A stretch of 63,990 nt of DNA, counting the filler, from Dirinaria sp. TL-2023a (lineage: Eukaryota), in the NCBI GenBank assembly GCA_051941275.1. It is 5 parts of 5 records of this genome, joined end to end, with 100 filler letters (N's around TTAATTAATTAA, not from the genome) between each part and the next. Parts side by side here need not be neighbours in the genome. Positions count along the whole stretch, not along the records: positions 39,574 to 52,617 come from JAVEBF010000717.1; 4 more parts are not named here. One strand, written 5' to 3'. Position numbers and translations under genes: made by a program. The number at the start of each line of letters is the position of its first letter. Within the stretch, counting starts at the first letter, position 1. The notes beneath the pieces are model-generated. The model worked only from the letters and a program-made list of their open reading frames with translations. It was not told the origin of the DNA and ran no database searches. Positions 1-63,990 of this stretch are shown here, piece after piece.

Positions 1-3000
1 GATTTCGGTGCACCTTCGTCTGATGGTGTTTTGGGTACGTCAGACTCTAGACTTGGATGCGAAGGGCCAGTGGTGACACCATCGCCTTCAGTGTCCTCGT
101 CTTCGCTGGCGTCGAATCGTTTGACCTTCGCAGCAATCTCACCAAGAAGTCCAGTGGCTTGCTTCGTACTCATTTGAGGTCGCTTCATCTCAACGAGCCG
201 GGGTTTCTCGTATATAATAGCATCTTCTCCGTCGCCTGCCGCTTGAAACTTCATTTCCTCACTCGCAGCCAGAGCATCCGCGGCAGCTCGTCGTGGCCCT
301 TTGAACATCTTACTGCGAGCGGTAGCGAAGGACGAGCCGCTAAAGTTCCTCGGCCGGAAATCATCCCCTTGACCGTCCATCTGCTCTCGCAGCTCCCGAA
401 GTCTGTCAGATGGAGTGGTTTGCTGCCAAACCTTGCCTTCTAATTTGCATTGCGTCTTCGCACGCTCAAGCTGAGTCTCTAGTCGTGCCATGAGAGCCTC
501 ACGATCAAGGATGCCTTGCATCTTCTTCGGATCTGTGGTTGCGAGCGTTTCGGGAACGCCTTTTTTGGCCACTGCAGCAGCAAAATCCTGAGCATCTCGG
601 AGCATGAGGTACAATTCTCTCGTTTCTAGCTCGTTTCGCTGCATTTCTTGAGCCCGTATCCTTTGAAGGTCGGCCAGCTCAGCTTTCAAAGCTTCATTCT
701 GCCTTTGCTGAAGCTCGATGTGCGCTGCTTGCTCATCAATCTGCTTTTGCATCTTTGCTACTAGGCCATCTGCGCCCATGTCTATTCTCGCACGCATCTC
801 ATCACGCTCAGCCATTGCAGACTCAGCAATCTGTCTGGCCTCGACGGTGTCATCGAGGGCTTGACGAGCTTCTGAGTCTGTGTGTAATCTGTCCAGCAAG
901 CTCTGGACCGAGAAGTTGAGGCTCTGCTTGAGGTCCATATCCGGCAGTCGTCGATCCATCGCGACATAGCTAAGCATAGCATCGACAAGCTGGAACATGC
1001 GTAAGCGGTCCTCGCCATCGCTGTCTCGAATAAGGAGCATATGTTGCATAGCGGAAAGAAAATAGTCTTGCGCCCGGGTGCCCTGGACTTTCGACTGGAT
1101 TGCCTCTACAATTTGAGCTGGGTCGTGCATATCTGCGATCTCTGGTCCAATGCTGTCTCTCAAGCTGCTGTTTTCCCGCTGAAGAAGGTCTTCATAGTCA
1201 ATCGCCTCATTCTCGCGGTATCGGTCCACTTGCTTGTCTATGACTTCATACTGGAAACCTTCCATCTTGGTTAGAATCCTTTTGATGCCACACGAGGTAA
1301 ATTGCGCCCGGATATGGCATCGTAATTGGAGATCACGCTCTGGGGCATCGATTATCATGTTGAGTAGGAATAGCGAAGCCACAGCGTATTCCATGAGCAG
1401 GTTCTCCATTCCAATGCCTCCGCTGCGGACTTCTTCGCTGGCTCCAACCAAGCTCCCCATCTTGCCACGGCCATCAATGGTAACTTCAACGATCCGCATC
1501 CAAGCGTCGAATCGTCCATTCTCGCCCTGCTGTGCCTTGACATGATCCATGGCCTGGAGCACCTTCATGTGGCCCTCTCCTTCTGCCCAATGACATAGGA
1601 ACGTTAGCACTTCACTCACAAGCTTTCTGGTCGTCAAACGTGGTGAGATCAAGGAGGTTGCCAGAGCCACAATGACTTGCTGATGTAGAAGAGCATCGTC
1701 CGCGCCATATTTGTTGTTCATTAAAGCCTTGAGGCATTTCACAATGTCATATTCCCGATCGAGATCCTTGTCGCTTGTCGTGCCCGATGCAGGTGCTGGG
1801 CCTTGAACTTGTCGACGATTAATCTTTCCAAGGACATTTGTCAGGGCGACTTGTCCTTGGGCTTCGACAAAACATTTAACCCAGCTATCAAAAGTTAGCG
1901 AAGCCCTTTCAAAGCCCTTGTACTAGGTAATAGCCATCCAGTATCAAAACCGGGGTTCGGCACATGGCTGCATTTCTTCTTGCGAAGAGTGCCGCCAAGC
2001 CGTTGACTCATGACGACAGAGAACTGCGGTCCTCTCGACGCCCGCGCTTTCTGGTCATCTGTTCAAGAACCAAGTGATCGCTTGCAGACGGGGGAAGAAG
2101 CTTAAAGCTGTAGAGTTACGTGTACTGTAATTCCACGGAAGCGAAATACAAAATTAATCATAGAAGAATGCTAAACACGTACCTGATAGGTTGGGTCCTC
2201 AGACTGACACTCAAACTACCCAGCTGCTTCGGTGTGATTGAGTCGTTCATCACTCTTCTGACGTACCACTCCGGACTTCCCTCTTCGTCGGACCTTGCAA
2301 GTATCCCCGTCGAACCATCGTTGCTCAGTACCGTCTGTCGGGCGGTTTGTCTTCTCTTTTGCTCGCCTTGCCATTCCGTCAGCCTGTCATTGTGTACCAA
2401 CGTCCATTTCTTTGCTGCGGGATATGCCATCATCTGCCGCCTAGCTCCCTCGGGAAGATTGTGCCAGCCGCGTTTATGCATTAGATCGTTGAATTGTGCT
2501 TCTATTATTCGATCGTCAGATGGTCGTGGCAGGTTGAAACCCTCAGGATTGAAGGACGTGGTGGAGCTGAAGGCAGCGGGCTGCTGCGATTGCCAGCCGG
2601 GATGATTCGATTGCCGCCCCGATGTGCTTGGGCGCGCGTCGATGGCTGTCCGCGATGAGTTGTCGGAAGAGAAGATGCTGGAACCCCGCGTTGCTGAAGA
2701 AACGGAGGACATGACGCTGGCTTGATCGAAGGATTTCCTGTGACTAGAAGCGGTGTCGCCGGTCGAGAAGGAATTCACGGTACCGTGGTTGCCATTAACA
2801 ATGTTTGTAGCATCGCCGATTCCTGGGTGCTGAGTTGACCTCGAACCCTTGTCGCGCGATGGCAGAATATGAGAGAACGGCTTGTGAGCGTGAGGTGGAG
2901 GCCGAGGGCCTGTAGGCTGCGGTAAGCCATTTGCTGAGGGGGCCTGGGGATCCCATGCAGGATACTGGTGGTAGTCTGCTCCGCCTTTACCTAGCGAGTG

Positions 3001-3363
3001 TGGGGGGGGATCTCGTCGCGCCGGCATCCTGTCGTTCTTGGGCAGATAATCGACCGGTATGGGGGTTTGGCCGTCTGCCGCGGCGTCGTAGGGTATGGAC
3101 GTGATAACTCCTGCGGTCATGGAGAGGCCCGCGCTGTCTTCGCTGCTGCCGTGTTCCGGATCGCTGGGTCGTTTGTGTGAGTATCGAGATGAGCGCGAAC
3201 CATTGGTGCTGCTAGCGGCGCTCGGCACCTTAAGCACGGAGCCTCCGTCATCTTGCTCTTGATGATCCGGTGTCCGCTCTCTGTATAATTTCCTCCCAAA
3301 AAATGACCTTCCTCCTGATGATTGCCGGGATTTACTGTCTACCGGCGGGGTGGTCGAAGGCAT
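1..3363 (-). CDS. sepA: Formin (SepA/Bni1-like), 5' part with GBD/FH3 region; runs off the window start
   Basis: Exon 1 3363-2183 (FNLPRPSDDRIIEAQFNDLMHKRGWHNLPEGARRQMMAYPAAKKWTLVH...SLSVSLRTQPI), intron 2182-1885 (GTACGT...CTAAC...TAG), exon 2 continues SWVKCFVEAQGQVALTNVL...DREYDIVKCLKALMNNKYGADDAL, typical of fungal diaphanous-related formins. Confidence 0.93.
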
Positions 3364-4211
3364 TTCCCTGGATCAGTTCCCCTTTCCCGTGCTATGGACA
3401 GTGCCAACATCGGCGGTTTTAGCCTCAGACCCTGTTTGCAAAGGCCTTAGAAGCCACAAAACGAATTCCGATGATAGCAGAAGTTCAGTGTAAATCGTAG
3501 CCCAAAAAAATACCCATCGGGATGCGGAATAGTGGGCTTTGTAAATAGGCTGGTCGCGCCCGGTTGCGGGTTTCAGAGGTTATTCACATGGTGGAGGCAA
3601 AATGGCAGGACAAGGTAGAGTGGACTGGCCCAGTGATTACCAGAGTCTTCACTCTCCGGGTCTCAGAGTCTCTTCTGAAAGTACAGGGGGGAAGGGAAGA
3701 GGAAGGGAAACAATAGATAGAGTAATGTAATGTTGCTTTTCTGACGGCGACCACGATACTGTATTTGGAGGTTGACAGGGGTCCAATCAGCGCCCCCTTA
3801 GCAGGCGTGGCGTCAAAGAAGGGGAAAGGCCGAAAGAGACCAACGGAAGAGGCACGCGAACCCTCTTTGCGGTCAGCTGAAGATCAGCCCAGGCCACCAC
3901 TTCAGTCAGTACCTTCTTACCTAAGGTATGAGTCTCTGCACACACACCACACACACACACCACCTTTACCTCATCATCGCTCAATTAGGCCACTCTACCG
4001 ATTCAAACTGCACTCAATTCCCGATCAAAAGCAATTCCTAATTTCATTCACATTATTTGCTCCTTACAATGATGACGTGATGCGCGACATTTCCTTCCTT
4101 TATTCAATCCACCTGTCCAGTATTTGTTGGCTGTACTGATAAAATCCCCCATTCTCCCTCACTACTCAGCTCCCTCCAGCCCCCATCATCCTACTCAGTC
4201 TTTCGTAAGCA

Positions 4212-4715
4212 ATGGCCGCAGGGGGCTCCAGCATCTGGGAAGTTCGTGAAAATTTTTTCCACATCCCTTAACGAAACGCACAGAAAAGACAAGACTTACA
4301 GCCTGTGCTACAGGGTCTCCTTTTACCTCCCTTCTTCGCCCTCCTCCTCTACCTCCTCATCTCCTATCTCCTCCTGCCCCTCCTGACTCGTTGGCGCTCT
4401 CGTCAGCGCACCACACAGCGCTCCTTGACCCGCTCCGTCATCGATCGCCTTCCCTCCTCCGTGACCGATCGTGTTGCCTCCTTTTTTCCATACCGACGCC
4501 AGAGTACCTCTTCAGGTGGCTCGCTGCTGGGCGACGAAGAGTTGGAAGAAGGGTTATTGGATGTTGATAGCGAGATTCACGGGCAGAGGGGAGGACGTCG
4601 TGAGGAAGCAGAGGAGGAGGGACGGCTGAGCAGAGATCTGGAAGGCGGCTTTCGGGATGAGAGCAGCGATGAGGAGGAGGACGAAGGGCGCAGAGGCAGG
4701 TTGGAACGTGGATGA
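4212..4715 (+). CDS. Small single-pass membrane protein, fungal hypothetical
   Basis: ATG 4212, phase-0 intron 4242-4301 (GTTCGT...TACAG), hydrophobic segment LLLPPFFALLLYLLISYLLLPLL, basic stretch, acidic tail with SRDLEGGFRDESSDEE. Confidence 0.7.
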
Positions 4716-5676
4716 AAGTGATTTTTTTTTCAAGCAAGACATCATTGAACATGACAAGAACCCTGTGAGTGGCAGTCCACCTTGGGCGATGCTACGTCAA
4801 GCGCGCCAAGCCGCATGTGATCAGCCATGGAGGGTGTAGGAGAAGAAAATTGAGTTGGCAGCAGGACCTGAAGAGAGCTGTAATGCCCACGCCATACTTT
4901 TTCTCGGAAGCGGAACATAGATCGGTCTTCTTCGGCTTCCCTTGTTCGAGACGAACGAAAGACCATCACCCCATGACAACTTGGTACTGGGCGGGCGTTC
5001 GTCATTCGATCCGAGACTTGCCCGCCACGAGGCTCGCAAAACTATCAAAGGCATCTGGAAAGGATTCGCGGCGTATGATGTCCCAGGCTGAACACGAAAA
5101 TATCTTCCGCATCAGAAAATCACTCTACAAAAACAACCTGACCCTACTAAAACGTTGACTGCATTCTCTGTTCCTATGTAGTGGAAGGGAGGGCGGGCGT
5201 TGTCAATGTGCACTACAAACTGGCGGATGGGGATACCCTTTGATTATTGTGGAATTGATTAGATCACCAAGGGCTTGAAGGATCAAAGCAAAGCGATGGT
5301 GGAGTTGTTTTTAGACAGATTAACCTCAACAAGGCGAGTGAGAGTAAGTAGCTAATCTCAATAACTCGGTTGGTGCAGCCCAGCGCAAACCCTCTGGGAC
5401 TTCAATATGTTCTTTTTGTGCGAGCTTCTTATGGACCAGCGACATTAAGTACAGGAGTATTAGTGCTTATCAAGGTGGGAGATCGGCGCAACCGATCCAT
5501 CCCACCGCATTGTCTCTTGGACGATTTGGGATACTGACATGCTAGCGTGACGAAGCGTAAGCGGCATATGAGAAAATCATAGAAGCAAGAAGGGTATCGA
5601 CAGTCTGATCCAGCAACATGAAGCCGATGTTGCCATGTAAGCCGTTACCCATGACGGGTTCAGCCTTTTAGTGGCA

Positions 5677-6708
5677 TTATAGCATGGCGAGTGCAGCCAT
5701 TCCGGCGACGCCCATCCATCCGGCAGCGGCGGCAACAACAGTGGGAGCGGCACCAGTCGGACTAGAGCTAGGAGGAGCAGCACCGCCGCCTGTAGTGGTA
5801 GCTCCACCACTGCCAGAGCCTGCAGACTAAAGAAATGTAAGTAAGTTGCAGATACTGCGAGGTGGGTGGACATGGACTTACAGTGGACCTTGCGCCTCCA
5901 GAGCCGGTGGACTAAAGGAATGTGAGTACATCGCAAAGGTCGGCGGGCTGGGCTGACGGGGACTTACAGTTGAGCTGCCGCTCTGAGACGACCCACCACT
6001 GCCACCAGAGGTGCTGTTACCCGAGGATGTGCTGTTGCCGCCGGAGGTCGTGCCGTTGCCGCCAGAGGTGGTACTGTTGGAACCGCCAACACCGCCAGCC
6101 GATGTGGAGTTGCTACCCGAACCTGTCCCGGCACCGGAAGTGGAGTTTCCAGAGCTCGATCCTGCTCCAGCACCAGAGGTAGAGTTCCCAGAAGATGGGG
6201 TGCCTGTTGAGCCACCTCCCACCACGCCAAGGGTGCTGGTTGTGCTGCTGCCAGTGGCTACAACGACAGTCTTGGAGCCCGAGCCTGTGCTCGTTGCAGT
6301 AACGGTTGTAGCGCTACCAGAACCACTCAGAGCTAGAGTATGTGAGCCAGATCGATGACCAAGACAAGGATATCTAGTATCACATACCTTGTTGGCAGAA
6401 GGTATTCCCCACATTGATGATCTGCGGGGCGTATTGCGCGCAACCTTCAGACTCAACGGCACAGTCGTGGATGCCATTGTGGTAGTCAGCTTTGGAGCAC
6501 AAGCACTTGTAGTCCGTATTAGAGCAGCCGTTGACTTTGCTCAATACGCTCGTGACACAGTATTTCTTATACACATCAGCAAGCTTATGCGCCAACAGAG
6601 GCCATTGGGACATACTCCGCAGTCTGGCAGAGCCTTAATCGCAGCATCGAGGTTTTGCGCGACGGTAGCGCCGGCGAAAAGCGCGGCGGTGACCACAAAG
6701 GCCTTCAT
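5677..6708 (-). CDS. Secreted CFEM-domain, Ser/Thr/Gly-rich, probably GPI-anchored cell-surface protein
   Basis: Signal peptide MKAFVVTAALFAGATVA; 8-Cys CFEM (LPDCG|KYCV...GCSNTDYKCLCSK...HDCAVESEGC...TFCQQ); stalk with repeated GNSTS; hydrophobic C-terminus AAAAGWMGVAGMAALAML*; four introns. Confidence 0.9.
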
Positions 6709-6900
6709 TGTGGATCTGGTTCTGGTTATTGTGATGTAAGGGAGAAAATACAGACGAATCCAATTCAGAGTGGTTAGGCTGCAGATGGAAGAAGCTTGAT
6801 GAGAATGGTGAATGCTTGGTAAAGGGGAAGGTGACGAAGGTCTGGAGGTGAAAGTAGTGAGGTTGGGGAAGAGATGCTGTTTCTGAGGTGGGAAGCTAAA

Positions 6901-6940
6901 AGTAAGGTAAGGGAAGGTAAGGTAGGGTAAAGGGAAGGTA
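6901..6940. repeat. Imperfect (AAGGT)-type pentanucleotide tract upstream of the CFEM gene
   Basis: AGTAAGGTAAGGGAAGGTAAGGTAGGGTAAAGGGAAGGTA; related TACCT/AGGTA tracts near 18265, 36545 and 52847. Confidence 0.7.
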
Positions 6941-8285
6941 CAAGCCAGGATCGCGCCGTGGAGATTTCGTACCTGGCGACAGCGCAAATGATGGGCATTC
7001 ACCAGTCACCATTTATTTAGGGCACACACCAAAAGAAGGTGCTACCAGCAAATTTACTTCAATTTCCGACCAATCACTTCATGGCAATGAGGGAAACTGG
7101 ATGCACGATTGCCGTCCTGGTCGTCAACTTGGCGCTGTCAATCACCAATCATTTCATCTATTCCTAGACTTCAGACGACGGGTCAAGCAGGTTTTTACCT
7201 TTCTGCTTTACGTCAAGCAAGCGCTCCCTCCACATTCAAACAGAACAAACTTTTCGGTAGTAGGCAAATTAGCTGCAGTCTAGCGCAGCTTCTAAGAGAT
7301 CGGGTTCCTGGAATCACACCCACAAGGGACCGCGGGTCACCGGCTTCCTTCCGAGGTGGAGGGTCGGTCGCCAACGGTGCAAAACAAGACTAGAAGGAAG
7401 CCTATCAGCGTCGCCTCAAACGGTCATGGAAAAGAGGGAAAAAGAAAAAAAGAAAAGAAAAAAACCAAAAAATCCGAGTCCAGCGCACGGGTGAAGATCA
7501 TGGCGCGGGCAAAGGGTCAATTGAAACTGCATGTGGAGCATTTGGCGGCAAAAACGGGCGGATCGCATCGAATCCTGCAACGCATTCTCTGTGGCCTGTG
7601 GCGTCGAGATCCTCAGCACACTGTCCAGGAATCTAAGGTTGCTGGTTGCACTGGCTGTTCGGTCCGACTCGCTCATATATCGTGGCGAAGAACACGACTT
7701 CCATAGCCCGCATACTTGTTCGTCCCACTACTACTACCCTGCACAGCTGAACTTCTTCGTGGGGAACGGAGATCTCCGGCTCGACATGCAGCACTCTCGG
7801 ACAAAGGGTTACTTCTGGGTAGGTCGTGCCGGTTCCAGATAGTCTACAAAGGCAAATGTAGACTTGGTCACCGGCGGTCCGAAGGATTGTGCATTCATCG
7901 GCAGATCAGGGTCCAGGGACCATGCTTGCTTTGCGCCAAATAGCTTTCGCAAGTCCTGGTCATGCTAACCAAAGGACATATATCGTTTTGTACGACTATA
8001 ATGAGGGTACATTGAGCCGTCACAGTGAACCTCCAGCTAGAATTTCGGACTGAAGATATAGAAACACATATTTTGGTGCTCCGAATATGTAGATTACGTC
8101 TACGATGGCAATCAGATTACCCTGGGGTTTCTCTAGCATACAGATAGTGACAATCGGGCAGCGGTCGAAAGCTCTTAGAATTAGGAGGGCAAAGGTAGAT
8201 TGTGGGAATCGGAGGTTTGAAATAGTGATTTGTTTGATGCAGTCGCTACTCCTTTCATTAGGAGAAACAATAGCATTACCAGACC

Positions 8286-9346
8286 TCATCGAGCTAGCGC
8301 AGCCTCTCGCAATGGCTCCCGATCAACGTCTTCATATTCAATCTCCACACGCGCTCCCTTCTTTGCCCGCTTTGGTGGAGGCACCTGTCCACCTTTCCGT
8401 TTCACTCCAGCATCAGGTTTCAGGGTCGTGAAATCTTCTTCGTCAACCTCTTCACTGCCTCCGCTACCTTCATCCTCATCAGTGCCTTCTCCTTCGTCAT
8501 CACTGTCGCCCCCTAACCATTCTTCTAGATCGCCCGCATCCTCATCTTCACTTCCCTCCAGGTCACTGACATATTCCACATTTGCCTCCCCCTCTTTTTC
8601 CATCTCGTACTCCTCCTCATCCTCCTCAATGCCCTCATCCTGGTCCTCGTCCCGCTCCGCCTCGCCTTGCCTTTCCAAGCCTCTCAACACCTTCTTCCAT
8701 ATTCCCTCTTCCACGTTCAGCGGTCGATCTCCATACGCGCCACTTCTGAGTCTTTCGATGAGCTCTCTCTCAATCGCCCTCTCGACTTTAGCTGCGGCCT
8801 CTGCCTTTCTTTCTCGAGTCTCTTCCCGTCTTCGTATCTTCGGCGCCAGCTTCGGCACGGTCCGTTCGCCCAGCCTCTCATCCTCCTTTGCTAGCCTCCT
8901 GGTCCGTATAGCCACTTGTGTCAATCTCGTAAGCCTTTGTTTGCACTTGTGAATCAAGAATTTCGGCCAATATATCAATCGCTCATCGATCTGTTGCAGC
9001 GCCTTTGCGTAATTGGGTGACAGTTTGATGCGTTCCCAGAGCTTTGAGGGCATGTGCGCTCGCTCGATGGTTTTCATATAAAGGTAAAGGACCCCGGTTT
9101 CAGGGTTGGGGCGGATGGTGGCGTAACGGGAGTTGGCGAGAGGGCAGGATTGGCGATTGCAGAGGCCTGTGACATTATGCTCGTTGCGGCAGAAGTTCTG
9201 CTGTTTGGAAGTCCTGCGGGTGGGAGACGATCAGCACAATGATTTATTTTGGCAGGTTATAGAAGGACTAAGTGAGAAGCGCACTTGAGCTTGAAGGAGC
9301 AGAATTGCTGATTTATGACCTGCCAGACAATCTCATCGGAAGCCAT
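8286..9346 (-). CDS. MAK16: Mak16, 60S ribosome biogenesis factor
   Basis: MASDEIVWQVINQQFCSFKLK | intron 9284-9214 | TSKQQNFCRNEHNVTGLCNRQSCPLANSRYAT...YLYMKTIERAHMPSKLWERIKLS; acidic C-terminus ending VEIEYE motif. Confidence 0.96.
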
Positions 9347-10191
9347 AATGGGATTAAATGCTCCGTGTCTAGTGAGGAATTTCAATTAGCTTGGCGACTG
9401 CTTGCAGAACCGAAAAAAAATCCATCAGATTTCATGATCTGCTCTTTCGGCGTATTCAAAAGTTATGTCACTAAGCGAGCAGGCTAGCCGTTTTTGTGAA
9501 GCTTGGCAATCCTTGGCAAAAATTTCGACAACGATGTCTAAAACCTCAGTTCGGTTACTGCTGTCGGATCAGGATCAACCTCAACCCGAAACAAATAAAA
9601 TCAGTTCAGTCTCAGGCTGTGACTAAGGTATTTCATTTGGTCCCCCAAAATTGCTTTTACATTCACTGAATTACTTATTAGTGTTGGGTCTGAAATCGAT
9701 GCCAAGTCTGAGATCAAATTGATTTCGAATCTCAATTTGACAGCGAAGTATGTAAATGCTTTGAAAATACGACCAAACAAGTCCTCCTTCTATTTCCTGA
9801 ATGCCAGGTAGCTCTTGATAACATTGTATCTTAAACCAGTATGTATAAGCACACAAACATGGGGCTTTGCAGCTTTCTTACTTCTTGATATCATTCTGCG
9901 AGCCACTCTTGTCAATCTCATCTCATTTGTCGCTGTACCTTCTTATAAACTTAATTATGTTATGCCTGTACGGTACACGGACCCTTGAAGATTTGAAGAT
10001 TTGAAAAGACCCACCTCGAAGTAGATCATAGCTTATGCTAATCTAATTGAGGTTTCCAGGACTCCTGTTGCGCTTCTCAAATGCTCCTCCTACTTGTGAA
10101 CCCACTGATTGGCCGGCCCATCATTGCAATTTTAGATATTTGACAGGCACAAGTCGCATATGGGAAGCCGCGGCGTGGGATGCAACATGGA

Positions 10192-12119
10192 ATGCGGGCT
10201 TTGAGAAGAACTGCGCGGAGTTCTGCATCCCTGCGGTTCCCAATACTAGATCAGCCATTCAGCTTGACCTCATCTGCATACAATGCCTTCACAAGCCTCA
10301 ACCAGCGCAACGCCACCTCTTTACTCAAAGCCTGGAAGCCAGCACTGCCAAGGCTCAATACGTTGCAAAGGCGATTCAGCACCGTGGGCCAAGATGATGC
10401 GACGATTTATGCGCTCTCTACCGCCCCTGGAACAGCCGCTATCGCTATCATCAGGATATCGGGCAGAGCTTGCATCAGTGTAATGACAATGTTAGTGAAA
10501 TAAACCACCCTTATACTGACTCTCAGTAGATATATCATGCTCTGTGTCCCGGTACAGATTTCCTAAAGCCTCGCTATGCTACACTGCGAACACTCTATGA
10601 TCCCGAGGAACGGTCACAGAAACTCGACGCAAACAGTCTGGTTATATTCTTTCCATCGCCACATACAGCAACGGGTGAAGATGTGCTTGAGCTTCACGTG
10701 CACGGTGGAAACGCCGTAGTGAAGGCTGTCTTGGGCGCTATTCCCCGGACTGTTCGTTCGAAAGAGAAGCCTATTCGCTATGCTGAACCTGGAGAGTTCA
10801 CCCGCCGAGCGTTCTATAATCAGCGGCTGGACCTCACTGAAGTCGAGGCTCTTGGGGACGCTCTGAGTGCTGAAACCGAGCAACAGCGTCGACTAGCCAT
10901 CAGTGGAGCTTCGAATGTACCTGCGGAGCGTTACATGGAATGGAGACAGAAGTTACTTTATGCGCGAGGCGAGCTTGAAGCTCTTATAGACTTTTCTGAG
11001 GATCAGCAGTTTGACGAAACCCCAGAGATACTTTTCAAATCTGTAGTTGAACAGACTAGTCAGCTCAAAAGACTCCTGGACACGAGTGTCAAGAACGCTT
11101 TTCGTGGAGAGCTGTTGAGGAACGGGTTGAACATTGCCCTAGTTGGAGCTCCAAATGCAGGTAAGAGCTCCTTGCTGAATCGCATTGTCAAGAGAGAGGC
11201 AGCCATTGTCAGCGGAGAAGCAGGGACTACGAGGGATGTGATCGATGTTGGTGTCGATATTGGCGGCTACTACTGCAAATTTGGCGACCTTGCTGGTCTC
11301 CGAAGTACGCAGTCAGATGAAGGGTCCCCTGGGATTGGAGATATCGAGTTAGAAGGTATGCGTAGAGCCAAGCAGCGCGCACTGCACGCCGATGTCGTTA
11401 TCATTGTTTTGTCGATCGAGCCTCAGGCCATGGGTTCAAAGAGCTTGCATGGGATACAGATCAACCCTGAAGTCTCCGAGACGCTTCGGAGAATCGACGC
11501 TACCAGGCAAGAGATTCTCTACGTGGTCAACAAAGCGGATTTAATAGTAGAGGAGAAGGAACGGAAGTCCATTTTAAACGAGCTGAAATGTCTTCTTGAT
11601 ACCAAAAGCTATCCAGTATCACCGCAACCGTGTTTGATGGTATCGTGCATTAGTCAGATGACACCAGCTTCAGAGACTTCTGATAGCGACGGAATACGAG
11701 CACTCCTTCATACCTTGATCAAGACCTTCGAGTCAAAAACCTCAGTCGTAGTACCACAAGACGCGGCATCAAAAAGACTTTCTGTAGGACGGGACATGTG
11801 GGCTGAGTCCCTCGGAGCAAGCGAGCGCCACCGCCTCTTACTACAACAATGCGTCTCACATCTGGAGTCCTTCCTGGAAGGCGCATCTAATACACTTTCA
11901 GAGCCATCATTAGGTTCACAAGAAGCAGAGACCGATGTGGTAGTTGCAGCCGAGGAGCTGCGGCACGCTGCAGATTGCCTGGCCAGAATCACCGGAAAGG
12001 GGGAGGCAGGCGGTGTGGAGGAGGTTTTGGGTGTCGTTTTCGAGAAGTAGATCTTTTGCAACCTACTGATTATCAGACGATTCGTGCTAATACTTGACAG
12101 GTTCTGTGTGGGCAAGTGA
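10192..12119 (+). CDS. MSS1: Mitochondrial tRNA-modification GTPase (MnmE/TrmE family)
   Basis: Presequence-like N-terminus, TIYALSTAPGTAAIAIIRISG, ELHVHGG, AEPGEFTRRAF, G1 GAPNAGKSSLLN, GTTRD, DLAG, NKAD; last intron then FCVGK* (TGA 12117-12119). Start could be 10180. Confidence 0.95.
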
Positions 12120-13103
12120 TATAGCATCATTCAAAACCTTTCCATAATATTAAAGCCTCGGCCTTGGCTCCCCAGAGCCACTCTCAACCCTTCGCAAATG
12201 CTCAGAACAATATTTCAACGCCCGATAATTTCACACTGCGAGCGCCCATCGATACGCAAGATACTGAATCAGAACCGAACAGTGAGGCCTTCTTTCCACT
12301 CACTCACTATTTCAGCTTTTGCCACCCTCCTTCTCAGCGCTTGAACGATTTAGAAACTGATCTGGAAACGAAGAAGAAGATTCCATTTTCCTAAAGCCGG
12401 ATGGTGACCTATTTTCCTATTCTTCATCTTACTAATTGTAAATCAATGTCAGAGATTCCCCTTTTGGCTCGTTGATGGCCAGTGGTCGCTTTGGATCACA
12501 TGCTAGGATACGGATGGCAACAGCATTAGCTGCAGCAGTTGGCGAAAGTGCTGAAGCAAAGAGAAGAGATGGCGGTTTGGTACCTAGCGGAGGGAAGCGA
12601 TAAAGCTTCATAGGTTCCAGATCTCAGATCAATGTTCTTGTGTCTAGAATATGTGGAAACCACTTTATCCACTGTTCGTCTCTGTATCACACGCGCTCCT
12701 TGTTCATGCAAGCAAAAGGACCCTTCAAATCAATCAAGAAATGCGGATACTGGAAAAGGCGAGCGAACCCTACTAAACCTGCAAATCGTAAATACAACAA
12801 ACAATCTGATCCATCTCCAAGAATTGGTCAATTCCGTCCCCTTCAAGGCGATAGATATCCTGATTCAAAAATTTCCATTAATAATCACCACAATTCACAC
12901 GCCCTCTTACCTCCCTCCTCGTAAAAATATCTTTCCCTCAAATTCTCCCTCCGTTGTCTTCAAAAGTCGTAAAATAGGATTTTTCATGAGCACATTCATT
13001 ACCTACCTTAGTCCCTCGAACCAACCTAACAAAGGGTCCCCCCCCCCCAACCCTCCCTCTAGCGCGCCAACCGCGCTAGGCGCAACCCCACTGAGTACTC
13101 GTA

Positions 13104-13203
13104 NNNNNNNNNNNNNNNNNNNNNNNNNNNNNNNNNNNNNNNNNNNNTTAATTAATTAANNNNNNNNNNNNNNNNNNNNNNNNNNNNNNNNNNNNNNNNN
13201 NNN
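13104..13203. other. Artificial contig-joining spacer (N44-TTAATTAATTAA-N44)
   Basis: Exactly 100 nt; the 12-mer places stop codons in all six frames; identical at four places. Confidence 0.97.
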
Positions 13204-13344
13204 CCCCCTTCCTCCACCTCCACCTCTATGGAGACGGACATGGAAACCCTTACATCGGGGCTATCGGCTCTGAAGTTCGTGCCTCCAAGTGTCCGGTTTG
13301 GACGCGGTGGTGGCCGACGAAGAGGCGGGCTAAGTCGGACCTGA
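13204..13344 (+). CDS. 3' end of a gene cut by the contig edge; C-terminus resembles fungal ZNF511-like C2H2 proteins
   Basis: Open frame from contig start: PPSSTSTSMETDMETLTSGLSALKFVPPSVRFGRGGGRRRGGLSRT*, then AT-rich 3' UTR-like DNA. Family call from recalled VPxSxxFGxG tail only. Confidence 0.55.
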   Translation, partial: PPSSTSTSMETDMETLTSGLSALKFVPPSVRFGRGGGRRRGGLSRT

Positions 13345-14088
13345 ACAAGAGGCCAACAACCTTTAAATACTCTTACCATAAAACCATGGCTTTCCCTCCT
13401 GCCAAAGTTTCCATTTAAAGGAGAGATATTAAAAATGAAAAATCTCTTCTATCAGTGAGGAAGGAAATGAACCTTTCCCCCCTTTTTCTTTTCTATGTCC
13501 TTAAATCACCACAAATATCCGATATCACCTTAAGACAGAAGAGCTTTATACATACATACGTACATACATACCCCTACGAGCCAGCCTTCCTTCTTGAGCG
13601 CCGATCGGCTTAGGGACTTAGTAAAATCAGTACAAGTAAGGTACCTTAGTAGTAGTAGTGGGGGGGGGCGCCATTCTAGCGGGCAAGGGCATAGACATAA
13701 GGCGAGCGGAGTACATAAAATCGTCCCTCGAAAATCGGGGTCACGTTCTATGGGTATCACATGACCATGACCAGTTGAGAAGCTGGAAAAAGACAGCGAG
13801 AAAAGGGGTGTTGGTGCACAATTGATGAGATGGGTAAATGCTTGCATTGAAATAATCTAGTAGAGTGAGGTTAAAGCCCTAAGGCGAGGGGTATCTAGAA
13901 TAAGCCCAATCCAGCATGCGCTTGCCCAGCAAACAATCCTGTCTTTTTTCTTGCCAGCCTATGTTTGTTGTTGTGTGTTGTGTACCATTCATTCCCTGAA
14001 ACCGACTTAAGGTGGTCGGAGAAGAAAGGGGCGGAATAATGATAAATAATAAGCTCGGCAACAAAAAAGCCCCAGAAAGCCACTGAAC

Positions 14089-15972
14089 TCACAGATGGAG
14101 GGCTTGCGACCCTCCAACCCACTCAAGGTCGCCGTCGTCATCATGCTGCTGTTGCACATGTGTATCGCGGCGCCAGTCACGAACTTTGTTATTGATGCTT
14201 TCCTTCCTGGGCCGCGCGGATTTCCCAGAGCGCCCGGACATCCCCGACCAGACCTTTAATCCCAAGCCATCACGCCAGTTGCCAGTCGGTGCCTTCTTGG
14301 TGCCGTTTTCATCACCGCTCTGATTGGCTGCACGTCGACGGTTGCCAAGTATTGCCCACTTGTCCATGATGGTTCGTTTGGAAGGTGGAGAATAACGAGG
14401 CGAAGAGGCAGAGGCGGTGGCATCCTCGAAGACAAACCCGTCCGCATCGCGAGAAGCGATAGCCTGGCTTTGATTTGGGCTAAGAGTCCTGGAGTTGACG
14501 GTGGACGGACTCTTGATCTCGGAAAGCCCAGTGCGGCCAACAACCGTGGCATCGTTGTCCTTGCTGTCTTGACTCCAAGTCCGAGAATTTTGCTCACGGC
14601 GACGTTCGAGGACCTTTTCAGGTTGCACGACCTCCTCCGCTTCCTCATCCCAAAGGTCGGTCCAGCTTTTCGAAAATGACTCGTCCTGTTTCCCGAAGAT
14701 GGAAGACAAGGCGGGTAAAGGCCTGGATGGCTTGACAGCGAGAGATCCAGATACCGGGATGGGTTCGGACCGCGGGGCGTTGCGAGGCATGGGCGGGTTC
14801 AAAATCATTGACTGGACGGAAGCCCCGAAAATAGAGTCGAGTCCAGAGGTCAGAGACGAGTTCTGAGCAGCTGAATACCAAGAGTCGCGGTTCTCCGAAC
14901 CCGAAAACAAGTCTTCACTGTAACTCTCCGTATCAGGAATAGCGGACAATTGACGGCCCTTGCGTTGCGGGCTCATGTGCAAAGCCTTTGCCCACGGGAA
15001 AGCCCCTCCGTTGTCGACTTGCGGGCTTGAGATGGATGGTGTGCGAAGGGGCTCCCGGTTCGCGCTGGCTTGATAAACATCCCGTTCTTCGGTGCAGAAA
15101 TCATCGAAACTCTCTTCGTCAGTGGTGAAGGTAACGACCCTAAGGAGACTTTCACGGACGGCAGCAAGCGAACGCTTGTTGGGGTCAAGTGCCAAAGCGT
15201 GGGTGAGGACCTCAAACGTATCCTGTGACATATTGGGAAACACATCAAACAGTGATTGATTGTCTCTGGCAAAGTCGGCGAAGAGGACGTCCGTCTCGGT
15301 TGGCGTAACGAATGGGTTCCGGGAAAAGAGCACATTGAGCAAGCAGATACCGATGGCCCAGGTATCTGCCTTGGCCGGCGAGTAACCAGTCTCGCTGGCG
15401 TCGTATTGTTCTGGAGCCATGTACCGATCGCTGCCAACCGATGATTCGTAAGACCAAGTGTCGGTAGTCGCCAACCCAAAATCACCAAGCTTCATAGATC
15501 CATCTTGTGCAAGAAAGATGTTCTCCGGCTTAATATCGCGATGATATAGTCCTTTCGAATGCATGAAGTCCACGGCGTTGACCAACTGTAGCATGAACTC
15601 TCTCACATTTTTGGTCTCTAAAGGTCCGTGACCATGGTAGATGGCTTCGTACAAGTCACCCATAGAACAGAACTCTAGAACCAAATAAGTGTGTGCTTCG
15701 GTTTCGAAAGCCCGGACGAGGTTGACAATGTTGGGGTGGTGACCAAGGCGGTCATGGCAAGCGAGCTCCAGGGTCGCGTCTTCTTTCGATACCACAGGAC
15801 ATCCATTGGAGGTTCCGACTTTAGTTAGACACTTGATGGCGACAAGATCGGTTGTAGTGAGGTCCTTCGCCAGGAAGACCATGCCGAATGAGCCATGATT
15901 AAGGGGGGAGACCGACTCGTAACGCCCATCCAGAAGCAACCCCTGAGCAAAACCGTCTTTCATGCACGCCAT
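14089..15972 (-). CDS. KSP1: Ser/Thr protein kinase, KSP1/Ran1-like
   Basis: Intronless 627-aa ORF: LNHGSFGMVF, VAIKCL, YHRDIKPEN, DFG, VGSDRYMAPE, LLNVLFSRNPF; long low-complexity tail. Confidence 0.88.
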   Translation of the reverse strand: MACMKDGFAQGLLLDGRYESVSPLNHGSFGMVFLAKDLTTTDLVAIKCLTKVGTSNGCPVVSKEDATLELACHDRLGHHPNIVNLVRAFETEAHTYLVLEFCSMGDLYEAIYHGHGPLETKNVREFMLQLVNAVDFMHSKGLYHRDIKPENIFLAQDGSMKLGDFGLATTDTWSYESSVGSDRYMAPEQYDASETGYSPAKADTWAIGICLLNVLFSRNPFVTPTETDVLFADFARDNQSLFDVFPNMSQDTFEVLTHALALDPNKRSLAAVRESLLRVVTFTTDEESFDDFCTEERDVYQASANREPLRTPSISSPQVDNGGAFPWAKALHMSPQRKGRQLSAIPDTESYSEDLFSGSENRDSWYSAAQNSSLTSGLDSIFGASVQSMILNPPMPRNAPRSEPIPVSGSLAVKPSRPLPALSSIFGKQDESFSKSWTDLWDEEAEEVVQPEKVLERRREQNSRTWSQDSKDNDATVVGRTGLSEIKSPSTVNSRTLSPNQSQAIASRDADGFVFEDATASASSPRYSPPSKRTIMDKWAILGNRRRAANQSGDENGTKKAPTGNWRDGLGLKVWSGMSGRSGKSARPRKESINNKVRDWRRDTHVQQQHDDDGDLEWVGGSQALHL

Positions 15973-18900
15973 GAATCCCGATACTCAAATGCCCGAGTAA
16001 ACCCAAGGAGCCCCAAATTGCAGAGACTGACAGGTCAGCGGAGGGACGAGAGTCTCCGATGCGATGTCACAGTGATCGACTATCGTAAACGAAGGCTGAA
16101 AATCTTTCGCAACTCTCTGGCAGATCGTCCTCGACTGCTGCGGCGCTATGGAGGCTTAGAAAGGGAACCGATTTCGAGTCGTTAAGGTCGTCCTGGACTG
16201 GATAAAGCAAAGATCAGAACTGGAAAAGCAAACGCTAGATACACCTCTCCGCCCTTCGCTCATGAACACCGGCTAAAACTCCTTTTCGTTCTATCAGAGA
16301 CTCATGTGCAAGATAATACTATGGGTTTATTTTCGTAAGCAGCAAGGAAAAGCAGAACAAAGGGGCCGATAGAAGCAGGATGGGCACTGCTTGGGCAAGG
16401 GAAGAGCTATGTCGACATGAGATTAGAAAAGGCCGTATGTAGAAGTTGCTTGAACGAAAGCTTGGAACCGGACAATTAGGAACCTAGTTGAAGGAAAGGA
16501 CGTCGAGTCAAGCCGACAGATGGTGGACTGAAATCAAGTGTGTGGCCCGCTTCGTAGAGGCGAAGAGCAAAGGGGCTCTGGGCGGTGATGGATGGTTTTC
16601 TTGCAGATTTGAAGTGAAGTTAAGGTTGGCAGAAGATTCTTTGTCACTGTTGGCCAAGGACGCTGAGAGCCAACGTTAAGGTATCGATCACACGTGAAGA
16701 ATAACCAGTAGCTGAACCGTGCAGAGCTATTCCAGCGGGGCGGTGATCGCCGTGGTGGCTGTTGAGATCACAGCAAGGTCATGGGAGGCAGCAACAATTT
16801 GACCTGAACCGATGCTGAAGCTTGTAGACCTGATGTTGGCCCGACTCGCAGAGTTGAGGGAGGAGAGGTATGGGGGAGAGGCAACAGGGTTGGAGGAGGT
16901 TGAAGATTAATGCGTTGCTTGGCCGAGGGGCGGAGGTGGGAGGTGAAACTGAGGCGATGGTCCGAGTTGCGTAGGCGACGGCTGATTGACTGCGAGGAAT
17001 GCAAGGGAGGGAGAGACGAACACAACAAAGAAACGCCGAGTAACGGGCAGACAATGACGATGGAAGACTGATTGAGGAATTGAAGAAGACAGTGATCAGG
17101 TCATTGCTGTGGTTATAGAGCTTGAAGGATAATCATGACTGTTTGGGGAGGGGTGTGAAGGTAAAGGTATGGTAGAAGAGAAGAGAAGACGAAGGAGCAG
17201 CTGCACTCATAGTCTCATACTACCTTACTACTGTATCTTAGGTAATGTAAGTAACAAGGGAACCCAAGACGACGGTGGCAGGGGTCGGAGATTGTGCTGA
17301 ACCAGTCAAAGAGCGAGCTGGCGAAAACGGCATAGCCTCCTTCATGATGTGCTTCGAGACAAGGCATAACAGAACGGGATGCTTGGCCCAGGTCTTGGAT
17401 GAAGGTCTCGTGCATCGCATAATCCCAGGGCTATGTAGGCCTATCTGGGGGGCTAGTGTGGCTACCAGGGCAACCCGAGTCTGCTAACGCCTTGTCCCGC
17501 CACTTTTTTGGCCCAGCGTTTCCCATAGAGCCCATGATTCGGATTGATTCCATTCCAGCAACAACACTACTGGATCCGGCCACAGCCCAACCCCATTGTA
17601 GCATGACGGCAGTTTTTGAGACTTCGCTTACGCTTGTAGAAGATCCCGTCGTCATTAGTTGTAGCATTTTATTGTTGTTGGGCTTGGAATGGTAGAGTGG
17701 TCGAGAAAGTAGTGGACACATCATCAATTCCGCCAGATCGGTGATTCGCCTAGGCTTACGAGCCCGATCACCAATACTCCGTACCACTATTATTATTGTT
17801 TACCCCCTCCCCCAGCATTATCGGGTTCGAAATAAGCTCATCAGCACGGATGATCTTATTATGGGAATAATGTATTGATTGGCAGATGCAGTTGGGAGAC
17901 ATATTCATGCTCGAGACGAGCCCAAACAGATGGCCGGCGTTTAGTTGGAAATGGCGACTGGCGAAAAGCATGGACTTATCTGCAACGACCCCTCACTTGC
18001 CCTTAGTCGCTCAAACAGTCAGCTGCAGCGGATAGAAATTTGCAGTCCCAACTCCCGCCAACACCAATCCGGATTATCTGATCGGCCTCGCGTGCGTCAG
18101 TAGTTGCCCATCTCCTGCTGGCCTCTTTCACGTTGTGTTTTGCCCTTCTGCAGTCTGCCCCTCTCTCCCTCGGCGAAATCTTTTTTGGCTCCCAATCAAG
18201 GGCCCCGCTTAGCCCACCTCAGTTGCCACACCTTTTCTGCCACCGTGGTTAGTACGATCAACGATACCTTACCTTACCTTACTACCTCATTGCTGTCAAT
18301 TTCCGGCCACGCCTCCTCCATGCAGCGTTAGTCAGCCTCCAAGCCAACCACTGCCTCCCCCATCATCGCTCGGCTTAACGCGTCATTGGTCGACCGCTCC
18401 TTCCGCGATCCCATCGAGGACGAATTTGTTTCGTCGCGATCTCTTTGTGCAGTTCTCGTTTCGCGCAAATTAATAGTGACCCGATGGATTGTTCTCAAAC
18501 GACACTACGATCATACCATTGGATCGATGCTATCATCTCCCTTTACATGCTTTCTGAATAGTAAGGTAACGTGCAACGGCCTCCGCGCGTACAGTACAAC
18601 GTCTTGCTCGCTCTACACGCAGTTCCCTATTCCCTGGTATGTACAGTACGTATGCACCGTACTCCGTACTCCATTGCTTTCGGGAAAAAATGCAGGCACC
18701 GAATCGACGGCCCACGTTCTAGGGAGCTGCATCAAACTTTGATTCGACGATTGGGCTGCAGCTAAATGTTGCATTTTTCCATTTGTCTCCGAATGTAAGC
18801 GTCCTTGGCTCTGCAAGCGTCTGTCAAAAAGCGTCTAGAATTCTAGATTCAACATTATTATTCCCGTGCTCACCGGCCTCCTGGACCTTTCTTTTACTTC

Positions 18901-19106
18901 TTCTTCGTTGATTCGATTAGCAAATATAGCACTTCTCCTCCTTTTGCTTTGTATGCTCGGATGCTTCCCATGGGTTTCAACTAGAAAGATTGACTTTTTA
19001 TTCTAGACCATCTTGCCTAAGACTACCTTATCCTATAACCTTAGCGTTATCGTGTCATTATTCCGAATTATCTCAATAGATGTAACCTCATATCATCCTC
19101 AGCAGT

Positions 19107-20196
19107 CTAATTCAGATTCTGGAGAATACCAGGTTCTATCTTCTCCAATTTCTCGCTCAATTCCTGCCAGACTTTCCTTTGTGTTACCGCTCCTTCGGCA
19201 CTTAGTACGAAAGATGATTCACTGATCACGTCATCATCATGATTGGAAAACGTACTTGAAACACTTACTTTGAGACGCACGAGTCGGCCATATATTTTCC
19301 GTGTGTCTCTTCTCCCCCAGCTGCGGCTGCTACGAGTGTTCTACTTCCCACCTCAGTCGAGCGTGCGATTATCGTCTGCATTATGGTCATGAATATCTTC
19401 GACACACCCTTCGTCTCGCGGAAGAAGTCCGATTTGCAAGCTCCAGGAGTAAGGCAGTTGACGATGACACGAGAGTTTGATGATTTACTAATGGCATCGC
19501 TAATTGACCGCACAGCAAAGATTTCAAGCAGTTTCGTAACAGCATATCTTATTGCATAGTTAGCTCCTGGGTGCTGATATGCATCTTTTCTGGCTGAGCT
19601 TACCTGTCTGGCATATTTGCTCGTTCCCGGTCATTGAGCGCATCGAAAATCCTGTTGGCGCTCTTTTCCTCGAATTGGGCCACGAAATGGAGACCCGAGG
19701 TAACGATGCTCAATCTTGGCAGAGTGTTGAACTTCGCCGTTTCCCGCAATTTGGGAAGCATTAGCAAGGCCAGCAGGAAAGTGCTGATGACATTGGTCGT
19801 CACGGTATTCTCATCTCGCTCCGTGATCACAAAGTTCTTCTGCATTATACCTGCATTCTCAAGAAGTACATCAATTCTTTCCAATGTTTGAGCCTTCTTT
19901 GCAAATTGTTTAACAGATTCATAGCTTGCTAAGTCGAGGTTCCAGACTTCGACGACGCCACGTCGTCCTGTACTTTGCTCGATTGAGACCTTAGCGACAT
20001 CACCTTTTGAAGCATTGCGTACGGCTAGGATGACTTTCTCGGCGTCAAGGCGAACAAGATGTCGTGCAGCTTCCAGCCCCAGACCTGTATTACTGCCCGT
20101 TACGATGGCAACCTGGTCCGCAAAGGAATGGGCAGGATATCCGGGTCGGACGAAAAGCTGGCTGTAAAGAAAGTTTAAAGTCCACGATAACGACAT
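19107..20196 (-). CDS. Short-chain dehydrogenase/reductase (retinol dehydrogenase/WWOX-like subgroup)
   Basis: TGSNTGLG, LENAG, catalytic YAVTK after intron 1, NCLTPGACKSD, ARSTEVGSRTLV; last exon ends KLEKIEPGILQNLN* (TAG 19107-19109). Confidence 0.9.
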
Positions 20197-22218
20197 TTCA
20201 AAGGATGTGGATAATTGGCATTGAGATTATCGTCACAAGTGGTATAATCGGATGAGGCATGATCAGAACTCCAAACTTCAACAGAATAAGGTACTCTATA
20301 TATCCTCATAATGTCTACCTTGCGTCAAGTATTGCTGCGCTCTCTAAGGTGCATTGTGATATGTCTGCCGTCTGGTCCATCTCGGTTTAGGTTTAGACGA
20401 GGGCCGGGCGAGCACCGCTTCCGCCTCCGGAACCTCGGATGCGCTGGAGCCGGATAAAAAGTAGCCAATAATGCCATCATGCTTTCAATTACTAATCAAC
20501 GACGCGCTGCACTACAAACACTCGATTTCAAAACGTCTAGACCTTTTATTCACTTGATTCCTTCGCAGGATGACGCCTTTAATATGGCATCCATGCAGCG
20601 TTGGCACCATTCTTCATTCTTGAGTTTGAGAGCAGGGCCGTACTGGTTTCGGAAAATGCACCAAACACAAGTTCCCTTCGCTCCGTGTGGTAAGTCGACG
20701 GTTCCTGTGGAAAGCCTCCGCCAAGCTTGGACGAGACAAGTAGTCTTCACTGGAATGATCATTTAACAAGACTCGCTGTTACTTCCTCGTTGGCCAAATG
20801 TTGGCTGCGAGAGTGTTGATTATATTGAGCTATTTACGCGTGCTTCCTGACACCATTCTGAGCGCGTACCTCATGACTGGGTCGTGCTAAAGCAAGTTCT
20901 TCTCTGAGCCCTGTTCGGTGCCGAAAGTTCACCCAACCATGACGTGGGTCCTCACCTGCGTTGTCTAATCCGCTGAAACATATCGGCCTATACATCTAAC
21001 GATAAAATGCATCTCCACAATGACCTTGCATTCTTAGACACAGGGGTGGGGGGCGCGCTTTCTATCTTTTGCTCTATGCTGCTGCAAGCATTGCTAAGGG
21101 CTACTAACGGTGAATGCATGTGTTTTATGTTTCTATCCAAAGGCAGCTTCGTTCAGCAGGACTCACCGTCGTCAAATCTTAGCATTTTGCTTTTCGCACC
21201 AGCAGAGCCATTGCTCATCGAGGATTGTTGTATGTAGTTGCGTCCAACTCCACAGTTAATGTATAAATGGAATTGCTACCGCAGGTCGAATAGTCAAAAC
21301 AGATTTATAATGCTTGATTGGTCGAATTAAATATCGTGCACATTTTTCATTGTTTTCCAGTTTTCCTCTGGGACCAGCAACTACTTCTGAGAGTCATCAA
21401 TTTGGCAGCTCCATTTTACAGAGTGTGCCACTTTCTGCAAACTACGGCGATCGAGGTGTCATAGGCTGTTTTGTTCTCCATGATTCCTTGCTGGTCAATT
21501 GTCCAAGTGCGGCTCTTTCCACACTAGTCGTGCTGCGACTTACCAGCACTACCCAGTCACAGTGATAGATTGTTCCATCATCTCTTGAGAAAGGCTGAAT
21601 ATTTGGTGACACGCTAAATGATCATATCATGCGTTCGAATCTGGAAAAACTGGCTCGTTACTTCAACAAAGATAAAACAAACTATGATAGTATTTATTGA
21701 GTAACCAGTAGCAGTGAGCATACGTTCATGAGCACAAGTATTCCGCCGAGCCTGCAAGCTCAGGCAATGCCAGCAATTCCTTGCCGGGGCTAGTTGTTGA
21801 GGCTCTAAGTAGGATTTAGGGAGTCGTTAGTAGCAATTTGAGTCATGTAGGCAAGAATCCGGTCCTAATGATAGATCTCAAGGTTGGAAGACATTATTGT
21901 TATTCCGCTAACCTCCGAGCCTCAGGTACTACCTAGTAGTTCTTCTACCTTAGGGTTTGTTCTCCTTAGAGACAACCCTAGATGGATAGTTTAAGGTAAG
22001 GTACCTTAAGGTACAACTGTATTTTGAGGTAACCACGCCTTCAGGCCCACAGGCATAAGGAATTTACTTTATGTGAGCAATTGCATGTCTCCCTACTGGG
22101 AAGTAGCGAAGGCGAAGGATGTGATAGGGCTAAATTTTCAGAAGCATGCATCAAATCACCAGTATTAAGCTCTCAACCACAATACTGAGCCAAGTATTTG
22201 AAGAAATCAAAGCAGGTA

Positions 22219-25200
22219 ATGGCGCCTTCAGATTTTACCGGAAATGCGGCTCTTCCCGATATTCAGAAGAAAGATGAGGAATCCTTGCCTATCTTCAAGG
22301 TCGAAAGGGTCCAGCTCCAATTTTCCATTTCTGCGGACTTCGTTGCTGCGCAAGTTGCCAACAACGTCCTTATATTAGCCCTGTCAACAGGTCGTATACT
22401 TCGGATAGACCTTGATAACCCCTCTGACATAGATGGTAAGCATATGCTACTCCGGATCGGGAAGCAACTGCTGAAGTTGGCCTACAGATGTTGATCTACC
22501 ACGGAAAGCGACGGACGTGGGTCTCATCCGCCGCATGTTTCTTGACCCTTCGGCCTCGCACTTGATAATCACAACCACACTTGCAGAAAATTTTTATCTT
22601 CACACGCAGTCAAGGCAGCCTAAAGCCTTGTCGAGATTGAAAGGCGTGAGCATCGAAAGTGTCGCATGGAACCCGTCCCTGCCTACGGCGTCCACCAGGG
22701 AAATTCTCTTAGGCGCCTCCGATGGCAATGTATATGAAGCTTACATCGAACCATCGAACGAGTTCTATCGCAGGGAAGAGAAATACCTGAAAACCGTTTA
22801 CAAGGTAGATGGGTCGGTGACTGGACTTTGGTTAGACACTATCCCAGGCAGAAGTGATATGAAAAGAGTGCTTGTGGGAACGGCGAATAGATTACTGCAT
22901 TTCCTGGGGCGTACTGGAAGATCTGGCCAAGAAGGATCGGGCTCGATATATTCGAAGCTCTTCGAAATCGAGACTCCTACGCAGTATGAAACACCATTGG
23001 GTGCTAAATCAGCACCATCAGCCCTGAACGTTTCGCCAGACCCGCCTGAAGTAATCCAGACTGACGATGGAATCGAGGAACGCAGCTACGCCTGGCTTTC
23101 TACTCAAGGAATTCTTCATGGCAAGCTTCGAACTAGGTTGACATCTAGCGATCTGGGTAGCAGCGTCTTCAACAATTCGAAGATGCTTTCCCGATCACAA
23201 TTTCCATCCTCTGAGGCCACTAGTGGCCGGAAAAGGCCAATTCAAGAGCCAATTGCAAGCTCCATACTCTCTCAGTGGCACATTATTAGTCTTGTAGAAG
23301 GTCGCATAGTGGCAGCTCAGCGGCTTGATGAACGTATTGTGTACGACCAGATTGTGCTCGAGCCTGGCGAAACTGCGGTCAACCTTCTTGCCGACCAAAA
23401 GAAGAACACGTACTGGTTGTTCACAACTCAGGAAATCTTCGAAATCGTGGTAACGGACGAGGACCGTGATGTCTGGAGAATTATGTTGAATTCTCAGCGA
23501 TTCGACCTTGCATCGCAGTACGCAAAGACTGCGCCGCAGAAGGACGCCGTCGCAATGGCTTCAGGAGATCACTTGATTGGCAAGGGCCAATATCTCGAGG
23601 CTGCCACTGTCTATGGGAAGAGTAGCAGGCCATTCGAGCAGGTTGCTTTGACTTTTATCGATCACGGCGAGCAAGACGCTTTGAGGAGATATCTATTGAT
23701 CAAGCTAGCGACGTACAAAAAGTCCTTCATCATGCAACGAATGATGATTGCTAGCTGGCTTGTTGAGATATTCATGTCGAAATTTAATTCCTTAGATGAC
23801 ACCATCATAACGAAAGCCCAGCTCACCGAGAACTCGAATACTGCAGAATCTAAGGACGAGCTCTCCAAGGTACGTAAGGAATTCAGAGACTTTGTTGCGA
23901 GACACCAGACAGACCTTGACTCCAAAACCACCTATGAAATTATAAGCAGCCACGGACGCGAGCAGGAATTACTTTCCTATGCCACAGAGATAAATGACTA
24001 CAACTATGTACTGTCGTATTGGGTACAGCGTGAGCGCTGGCAAGAAGCACTCAATGTCTTAAAGCAGCAAACGGACCAAGAAACCTTCTACAAGTATAGC
24101 AGCGTTCTCATGACCCATATTCCTGGCGATCTAGTAGACGTCCTCATGCGCCATCCGGATCTCGATTCTCGTAAGCTGATCCCAGCTCTACTCAATTACA
24201 ACAAAGGCGACCGAATCCCGCTGTCGCAGAATCAAGCAGTACGCTACCTGAACTACTGCATCAATACCCTCAACTCCACTGACGGAGCGATTCACAACAC
24301 CCTCATCTCAATTTACGCTTCAGACTCTTCGCCGTCCGAAAGCGCTCTTCTTTCCTATCTTTCCAGTCAATCTGCCTCAGGGAAGCGTTCCTACGACACT
24401 GATTTCGCGTTCCGGCTCTGTATCCAGCACGGCCGCGTACAATCGGCAGTACACATTTACTCCTCGATGGGACAATATGCTTCGGCCGTCTCTTTAGCTC
24501 TCAAACATGATGAGATTGAGCTCGCATCCATAGTCGCCGACCGGCCGGCTGATACGGATCCGGCACTGCGTAAGAGACTTTGGCTGGCCGTAGCAAAGAA
24601 GGTCATATCTTCCAAGGGCAAAGGTAGCATCAAGACGGCTATGGATCTTTTGAAACGGTGCGACCTGCTTCGCATCGAAGACCTGATTCCGTTCTTTCCG
24701 GATTTCGTAATCATCGACGATTTCAAGGCCGAGATCTGTGCTGCATTGGAATCGTACAGCAAGTCCATAGCGGACCTTGACGCCGAAATGGACGCGTCAG
24801 CCGCTACAGCCGAATCTATCAAAAGCGACATCAAAGCGCTTGGAAAGAGATACGCCATCGTCGAGCCTGGAGAGAGGTGCAGAGTATGCGAGCTTCCGCT
24901 CCTGGCCAGGCAATTTTTTGTCTTTCCAAGCTGTCAGCATGGTTTCCACAGTGACTGCCTCGGGAAAAAGGTTCTGGAGGGAAGTGGCATAGCGGTCAGA
25001 GGGAGGATCCGCGAGCTGCAAGCCAGCATTGCCCGGGGCGGACGCAGGGAGCGAGAGGGTAGGGAATTGGACGCTTTGGTGGCTGGCAGCTGGTAGATTG
25101 CTAATGCCTTGCTGATGTGGTTTGGAGAACATGACCGCTGACCGTCGATTTAGCGTCTTGTGCGGTGATCTGGCTATCAAGCAAATCGAGGAACCCTTCG

Positions 25201-25238
25201 TGAACGACGCAGACCATGCTGACGACTGGGCAATCTGA
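22219..25238 (+). CDS. PEP3: Vacuolar protein sorting Pep3/Vps18 (HOPS/CORVET core)
   Basis: FVAAQVANNVLILALSTGRILRIDL, RMFLDPSASHLII, clathrin-repeat region, RING CRVC...FPSCQHGFHSDC...C|VLCGD; introns near 22436-22488 and 25093-25153; TGA 25236-25238. Confidence 0.95.
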
Positions 25239-26300
25239 AGTCGGGAAACTCTTAGCTAGATGCAAGACGCAGATACCAAGGTGTGCTTCAAAGCGAACTT
25301 TGTACGGAGATGCTCGTCCAGCGTCCGCAAAACGAGAGACTCTTTTTGAACGAGCCGATCCTACCGAAACAGCCTTAACCTCAGCTTTAGCGTCGCCAGA
25401 AGCCGATGAGGCGCCGCTTTGTGGAGGAAGCTTCTGATCGCTACCCGGTCTTGCTTCGAAGATGTTCTCGGCGGGCGAAACTGGCTTTGGATTGACCGGA
25501 CGGAGATCAGGATCCGCGTGAACGGTCTACTGATGGCAAACGGAGACAAACTTGGAGTGATTAGTGACCAGCATGGATGCAAGCAGCTACTGAAGGAAGA
25601 GATGCGGGGGGTTGCAGGCCAGCCCTGTACGTGGAGTGCACGATGCATTCGCAAGCGTGGCTGCTACATGGACGACGCATGCAGATGGCCATCCCCTGGA
25701 TCGAAGGATTGGTCCGGTATCAGCTGGATCGCGGCATCACGGTTCCACTCCGCAAGCGTCAGCGAACTTGTCTACTTTGCCACTGATGCGGTCATCATGG
25801 ACGGTTCCAGGCTTTCCCTCAGTGATGCCCGTGGTGGCTTCGATTATTGTATCCGGCGAGAGCGTGGCTCAGGACTTGGTACTCTCGGGGGTGCTGGTTC
25901 CTTGACGAGAGAGGATCAACAGATATCTGCCTTCCTCTCCCAGGTGCTCTCTTCTGGCTGCGCCATCTATACACGAGGGACGATGGCTATCTGTATGTCC
26001 GATGATCAATTGGAGGACGACTGGATGACAATTTGCAAGGCCGATGACCTTGGGCATGTAGGTCGACTATCGGCCCCTGCAGCGTCAGATCGAAAGGCCG
26101 GGCCGGGCGGATCGGTTCACATAGATGATACGGGGAGGGTGGTATGCAGTAGTGCCCAGATGAACGATCTCCCCGCACGCACGTTATCCGAGAGGTCAAT
26201 AATGCAAGATTGAGCATATGCGCAGGATGGATGAGCGATTGGAGAGCGCCCACGTTTGATTGTGAAACGAAAGACGGGACACGAGGGAGGTGAAAGGGGG

Positions 26301-26400
26301 NNNNNNNNNNNNNNNNNNNNNNNNNNNNNNNNNNNNNNNNNNNNTTAATTAATTAANNNNNNNNNNNNNNNNNNNNNNNNNNNNNNNNNNNNNNNNNNNN
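26301..26400. other. Artificial contig-joining spacer
   Basis: N44-TTAATTAATTAA-N44. Confidence 0.97.
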
Positions 26401-29105
26401 TCCATATCCCTTTCCCGCTTCTCCCTTAACGCCTGCCTGGCCATGAAATTCGCGTCCTTCCTCAACTCGCGCACCGCGCCCTTCCGCTCCTTCTTGTGCG
26501 CCGCCTTCAGTTTGCCGAGCTCGGACCGCTGCCGGTCCGGGTCGTAGGAGTGCGAGAGCGGGTTGTAGCTCTCTTCGAATTTCGGGATGCTCGTTTTGAT
26601 GGGTAAGGGGCGGTGGTTGTGTAGCGCTAGCGGGCGGCGGGAGGCGAGCGAGGTGTGGGTTTGGGTGAGTAGGGTTTTGAGCAAAGGGTGCGTGTGCGTG
26701 GTGGGGAGGATGTTGTGGGAGATGAGATGTGATATGGCGGTGGCTAGCGGGGTTAGGAGTTCTGGCAAGGAGGGTTTTGAGGCCCAGAGAGTGGCCATGT
26801 GGGGGATTAGGCGGAGGTGTGTTCTCAGGAGGGAGTGTTTTAGGGCGAGGTTGGAAGAGTCTGGGAGGTTGTTGTTCGGGAGGATGTCCCAGAAGTCGAA
26901 TTTTGGGGGTTCGTGTTCTGGGGTACTTTTCCTTTTCTTCGCGGGATTTAATGGCAGTGCGAGAGATGCTGGGAGGTTGTGTTGAGGATAACAGCTGTTC
27001 TCCTGGTTCTTTTCTTGTGACTTTGGAGAAGGTACAAGCGCATACAATGTGTTTAGCGTGTAATTGACGACTTCGGGTATGTATCTTTTTGCAAGTCGCT
27101 GGTACTGCAGGCATAAAATGCACAGGTACGTTCCGGTTGCGAGGTCGCTCAATTTTTGCGGGATCTTGTGCGCGAGATAGCGCGCTATACTTAGCATAGC
27201 TGGCGTGACGACTTGGTGGAAGTGGTCAGAGGTGGGGAAGATGGTGCCGATTGCGGTCAGAATGATGAGGTCTCCAGGATTGAGTCCCAGAGCACGCGTT
27301 TCTTGGATTGATCTCAGGTGGTCTCGGAACGCTCGGCTGATTTCGGACGGATAGGTCTTTGCAAGGGAGTGGGTGTGACGGATCAGAGCTTCGACCACGG
27401 AGAAAGGAGGGTGAGTGGGTTGGTTTACGAGGTAGTGGATATGTTCCACGAGGATGGTCGAGAAGGCTGCGAGTTTAGATTTGTTTGCTGCTGAAAGCGC
27501 TGGCTGATAGAGCGCGCGGATACGTTGCACAATGATGGGGAGATTCGTGACAGCATGTGAAGCGGTGATCGCAAGAAATTCGGTGTGCGTTTGAGGACAA
27601 GGGAACGTATAGGGAAGATCGGAAGAAAGATCGGTTGTTTTTGTGGGCTCGACTGACATAGGTCTGAAGTCCGGGCGATTGCCGTCGTCGTTGGATATGA
27701 GACCCTGGACGAATTCGAGATCTTCTTCATCTGTCGAAGGTTTAGAGTCCTCGATGCTCTCTTCCATATCGGAGATATCAAGTTCAGAGCCGCTAGCGAT
27801 GAGATCATCTTCAATTACGAAGTCATCCTCGTCTTCGACGTCTAAGTCTTTAGTCCTACGCTCGCTGGGTATGCCTGCGCCGAGGCCAAAGTTCTCTTCT
27901 TCGCTGAGGTCTTCCTCCCCATCAGTCAGTATTCGACCACCATCTTTACCATTCTCTTCTTCACTCTCTGGTTCTCCTCTCATCCTCTTCAACCTTTTCT
28001 CTTCGAGCTGCTTTAACTTCTGCGCTTCTTGCTCCAGCTTTTCTTCTTCGGTCATAGTCCGCATTGTAGGCTTTGAACGCTGGTCAAGCGTAAACTCCTT
28101 CAGTCGCTGATCGTACTCCCTATCAGCCTGTGATCTATCCTTCCCATTCAGCAGGGCTAGCCGATCAGGGTTCATGTAGCCATTGGTTGCTGGAGGTTCT
28201 TGCTGTGGCAGAGGGCGCTTTTTCTCGCGACGTAACATCGCAAAAAGGTCAGGTAAACCTTTATCGAGCTCCGCTCGCAGATCGTCATCATCCTCTTTAG
28301 CTTGCTGGCGCTCGTACTTGTGGAGCTTGGATTTGGCGATAACTTCTTTCATGACCTCATTTCTCGTCTTTAGGCGTGCTGGATGCCCTGCTTCGTCTTC
28401 ACCTGATCCACTCCCTTGAGATGTATCTTCATCGTCAGAGAGTCTCTGACGCTTTCGTGGCCGGCCCTCATCCTCTGGTAGGCCACTACTAGCATCTGAC
28501 AAGCCAAGATCCCCCTCATTGAAGTCTTCCATCTCTCCTGACCCTCTAGATGCGAGTGACTGGCCGAAGTGCGTGAGCTCATCATCCTCGAGATTAAAGA
28601 GCGAAGCTTTCTTCTCCTCTCTTTGCTTTTCTCTCATAAAACGTTGCAAATTCCTCTCTTCGGGCGTCATCGTTGGGTCGTTCTCTCCAAAGCGTCGATC
28701 TCTAAGGCCTCCAACCTTGTTACGCCTCTGCATCTCCGGCAAGAGCGTCTTCCGTCGCTATAAATCCCCATTAGCTACAGACCTTCCACCAATGAGCCGC
28801 CTGAAGCCTACTTGCTCCTCCCCCAAGCCCTTCGTGACTCCAGGTCGCCCAACAACGCCTTTGGCGGGCTTTCCGGCAACGCCATTCTTGCTCACGAATT
28901 CGAATTTATTCCTTGTAGGCGCTTTGACTTCAAAAGGAGCAAATTGCTCTCTAATATTCTGCAAAGCTTCCTTGCGTCGAATTCTTCCCTCCTTCAGTGC
29001 GCCTGATTTGCTATCTTGCTTCCTCTGCTTCTTGGACTTCTGAGGACCGACCACACCGGAGTCACGGAGTGATGCTTTCAGCTTTTTTAATTGCGATGGA
29101 GGCAT
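26401..29105 (-). CDS. NOP14: Nucleolar protein Nop14 (SSU processome), 3' end cut by the contig edge
   Basis: MPPSQLKKLKASL..., one intron, RRNKVGGLRDRRFGENDPTMTPEE, KTRNEVMKEVIAKSK, FPTSDHFHQVVTPA, KKERKGAVRELRKDANF; no stop before the spacer. Confidence 0.95.
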
Positions 29106-29353
29106 GACAATGTGAACGGTACTAATCGACCCAATGTTTCTTTTAGTCGGGTGGGCTTTAGCAAGACTGCAGCCGTGAAAAACTGCTTCGTAGGCGGCAA
29201 AACCTCGGACCGAGGCATTCATCGTCAAGCCTGCGAAATTCCAGAACGCAGTCCCTCTCGCCCCCAAAAAGCTGAAGAGCTTCGTTGCGTTACGATACGC
29301 AATGCCTTACCCCAACTTTCTAGTTCTTTTGAATATATAGAGCTTTTGTGAAT

Positions 29354-30746
29354 ATGGCGAGTATCCGGCAGGACCTGCTGCTGGGCATTGCAGTTTGTAT
29401 GTGCTTCCCGACCCAGCAAACACACCATGTAAAGGCTGACACTGGCAAAGGCGCCATAGGATATTGCACAGCGCGCATTGTCCATGAACAGCTGATAGCA
29501 CTTCGTGAGGTCACAAAGGTCACTCAGAAATCAAGCAAGCCGCAAACACGGCCAAGTGAAGACTGTGCGCTACATAAGCTATCGAAAGCCAGGAATTTGC
29601 TGATTAGTGTCAGCCCTCAAGCTTGAAACATTGGAACAGCTCGTGCCAAATGCGAACAGGGATATTGCACAGGCGTCAGATCGCGTATCCTTCCCACAAG
29701 TCTACATCAAGTGTCTGACACTCATCAGGGCTATCAAAATCGTAGCTGAACGAGCAGTACGCGGCCGCACTTATGAATTCCTTTTGCGGCACATCATGGG
29801 CGCCAACGAGGAAAAGCGCAACAGGGCGTTAACGACACTATGTTTTCTCCATGAAAGAGGTAGGATGGCTGTATGGGCTGGCGCAGGACCCGTTTGTTGC
29901 TTACCTCCTCCGAAAGTGGACGATCAGGTACTCAAACCGACATTCGCAATATTCAAGGCAATCATCAATTGCCTTTGTACGTCAAATATGAACGATGAAG
30001 CAGCAATTTTCGAAGAAATGATACAAGATGGCAGTTGCTTCTATCGCAGTCAGCACTACAACGACGCTTTACGCCTGCTGCGGCAGATTATGCTGGATGC
30101 AGAGGACGGTGTTCGCGAGTCGTTACGTGCTGGCCTCGTAAGTGATTGGCTTGTGCACTATCCTTGGCAAGGTGCTGGGCCTCAAAATAGTCCCAAAGAT
30201 CAAGACAGTCTCAAAGAGGTAAAGCCTCACCCCTGCAACTTTGTTGACCTGATCGTTGATTCGCCAAAGATAATAAAAAAGCGAATGCAATGGCTGCACC
30301 CAGACAGCACGATGAGCTGGATTCTCCGAACCCTTACGAAGCACAAGAAGCGTTCACCCTCGGACCAGACGGCAGGCATTGTACAATTAGAAAAGCATGG
30401 GCTTTTCGATGAGCCGACCTCTGATGGAAGCACAGCAGCAAGTGCGCCGGATTCGACATCGGGTTTCCTTGAGATAGACCTCGGTCTCGAAGAGTGGGCG
30501 ACGAGTTGGGGCTCGCGTACACATGAGGAGAGCGAAGAAGAGGCAATGTTGCGTAGGCGCAGACGCGAAGCGGTGATAATCGAAGAAGATGGACAGCCTG
30601 CTGGCTCAGCCGATATCATTCAGCGGCTTCCAACTGATTTACCCGACTCCCCAATGTATTCTGCCCAAGAGGTGGAAATACTGCAGCAGATAAGGGATGA
30701 AGTGAACCTGGTTGATTTTCAGAGAATTGCACAGTCAATCGATTGA
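29354..30746 (+). CDS. Conserved Pezizomycotina hypothetical protein with N-terminal hydrophobic segment
   Basis: Multi-exon: MASIRQDLLLGIA..., ALKLETLEQLV..., AIKIVAERA, AGLVSDWLVHYPW, EESEEEAMLRRRRREAVII; divergent from NOP14. Exon boundaries approximate. Confidence 0.7.
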
Positions 30747-30876
30747 GGGTTTATCCTCACTCAGGCTTTGCTACTTCATAGGCGTTGGTGGAGCTGCTTT
30801 ATATGATACCCTAGAAGCGTTTTAGCATTATGCATAGCTACAAATTTAGCTCGCGTGCATGAGTCCATTTCCAGTT

Positions 30877-33327
30877 TTAAAGGCCTTTCCATAACAGCTT
30901 TGTCAGATGGTCAGCTTTCTTTCTGCTACTCTTGATCATGCCGAGGTACATTAATTCAGCAAGCGCTGAAGAGAACAGAGCCCTGCGAACCTGTCAGCGG
31001 GTTCACAACATTGAGCAAGAGCGCCAATAAAGACGTACAGTACTCTTGCTTGCTTCTCGTCTTCATCCTCGGCGTCATCAGTAGTCATGATTGTTTGAAA
31101 AGCGGACCACAGATCTGCCGTATTGATCAACGAACCAGACTCCAGATACAATTGATACAACACTGCTGTGGCCGGTTGAGAGGATGATAGGCCATTCTCG
31201 ACCGACTCGCAGCAGTCGCAGGCTAAATAATCATGTGGTGAGCTCAAAGCTCGCTCCACAGCAAAGCGTGGCTTTGGCGTAAAGGCGTCCCGGTGTGGCG
31301 TCTTTGCATCGTAAATCAGGATTTCGTGAAGGAAAAGGTCCTTTGGATTCACGAGAGAATTGTTGAAATATTCTCGCAGAGCCCCATCCACACGGTTAAC
31401 AATCTCCGAGTACTCTTTGTCTTGCTTTGATAGAGCTGAGGCCTGTTTACTGAGTTCGACCTTCTGCGCTACTACGGTGGTGCGAAGAGTATTGTGACGG
31501 ACGTCATACTCACTACGCAAGGGAGCTGCTTTGTCAACTTGGGAACCCACGAGCTCTCTTAAATTTCGAAGAAGGTCGCTAAATGTTGGATGAATGTTCG
31601 ACAACGCCTGGATCATAAGGAGCATGACGTTGGAAGGCATTTTCTTAGTCGAAAGTAATGTTTCTCGTAATGTAGTTGAGTCCGATAGCTTTCCAGAGAT
31701 AGCTTTGATATAGAGTTCAGAAAATGTAGCCGTTGTTTTATTTGAAAGGAAAGATTGGAGCACCCAGAGCGTCTTGACTGCGTTGCAGATGCCAGCTATG
31801 GCACTCCGACTCTTGCGTACATAGCTAGCAACTGTATCCCCTAAGACTTCATCGTTCTCCAGGAGCTGCTCAACTGTGTCGTAATGCCCCTCATCCAGGA
31901 GCTTTGCGGCGTGGCTAAGAACGGTTAACTAATCATTTCGCTTCAATGACGCTTCGCATAGCGAGACTAACTCTTTGAAAGATGGGAGTGACCGGACTGC
32001 CTCAAAATGCTGGGCTTGTAATTTCAATTCTCTAACATCTTCTGTGAACAGGCTCAGAGGGTCGCTGAAGTAGTACGTCATATACAAGTACTTCATTGTC
32101 AGCCTGCTATGCGGATAAAACCATTCGTAATCAATACCTTTAAAGATTGCAGAAAACCGTTGCTTGCTTGCAAGTAATCTCTATGTCGCTGCAGTATCAT
32201 ACTACTGAGGCCTGGTCCCAGCGCCAGACATTGTGTTCGATCAAAGTTCGTAGCTGCTTCGAATAGTGCATCGACGTCCACATGCGCGAGCTCAAATCGG
32301 ATCCCATGCAGATTGTTGATAGTAGAATGAGAAAGCCTTTCTTCGAAGATATCGATCGACGTTGCGATGTTAAAAAGTAATACGAAGGGGATTCGGTCTA
32401 TCCATGAGCTATTGATTTCAGCGTGCAGTCTCAGTATTTTGCTAATGTTGTCATACGTAATGACATCAACTAGATCGGCGAGTAGAGCATCCTGGAAGCC
32501 TTCACTATCTTGAAAGTAGAGAACGACTTTCTCGATGGAATTGTTTCGGACATGATCGCAAAGCACTTGGAGATCGTAGTTCAGACGACGAGGGCCCTTT
32601 CATAGGATTAGCAGTATCACACCAGAGATGCTTACAGCCAGTTACCGGGAGCTCATCATCGGTAGTACCAGAATCCTGACTGAGTACGTGCCGATTGATG
32701 TGCTTTAGAGCTGACTTAAGATTTAGAGCTTGGGTAGAGGCGAGCGTAACAGTACTGATGTTCTGATGTCCCTGGAGTTGGTGACATATGGCTTCAACGA
32801 ACCCAGTGTAGATAGAGGAATTCGGCCCGCCGACGACAAAACCCGTAGGTATCTTATTATTCAAACTTATCGGGCCATTAGCAGTGTGTGGGTAAAATCT
32901 CATAAGTGGCTACTTACTCTGCGGAGTATGCATTCTGCACAAAGGATCCCACAGCTTCAAGAACTTCGTTTTGGGCGTCATGGATGATTTTCTATCTTCG
33001 ATTAGTGCTTAGTCGAAATTGGCGGTCAATTAAAGCGTCTATTACGTTCAAAGAAGCTCTCAATGAGCTCCACGCAGCATTGAACAAGTCAAATCTAATT
33101 TTCGAACATTCCGAGTCTTCTTTCCCTCTGAGCAGCGGTACAAAAGGTAGTGAATGAATTGGCTGAGCGTTGGCTACGCGCTTGGGTATCTTTCTTCGTT
33201 TCTGAGATCTTTCAAGCACTGACTTTTCTTCGCTACCTACTGGGACGAATTCGTAACATGTCTATCGCAATATATGTGAGTATGACTCTACTGCCGACGG
33301 CCTATGACTGACCTCGAATTCCGCCAT
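30877..33327 (-). CDS. ORC3: Origin recognition complex subunit 3
   Basis: FVPLLRGKE, IPTGFVVGG, FQDSEGF, SWIDRIPFVLLFNIATS, PRFAVERALSSPHDYLACDCC, LYQLYLESGSLINTADLWSAF, AELMYLGMIKSSRKKADHLTKLLWKGL*; several introns. Confidence 0.93.
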
Positions 33328-33558
33328 AGCTGCCGCACCGCAAGAGTATATATGAAAAGATATTGACGGCGATTCGCAATATATCATTTGTGAGACAATT
33401 GTAGGGCTGCTTTGGGGCTTTTCTGATTAGTCAGCTAACCTACCCATTTTCAGTGAGAAACCTTCTCTCCGAGTTATCCACCGTAAGCTTTCAACAATCG
33501 GAAAGCGATCCTGCAAATTGCAGTATTTATCAATGGGCTGACTCGAAACCTCATAGCC

Positions 33559-34072
33559 ATGACCGGACACATTCATCCTGATTTCTCAGATGAGGAAATC
33601 TATGAGCCTTCTAAGGAAGAAGCTGATGCTCTGCTGGAGCAACAGGCTAGTTTTGATGCCCGAGCTCGGCCATATACACTCGAATTCAGCGAATATAAAG
33701 GCCTGAGCTTGGACAAGGTCCCAAGTTTCTATATTGATTGGCTCGTTGATGCTGAAGTGTGTGCGAGAAAAAGCAGATCTCAGAGAAGCCCTTAATAAGC
33801 ATTACCAGACCAAGAAAGCAAAAGGGCAAGAGGCGTCTGCATCCACTCTAGATTCAGGTCGCAAGCGCAGACTATCTCAAACCGAACTGCAATCATCTTC
33901 TCTAGATGCAAAGAAGGAGAACCTATCGGTACACCGCATACCTTTTTCGGACAATGACCAGCATATAGATAAAGCCATGGCCCTCTTTCGCGCCCTAACT
34001 GCTCTAGCTTTGGAAAATACAATGGATGTACAATTGACGAGACTCCACCAGCATACGTTCATTGGCTTGTGA
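33559..34072 (+). pseudogene. Probable frameshifted small gene with a DUF3820/QSregVF-like motif
   Basis: YTLEFSEYKGLSLDKVPSFYIDWLV in one frame continues as REKADLREAL in the next frame; shift near GTGTGTGC at about 33758-33765. Confidence 0.55.
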
Positions 34073-34853
34073 GAAGCGAGGCTTATAAGACCCACAAAGA
34101 TCTAACTTCGGCCTTGCAGAGCTCTCGAGTGAACGTACCCTTGCCGTCTATATCGGGCTTTAGTGGGCTTATTTTGTTAACATCGCGGAGCGCAGAGCTC
34201 CTCTGTCTCCCAAGAATTTCAGAAGCCCATGGCAGTTAAAAATATATGATAATACTAACAACTCGACTCACGGGCTCCAAAAGTCATCGATCATGGGCTA
34301 TGAGCTCTACTAGGTTGAAAAAGGGAAATATGAGCGAGAGCAAGATAGTCTAAGGATAGTGCGGTTTCCGAAGGCATCATGGCTTCCTTCCCGCGTTAAA
34401 TACCGTACGCAGCGGCTGAACCACCGAGAATTACAATCGTTGAAGAGCACTCTGAAAAGGTGAGCAACGGGCAGCTAAGATATCTATGGTCTTTCTCCGT
34501 TGATCTCTGGTCTTTTCGCCAATGGCGTATGAGAGTCACTCACTTTCATTGCGGTTTCACAGGGTAAATGATCCTCCCTTCTGCTACCGAAGCTTGTTTG
34601 ATATTATTAATAATGACCCATCTCCTTGACGTTTATAACGGAGTTACTGGATGATAAACGGACATACCGGCTTTAAGCTTGACGTCATTTATCGGTGCAT
34701 TTGGAGGTTGCTAGTCTCCTAGTATACAGAAAGTACCTTATAAGTATACTTGTCGTCGCGATATGTATACAAAGGGTGCACATTACTCACCCAAGAAGAC
34801 TATCCTTTCACCCTCTAAGAGCACCTAATCTAAACCCTCTTAGCTACCCGACA

Positions 34854-36078
34854 ATGTCTCTCCAGAAACTAAACTTTTCTGCCGGTATCTCATTCTATGC
34901 TACTCCTCATCCCTCGAAAAAGTCATCTCACAACTGACCCAGGTCAAAATTTCGTCCCGACCAACCATCACGACACCTACCCTCTCATCTCCCCGCTGCA
35001 ATCTCCTCTGCCCTCCGGCTTCAAAGTATTCATCACCGGCGCTTCTAGAGGCATTGGTCGCGCTACGGCCCTCTCGTACGCGAAGGCCGGTGCCTCAGCT
35101 ATAGGTATAGGAGCCCGCTCGAATCTCTCGGATTTAGAGCAAGAGATTGTGAAAGCAGCGCAAGATGCAGGCAGGAAACAGGTTCCGAAGGTCTTGAGCG
35201 TGCACCTGGATGTGCAGGAGCAGGGCAGTGTGGAGAAGGCGGCGAGGGAGGTGGAGAGCCAATGGGGAAGTGTAGATGTGCTGGTGAATAATGCCGGCTA
35301 CATGGCGAAATACGAGCCCATGCCGGAAAGTGATCCTTTGGAGTGGTGGAAGACGTGGGAAATTGTAAGTGGTCACCTATTCTCCCTCTTTCGACGCTTC
35401 TCCAAATCATTCCCTTTAAAATTTTCCCCTCCTTTGATTTGAAGGTATAGTTCATGGAGTGCTGAAGCGGGATATATCGAAATGGAGAATATAAGAGGTC
35501 CCTACCTCATGACCCGTTCTTTCATGCCTCTACTGCTCGCTAGTTCCGGAAAAATGATCGTGAACATCACCTCCCGCGGAGCATTAGTCACGTTTCCTGG
35601 GGCGAGCGCCTATCAGAGCACGAAATTCGCCCTACTGCGCATCAGCGAGTTCACGAACATCGAGTACGGCGAGCAGGGGATCTTTGCATACTCGCTACAT
35701 CCCGGCGGTGTGAATACGGAAATGGGCCGAGTCATGCCTCAGGAAATGCAGGATAGGAGTAAGTTTTTTCTCTCTCTTTCTGTTTTCTTTTCCTTTTTTT
35801 TCTTTTTTTTTTTTTCTCGGAGAGTGGCATCGTATTACGTACGTGACAGTCAAGCATGGATTATGGCTGATTGATAATGATCCCTCGTGTGTGCCTTTGC
35901 AGTATTTAAAGATACGCCCGAATTAGCGGGTGATACGATCGCGTATTTGACGCGGAGCAGGCAGGATTGGTTGGCTGGCCGGTACGTCAGTGTGCATTGG
36001 GATATGGGCGAGTTGTTCGCGATGAAGGAGAAGATTCTGGAGAACGATCTGCTGCGGATGAGGTTGGTAGAGGAATAA
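34854..36078 (+). CDS. Classical short-chain dehydrogenase/reductase
   Basis: HHDTYPLISP, ITGASRGIG, VNNAG, SAYQSTK (YxxxK), HPGGVNTEM, DTPELAGDT...WLAGRYVSVHWDM; three introns. Confidence 0.92.
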
Positions 36079-37483
36079 CTTGATTTTTCTTTAAAAAACA
36101 CTGGGTAGTGGAGAATAGATCAAGGAAAAACAAGGTCTTCTTGAAGACGGGAGAGTCTTTCGGAAAGGGTTCAGAAAAAGAACCCCCCCGCGCACAAACC
36201 CCATTCAAAATCTTATGTTAAAACCAATCCATATCAGCTCTATTGTCATCTTAAAATGCCTGGGAAATATTCGTGGCAATAGGGGCAACCTAAGTCGAAT
36301 ATCGTGGATCCAGCAGGTACTGTAGTACGAATATATCTCAAAATCGTACCTTACAGCCTCAGAGCATGGAGATTTTTGATGCCATTTTTGGGATCTGGTT
36401 CAGCGGTACCTGATGTTTTCCGAGCGCCAAGCTTGGTGTGATTGAGATAAGAACGGGCGCAGGCGGACAGGCGACGAGGAAAAGATGGAAGTGGGGGGAG
36501 GGGGAAAAGAAGGAGGAAGCTTGTCACAGGAACTGAGATGTAAGTTACCTACCTTACCTTAGGTAGTACGTGAAGGCTTTTAGCGAAACGAGTGTATCTC
36601 CATCTATATCAATGTTCCTTTTCATCCCCCCCCCCCTTTTTTTTTTTTCGCTTTTGGAAGGGAAATATGAAAATGAATGGGAAGTTGAGAAATATGTCTT
36701 AATACAACGTCTATTGGAAAGTGAATTAAATAGGAGGAGACTTGGCTTTGACTGACAACAAAACAAGAGGGAGGGAGGGAGAGAGAGAGAGACATAGAGA
36801 AAAGAGGGAATGTGGAATCACTTACCTGCGATGTGCATGTATGCGGAGTCTCAACAAAAAAAAAGAGAGATATCTTATTTGATGTACACAGTTGCAAAAA
36901 ACCAAAACAATGCGGTAGGTATGCACTACTGGCTCTGGCGTGAAATGTTATGTTTTGTATATTGGATGAAGGTACAAGTACCTGCTGAGATTCCGTTTCT
37001 TTTCTTTCTTCTCTCTTTTTCTTTCTCTTTTTTTGTGAGGTGGAGATAGGATGGAGGCAGCTTGCGGTTGTTGAAGAAGGTAGGATTACGCTAGAAGAGC
37101 TTGTTGTTGGTTGAGATGTGTTGAGGTTTAATTACTAATGGTTGCATGATTCGCAAATGTTGGGTGAAAGGCCGGTGATGCGATATGAAATGACTCTCTA
37201 AGTATAGGGGTAATGTCTTGCTGGGAGGATTTTGGTTGAGATGTCAACCGCCGGTCTCGGTTGACTGAGGGGAGGTTTTAGCATGTGGCGATTTCAGGGC
37301 TTTGGCTCAACAAATTCTGTTGGATCCCATCTATACTGTATATAAAAAATGGCGCAAGGTACTGTGCGCGCTTTCTCTCTCTTTTTCGACTCCACACGCA
37401 AATGCCGACACGCACATACCGACGTACAAACTTACACAAGTCTTTTCACACATCTAGTCTCCGACTCATCACTCGCGGTCAGT

Positions 37484-38023
37484 ATGCCTCCAAACCGCCG
37501 CAATGCAATCAGGGCGTGCCACCACCCAATGCATCGCTACAGAGGGAGAAGACCTCTCACTGTCACGACGTACAGCCAAATAATGTTCGCTTACCACGCG
37601 GCGAACCTCAGCCTTGGGGCGTCGTACACTCCAACTAGCCCACCGCCCCCATCTTCCGGGCCTGAAGCTGCGTCAAGCAGTGTGAGTCTGTTTTCCGACC
37701 CACACGGTCCCTATCCCAGCCCGCCGCCACCGAGACCTGTCGATCTTAAGGGAAATGATTCCGAGGACGAGATGACGCTGACGGATGAGAAGATAGTGAG
37801 TGAGGAGGATTACTTTGCAGACGACGAAGGTGAAGTCCAGGACGAGGAGTTGAAGGAGGACGCCAAGAAAGAAAATGAAGAACGGAAAGAGCACAAGAAT
37901 CGATATTCATCATTCTTCCGAGAGGGCGGCAAAATCATTGTCCGTGGTCCGAACAGCATGAAGCCTCGGTACCCAGGGATAGTTTGGCACGTGACCTTCC
38001 GAACGCGAAACCGAGAAAATTGA
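37484..38023 (+). CDS. Orphan protein with Pro/Ser-rich and acidic segments
   Basis: Open frame 37349-38023; TATATAAAAA at about 37339-37348 favours ATG 37484; coding-like composition in the acidic part; no family recognised. Confidence 0.5.
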   Translation: MPPNRRNAIRACHHPMHRYRGRRPLTVTTYSQIMFAYHAANLSLGASYTPTSPPPPSSGPEAASSSVSLFSDPHGPYPSPPPPRPVDLKGNDSEDEMTLTDEKIVSEEDYFADDEGEVQDEELKEDAKKENEERKEHKNRYSSFFREGGKIIVRGPNSMKPRYPGIVWHVTFRTRNREN

Positions 38024-39459
38024 ACGCGCATCGGAGGTCGAAAGAGTAGAGGGAAGATGCGAATGTAACCGACATTCATCCCTAGCAGCGAACTGGAGAG
38101 ATTGGGCCCGACAAATTTTTGATGCTCTGATGCATCCAATAATCGGCGCTTCGCTAAGGTAAGGGGAAAACATGAGCCTCCCCCTGAATACCTAGGCCAG
38201 AATAATATTACTAATAGGTGAGGGGTCAGGGGTACAGTACCTTAAGGCCGCTCCAGACTCTGCAGTCTACCGCACTACCGCAGCCGCTGAAGCCGAGTTT
38301 CAGGAGCGATTTGATCGCTTCCATCTCGGCATCTCGCCTGTTGCGGCTCATGTCGATAGCGTGCAAAGATGCATTAAGATGCATTATTATTATTCGCGGA
38401 CCATCTCCCAATTTTTATCAGATCGCATTGGGAGAATTGGATTCTCCGAACAGCGCAGGCTCAAAATCCAATGCAATGCAATGCAATCAAATCATCTATA
38501 TCCAGATCGTAGACAGACCGACGAAGTCAGATCAAGAATAGGTTGCCAAAGCTTTTGGAATGGGTGACATCAATCCCGGATCTTGTATTTAGCGGCTGCC
38601 TTGTTTCGCAAAACGGTCCAAAAGTTGCCTTCTTCGATGTTTGACGGCTGAAATGAGTCGCAAGATTTCTTGACTGTGCCGAAAGCCGAACGCATCGATG
38701 CGCCTACTGAGTTTCAAGAAGATCATGTATTCGTTGTGCAGAATTATAAACAAGATGTCTTTCGAACATCCCGAGCTACGCCACAGTGGATGTGACGATA
38801 ATAAAAGTCTTGCGCCCACGAGGCCCGTGTGCGAACGGCGAAGTCCAATGACTGCTGAGTATGATCGTTAAACACTTAGACCCAGGTCGCTCACTTGTGT
38901 GATATTGCAGTGCTCGGCCGCACATCGCTGTACTTGAGCTACGGTAATGCAAGCTCACGGTAATTGAGGGATCGGAGCCACGCACTTCCAATTCGAAGCG
39001 TTGGGAGCCTTAATAGAAAGACATGTTTTCAGGAGTGTTGTGCCCAACCAAGATAGCCTACATGTAGGTAGGTTATGTGCCTCGTTCGTTCGAAAATGAG
39101 TGGGAATATGCTTGAGCTGCAACGACGTACGATATTTGAGCGACCTGAGACATGTACTCCCATTCCGAAGCATTGATGGCTTTAGAAGAGCTAATTGCAG
39201 GACGGCTACGGGCAATCAACTCGACTCAGTAACCATGACAGACTAGGGAGGCTGCGTGCCCCATTCAGTCGAAAAGGGGGGGAGCGAGGGTTGTATAAGA
39301 AGAGCATGCCTGCCTCACTTTCTCCAAGCCAGAAACAACATCCACAGCAACCTGACAAACTTTCTCAAGACCACGAAACCTGCACGTCCCCTAATCAATC
39401 ATATACATAAACCAGACCCACCCCCCACCCCTTCAGCTACCACGTCCGAAAAGACCAAA

Positions 39460-39473
39460 ATGCAATACAAAGC
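39460..39473 (+). CDS. Start of a gene (MQYK...) cut by the contig edge
   Basis: TATAAGAA at about 39294, C/A-rich leader, CAAAATG start context directly before the spacer. Confidence 0.4.
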
Positions 39474-39573
39474 NNNNNNNNNNNNNNNNNNNNNNNNNNN
39501 NNNNNNNNNNNNNNNNNTTAATTAATTAANNNNNNNNNNNNNNNNNNNNNNNNNNNNNNNNNNNNNNNNNNNN
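39474..39573. other. Artificial contig-joining spacer
   Basis: N44-TTAATTAATTAA-N44. Confidence 0.97.
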
Positions 39574-40810
39574 GCTACGACGGAAATTGAATCTGCCACG
39601 TCGTCGGCGCCGTTTGGAATGCCTTGATAAAAATTCCCGGTTGAGTTATCTGCAGGCTTCATAGTATTGTCGGTGGAGCTGCAGGCAGCAGCCTTAAGGG
39701 TGGGGCGATACCAATAAATGATACGATCGTTCTTGATTTGGCCAGCCAATGACTTAGAGCCAGCCTTATAGGCTGCAATAAACAGTTGGGCCATTTCGAG
39801 CCAACCATCATGGGGCCTGTTGCAACTCGTTAGACAGGATAGCGCAATTTGCGTGGCCCTCACATGTCATTGGTCCACTTCGAATTGCCATCGTCGTGAG
39901 ACGAAGATAAAGGTCCTATATAGTGGGACTCGCCGTAATCATTCCAAGTAATGAGTTCAACGTACTGCGGTGCGTGTTGCAGGATGTGCGTCCAGCGGTT
40001 GTACCAGAGAAGATCCGAAGGAAATACGAAATTCTTACTATAGCTTACTTCCGATCCATAATGGGTCGAGAACCAAGCAGATGCGGGAGCTATGTACGAT
40101 TTGCCATTCAGCGCGCCAGTGTAAGCGCTATCACCTTCTGCAACAGAGACATTAGTTTTAGCTGTCGGAGCCTTGTTGTTTCCATTGTTAGGCCAGGCGA
40201 TCCAGTTCAATCCTCCGTCAACGGCCCCAAGGTTGGAGCATCGGAAGTTCGGGGCCATAAACAGTGGCATTCCGACAGCGGATCGCACAGCACTAACATC
40301 CAATCCATCGCCCCGAATGAGGAGAGAAGAACTTGATCGCTATTGGCGCCAACCTTCAATTGTGCAGGCTGAGTTCCGTACTGTTTGACCTTGGCCCCAA
40401 CCTCCAAAGCCTGCGATGTATTCCACCAATTGAAGTCGAAGAATATAAAAACCTTCATCCCATTCTTCTCCGCAGATTCATATGCGTATTTGAGTTGTTG
40501 GTCGGTAAATTCATTGGTACCGATATTCAACGCGAACGCATCTATCCCAGCTAAACTTGCTCTAATCATGTCATCATCGTATTCAGTGGCGCTCGTTCGG
40601 GTTGATATTACGTCAATCTAGAATCGAATAAATCAATCATGAGCTTTTGGATCAAGTGATCGATAGTTGTATCATGAAGTGGCAGAAGACCATCCTGGCA
40701 GAGGACTGCCTTCGCTGCACGGGAACATGTTCCTGTGGCGGAGCGGCATGTGCAAGAAATAGCAGCGAAAAGATGAAAGAAAGGTAATCAAGTAGAACTC
40801 TTAAATTCAT
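39574..40810 (-). pseudogene. GH71 alpha-1,3-glucanase (mutanase), disrupted; 3' part cut by the contig edge
   Basis: Signal peptide, VFCHFM, GIDAFALNIG, FDFNWW, PASAWFSTHYG.EVSYSKN, ITWNDYGESHYIGP, MPHDGW, YWYRP. 1-nt frameshift in the G4 run (plus 40311-40314); first intron begins AT instead of GT (40672-40671). Confidence 0.85.
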
Positions 40811-42044
40811 GGATGACCAGGTAGTAGCAGCCCTTCTATTTTGGGCGAATGGTGCAGAGAATGCTGCAGATTCTTATGACGAAAGTATATCCTGAAAAGT
40901 ATTGCTGAGAAGAACCGTAACAATGAAGCTGCGGCGACAGCAGTAAGGCACAGATATACGTAACAAGGGCGACGCAAGACAACATTCAAAGATGTAGCCA
41001 GCACCAGCTCACTGGACATAGTCTGGCACAGGCATATTGTCAAAGACTGTGGTGTGCCACTCTTCGTAAGCAGAAGCACTCCATTTAATTTGCCTCAAGC
41101 GTCTGATGTAGGTCCCCGAGCTCTTTAAGGATGCAGCGAGGATTTGGATGAAACATCCAAAACTAAGAATTACTTGAAAGCAGCTTAGCGTCTATCGCAG
41201 CTGTTAAGCTACGAGTTTAGCCTGTAGCTGGTCGAGGGTCGCTAGGCACCAATGTTCGGCGAAAATACTTAGCACTTAGCTGTCGCACCTTTGCATTCAT
41301 CATATGCAAGTCTAGACAATAATTAGGCGATTGCAAGTATTTGACTCTCAATCTCAAGCTAAGGTTGTCCTGTTGCTGACGGACTGCCTAGGCAGATCGC
41401 TGCAGCGAGTTGACTTCTAGATGCTCACATTTAATGATGAACCTGAGACAAGACCTGAACCCTTCATACGCAACTCCAACCAACGCTTTAGTTCAGGTGA
41501 GGCTATGACATTTACTACACATTACCAACACAGTAATAATAGTAACGTCATCTTTACGATACTCTTCGAGTCTAATGTTTTCTCTGCTGTCAGTCGTTGA
41601 TCAGTCATCAGAATTACTCATTGAGTAAGGGCAGGATCGCCGCCAAATCGAACACTGGTTGCATACTAAGAGCAAGTATGGTCGGAACCTAAAAACTTAT
41701 GACGAAAATCTCAGAACACGCTGTTCGTCGACAGCCCAGCACTCTACTACCGAGTCACGACGAAGTGAGGCTCAAGAGCCGCCTAGTTGCCGACGAGATA
41801 GTCGTTTCTGTTGAACAGCCGAGTCTGTCAAAAACAGACATGGTAAAACTGAAACGACAGAAGAAGGCATCAGCGGCCAATTCTCGTATGAAATGAGCTC
41901 AGCTTCCAGCGAGTAAAAGATACAGGAAGAAGATGCACTCCGATTGTCAAATTCAAAATTGATTTCTTGATTCACCCCTATTGCAATCGAAAAATATTCA
42001 GAACACGTGATCATACATGATGAGTAATGCTCGACAGTTGCTAC

Positions 42045-42122
42045 CGTGCTTTGATTGGCTTCGCTGCAAACGCTCTGAAAAGGCTTCGGAAGGAGAATCA
42101 CGCTAGTCAGCCAAAAATCCCA
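42045..42122 (+). pseudogene. Degenerate coding relic A, homologous to relic B
   Basis: Translates RALIGFAANALKRLRKENHASQPKIP, 16/26 identical without gaps to 52298-52375; in-frame stops nearby. Confidence 0.55.
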
Positions 42123-42625
42123 TATCAAATATATATGATGATAAGCATATGCCGTATGCAGGCTAATGCGAGGACCACGTGGGCTCCTGGATGAGGCTAA
42201 CCACAATCGAGAAAAAAAATAGAATTCTACTTTCTGCCGAGGTGCCCGCAATTCGCGGTAAAATACGGAGTAGTTCCCGTATGAAAGCCCAGGCCATGCA
42301 CACACATTCCTAGTTGCGCTTTGCCGGCCAACCGATATCGATTGGGCTGCCAAGGCTTTTAAGCCAGCCTCAGACACCTCGAGAAGAGCCTCATATGTGT
42401 CCACAACTCTATTCTGTCTGACTGTGCAGCGTGATTTTTTGAAAGCGGTTCACACGCCTTTGAAGCTGAGCCAGTTAGAAGGCACAAGGGAGAATATGAA
42501 GCATCGGTCATCATTCACATTATGTCAGTTCTTTGCTCGGCGTCATTTTTTGTCCTGAAGAGACTCTCAATCGGCTACTGAGATGAGCGCTTTCAGAAGG
42601 CAATATTGAAGCTACAACTTCCCTT

Positions 42626-45600
42626 TCACAGAGAAAAAGGAAGAGCTGGAGCCTGGCTAACTCGTTCCCGCCAATTCCTAAGTCCTTTCAATAAGGTACG
42701 AGAATTGGATTTCACACCCTCCTCTGCATTTTGGTACCTTTTCGTACCCTTAGGCTCGGACTGAAGGATTTCGTACAAGGCTTCAACCTCATCCTGACAG
42801 TGCACTTTCTTATGATCTTCGAGGTGTGGGAGTCGGCGCACATGTCTAGGCCTAATCCACGATGCAGGGAAGCCGTCAAGGCCATCTTGACTATCTTCAG
42901 GTGTGAAAGGTGCAGACATAGGTAGCAGGTGGTCGAATGAGACGTTGGGAAGTAGTCGGATTTCCTCCTGGTCATCGTTTGAACTCGATTGGGCGTTCTC
43001 CCAATCAGACTCCGGGTGCTCAAATGCCGATTCAGCTGTTGCATTACCTCTAGGCGCTCTACGTATTGGAGGATACTGGGTGACCTTGTTCTCGATTTGC
43101 GGCACTTCTCGAATGACTGGCCTTGGCCCAACTTTTCGGCGCTTTCCAGGCCGCTCAGACGCGGATCTTACTGCACGTACTTTGTCATTGTAAAATGGTC
43201 GCTTGCCACTGGCATCCTGGTAATTGGGATTGGGTTCTTCCAACTGCTCTACCCATCTTAGCAGAGTTTGGTCTGGAGTCGTAGGAGGGAAATGGGCGTC
43301 TCGCAGGTGCTTGAACGCGTTGTGCTTCGAGGCATATCTTTTCCCGGCTGAACACTGCTTGCAGTGAGAAATGAATGACTCGGTCAAGGATTGGTCGACA
43401 CATCTCCATACTTGGCGATCCGACATATGAAAGCGGGCGTTATGTTTCTTGGCTGCGTATTCATCGGAACAATCCAAGCTACAGACGGTGCATTTAGCCC
43501 TCACTCGAGGCCGCCTCGCAGCCTTTTTAGGGGCTTCCGAAGGTTGAAGGTTGTTATCAAAATGGTCAACATGATCGGTGTCACCTTGAATCCTAGGAAG
43601 CGCCCCTACGCTACTGGGTTCTGCAGGGGCTGCATGTTGCGGAGGTGCCGCATAAATGGTTGACCAGTCTGCGGTCTTCGAGCCTGGAGCTCCGCTGTTG
43701 CCATTTAGGCCCAAAGGTGGAGTAAGCGGCAATGAAGTATAGTTGGATTGATCTTGTCCCGGTGTTTGTACTGGATCTGGTGTTTTCGTTGAATTGATGT
43801 CCACAGTAGGACGAGTAACGTCCGCGACGTTTGAGTCATGATTTAGGCTCGTATTTCCTTGGTCTAGGCGATGCTCCGGCTTGGAATTCAAATGGTGCGT
43901 CAAATGCCGATTAATTTCGTCCAACGTCTTCGTTTTGAGGCAGTCTGCGATTCTCACTAAGTCACGTCCATAGCGATCAAGTAACTTTGGCAGTTCTTTA
44001 TTTTCGGCATCAGACCAGTACGGCTTCCGTCTGTCTTGAAGAACAAGTTGTCCGTCGCTATGCTCGCTACCTATCGCAAATAGGTTCGATCCTTCGTCAG
44101 CGCTTTGATCCAGAGGTTCAGTAGTTAATGTACTAGCAGCTGATTTGCCTGAAGAATTGGTTGATGTGGCGAAAGCTGGAAATCCAGAGGTAACCTGTTC
44201 AAGTTCCGTGTCGCAGATTGACTGTATATCATTCTGTAAATTTAAGCTAGTCGCAGTAGTAGAGCTCTGCAGTTGTTCATACAAATCTCCTTTGAAATCA
44301 TTTAGGCTGTCGTAGCGTTGCTCATCAATGTTTTCCCTTATATTATCCATACACACGAGCAATGACTGAAAGCCATCCACGTCCTTGTATTGTCTCTCTC
44401 CCTGGCTATCAGAGGAGCTGCCCGCGACAGCCAGCTCGCTACCAATACCAGCTGCCGAACCGTCCAACAGGTTTCGTTTCACATGATCGACAATCTGATG
44501 AAAGGTCTGTTGGGCTGCTTTGCGGCCTTGTTTTGACCATGACTTAGCCATCCTTGAAGATCGTGAGCCTGGGATAGGGTTGTGACCCTCTGATACAGAC
44601 AGATTCCCCAAGCTCCCACTGAGGCTTTCGGGGACTTCAAAGTCTACTGCAGACATGTGGTATCGCTCCGTATGCTTTTTCAGGGCCTCCTTCGACCTGA
44701 AACCTCTTGCAGCAAAGTCACACTGAAGGCAGAAGAACGATCTAACATGGGAGACCTCATGATTATCCCTCTCTTGCAACAATTTGAATGTCTGGGAGCA
44801 ATAGTGAGCTCTGCATGGGAAAGAGAAGCGGGCGATGAAAGCTCTATGGTCGCACTCATCAATGTGGGGTGGTAGTGCGGAGCTATTCATCTTCAGAAGC
44901 CGCTCGGTATATTCACGTAAGTGATGCTCAATCAAGCTCAGATAAGTCTCATCCTGTCGAAGCTGCCACTCTCCTTGGGCCTTTGGACTTTCAAAATCAC
45001 TTCCGCTCTGGGCGAGCTTAGATTTGAATTGCAGCCAAGCAGAGACAAGACTGAACACAGCTGGCCATTGCCGGAGCTTTTCCAGACTTTTTGGTCCTTT
45101 CCCTAATATCGAAAGCGTAATGGAACTGTCAGAGTGACTATTGTAGGCCTTGAGTACTCCGAGAAATCTCTGTAAGGTTCCAATTAATTCTCGACTTCTC
45201 TCGTCCTCAGTGGCTGCGGCTTGAAAATAAGCTACCACGTGTTCGGCCCAAAATTGATGTCCATATGACTGTAGGCCAAAACTTCCCATACTCACAAGCC
45301 GCTCCAGTTCGGCCTCGGTAATAGCACCATCATGGGATGGTACAAATTTCAAGGCTGAGGTTAAGTTGGCAACACAAGAAAAGGCGATGTCGAAATGAGC
45401 TTGTGCTACATCTACAAAAGGTCCGCTCTGCGAATGAAGAAGGTATTCTCTTGCCGAGAAGTGCACAGCCTCGACAAATCCGTTCTTGGTTTTCTCAAGC
45501 AAAGGTGCGCATAGATCTACAATATTCCTGTCCTTGTTCTGGATTCTGGTCTTCTTGTTGAGCTCGATTTGTCCACGCCGTAGTTGAAGACCGTCGGCAA

Positions 45601-47479
45601 TCTCATCGATATTCACGGACCGATAAGCCACACACACCCAGTACAAAACTCTGAAAGCTCGGTCCTTCGCAAGGGGGCTCAAAGTGCGCAATCGATCAAG
45701 GATACGACAGTACGCTTCGCCTAGGCCGTTTGGCAAATTTTCCAAGCTTGACTCGAATTCGGCCTCCGAGGAGCAATCTTCTAACTCAGTCTTGACAAGT
45801 CGGACCCAGAGAAACATACCATCTGCCTTCCCCTGGAGTATACTGGTGGCTCGTTCCCACGTTGTAGTTGGAAAATTTAGAAAATGAGATTGAAGGTCCG
45901 CGATCATGGAAAAAATGTACTTATTGAGACCCTCTGTTGATTGTCCTTTGATTGGGATATGTGTTGAGTGCGTAAGTTCTTTTTGAATATGGGGTTCGTG
46001 TCTGCTGGAGACAAGAAGCTTGCAGTCACTGCTTATAGTCTTTTGGAGGTCTACGAGCGCTTTGAGAACGTCGCTCTGAGGAGTTCGGTCCCACTCATCG
46101 ATGCCGTCGAGAACTATTCGTGTCATTTTGGCTGTTTGCATGATCTCCTTGAGTATCTTCTTTGTATTTGGCGATGAACGCCCAGACCCTTTCTGGAGAA
46201 AAGCTTGATGAATAAGTGGAGCTAAATCGCAGTTCTGCCTCAGAAGTTGGACTGCGAGAGTACGTAACAAGAAAGCCAAAGCGTTTCGGTCCGATAATCT
46301 CTGGCCACAAAAGTAATAAAGCACAGACAGATCTTCACGAGTTCTTGCATTGTCCACAATCATTGAACAGAGAAAGCTCTTTCCTCCCCCGGGTATATTA
46401 GTCATCCAAAGGATGGGCATTTTATCGTCATGGTCCATCCAGGAAATCATTTGGCTTTCAGCGAGGATCCAGTCACAAGTGCCCGGATTTCGGTGATCTG
46501 AAAGTTGATGAAGATATCCTTCTTGGACATCCTCATCCGCAGACAGCCAATCAAACACTTCACGTGTAAGCTGAGCGTTCCTGTTCCTCTCGTAGCTTTC
46601 TTCCTCAAGCTGTCTCTTTTCCCGCTGTCGCTTCATTTCGAGGAAATGTGTGGCTGCAGCTTCTCTATCAACAAGATCGCAGTGCGAAGTCAGTCGTTGA
46701 AGTATCGATTTAAATCGTCGCTCGAAGAGACCCCAGTCAAAAGCGAACCAAACATGCCAGCCTTTACGGCGGAAGATTCGGTACGCGCGTTGGTTGAAGT
46801 CTAAGATGTCACTATATATTAGTCCGAGCACTTGGTGAAAGTCCGGGCTCTCATCAAATGCGGCCTTGAGCTTATCCAGCCGGGGCAACACGTCCGCAAT
46901 ATCACTATATGCTGGGAGTGGGCCAAGTCAGCAAGTGATAGACATGGCGCCGTAGCCTCGTGCTCAGAAGCCAATTCCCTTATTTAACTACATTTTCACG
47001 TCTCCAAAAACAAGTGATCAGCGCCTTCCGTGGTAGATGACTTGCCTTGGAGAATTTTATCCATGACGTTCGAATATTGTCTAGCTAACTGTAGGGTTCG
47101 CCGTTAGTGGCACTGTCGGCGTACACTTAATGGTGGAGAGCGAAAATTACAAGCAGCACCAATTTTATGGGACCCTGTGATGTTTTAGTGGGTAAAGCAC
47201 AACAAATTTAACAGCATTTACCCAAACGAATGCCATAGGCGAAAACCCCTGACAAAAGACTTCGATCACCGGAGCATAGCTTTCCATCGATCGCAGAAAG
47301 GACTCGATACGACGCATGAAACGAAGGTCTCTTCGCTGGCCCTGTTCGAATTCGATCGTCCGGGCCTCGGCCCATAGCTCTTCAAGAGTTGTGTCCAAGA
47401 AGAAGCGACGATCGTCATCATTGAGCGTAGACTGTAATTGATTGATTGCTTTCCCCACTATCCCACGTCCAGTCGCCAT
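42626..47479 (-). CDS. NACHT (NLR-like STAND NTPase) with N-terminal helical domain (DUF7708-like), winged helix and multi-domain C-terminus
   Basis: Exons 47479-47222, 47174-47151 (GPIKLVLL), 47088-47046, 46911-42626. PGTCDWIL, Walker A NIPGGGKS, VLYYFC, Walker B RIVLDGIDE, LLVSSR, KADGMFLWVRLV, LPNGLGEAYCRIL, VHFSAREYL; then C2H2 fingers, SANT-like and other modules. Confidence 0.9.
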
Positions 47480-47831
47480 AATTGCTGTTGACAGTTGACC
47501 GATGATAGATAGCAACCCAGTTTAGAATACCTTTTGGGCACATGCTGGTTCACTTTGCTGAATGAGAGGTACAACCGCTTATTCTCACGCTTGATATGCG
47601 ATAATCTAGTGCAGCCGAACAACCGATCTCCCAGGACCGCGACATGTACGCGAGATGATAGATAAAGGAAAGTAGAACCTTACCCGTCCTTGGTTCTCAC
47701 TAGGTATATATACAAGTTGGAGGGAATAGCCTGCACACCAAGGTATTATTATTGGGGGTGAGCCTGGGCAGAACGATATCCGAAGTCGGGCCGAGAGGCT
47801 GATTCGATTCTTCACTGCTACGGTTGACTAC

Positions 47832-47853
47832 TACGGAGTACTAGTACTCCGTA
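47832..47853. promoter_or_regulatory. Perfect 22-bp palindrome in the shared upstream region of the NACHT and SNF2 genes
   Basis: TACGGAGTACTAGTACTCCGTA equals its own reverse complement; contains CGG-N12-CCG. Regulatory role is inferred only. Confidence 0.4.
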
Positions 47854-48427
47854 CTACTGTATGGACGACCAGGCCTGACTGCGCCTCCGTCAAGCTGCAT
47901 AAGCTGCATAACATAACATACCTTATGCATGAGGTCGCTTCGTGCTTCCGAGAATGAGAGGATTTTTACCCAATCATTGACCAACCCCTGATATAATACT
48001 TGAAGTACGGAGCTACGCCGTAGATGAGGAGCAGGTGGTTACCTAAGCCGTGCATTATCACCATACAAATGGGGCGTATCCCACTCCAAATACAGTATCT
48101 ATTTGCGTTGGCCGCAGTCCCGACCATTCGAAAGCTTTTCGGTATGTCGAGCTCGGTGATCAGCCTGATGCAAACAAGCACTGCCATTTTCTCATGCAGT
48201 ATTGTTTCCGACTATTGAAGGCTGAGCCTAGCCATGGCGAACTGCTTTGCACGAGCCATGGCGAGGCAGTCGGAGAAGGAGCAGCGTCAGCAACGAAACA
48301 ATCAGCCACCGCCCATTCCAGCATGCCATTCTGTTAGAAGAGTCAGTCTCTAGCGTAGTGCCAGATCGTGCATGTTGTTGTTGCTCCATCGTTCTCAACC
48401 TTTTGCTCTCGCTTTGCTGCACAATTG

Positions 48428-51307
48428 ATGAAAACCTTTGCGAGGGCAATGGAAGCAGGGTACGCAGAAGAATGGTGCTTCGGTATGGTGAGTTACCCAC
48501 TGGGCCATGCCGACATGTATAATAGCGACAAATTCTTGCCCGAGTCGACCTCTTCGGTGCAATGCTGATCTCAGAATCTAGCTCGTAGGCTTCGGAGCTC
48601 GCATGACGGACAACTTCCCAATCAAGAAGACACCAATTGATCTAAAGGTCCACCCAGACTCAGGCGAACTCATAGACGTAGAGGGGAGCTCTATCTTCGG
48701 CACCATTCTTTTTGCGAATCACAAGGTTCTTAGCGTCCTTCAAAGAGAATTGTCTTTGCAAATCTATGCGGACTATGCTAGGTCACTAGAGCTGAGATCA
48801 TCCAATCAACCCTCTAAGCGAAGACAAAACAATGCGACAGACCCAACCAAACCATCTCTAGAATTGAGCATAATCCTCTACGGACGCCCTGCTCTGTTCG
48901 AGGCTGTTGGCCAATTTGCGGCGAGGTGCAACATGTATCTACAGCACCCTAACCACTGCGATCGAAATGTACTGTACATGAATCCACATTGTCTTTCATC
49001 CCCGAAGGAGATAAGGATTATGACCCACGACCTCGACGCTGATCTCGCTGGGTTTGCCAACCAAAACACACAATTTCCTGCAAATCCTATTGACCTCTTC
49101 ACTGACACCAACCACCAAGAGGAGCTTGCAGAGTCGGGAACGCCCTGCGCCTTACGCACGGCTCTATACAAGCATCAAAAGCAGGCTTTGACATTCATGA
49201 TGGATCGGGAAACGGGTTGGTCATTCGATGGACGCCATAGAGATATCTGGAGAGAAGAGAAAGACAGTCAAGGCCGTGCCATATACGTCAATACCATTAC
49301 AGGACACAAGCAACTAAGATCACCAGCGGAATTCCGGGGAGGACTCCTGATTGATGCACCCGGTCTTGGAAAGTCTCTAAGCATCATCGCCCTTATCGCT
49401 ACTGACATGCAAGAACCTGGTGAGCCTAATGAAAAATTGGACACTGCAACTAAGACTTTACTGATAGTTCCAAAATCCTGTAAGTCACCCAACCAACAGT
49501 GTCATGTTCAGGTGCTCAGTCGTAAAAAAGTGATCCAGACCTGGAAAGACGAGCTTCAAAAGTAATAATTCTATTTAGTCCGCTCGAGACTCGACTGAAT
49601 GCTAATTTTTGCCAGACACCTGAAACCGTCCAGTGCAATCACATACGGTGTGTATTATGGCAAAGGTCGAGCGCGCATTTTAGAAAACTTACAGGACTAC
49701 AAACTCGTGATTACGACTTACGCCGTCGTTAGGAAAGATTGGAAATCAAGCAAGGTCAAGTCTGAGCCAAAAGCTCCCAATATCTATACCTTTAGATGGC
49801 GAAGAATAGTCCTAGACGAAGGCAAGTCAGATCCGGTTTTGATTCCAGATCACTCCTCTCATAAAAGAGTGTAGCACACATTATTCGGGAGCCTTCAAGA
49901 TCATTTGCTCAATCTGTCTGTGCTCTTATGGCGCACAGGCGGTGGTGCGTCAGTGGCACACCAATACAGAACAGGCTCATGGATCTCTACAGCCTCTTTA
50001 AATTCCTTCAATGCACCCCTTTTTCGGATCTAAGCGTATTCAACAAATACGTGACGGAGCAGTGGAAGTCACAGTCTGATCCCCGTTGTGTTGCAAGGCT
50101 CAAGAATCTTGTTGGTTGCCTCTCACTCCGAAGACCGAAAACAACCATAAAGTTACATCCACGGATTGACGATACAGTCGAGCTACATTTCAACGACCAC
50201 GAGCGGCAGGACTATCAGCGAATCAAATCTAGCACGCTATCTCGCCTTAATGATGCCGAGAATAGAGTTGATGGCGCAGCCTTCTTCAGTGCCCTGAGGC
50301 GGGTGAACCAACTTCGTTTACTATGCAATCATGGACTCGCGAATTACACCACAGCTGATGACGCTTCGACGGATACTTTGATGGCCAAATCTTTGTGGAA
50401 CGCTGAAGTCGCCCAGTCTCAATTCGATCACCTAGATGCAGTTGGACTTGCACGATGCTCTAGTCCAGCATGCTGCCGAGACCTTAGCTCTGCCCTATCT
50501 AGTGACACTGATCACGACTATGAGGAGGAACCTTACATTGACAAATTGGGGACTCTTTTATGCTTCACTTGTGAACATGAGCGGTCTGGAGCGTCCGATG
50601 GCTTCTTGAAAGTTTGCAATCATTTTCCGCGAGCCTCGTTAGGTGACTCGATTGTCAGCATTGAGAGTGCTCACGGTAGGGTGCATGGGTTTTTCAGCGC
50701 TCAAAGTTTGCATGGCACTACATCCACACAGCCTGTTCCGACAAAAATCCAGCGGGTGATACAAGATTTGGATGAGACACCTGATGATATAAAAAGGTTA
50801 GTGCAATACATCGGTACTCAAGATGAATCTCATTAACATTTCCATAGTGTTGTATTCTCATCCTGGACCAAAACCTTTGACATTCTTCAGCCGCAACTTG
50901 TGTCAAGATCTATTAGATGTGTCAGATTGGATGGGTCTCTCTCCACTACGGCACGAGCCAATGTGCTCAGAGCATTCGGCAACAATTCGGGAATTAAAGT
51001 CCTCCTCGCCACAATTACGTGTGGAGGCGTCGGCCTGGATCTGACAGCAGCTTCAAGAGCGTACATCATGGAGCCTCAATGGAACCCAATGAGCGAATCT
51101 CAAGCTCTGGACAGACTTCACCGACTAGGCCAGGAGAAGGAAGTCAAAACCATCAGATACCTCATGAAAGATTCTTGGGAAGAACAGGTGCTGAAACTTC
51201 AAAAGCGAAAGCAAGAACTTGCCGACCTGACTTTGAATTCCGGCACCATCAACAAAGCAGATGTAACACATGGGAGGCTTCAATACCTAAAGGAGCTTGT
51301 TGGTTAG
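48428..51307 (+). CDS. SNF2-family helicase/ATPase, RAD5/RAD16-like with degenerate RING insert
   Basis: EEWCFGM | intron 48488-48581; LYKHQKQALTFM; GGLLIDAPGLGKS; TLLIVP; WRRIVLDE|AH (GC-AG intron 49822-49874); RWCVSGTPIQN; SVVFSSW; RLDGS; GGVGLDLTAASRAYIMEPQWNP...QALDRLHRLGQ. Start uncertain (48428 or 48449). Confidence 0.9.
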
Positions 51308-52297
51308 CTCGCCGACGTCCTGCCATACCAGTACGCGTCCCTACCCGATGTCGTGTAAAGTAGCTACGACAGATTAAACGTCGGTCACCAACAACCCTGG
51401 CCACCAATGCGTCGGAACTTTGGTCACCCATACTACCAGAACGTTCATCTTGGTTCATGCTAGAATCGTGCCAGTTCATCAAAAGAAATCTCCCAGGGCT
51501 TTGCTCGATACTTAGGGAATCTGGAATAGAGTGATCCTTAGAGGTCTTTTAGCCAACTTGATCGATTTACGCTCCAGCGGACTCCAAATAAAAAAGCTAT
51601 CTAGTATAACTGTCACAAAGTGGCGCAAAATGAGACGAGGGTTAGGGGGGAAAGTGTTTTGGGCTAGAACCCTAGGTCATCAATTTTCCCACGGTATTGA
51701 GTAAGATCAGGTACCGTACCTGACGGTGACAGATTAGAACTGAAGGTTAGGGTTCCATTGGGAATCGCAGCAGTGATGCGGGATGCCGCTGATAGTGAGA
51801 AAAAGCTGCCAGTAAGGTGATTGGCCGTACCACATGCGCCGGTTAGTTTAGAGCGGGGCTGAGAGCTCTCTGCCTCATTTCACAACAGTCTCTCTGCTAG
51901 GTAAGATTGTCAACAACAAAATCTTTTCAACTACCGTACCTTATCCTTGCGATACGAATCTATTTGTCCAAAGATCTACCCATCTCATCTCCGCTTCATT
52001 CCATCTTACCTTATCTTCTCAAGACCGATAGGAGATTCCCACAGTCTGAGAATCCTACGCTCGTCACCTACGGTCCAGTGACCCATATCTGGTCCCAAAC
52101 ATCGAAATCCTCTTGCGAAAGCGCCGCTAATTCGAAAGAAGAACAAGAGCCTCCCTCCCGCCACAGTTGTGGACTTCATAATATGAGAAGAAAGCAAGAA
52201 GGCATTATTTCCCTTGTGTGGGTCTGCGAGACTGGATATCATGCGAGGATTACAACAGGGTTGCTTGGAGTTTGATTCAATTGAGAAGAACCTGTCG

Positions 52298-52375
52298 AGA
52301 GCTCTGATTGGCTGTGCCAAAAGCACTCTGGCTGCCGTGCGTTTGGAAAACCACGCTAGTTCGCCCAAGGGGCCA
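52298..52375 (+). pseudogene. Degenerate coding relic B, homologous to relic A
   Basis: Translates RALIGCAKSTLAAVRLENHASSPKGP, followed by NSIVKL*IEAARLR*. Confidence 0.55.
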
Positions 52376-52617
52376 AACTCAATTGTGAAATTGTGAATTG
52401 AGGCAGCGAGGCTGCGGTGAAAGTTGCGGCTCATCATCCCAGCGCCAGCGCCATTCCCGTCTCTCGTACAGGACTAGCCTCGGCATCCAGCTGACAGCGC
52501 CTTGGCTGTATCTTGCAACGGCTAGTCAAAATTTTACACTGCGAAACCGTCCGGTTTCAAGCTCCCTTATTTTAAGCATGCGAAAATACCCACGCCCCTA
52601 ACCTTAGACACCAAAGC

Positions 52618-52717
52618 NNNNNNNNNNNNNNNNNNNNNNNNNNNNNNNNNNNNNNNNNNNNTTAATTAATTAANNNNNNNNNNNNNNNNNNNNNNNNNNN
52701 NNNNNNNNNNNNNNNNN
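52618..52717. other. Artificial contig-joining spacer
   Basis: N44-TTAATTAATTAA-N44. Confidence 0.97.
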
Positions 52718-53651
52718 GATCTGTAAATACCGTACATCTACATAGATAAATATCTTACCTCAAGGCTTTTAGCATTGAATTTTAGACTTTTTCATTGGGT
52801 ACCTTACTCTCGAAAAGCCAGCCGCGCGAACAAGTAAGTATATGTTTAAGGTAAGGTAAGGTATCAGATATGTACATACATATAAAAAACTTCGATCGTA
52901 GATCGTAAAAAGAAGAAGAAAGAAAGGAAGAAAAAAAGAAGAAAAAAGCAATCGGCTCCTTTTTTTTTAAAAAAAAAAAAATTAATACTTGTGAATACTA
53001 GGTAAGATATCGAATATCAATCTATCCAAACCCACCGTTTTCTAACTTTATATTAACCAAGACACCATCCCTCTTTTTTATCCTGCGCTGCGCTTGGAAG
53101 AAGTTGGGGAAAAAAAAAGAAAAAAAAAAAGAAATCTTTTTCTAGGTGTTTTATTGTATATTTTACTATACCATCTATCTATCTATACTCCCGAATCATC
53201 GCCTACTTTCTCGCCTAAGGAAAGGGAACCGAATTAAACGTACCGCGGGGAATTATTTTGAGAGTGGTCGTTCCTGAAGAGATAACGAGACTCCTCGGGT
53301 TTTAGATTCAGATGAATATGCCGTATGCGTTTCTTGATTTTTCTGCTGAACTGAGATGATGGCTCGTTTTGAAGGGTTGGTTGGATAGGATGAAGACAAG
53401 ACCCCAGCGTGAAGTTGGTGGGGGTGATGGGATAGATGGGATTGAACTTTTCTCTTCGGCTTGCGCGCTTGGCTATCTGGAGTTCCAGTTGGAAGGACTT
53501 GTAGTAAAGCTTTGAGTATAGCGCTGCCGGCTTTGCGTCTCTGGGCTTAGGTTTGCGTCTAGTGTGAGCGGTGTCAAAGGGAGCTGGAATTCATGGATTG
53601 GATGGCTTTGGTTGTGCGCTACGTGGAGACGTAGCAAAAATCGTATCCTGC

Positions 53652-54767
53652 TCATACTTTCGTATCCCCCATCTTCATGGGATTCCACTCAACCATTTTC
53701 TTCTGCTTCGCATCCCACTTATAAACGCCTCCGTCCCCAACATTGTAGCGGTAATAATTCTCCGTGCCGCCCTTGACAACCGCTTTTCGGAACGTGATAT
53801 TAATCCTGCCTTTCTCTGCCTCGGCGCCTTTCCGCTTGGGGATACTATGCAGCCAATTCGGCTGCGTCGACCCTCGCATCAGGATCATGTCTCCGCTATT
53901 GAGCGGGATCTTGAGCGGCTTGTCGGAGATCGTCTCTGTCTCCTTTCTCTCGGTTGCTGCTGACGGTGGCACGGGCTTATGCTTCATGAGAAAGTCCCGC
54001 TTTGCCCCGAGCGAGAAACTTGCGATGGAGGGCAGAGGACCGAGGAAGCGCTCATCATCGCTGTGGTAGCTGATGCTGTCCGTGCCCGTGGCGTAGTAAT
54101 TTACGAGGCAGAAATTGTAGGTCGAGCTGGTAAAGACTTCTGTGATGCGGCGGAGGGAGTCCAGGCATTGTGGGAGGGGCCGAGGGCGGCAGGTGTAGCG
54201 GTCGGAGGGGATAGGGTTGGATGTGCTACTGTCGAGGAGAGTACCACTGGGGGAGAAGGTGGAGGTTGCGTCGACGCCGAAGACAGTTGTGCTGGTTGGA
54301 TTTCGTTAGTCAGGATCCAGCAACATGTTTGTGAGATGTGGTCCTACGGAGGCGGAGTAGGAGCAACTCCATTGACCTTTCTGGTCGAAATGGTAGACTT
54401 ACTAGCGCGGAGTATTGATGTCGGTCTCAATGGCTCCTCTTTTGATTTTGTACTTCACCCTGTAGAAGAACAATGCCGTCCTCAGAAACTCATACAGTTC
54501 TCGCTCTATTGTCGGTGGGATGTAGGGCTGGAAATACAGTAGATCCAGGTCTGGCTGATCATTGATTGGCTTCCCTTCCGATGCAGGAACTTCGGCTAGC
54601 ACTTCCTCGATGTATGCGGGAAAATGCGGGATTGGATAGGGATAGGATGGGTGGGCTGAGCTGGCCTGGCTTGTGGCGGAGGTGTCAATTGGTTCCGCTG
54701 AATTGGGACGAATCTTTTTGTGAGATGTTGGAGTGAAGAAGTTGTCGAGAGCACGCTTCTTAGACAT
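53652..54767 (-). CDS. AlkB-family 2OG-Fe(II) dioxygenase (ALKBH2/3-like)
   Basis: Intron 54402-54293 joins TPRY to TTVFGVD; NFCLVNYY...DSISYHSDDE (HxD), IASFSLGAKRDF, LMRGSTQPNWLHSIPKR, GRINITFR. Confidence 0.92.
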
Positions 54768-55344
54768 GTTAGGGCCTGTTCAAGGTCACAGCAGTGAGTT
54801 TTGAGAAGTGCCTTCTATGGAGTGGACTGGCATGCTTCTACTGGTTACAGAGCTCTAGAGAGTCGAGACAGGAGCACGCCAACAGGTCGCGCTAGAGACC
54901 TCCATACTGTATCCGACGGTCTGCCTGGGTCTTCAGAAATTCCGGAGGCTCCCTAGAAAGCACCTCTTGGCATTGCCCAGAGTTCAGGGGTGATCTGAAC
55001 AGCTATTGGATAACGTGACTCTGGCCCGGACCGACCCTCACGGCGGGCATTGAAGTAGCCCTGACAGTGCTTAGTATTCAGGTTGGACTTCGAGGGACTC
55101 GGAACAATTCAAGACCCGCATGGCGTCTTGATGGATTTGCGGCGTGTCCGCCAGTCGTTAGAGAGGGAGAGAGGTGGCTGAATGGTAATTGCAGGAATTA
55201 CAGGATCATTATTAATGCTAATCGTGGAGGTACTTTAGAGAGCGCCCGTCATGATCCCATATCGTCCTACAAGCTCTTTTTCACCCTCGCTTTGACCTCG
55301 GAGCAAACAGATTCAATCGGCTGTCTTGGATTGTAGCAGTGGAC

Positions 55345-56613
55345 ATGGCGCAGAATACCACCACCACCTCTGCATCGCAGCACGGTAACATCGTGATCCT
55401 GGGCGGTTCCTACGGCGGCGTCTCGGTTGCACATTATCTCCTCAAGCACGCTGTTCCTCAACTACGTGACCAAGGGCCTTACCAGGTCATCCTGATCAGT
55501 GCCTCGTCGCAGGTCATATGTCGACCGGCTTGCCCTCGAGCACTGATATCGGACGACTTGTTCGACCAGGACAAGCTTTTCGTCAGCATCGAGACAGCAT
55601 TCAAGCCGTACTCGGACGGCAGCTTCCGTTTCGTGAATGCTACGGCTACAGCGCTTGATCACACCAACCGAACTGTCTCCGTCAGCTTACCCACCGGCAA
55701 CACCGAGACGATCGATTTCCACGCTCTGGTCATCGCCACCGGCGCATGCACGCACTCGCCCCTTTTTGGCCTGAACCGAGATGTCGAGTACCTGCGAAGT
55801 AACTGGACGGCATTCCGACAAGCGCTGCCGGATTCCAAGAGTATAGTCATTGCCGGTGGAGGGCCAACAGGGATCGAGACAGCCGGTGAGCTCGGGGAGC
55901 ACCTGAACGGGCGCGCCGGGTGGTTCAGCTCGAAACTGGCGAACCCGAAGGTCTCCATCACGGTGGTGACCTCGGCCTCCCAGATCCTCCCCAACGTCCG
56001 CCCCTCATTGGCGCAGAAAGCGGAGGAACACCTGGCCAAAGTAGGCGTGACGGTGGTCAAGGACACGCGAGTCCAAACCGCCACACCGCCCGACGCAGGC
56101 ACAGACAGCGCCCTGACGAGCAAAGCAACGCTGACGCTCTCGGACGGGAACACGCTGCAAGCGGACCTCTACATCCCCTCGACCGGCACACGGCCGAACA
56201 CCGCTTTCATCGACAAAGCCCTGCTAACCTCAGACGGGCGAGTCGACACCAACGCCTCGACCATGCGCGTCGATAAAGCGGGGCCACGGATCTATGCCAT
56301 CGGCGACGCGTCCTCGTACGCCCGGCCCGCAATCCACATCATCACCGAAGCCATCCCCTTCCTCTGCGCGAACATCAAGCGCGATCTCCTGCTCGCGTCG
56401 GGGAAGGAGAAGAGCGCCGTCGGCGAGGACCGCGTCTTCGAGGTTGATACTCGGGAGACGCAGCTGGTGCCGATCGGGAAGAGCAAGGGCATCGGCGCCG
56501 CGATGGGGTACCGGCTGCCCGGGTTCGTGGTGTGGCTCATGAAGGGAAGGGATTACTGGCTCTGGACCACGGGGCCGCTGTGGAGCGGGAAGCAGTGGGC
56601 GAAGGAAAAATAA
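55345..56613 (+). CDS. FAD/NAD(P)-dependent oxidoreductase, AMID/AIF (FSP1)-like
   Basis: Intronless; VILGGSYGG, LVIATG, IVIAGGGPTGIETAGE, IYAIGD, PGFVVWLMKGRDY. Confidence 0.9.
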   Translation: MAQNTTTTSASQHGNIVILGGSYGGVSVAHYLLKHAVPQLRDQGPYQVILISASSQVICRPACPRALISDDLFDQDKLFVSIETAFKPYSDGSFRFVNATATALDHTNRTVSVSLPTGNTETIDFHALVIATGACTHSPLFGLNRDVEYLRSNWTAFRQALPDSKSIVIAGGGPTGIETAGELGEHLNGRAGWFSSKLANPKVSITVVTSASQILPNVRPSLAQKAEEHLAKVGVTVVKDTRVQTATPPDAGTDSALTSKATLTLSDGNTLQADLYIPSTGTRPNTAFIDKALLTSDGRVDTNASTMRVDKAGPRIYAIGDASSYARPAIHIITEAIPFLCANIKRDLLLASGKEKSAVGEDRVFEVDTRETQLVPIGKSKGIGAAMGYRLPGFVVWLMKGRDYWLWTTGPLWSGKQWAKEK

Positions 56614-57665
56614 AGAATCATAGGAAATGCGTGGTTTTTTTTTGGTCTTATGGACATAGTTCTTGCGAACTCGGAAATTGGAAAGAAGAATTTGGATGGT
56701 CCTAATCGTTTGTGGCAAACCAGCGGCGAATTCGTGAAATCAGCCCCTGCGCTTAGAACCTGATCCTTATTATTTGGTATCTCACAATTACAAGCAAGCA
56801 AAGACATAGAAACCACCCCATTCATGCACGCACTCGTATATATATGTATATATACATTCAACCAAACTTACCAAAAAATCCCAGAAACAGTAACCATTCT
56901 ATCTACTGTACTCGTACTTCCATAGCTCCAATTCACTCAACTATAAACAATTTCACTTGAGATATTAGCGACCAAGAATCCGAGTATATACATATTTCTC
57001 TTCCCCCCCCCCCTTCTTTTTTCCCTTTCAAAGAATCATAAAAGTAGTAAAGGCCATCATCCCTTCACTTCACTGTGTATAGTATCGTATCTCCAGTTTC
57101 CAAGGATCTTTAAATCTAGCTTTACCTTGATCAAGTTCTCTTCTCTTCTCTTTTGTAGATACATAGATGAATGCATAGATAGATCCCCCCGGGGGGAAAG
57201 GAAGAACGCAGTTAAGGCACCAACTTTTACTTTCCTTGATTCTACTCATTCACTTGCTCAGTCCTTCGTTCGGAGATACATGCTTTACCTGATATACCGT
57301 AAAAGAAAGAAAGAAAGGAAGGTATAATCCCTAACGTAGCTTCATATATACCCAAGTATAGATATTTTTAAGCAAAGTTTTAATGTACATACATACATAC
57401 ATATACATATTACTGTAGAGAGGGTAAAATAAAGTATGTACCTAAGAAAAGGAAAGACGAACCAAAAATTAAAGAGAGAGAGAGAGAGGTTTCTAACTAC
57501 CTTAGGACTGGGTAGGTAGGTGCAGGTTGGGTGTACTCGTACTCGTACAATTAGGTAGCAAGCAAGCAAAGTTAAAAAAAAAGGCTTAGTTCTGTTTTTT
57601 CCTTACTTCCTCTTTCTTTGTTTTCTTTCTTTTTTTTACACTGATTTGCCACCGATCTATCTAAT

Positions 57666-59484
57666 CTAATCCCCATTCTTTTGATCCTTGGAGTACTTCC
57701 GAATGACTCTCTCGATCGCATCCAGGCCCAGGGTCAGGTTCTCCCATCGAGGGCCGTAGCTCAAACGGACGAAATGGTGGCACGGGCTATCGAACAGGTC
57801 GCGGCGTTTGGCCGGGTTGAGATCGAAGAAGATCCCTGGCACTTTAATCCAATAACAAAAAAAAAGGGGGAGGTTCATTAGTCTCATTGCTGCAGAAATA
57901 TACGAAAAAAAAAGGGAGGGTGGGGGAAGAGACACTGGAAAAGAAAACATACCGACAATTACGCGCTCCTCGAGACAAGCCTGGAAGAAGCTCAGGCCGT
58001 CGCAGATTTCTTCGGGCAAGTTGCTCAGATCGAGCCAGATGTAGAAGGTCGAGTCGGGCGTGTGCTTGAACTGGAAACCGAGCTCCTTCAGCCGGCCCAT
58101 CACGTAATTGCGCTTTTCTTGGAAATGGCATTGCAACGCTTTCATTTCCTGGAGAACTCGCGAAGGTTCGAGCATCGAGACTGCGGCTTCTTGGAAGGGG
58201 ACGTTGGTGCCCCCTGGACAGTGGCGTTAGCGAGTAATTCGAGATGGGGTAAGCGAGGTTGAAGGAGTGCACAGACTCATGAAAGGTACATACCATCAAG
58301 GTAGGAGCCGCAAGAACCGATTGCCTTGATGAACTCCTTAGGTCCTATTATCCACGCAACACGCCATCCAGGTAAGCGGAAGCGTTTCGTCAGCCCGTCG
58401 ACAATAATAACGTCGTCCTCGTCGACATCCTGCACGTTTGCGGCAGAAGAGACTGTGGTGCCGTCGCAATTGCTGGTGTAGTTGTAGCCGCCGTAGAACT
58501 CATCCATGATGAGCGTTGCTCGGTCACGACAGATATCTTGGATCTGTGCAAGTTCGGGGTTGGATACGACTTGACCGGTGGGATTGCGAGGGTTTGATGT
58601 CAAGATGACAGAAGTCCCGCGGGCAATCTCCTCAGCAATCTTCTCCGGATGGATATGGTAGCCATCGTCCTCTGATAGCGGCGAAGGGATGGCGGAGAAC
58701 TGGTTGTGGCCTGTCAGCTGTTGCTCCAGTATTAATTTCAAGGCATTTCTCACTTACGTTCTTGAACAGAGACAGCATTTCATTGTAAGCTTGAGTTAGA
58801 CTTTTAGCCAATGACCTCGGTGGCAACCGGTCCTGGTCGATGGCATACCTGTGTAATCTGGAATGAAAAAGCCTGTGATTATGTCAGAGGTTGCTTGATT
58901 TACAGAGTTCATTGCAATATTACTGACCCAAGTATGCATTGTTGAGTACGGCAGCGATCCGAATCAAGCCAGCTCGCCCACCAGGCACAATGGCTACATT
59001 CTCCCAGCTATATTGCGACTCCTTTCCTTGACGGTGATGCTCGTTGTACAGCCTGGCAACCGCAGCTCTGAGCGTTTTGATACCGGCAGTGGGCCCATAC
59101 TCTCGGCCGGTCAAGGAAATATCGATTTGCTTGGGTCGCTCAAAGGTGCCTTCGATGTCGTCGACCTCGGGGGCGCCCTGTCCGAGATTGGCCCATTTAC
59201 TGGGATCATCTTGGAAGCCATGCTCATTTGCTCGTTCTGTGCACCAGACAACGCCGGTGGAGCCTCTGGAGGGGTCCAAGCCGGCGTGAGGTCGGTGGCC
59301 TGCATGGGCAGTACGGAATTGGCGATGGATCTTACTCTCCTGCTCACTGCTCGAGCAAAAACGAATCAATAATCAGGCATGAGCAAGGGATCAACCGTTG
59401 ACAGGGCATTAGCGTGACGACGCACCTCACGGAGAAGTTGCGAGGTCTGGTGGAAGTGGAAAACTTCCGGCTCGTGAAGCTCAT
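57666..59484 (-). CDS. PLP-dependent class I/II aminotransferase
   Basis: WANLGQGAPE, EYGPTAGIKTLRAAVA, SNPRNPTG, IMDEFY, DGLTKRFRLPGWR (PLP Lys), TFYIWLDL, VPGIFFD, VRLSYGP; multiple introns. Confidence 0.92.
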
Positions 59485-61635
59485 GCTGGAGGAAGCTAGA
59501 GATATCCAAGCTGCAGGTACGAGTCAGGTACCTAAGGCAAGGTATAAAGAGAAAGCTTGGCTTCAACTTGCACGGATGGCGTTCAGACGTGAGAAAAGCC
59601 TTCAAGATTTGATGGCGAATTACGGTAAGACCGGGCCTTTGGTAAGGGAATTGAGTTTGATCCACGAAGATGTCCTACAGTAGTAAGTCCACAAGTGACT
59701 CCAGTAGTATCAAGAGCGGGGATTTGGAACGGGGATTTGGAACAGGGATGAAGCCCGCAAACGGGTAGTCGGGCACTCTGATACGGTGCAATTGGCGCCA
59801 ACACTCACTGTCTCTTAGTGTCAGGCCGAGACCCCCATCTACGGTATCTACTGTACAGTCAGGTCACCCTCCCACTTGATCTGCCCTACACACCTACAAC
59901 TCATGATTCACCGCTGCACGCAATCAAAAGTAGGTACCCCGTGATTGGTATTCCGTGATTGGCGTCTACTCGAATGACGACCTACCTCACTACTGCTCCC
60001 TCCCTTACTACTGCACAATAATATATGATGATTCGGACCATCCCCGTGAAACGATCGCCATGTGGTCGTGGCACCAGTCAAGCACGTTCCTCCAGTCCAA
60101 CCCAACATCCCGCCCCCCGGAGTTTTTATTGACCCAACGGAAAAAAAAGCTACAGCCTTGCCAAAAGGGAAACCGCTGCAAAGCCTGCAAAGCGCTGTGC
60201 TGCAGATGCCTTCCAGGTTGCAAATGCCCGATACGGAGGAAACTGCATGCAAGTCGGAACCCCTATTTCCAAGCATCCCGATACCCGAGCACTCTTCGGC
60301 ATCATCTTCAGGCCTCCCAGTTCCCAGTTCCACTCTCTAAGCACCATTTGCAAAGAATTGGCACTGTGAAAAAGGGTGGCTCAGCGAAATCATTGCATTC
60401 GTATTATTGCTATTATTGCCGGCTGCTACCTTTTGGCTGCTGAGTGCTGACTTAAAACGATTAAAGTAAGATAGTACGGCCGCAAACCACGTGGAAGGTC
60501 TTTGGTGGTGTGGACGGTTGTGGTCACTGGTGGGTAGCTCTGTGGCTCACTGGCTCGCCATCTTACCTTAGGGCTTGGGGGTTCGCTTAGATGCTAGTCG
60601 CCTAGATCCCTCGATCGTCTTGGCCCAGCCCCAGGCAATCTAATGCACCACCTTATGCAGGCAGGCATGCAGGCTTCTCACTCAGGGAGTCAGGAGAGAG
60701 AAAAATCGCCGTGCCTTGCATAACATGTAAGATGATGATGGCAATTAATGTGGAATGTAAAGGATGCCTTAGCCCTGCGTTCCCATGGCCGAATGATCAA
60801 ATCACACCTTATCCCAATGCAGATCCAAGCATCAGCATGCATGCCACATGGCCAATACGGCATGAATCTGCAATAATAGCGGAGGATACGGTAGCAATAA
60901 TAATATTAATTGATACCTAATAACCTAATTGAACGGGTTTTGAGAAAAGACCCTGCTACCGATGGGTTGTATGTGTTGTGTTATGCTCGCTAGTAGTGGA
61001 GGGTTTAGGAGTTTGAATTTGACGAGGGGTGGGCGGCAGCAGTGGGTGACTGGCATTATTGTTTGTTTGGTAGGCGCCGAATTACGCCGCGTCTTTGGAC
61101 ACATCCAGAACAGAGGCGAGTATGAGCCCAGCATGCGGTCCGGACTGACTCCGGAGTACCTTAAGGTCACGCATCACCATTCACCGGCTCAGAAAGGATC
61201 TCCCCAGCCCGTGTTGCTGACTTGCTAGTTGCTGAACTTGCTGTGCTCTTTTCTCCAGGAAGCGGGAAGACTATCTTAGCTACGTGAAGCTTCATTCTGA
61301 TTTGTTGCCAATTTTGCGAAACACCGTCTTCCCCGACTCGCCAATCGCCATTCGATACTTTAGTAGTCCCTAGATTAATATTTCTCCCCCAAACCTCAAA
61401 GAAAGGCAGAAGTTCAGAAGCGCCTTTTGCAGCCGCAGCCTAGTCCGAGCACTGCTGCATGAATCTTGATAGAAAGGCCCGATACTCCCCCTCTACCTTT
61501 TCATGCCAACTGCAGCATTCGTTGATATCTTGTGTGCTCTTCTTTTCAATCGAACTCGCCATCCACAACTCTTCAGGGAGTCGAGGTTGATAAGGGTTTA
61601 TCCGCTGTTCGAATCATCAGCATTCCACTAGCGCT

Positions 61636-63372
61636 ATGAAGACACCTACCCACGATGTCGACTGGGAAGCCTTCCCTCCCACTATGAAGCGAAAGGTTCG
61701 AAATATCTCTCACATTAATGCAGCATCTTCTTTCATTCTCCACTTCTCTTTCCAAAAAACGAAAATATTGTACAGAGCACTGCATAATTTTAGTGATACA
61801 TTACTTCCCGCTGTCATGTCGATCCCTTGCCCTGATCTACTCAACCTTACCTCAGTGGAATGCTCTCGGAATTGCCCTGACACTGACGATCATCCCTAGA
61901 ATTTTTCTACCCTGGAGAGATTGAGGCATGCTCAGGCATGTCCCCCTTCAAAGCCTTCCTCAGCCGCTTCCTGGCAACCAAGCCTTTTGAGTGCTCCCAA
62001 GTCTCCTTCCCGACCTCCGCTCAATAGGAGCAAAAGCTCCAGCTATCTCAGACCGTCCGGCAAGCGGGCGAAAAGGCCATTGGGCAATGACCATCTTACG
62101 ACCGCAGATGCTCAATGGTTTTTGAGACTTCCAGAGAAGGTTCAACGGAGGCATTTCACGCCGGACGAGCAGCAGATGCTGGCGGGCCAGCGCGAGGAAT
62201 TGATGCGTGACGCAGGTCACCCAACCTTTTATCAGCGGGGCCGTCTTTCAAACCGAAGTGTCCCTTCCTTACGACGCTCGTCTTCCAGCTCGTCAGTTGA
62301 ATCCGCATTGTATTTCGAGGCCGAGCAAGATCCCATTGACTCCGCCGTTGATATGGACGACGCCATGCTCGAAACTTTTCGATGGGTAGACGACAACGAT
62401 GATCTAGACCTCACGCTCGACGACTACCATGCACATGTCGTCCAAGCCGCAGGTGTAAAGTCGCTTTCGGATCGCCGGCCATCTTTCAGGAGAGACTACT
62501 CTGGCACATTCCTCCAAACACACTCACCCAGAATACCGTCTCCGCTCTCCCGGCCCTCGCGCGAAACCACCCGATCATCAAATGAACATAGACACCACCG
62601 CCACACGCCCCATGCCCCTGCCACTCCTTTCCTACCCATCCATCAAAATCGGCCCTCCGCTGCCACTGATTCGGCTGCGGCACATTACCAAGACCCCTGT
62701 GCACGTATGAAACTGCGCCTCTACCTCTCTCCCTCCAAATTCGACGAAGCGGTCGAATTCGGCTTCCCCTCACTCTCCGACACTGACTCCCTACCCCCGT
62801 CATCTCGCCCTTCTCTCTCCAATCATCGCTACAAAACCTCCCCACCCGACCTGGAGACGTTCTTCGACGACGACAGCCCAAGTCTGCTCAATGCTCTCGA
62901 CACGGATGACGACTCAGCAAGCCTCCCAGACATGGATTCGCCAGTCACTCCGTCGGATGCTTTTTTCGCACACACGCACCGCCTGCCCACAACGAGCAAC
63001 AAGGCCCCTTCTTCTTCTTCAACATCAAAAGAATGCACAGATCTGTACACGTCTTTGAAACCCAAGATCCGCTACCTAAGCCCCGAGCCGCCGTACCTTG
63101 CCGCCACCACCACCAAAAAGGCCGGCGCCGGCGTCGGCGTCGGTGGGAGGGAAATGACCCTGCGAATGACGCTCACCAGGCCCGATCTCCGCGACCCACG
63201 CCTCGATGACATGAGAAGCGGGGACCAACCCGAGGTTTACAGTGTCGAAGAAGTCGACCCTTTCCAGCTGGAAGAATTACCCCCGGCCCGTGACGGGCAC
63301 ACGTTGTGGGATCCAGTACCCAGAGAGGGCGGGAAGGTGAAGAAGCTGTGGAGGAGGATCAGTGGCCAATGA
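61636..63372 (+). CDS. Conserved fungal hypothetical Ser/Pro-rich protein
   Basis: Exon 1 MKTPTHDVDWEAFPPTMKRK, intron 61696-61899, NFSTLERLR; blocks LPEKVQRRHFT, HYQDPCARMKLRLYLSPSKFDEAVEFGFPS, REMTLRMTLTRPDLR. Confidence 0.8.
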
Positions 63373-63929
63373 AATTATGCCTACTTAGGCACATACAACC
63401 CAGCATTGCAGGGGGGGAACAATTATAGTCCTTCGCCAGGTGTTTTTTCGGTCGTAGACCTGTTATACCACTTTTGTTTTGTTTTATTTTTTCTCTGCTG
63501 TCGTTAGTAATGTACGATACAATGAGATACTACATGGCCCCCTATTTCTTTTTTTTAAAAAAAAAAAATTCAGAGCGATTCCAGCGCAGCGTCTCCCTCC
63601 CCCTCCTCTTCTCCCTTCGGTCGCACAGATGTTACACATAACGAGTATACCTTATATACATCACAGTAAACCAAATAAAAATAAAAATAAAAAAATCCGA
63701 AACTCCATAACCTCACAAGACGCTTCCCCTCTAATACTATTCCATTCCTTTTCATTTTCTTTTCTATTAATAATCTTGCTACGGACTGCCAATTCAATCC
63801 CCATTCAATTTTAACCCCCAACCCTACCTTACCTCCCTTACCTCCCATAAACATCCCATCCATCCAACCCACGAACCCACCAAAATATACCTTTAGAAAA
63901 GCACCTCCCATCGAGTTTACATCAACAAT

Positions 63930-63979
63930 AAGCAAAGCAAAGCAAAGCAAAGCATATATATATATATATATATATATAT
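63930..63979. repeat. Compound microsatellite (AAGCA)5 then (AT)n
   Basis: Read directly from the sequence. Confidence 0.9.
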
Positions 63980-63990
63980 CCCCCCTAGGG

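Follow-up and report, generated by a model that had tools for sequence, protein, structure and literature searches.

A Taf12-like module at the C-terminus of a NACHT protein from Dirinaria

Why does a NACHT protein of the lichen-forming fungus Dirinaria sp. TL-2023a end in a stretch that resembles the beginning of Taf12, a subunit of TFIID and SAGA? The question arises from a gene in the 63,990-nucleotide stretch of DNA analyzed here (the window; assembly GCA_051941275.1), in the part that comes from JAVEBF010000717.1. An initial annotation of the window had proposed that 65 residues at 42660-42862 form the terminal module of an NLR and match the N-terminal extension of Pezizomycotina Taf12. 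These residues are the exact translation of window positions 42665-42859 on the minus strand, and the interval originally given encloses all 65 with a few bases to spare.

The host frame comprises 1433 codons from stop to stop (42626-46927, minus strand) and contains the peptide. Its 4.3-kb exon carries a NACHT domain, a DUF7896 region and the 65 residues in one frame, and the peptide lies near the C-terminus in the same frame as NPHP3_N/NACHT, as proposed. Frame residues 1140-1433, the part that was queried, are 100% identical to P0002, a Dirinaria sp. TL-2023a protein in NCBI. In our exon model, the gene consists of exons at 47479-47222, 47174-47151, 47088-47046 and from 46911 onward (minus strand), and the spliced protein has 1536 aa. 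This model aligns with a Teloschistes homolog without gaps (87/125 identities) and agrees with the joint and loose ends of RNA contigs. These contigs, which come from RNA libraries and are 95-99% alike, span portions of the NACHT gene and confirm its splicing; they are silent on the tail because they leave 42626-42866 uncovered.

Relationship of the tail to the Taf12 N-terminus

The Taf12-N-like module occupies 42662-42865 (minus strand), corresponding to residues 1355-1422 of the frame and 1458-1525 of the spliced protein; BLASTP, hhalign, HMMs in both directions and AlphaFold2 all bear on its assignment. An extended L-I-R-P-x-Q-V-x-R-L-P-H-L segment comes first, and two long helices come after it. 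Pfam gave no match in the last 224 aa of the protein, and no Pfam model matched the N-terminal module of Taf12 itself.

When the last 129 aa were compared exhaustively with 1.84 billion proteins using phmmer, 42 matches were obtained, 40 of which belong to the same NACHT/Myb/DUF7896 family and carry the tail at the C-terminus. The only matches from outside this family, P0048 (E 3.4e-5) and P0049 (E 6e-5), have the motif in N-terminal position, at residues 15-91, and both lead to Taf12. With P0049 as query, 134 proteins were found, including PF03847-bearing ones named TFIID subunit 12 from Aspergillus, Penicillium, Coccidioides and other fungi; the histone fold PF03847 was present in 71 of the 120 listed, many of which are named TFIID subunit 12. 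With P0048 as query, Taf12 proteins of Exophiala and Rhinocladiella were reached. The best non-NACHT match thus falls at the N-terminus of Taf12, which is what the initial annotation had suggested as a check on its proposal.

Direct comparisons gave the same picture, with significant alignments to Taf12 N-termini. BLASTP aligned the tail with Aspergillus Taf12 (P0055) at 22/63 identical positions and 0 gaps (E 1e-9). Profile comparison of 12 NLR tails with Taf12 using hhalign gave a probability of 98.05 and an E-value of 1.4e-13 over 75 ungapped columns; with a 36-row family profile (97.5%, E 5e-12), the module was the single region common to both. When 46 NLR-family tails were the only input to an HMM, it matched 153 Taf12-type proteins, the best 70 of which scored about 59-65 bits, and none of 202 reversed sequences. 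Conversely, when 1648 six-frame ORFs from the window were searched with an HMM of 10 Taf12 modules, only the NACHT ORF matched (E 9.5e-15). Based on the agreement of phmmer, BLASTP, hhalign and HMMs in both directions, the resemblance is upheld, and the tail is almost certainly homologous to a conserved N-terminal module of filamentous-fungal Taf12. The breadth proposed for it, the Pezizomycotina, held in part: the module was seen in Eurotiomycetes only, plus a weaker match to a solved 770-aa Taf12 chain (9ynu_I), which a 5-row profile of Taf12 N-terminal fragments reached in PDB with E 2.3e-5 and a strong Q-rich composition bias. In PDB sequence searches, neither the tail by itself nor the 12-tail profile had any match, and P0049 matched no Taf12 chain there.

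The likeness extends over about 70 residues without gaps, at 30-35% identity, and includes the L-I-R-x-x-Q-V-x-[RK]-L-P-H-L segment and the same conserved columns. The position is different. In Taf12 the module makes up the first ~90 residues, a Q-rich linker comes next and PF03847 lies far downstream, whereas here a NACHT protein ends with the module, over its last ~80 residues. PF03847 is absent, by Pfam, from the 1433-aa frame and from all 39 family matches; the NACHT protein is not a Taf12, because it lacks the histone fold.

Could the long frame simply have read through into the first exon of a neighboring Taf12 gene, or could the similarity be convergent? A methionine precedes the module by 20 residues, as one does in Taf12, and would suit such a read-through, but it is not conserved in relatives. 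The frame stops 11 residues past the module, and these last residues (A-P-x-x-P-F-S-L end; 42626-42661 with the stop codon, minus strand) are family-specific and kept at the extreme C-terminus of family members; they have no Taf12 counterpart, and any alignment of these columns is spurious. A full Taf12 HMM matched nothing but the tail among six-frame ORFs of at least 25 aa in the window. Moreover, DUF7896 and the tail occur in one protein in 27 of the 39 family matches (all those with DUF7896), mostly as frame-level calls with no stop in between, and wherever both occur the tail is the C-terminal end of the DUF7896 reading frame. The match statistics from BLASTP, hhalign and HMM searches are also far beyond chance. 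An artefact of either kind is extremely improbable.

Conservation and predicted fold of the module

The three members of the NACHT family with a named source all come from lichen-forming fungi. One related protein has Bacidia gigantensis as its source. NACHT-less members of 500-1050 aa (P0008, P0009, P0012 and others) were considered as stand-alone genes and set aside, as most resemble single-frame calls whose start lies behind an intron or at the edge of a contig; P0024, P0025 and P0046, which begin inside NPHP3_N, and P0027, which lies on a 3.6-kb contig, are cases in point.

Multiple alignment showed that 21 of the 68 module columns have a majority residue common to NLR tails and Taf12, and per-column information content is correlated between the two sets (rho 0.57, p 5e-7). 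The module averages 2.60 bits per column, compared with 2.60 in DUF7896, 2.58 in the SANT region and 0.9-1.6 in linkers; within the C-terminal half, few parts are as well conserved. We infer that it has been under purifying selection since its capture, at the same positions as in Taf12. The tail therefore most likely retains the job of the Taf12 module, which would be docking to a partner in or around TFIID/SAGA. Each family has additional residues of its own. Invariant C, D-Q, A and W residues are found in the NACHT family module, and H/T/Q, W and M-x-G-M in Taf12; this counts against docking, as the tail may bind something else or pack intramolecularly. No paper on the Taf12 N-terminal module surfaced in our literature searches, judging from the entries returned, and because no partner of that module is known, docking is deduced from conservation.

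In a tree of 85 modules (68 columns, unrooted), the Taf12 set is split off by a branch of 1.12 changes per column (SH-aLRT 100). The tree cannot date or direct the transfer, because it has no root, rests on 68 columns only and includes no identified Taf12 of a lichen fungus; one row (P0034) is also mislabelled by the positional rule. We consider it probable that Taf12, or a copy of it, was the donor of the module rather than the recipient. Under such a scenario, the module would have been captured long ago onto the C-terminus of a NACHT protein.

The same data bear on a rival reading, in which the tail, and perhaps other chromatin-type pieces of the protein, would be an integrated decoy that mimics what an effector, a toxin or a viral protein attacks in TFIID/SAGA. 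Binding to the mimic would free the NACHT domain, and the protein would then form oligomers and signal by way of its N-terminal DUF7708 domain. In favor of such a bait, the tail is related to a piece of an essential and conserved hub protein and occupies the C-terminal place of NLR sensors. However, it is among the best-conserved parts of the C-terminal half, and with a long branch and only about 30-35% identity it would be a poor mimic if a bait must track its target. In addition, no effector is known.

AlphaFold2 modeled the last 91 aa with a pLDDT of 83.7 and helices at 18-21, 29-48 and 54-82; the predicted module is an extended segment packed on an antiparallel two-helix hairpin. Foldseek found 0 matches to the tail model in PDB at E <= 0.001. 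In a VIA-align comparison with 48,161 chains, the highest Z was 6.2, and the neighbors were all generic helical hairpins unrelated to the module, some of them dimerization domains. The ESM Atlas gave nothing usable for the tail and only leads under 0.8 for the C-terminal half, one of which is a DUF7896 cluster automatically named 'Key lime pathogenicity protein family'.

Such a fold would also suit a structural or self-association piece that has lost its link to the Taf12 partner, the hairpin being re-used as an autoinhibitory lid or as a dimerization element of an NLR oligomer. The generic hairpin, the unrelated nearest structures and the empty Foldseek result are in keeping with this, as are the family-specific invariant residues that differ from those of Taf12. 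Furthermore, a conserved L-L-P-N-V-S-F-D-H-L-L-P motif (42920-42955, minus strand) lies about 25 residues before the module, with S, F, D and L invariant in the family alignment (A1) and a mean of 2.48 bits per column, and its S-F-D-x-L-L-P peptide could dock on the hairpin. Against a mere scaffold, both families retain the nonhelical L-I-R-x-x-Q-V-x-[RK]-L-P-H-L segment as well as polar residues at several positions (R, Q, H, K), for which such a role would have no need. A purely structural role seems quite improbable. Separately, an S-F-x-x-L-L-P motif was rejected as evidence, as it is present in both families on opposite sides of the module and scores 16 bits (E 13).

Domain composition and genomic setting

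The features of the NACHT gene described here are all on the minus strand. The protein probably begins with a DUF7708-type helical domain, a candidate N-terminal effector domain, encoded by exons 1-4 (46637-47479); Pfam DUF7708 matched the part on the big exon below its cut-off (E 6.3e-4), and the homolog P0047 has a full-length DUF7708 (E 8.4e-17). The NACHT/NPHP3_N NTPase follows at 45899-46483 (Pfam NPHP3_N E 2.8e-32, NACHT E 2.2e-9), and both a Walker A motif (G-G-G-K-S) and a Walker B motif (D-G-I-D-E) can be read in its translation. After it, a winged-helix domain at 45431-45658 matched GPIID_WHD below the cut-off (E 0.0021); this domain appears in the precomputed Pfam assignments of 8/8 NACHT-bearing homologs (among 10 matches). 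No WD40, ankyrin or TPR repeats were present among Pfam matches at E <= 1 in the 1433-aa frame.

The half after NACHT is a string of nuclear or chromatin-type pieces that ends in the Taf12-like tail. A pair of C2H2 zinc fingers (44528-44740) has invariant C/H columns, weak Pfam C2H2 matches and a match to TFIIIA (E 0.0022). It is followed by a weak, putative bromodomain-like stretch (44153-44347), for which the family profile matched TAF1 bromodomains (E 3.4e-4); Pfam Bromodomain was found below its cut-off in P0014 and P0020 (E 4e-4 to 6e-4). Next, a SANT/Myb-like domain (43898-44023) was detected by Pfam Myb_DNA-binding below the cut-off in this protein (E 0.0038) and above it in 18 relatives, and the family profile weakly matched the CoREST SANT domain (E 0.005). 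A DUF7896 zinc-finger region (43274-43417; PF25438, E 3.2e-10) has invariant Cys/His ligands. Finally, a basic K-R-R-K cluster (43133-43144), in which K1332, R1333 and K1335 (P0002 numbering) are nearly invariant in the family alignment (A1), resembles a nuclear localization signal, a role read from the motif only.

The NACHT gene is surrounded by housekeeping genes, and its divergent neighbor encodes a SNF2-family ATPase (48582-51304, plus strand; SNF2-rel_dom and Helicase_C), whose ortholog at related locus L003 is 49% identical. The head-to-head arrangement of the two genes was found in the window and in 4/4 related loci that have the upstream flank (L002, L003, L004 and L006); these are a few related metagenome contigs, of which L003 and L004 look the same. 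The SNF2 gene product is possibly a functional partner of the NACHT protein. It takes the place where a paired, head-to-head helper NLR would be, and no second NACHT or NB-ARC domain was found among 21 scanned long frames (of 30 with at least 170 aa) and two GH71 frames of the window.

Taken together, these observations suggest that the protein is a nuclear co-regulator of chromatin or transcription under the control of a nucleotide switch, and not a classical receptor built on repeats. Its NACHT domain would govern access to the C-terminal half or the oligomerization of that half, the tail would link the protein to the transcription machinery, and the SNF2 ATPase of the divergent gene might work jointly with it. 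The Pfam and weak PDB-profile matches to C2H2, the TAF1 bromodomain and the CoREST SANT domain, together with the K-R-R-K cluster, count for such a nuclear context. On the other hand, the bromodomain-like and Myb assignments are below Pfam cut-offs in this protein, and its DUF7708 and NACHT part is like that of ordinary fungal NLRs, which would point to a receptor-type output. Taken alone, docking or co-regulation has a little less than an even chance. The broader view, which we favor by a modest degree, takes the tail as a conserved module derived from Taf12 by which a nuclear STAND ATPase docks.

The receptor-type N-terminal half also suits the decoy reading, but the canonical repeat sensor expected beside an integrated part is absent, no paired NLR is present and the neighbors are a SNF2 gene and housekeeping genes. 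Strong conservation, the lack of repeats and of a paired NLR, and the long divergence from Taf12 make a poor fit to a fast-evolving bait. We regard an integrated decoy or bait as a minority reading and somewhat unlikely.

Comparison with other NACHT and STAND systems

Plant NLRs with integrated decoys carry a fragment of a host protein fused to the NLR, keep their LRR and are usually genetically paired with a helper NLR. The Dirinaria protein is like them in having a homolog of a host protein as an extra domain, and unlike them in having neither repeats nor a paired NLR. Further counterparts are Sordariales NLRs with noncanonical C-termini (C2H2, SPRY and CHK-2-like kinase), which join NACHT with borrowed C-terminal domains, C2H2 included, one borrowed piece being traceable to a conserved core gene (PMC12258605). 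There, the CHK-2-like kinase and C-terminal C2H2 fingers are proposed as decoy candidates, which lends some weight to a decoy in Dirinaria, as does the differential expression of NLR-like genes that a preprint reports for lichen mycobionts (bioRxiv 10.1101/2024.08.16.608140). The consulted sections of the Sordariales study mention no Taf12 piece, SANT, bromodomain-like or DUF7896 region, 'Myb' occurs 0 times in its main text, and the kinase NLRs it describes keep a tripartite architecture with repeats, unlike the Dirinaria family (PMC12258605). In a true integrated decoy, the TFIID/SAGA hub of lichen-forming fungi would be under the guard of a NACHT receptor whose C-terminal half imitates the Taf12 N-terminal docking module together with SANT and bromodomain-like readers, and the receptor would be set off when a protein of the partner, a parasite or a mycovirus seizes the module; we think this unlikely.

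CIITA and NLRC5 are mammalian NACHT proteins that act as transcription co-regulators. As a NACHT protein that works with TFIID components, CIITA is a precedent for the co-regulator reading: it is described as recruiting TBP, TAF6 and TAF9 and substituting for TAF1, and as having LRRs and an acidic activation domain with no obvious structural homology to TAF1 (PMC3868913). In the Dirinaria protein, unlike CIITA, the TAF piece is physically present, and the sequence relation between the two is confined to the NACHT class. CIITA-like nuclear co-regulation would be a functional analogy. Another parallel is found in the bacterial STAND regulators MalT and AfsR, which combine a STAND NTPase with nucleic acid-binding or transcription domains and in which the nucleotide state gates transcription; they differ in NTPase clade, DNA-binding domains and kingdom.

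A link between an immune-receptor-like ATPase and the transcription machinery through a Taf12-related tail is not known to have been described before; judged by title and abstract, the literature found to contain both 'NACHT' and 'Taf12' is unrelated work. The analysis defines a conserved, so far nameless module at the extreme N-terminus of filamentous-fungal Taf12, which recurs at the C-terminal end of a NACHT ATPase, and it adds a repeat-less, chromatin-flavored architecture to the range of fungal NLRs. If the tail were a decoy, it would be the first in a fungal NLR to be traced to the basal transcription machinery, and the Taf12 N-terminus would be an effector target that is attacked in lichen symbioses. 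If the protein is a co-regulator, it would be a fungal counterpart of CIITA-type NLRs. Taf12 and the NLR provide two independent handles for the partner of the module.

Architecture, gene model and family of the NACHT protein

The 65 residues in which the initial annotation had noted a Taf12 N-terminal pattern are the exact minus-strand translation of window positions 42665-42859, and form part of a 1433-codon stop-to-stop frame on the same strand (42626-46927). Frame residues 1140-1433, the part used as query, are 100% identical to the NCBI protein P0002, titled 'MAG: hypothetical protein Q9191_004972 [Dirinaria sp. TL-2023a]'. Pfam detected NPHP3_N (frame residues 149-309, E 2.8e-32), NACHT (179-343, E 2.2e-9) and DUF7896 (1171-1218, E 3.2e-10), all on the minus strand, together with below-cut-off matches to DUF7708 (6-97, E 6.3e-4), GPIID_WHD (424-499, E 0.0021) and Myb (969-1010, E 0.0038), and weak C2H2 fingers around residues 730-763. 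The last 224 residues matched no Pfam family, and no WD40, ankyrin or TPR repeats were found by Pfam in the 1433-codon frame. Thus, the 65-residue stretch is the C-terminal end of a repeat-less NACHT protein, as had been proposed for its position in an NLR.

Three further exons upstream of the big exon were suggested by the window sequence and the Teloschistes homologue P0006, giving a four-exon model (47479-47222, 47174-47151, 47088-47046 and 46911-42626, minus strand) of 1536 residues with GT-AG, GT-AG and GC-AG introns (the third is GC-AG). Its first 125 residues align ungapped with P0006 with 87 identities. RNA contigs from three libraries, all made from a single lichen metatranscriptome sample, support the model (they are 95-99% alike to the window; the tail lies outside their coverage): one contains the exon joint 46911>47046, and at 47088 and 47221 the loose ends have the sequence of the neighbouring exons. 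The NCBI model P0002 omits the two micro-exons, 47174-47151 and 47088-47046. Across window 42867-46850 (minus strand), 19 of the 40 listed differences from the RNA contigs are synonymous and 21 are not (23 further differences exist); the 40 listed indicate moderate constraint between close relatives.

Ten proteins were found with residues 1140-1433 as query. Eight, including P0002, contain NACHT and DUF7896, and two, each of about 835 aa, DUF7896 alone. When the last 129 residues were searched exhaustively with phmmer in a set of 1.84 billion representatives, 42 proteins were found at E <= 0.001, of which 39 were scanned with Pfam: DUF7896 occurs in 27/39, NPHP3_N in 18/39, no Pfam family in 12/39 (all short), and the Taf12 histone fold in none of the 39. 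The match sits at the C-terminal end in 40 of the 42 proteins, and in 38 of those 40 it leaves no more than two residues uncovered at the end; it stops 18 residues short in P0037 and 34 in P0045. Members with a named source come from Dirinaria sp., Teloschistes flavicans and Bacidia gigantensis, all three of them lichen-forming Lecanoromycetes. In the family alignment, the tail runs from L-L-P-x-V-S-F-D-x-L-L-P through a variable linker to L-I-R-P-x-Q-V-x-R-L-P-H-L, two conserved helices and a terminal A-P-x-x-P-F-S-L.

The family profile matched several solved structures weakly: TAF1 bromodomains (E 3.4e-4), TFIIIA fingers (E 0.0022) and CoREST SANT (E 0.005). The TAF1 match suggests, weakly, a bromodomain-like stretch at window 44153-44347 (minus strand), between the C2H2 pair and SANT. 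Myb_DNA-binding is above the Pfam cut-off in 18 relatives, and a nearly invariant K-R-R-K cluster lies between DUF7896 and the tail. Judging from these sequence features, the C-terminal half looks like that of a nuclear, chromatin- or transcription-type protein.

Homology of the tail to the Taf12 N-terminus

The exceptions among the 42 phmmer matches were P0048 (152 aa, E 3.4e-5) and P0049 (155 aa, E 6e-5), in which the motif occupies residues 15-91 and a Q-rich stretch comes after it. Both non-family matches lead to Taf12. Among longer proteins, P0049 as query had 134 matches, with PF03847 (the Taf12 histone-fold family) in 71 of the 120 listed; many are listed as 'transcription initiation factor TFIID subunit 12', and the source genera of the Taf12 proteins include Aspergillus, Penicillium, Coccidioides, Uncinocarpus and Emydomyces. 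P0048 had 34 matches, Exophiala and Rhinocladiella Taf12 among them. In the Aspergillus Taf12 P0055, the histone fold is at residues 480-550 and the N-terminus has no Pfam family match; BLASTP aligned the tail with its residues 19-81 (22/63 identical, 0 gaps, 42 bits, E 1e-9). In BLASTP, the whole frame matched P0066 in a single region, the same one (E 2e-7).

Profile comparisons agreed. Using hhalign, 12 tails aligned with residues 14-88 of 16 full Taf12 proteins over 75 ungapped columns (probability 98.05, E 1.4e-13), and a 36-row profile of the C-terminal half matched Taf12 in one region only (97.5%, E 5e-12). An HMM of 46 NLR-family tails found 153 Taf12-type matches among stored proteins, the best 70 of them scoring about 59-65 bits across model positions 2-67, and matched none of 202 reversed sequences. 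Conversely, an HMM of 10 Taf12 modules matched this frame alone among 1648 six-frame ORFs of the window (E 9.5e-15). These direct similarity tests indicate that the pattern noted was correct, and the similarity almost certainly reflects homology.

We also considered that the tail might really belong to an adjacent Taf12 gene, as its first exon. This was rejected because a full Taf12 HMM matched the tail alone among the window's six-frame ORFs of at least 25 aa.

Within Taf12, the module was found in Eurotiomycetes. Residues 35-158 of the solved chain 9ynu_I, which has 770 aa and was deposited under the name TFIID subunit 12, were also matched by a profile built from five Taf12 N-fragments (E 2.3e-5, with heavy Q-rich bias); this alignment places the module at about residues 43-105. 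The Taf12 chains of yeast, Komagataella and human matched the Eurotiomycete Taf12 profile with their C-terminal parts only, from profile position 315 onward. In three Aspergillus proteins (P0058, P0059 and P0060), public models join a DASH Spc34 domain (PF08657) to Taf12, with the module at residues ~270-395; annotation has probably fused two adjacent genes in each case.

Shape and constraint of the module

AlphaFold2 modelled the last 91 residues, using a 56-row alignment, with a mean pLDDT of 83.7 and a pTM of 0.65, as a short helix (18-21) and two long antiparallel helices (29-48 and 54-82). Foldseek gave no match to this model at E <= 0.001, and VIA-align gave a best Z of 6.2 and no specific relative; the predicted fold is a generic helical hairpin. 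Re-use of the tail as a lid or self-association piece seems improbable.

NLR tails and Taf12 modules share the majority residue at 21 of 68 columns, and their column information contents correlate (rho 0.57, p 5e-7). The two are constrained at the same places, and each family has fixed residues of its own. Among NLR-family members, the mean information content per column is 2.60 bits for the module, 2.60 for DUF7896, 2.58 for SANT and 0.9-1.6 for linkers. In a tree of 85 modules, all Taf12 sequences fall on one side of a branch of length 1.12 (SH-aLRT 100), and the divergence between the two groups is large; because the tree is unrooted and short, it gives no direction of transfer.

In the NLR family, S-F-x-x-L-L-P is kept about 25 residues ahead of the module (window 42920-42955, minus strand), and in Taf12 about 35 residues behind it (P0055 residues ~119-125). 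The likeness is not significant alone (16 bits, E 13); it may have arisen by chance or mark a partner peptide whose order is permuted.

Genomic surroundings and possible role

The NLR gene is located among housekeeping genes (formin, Mak16, MnmE-type GTPase, kinase, Vps18, Nop14 and ORC). Head-to-head with it is a SNF2-family ATPase gene (window 48582-51304, plus strand; SNF2-rel_dom and Helicase_C). Scanning JGI metagenome contigs with the NLR-family alignment revealed six related loci. A SNF2 orthologue (49% identity in L003) occupies the same divergent position in all four with an upstream flank (L002, L003, L004 and L006; L003 and L004 look identical), and the window's downstream genes were found in 0/6. 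These four loci, two of them alike, hint at a bidirectional pair that has been kept. A gene for a glycoside hydrolase of family 71 (GH71) is divided between two overlapping frames (window 39863-40617, minus strand), with an N run just downstream. Eight runs of 44 N, paired and ~13.2 kb apart (window 13104-13203, 26301-26400, 39474-39573 and 52618-52717), are regular masking and no biological feature.

On an NLR, a Taf12-like tail might be an integrated decoy. The tail is in the sensor position behind an ordinary NLR front end, in agreement with proposals for Sordariales NLRs in excerpts of PMC12258605. However, the module is strongly conserved and far from Taf12, the protein lacks repeats, and no second NLR was found near the gene (the window's 21 scanned long frames plus two GH71 frames), so that we regard a decoy as rather unlikely.

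The data show the tail's homology, position and conservation and the architecture around it; how a NACHT protein with such a tail works we infer as follows. The reading we favour, tentatively and at somewhat less than even chances, is that the tail is a docking module taken over from Taf12 and the protein a co-regulator. The tail would still bind the partner of the Taf12 module and would connect the transcription machinery with a NACHT protein that has a nucleotide switch and chromatin-type domains; the SNF2 neighbour may act together with this protein. CIITA, a NACHT protein working with TFIID components, offers a precedent in passages of PMC3868913, and a section of PMC6220335 describes density without assignment for the N-terminal extensions of Taf4/Taf12, which may touch DNA. 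Searching the literature by title and abstract, we found no related paper linking NACHT and Taf12, and among the papers listed for the Taf12 N-terminus in Aspergillus or for activator contacts, none on the module surfaced. Fungal NLRs with borrowed C-terminal domains are known already; what is new here is the Taf12 N-terminal module as such a domain.
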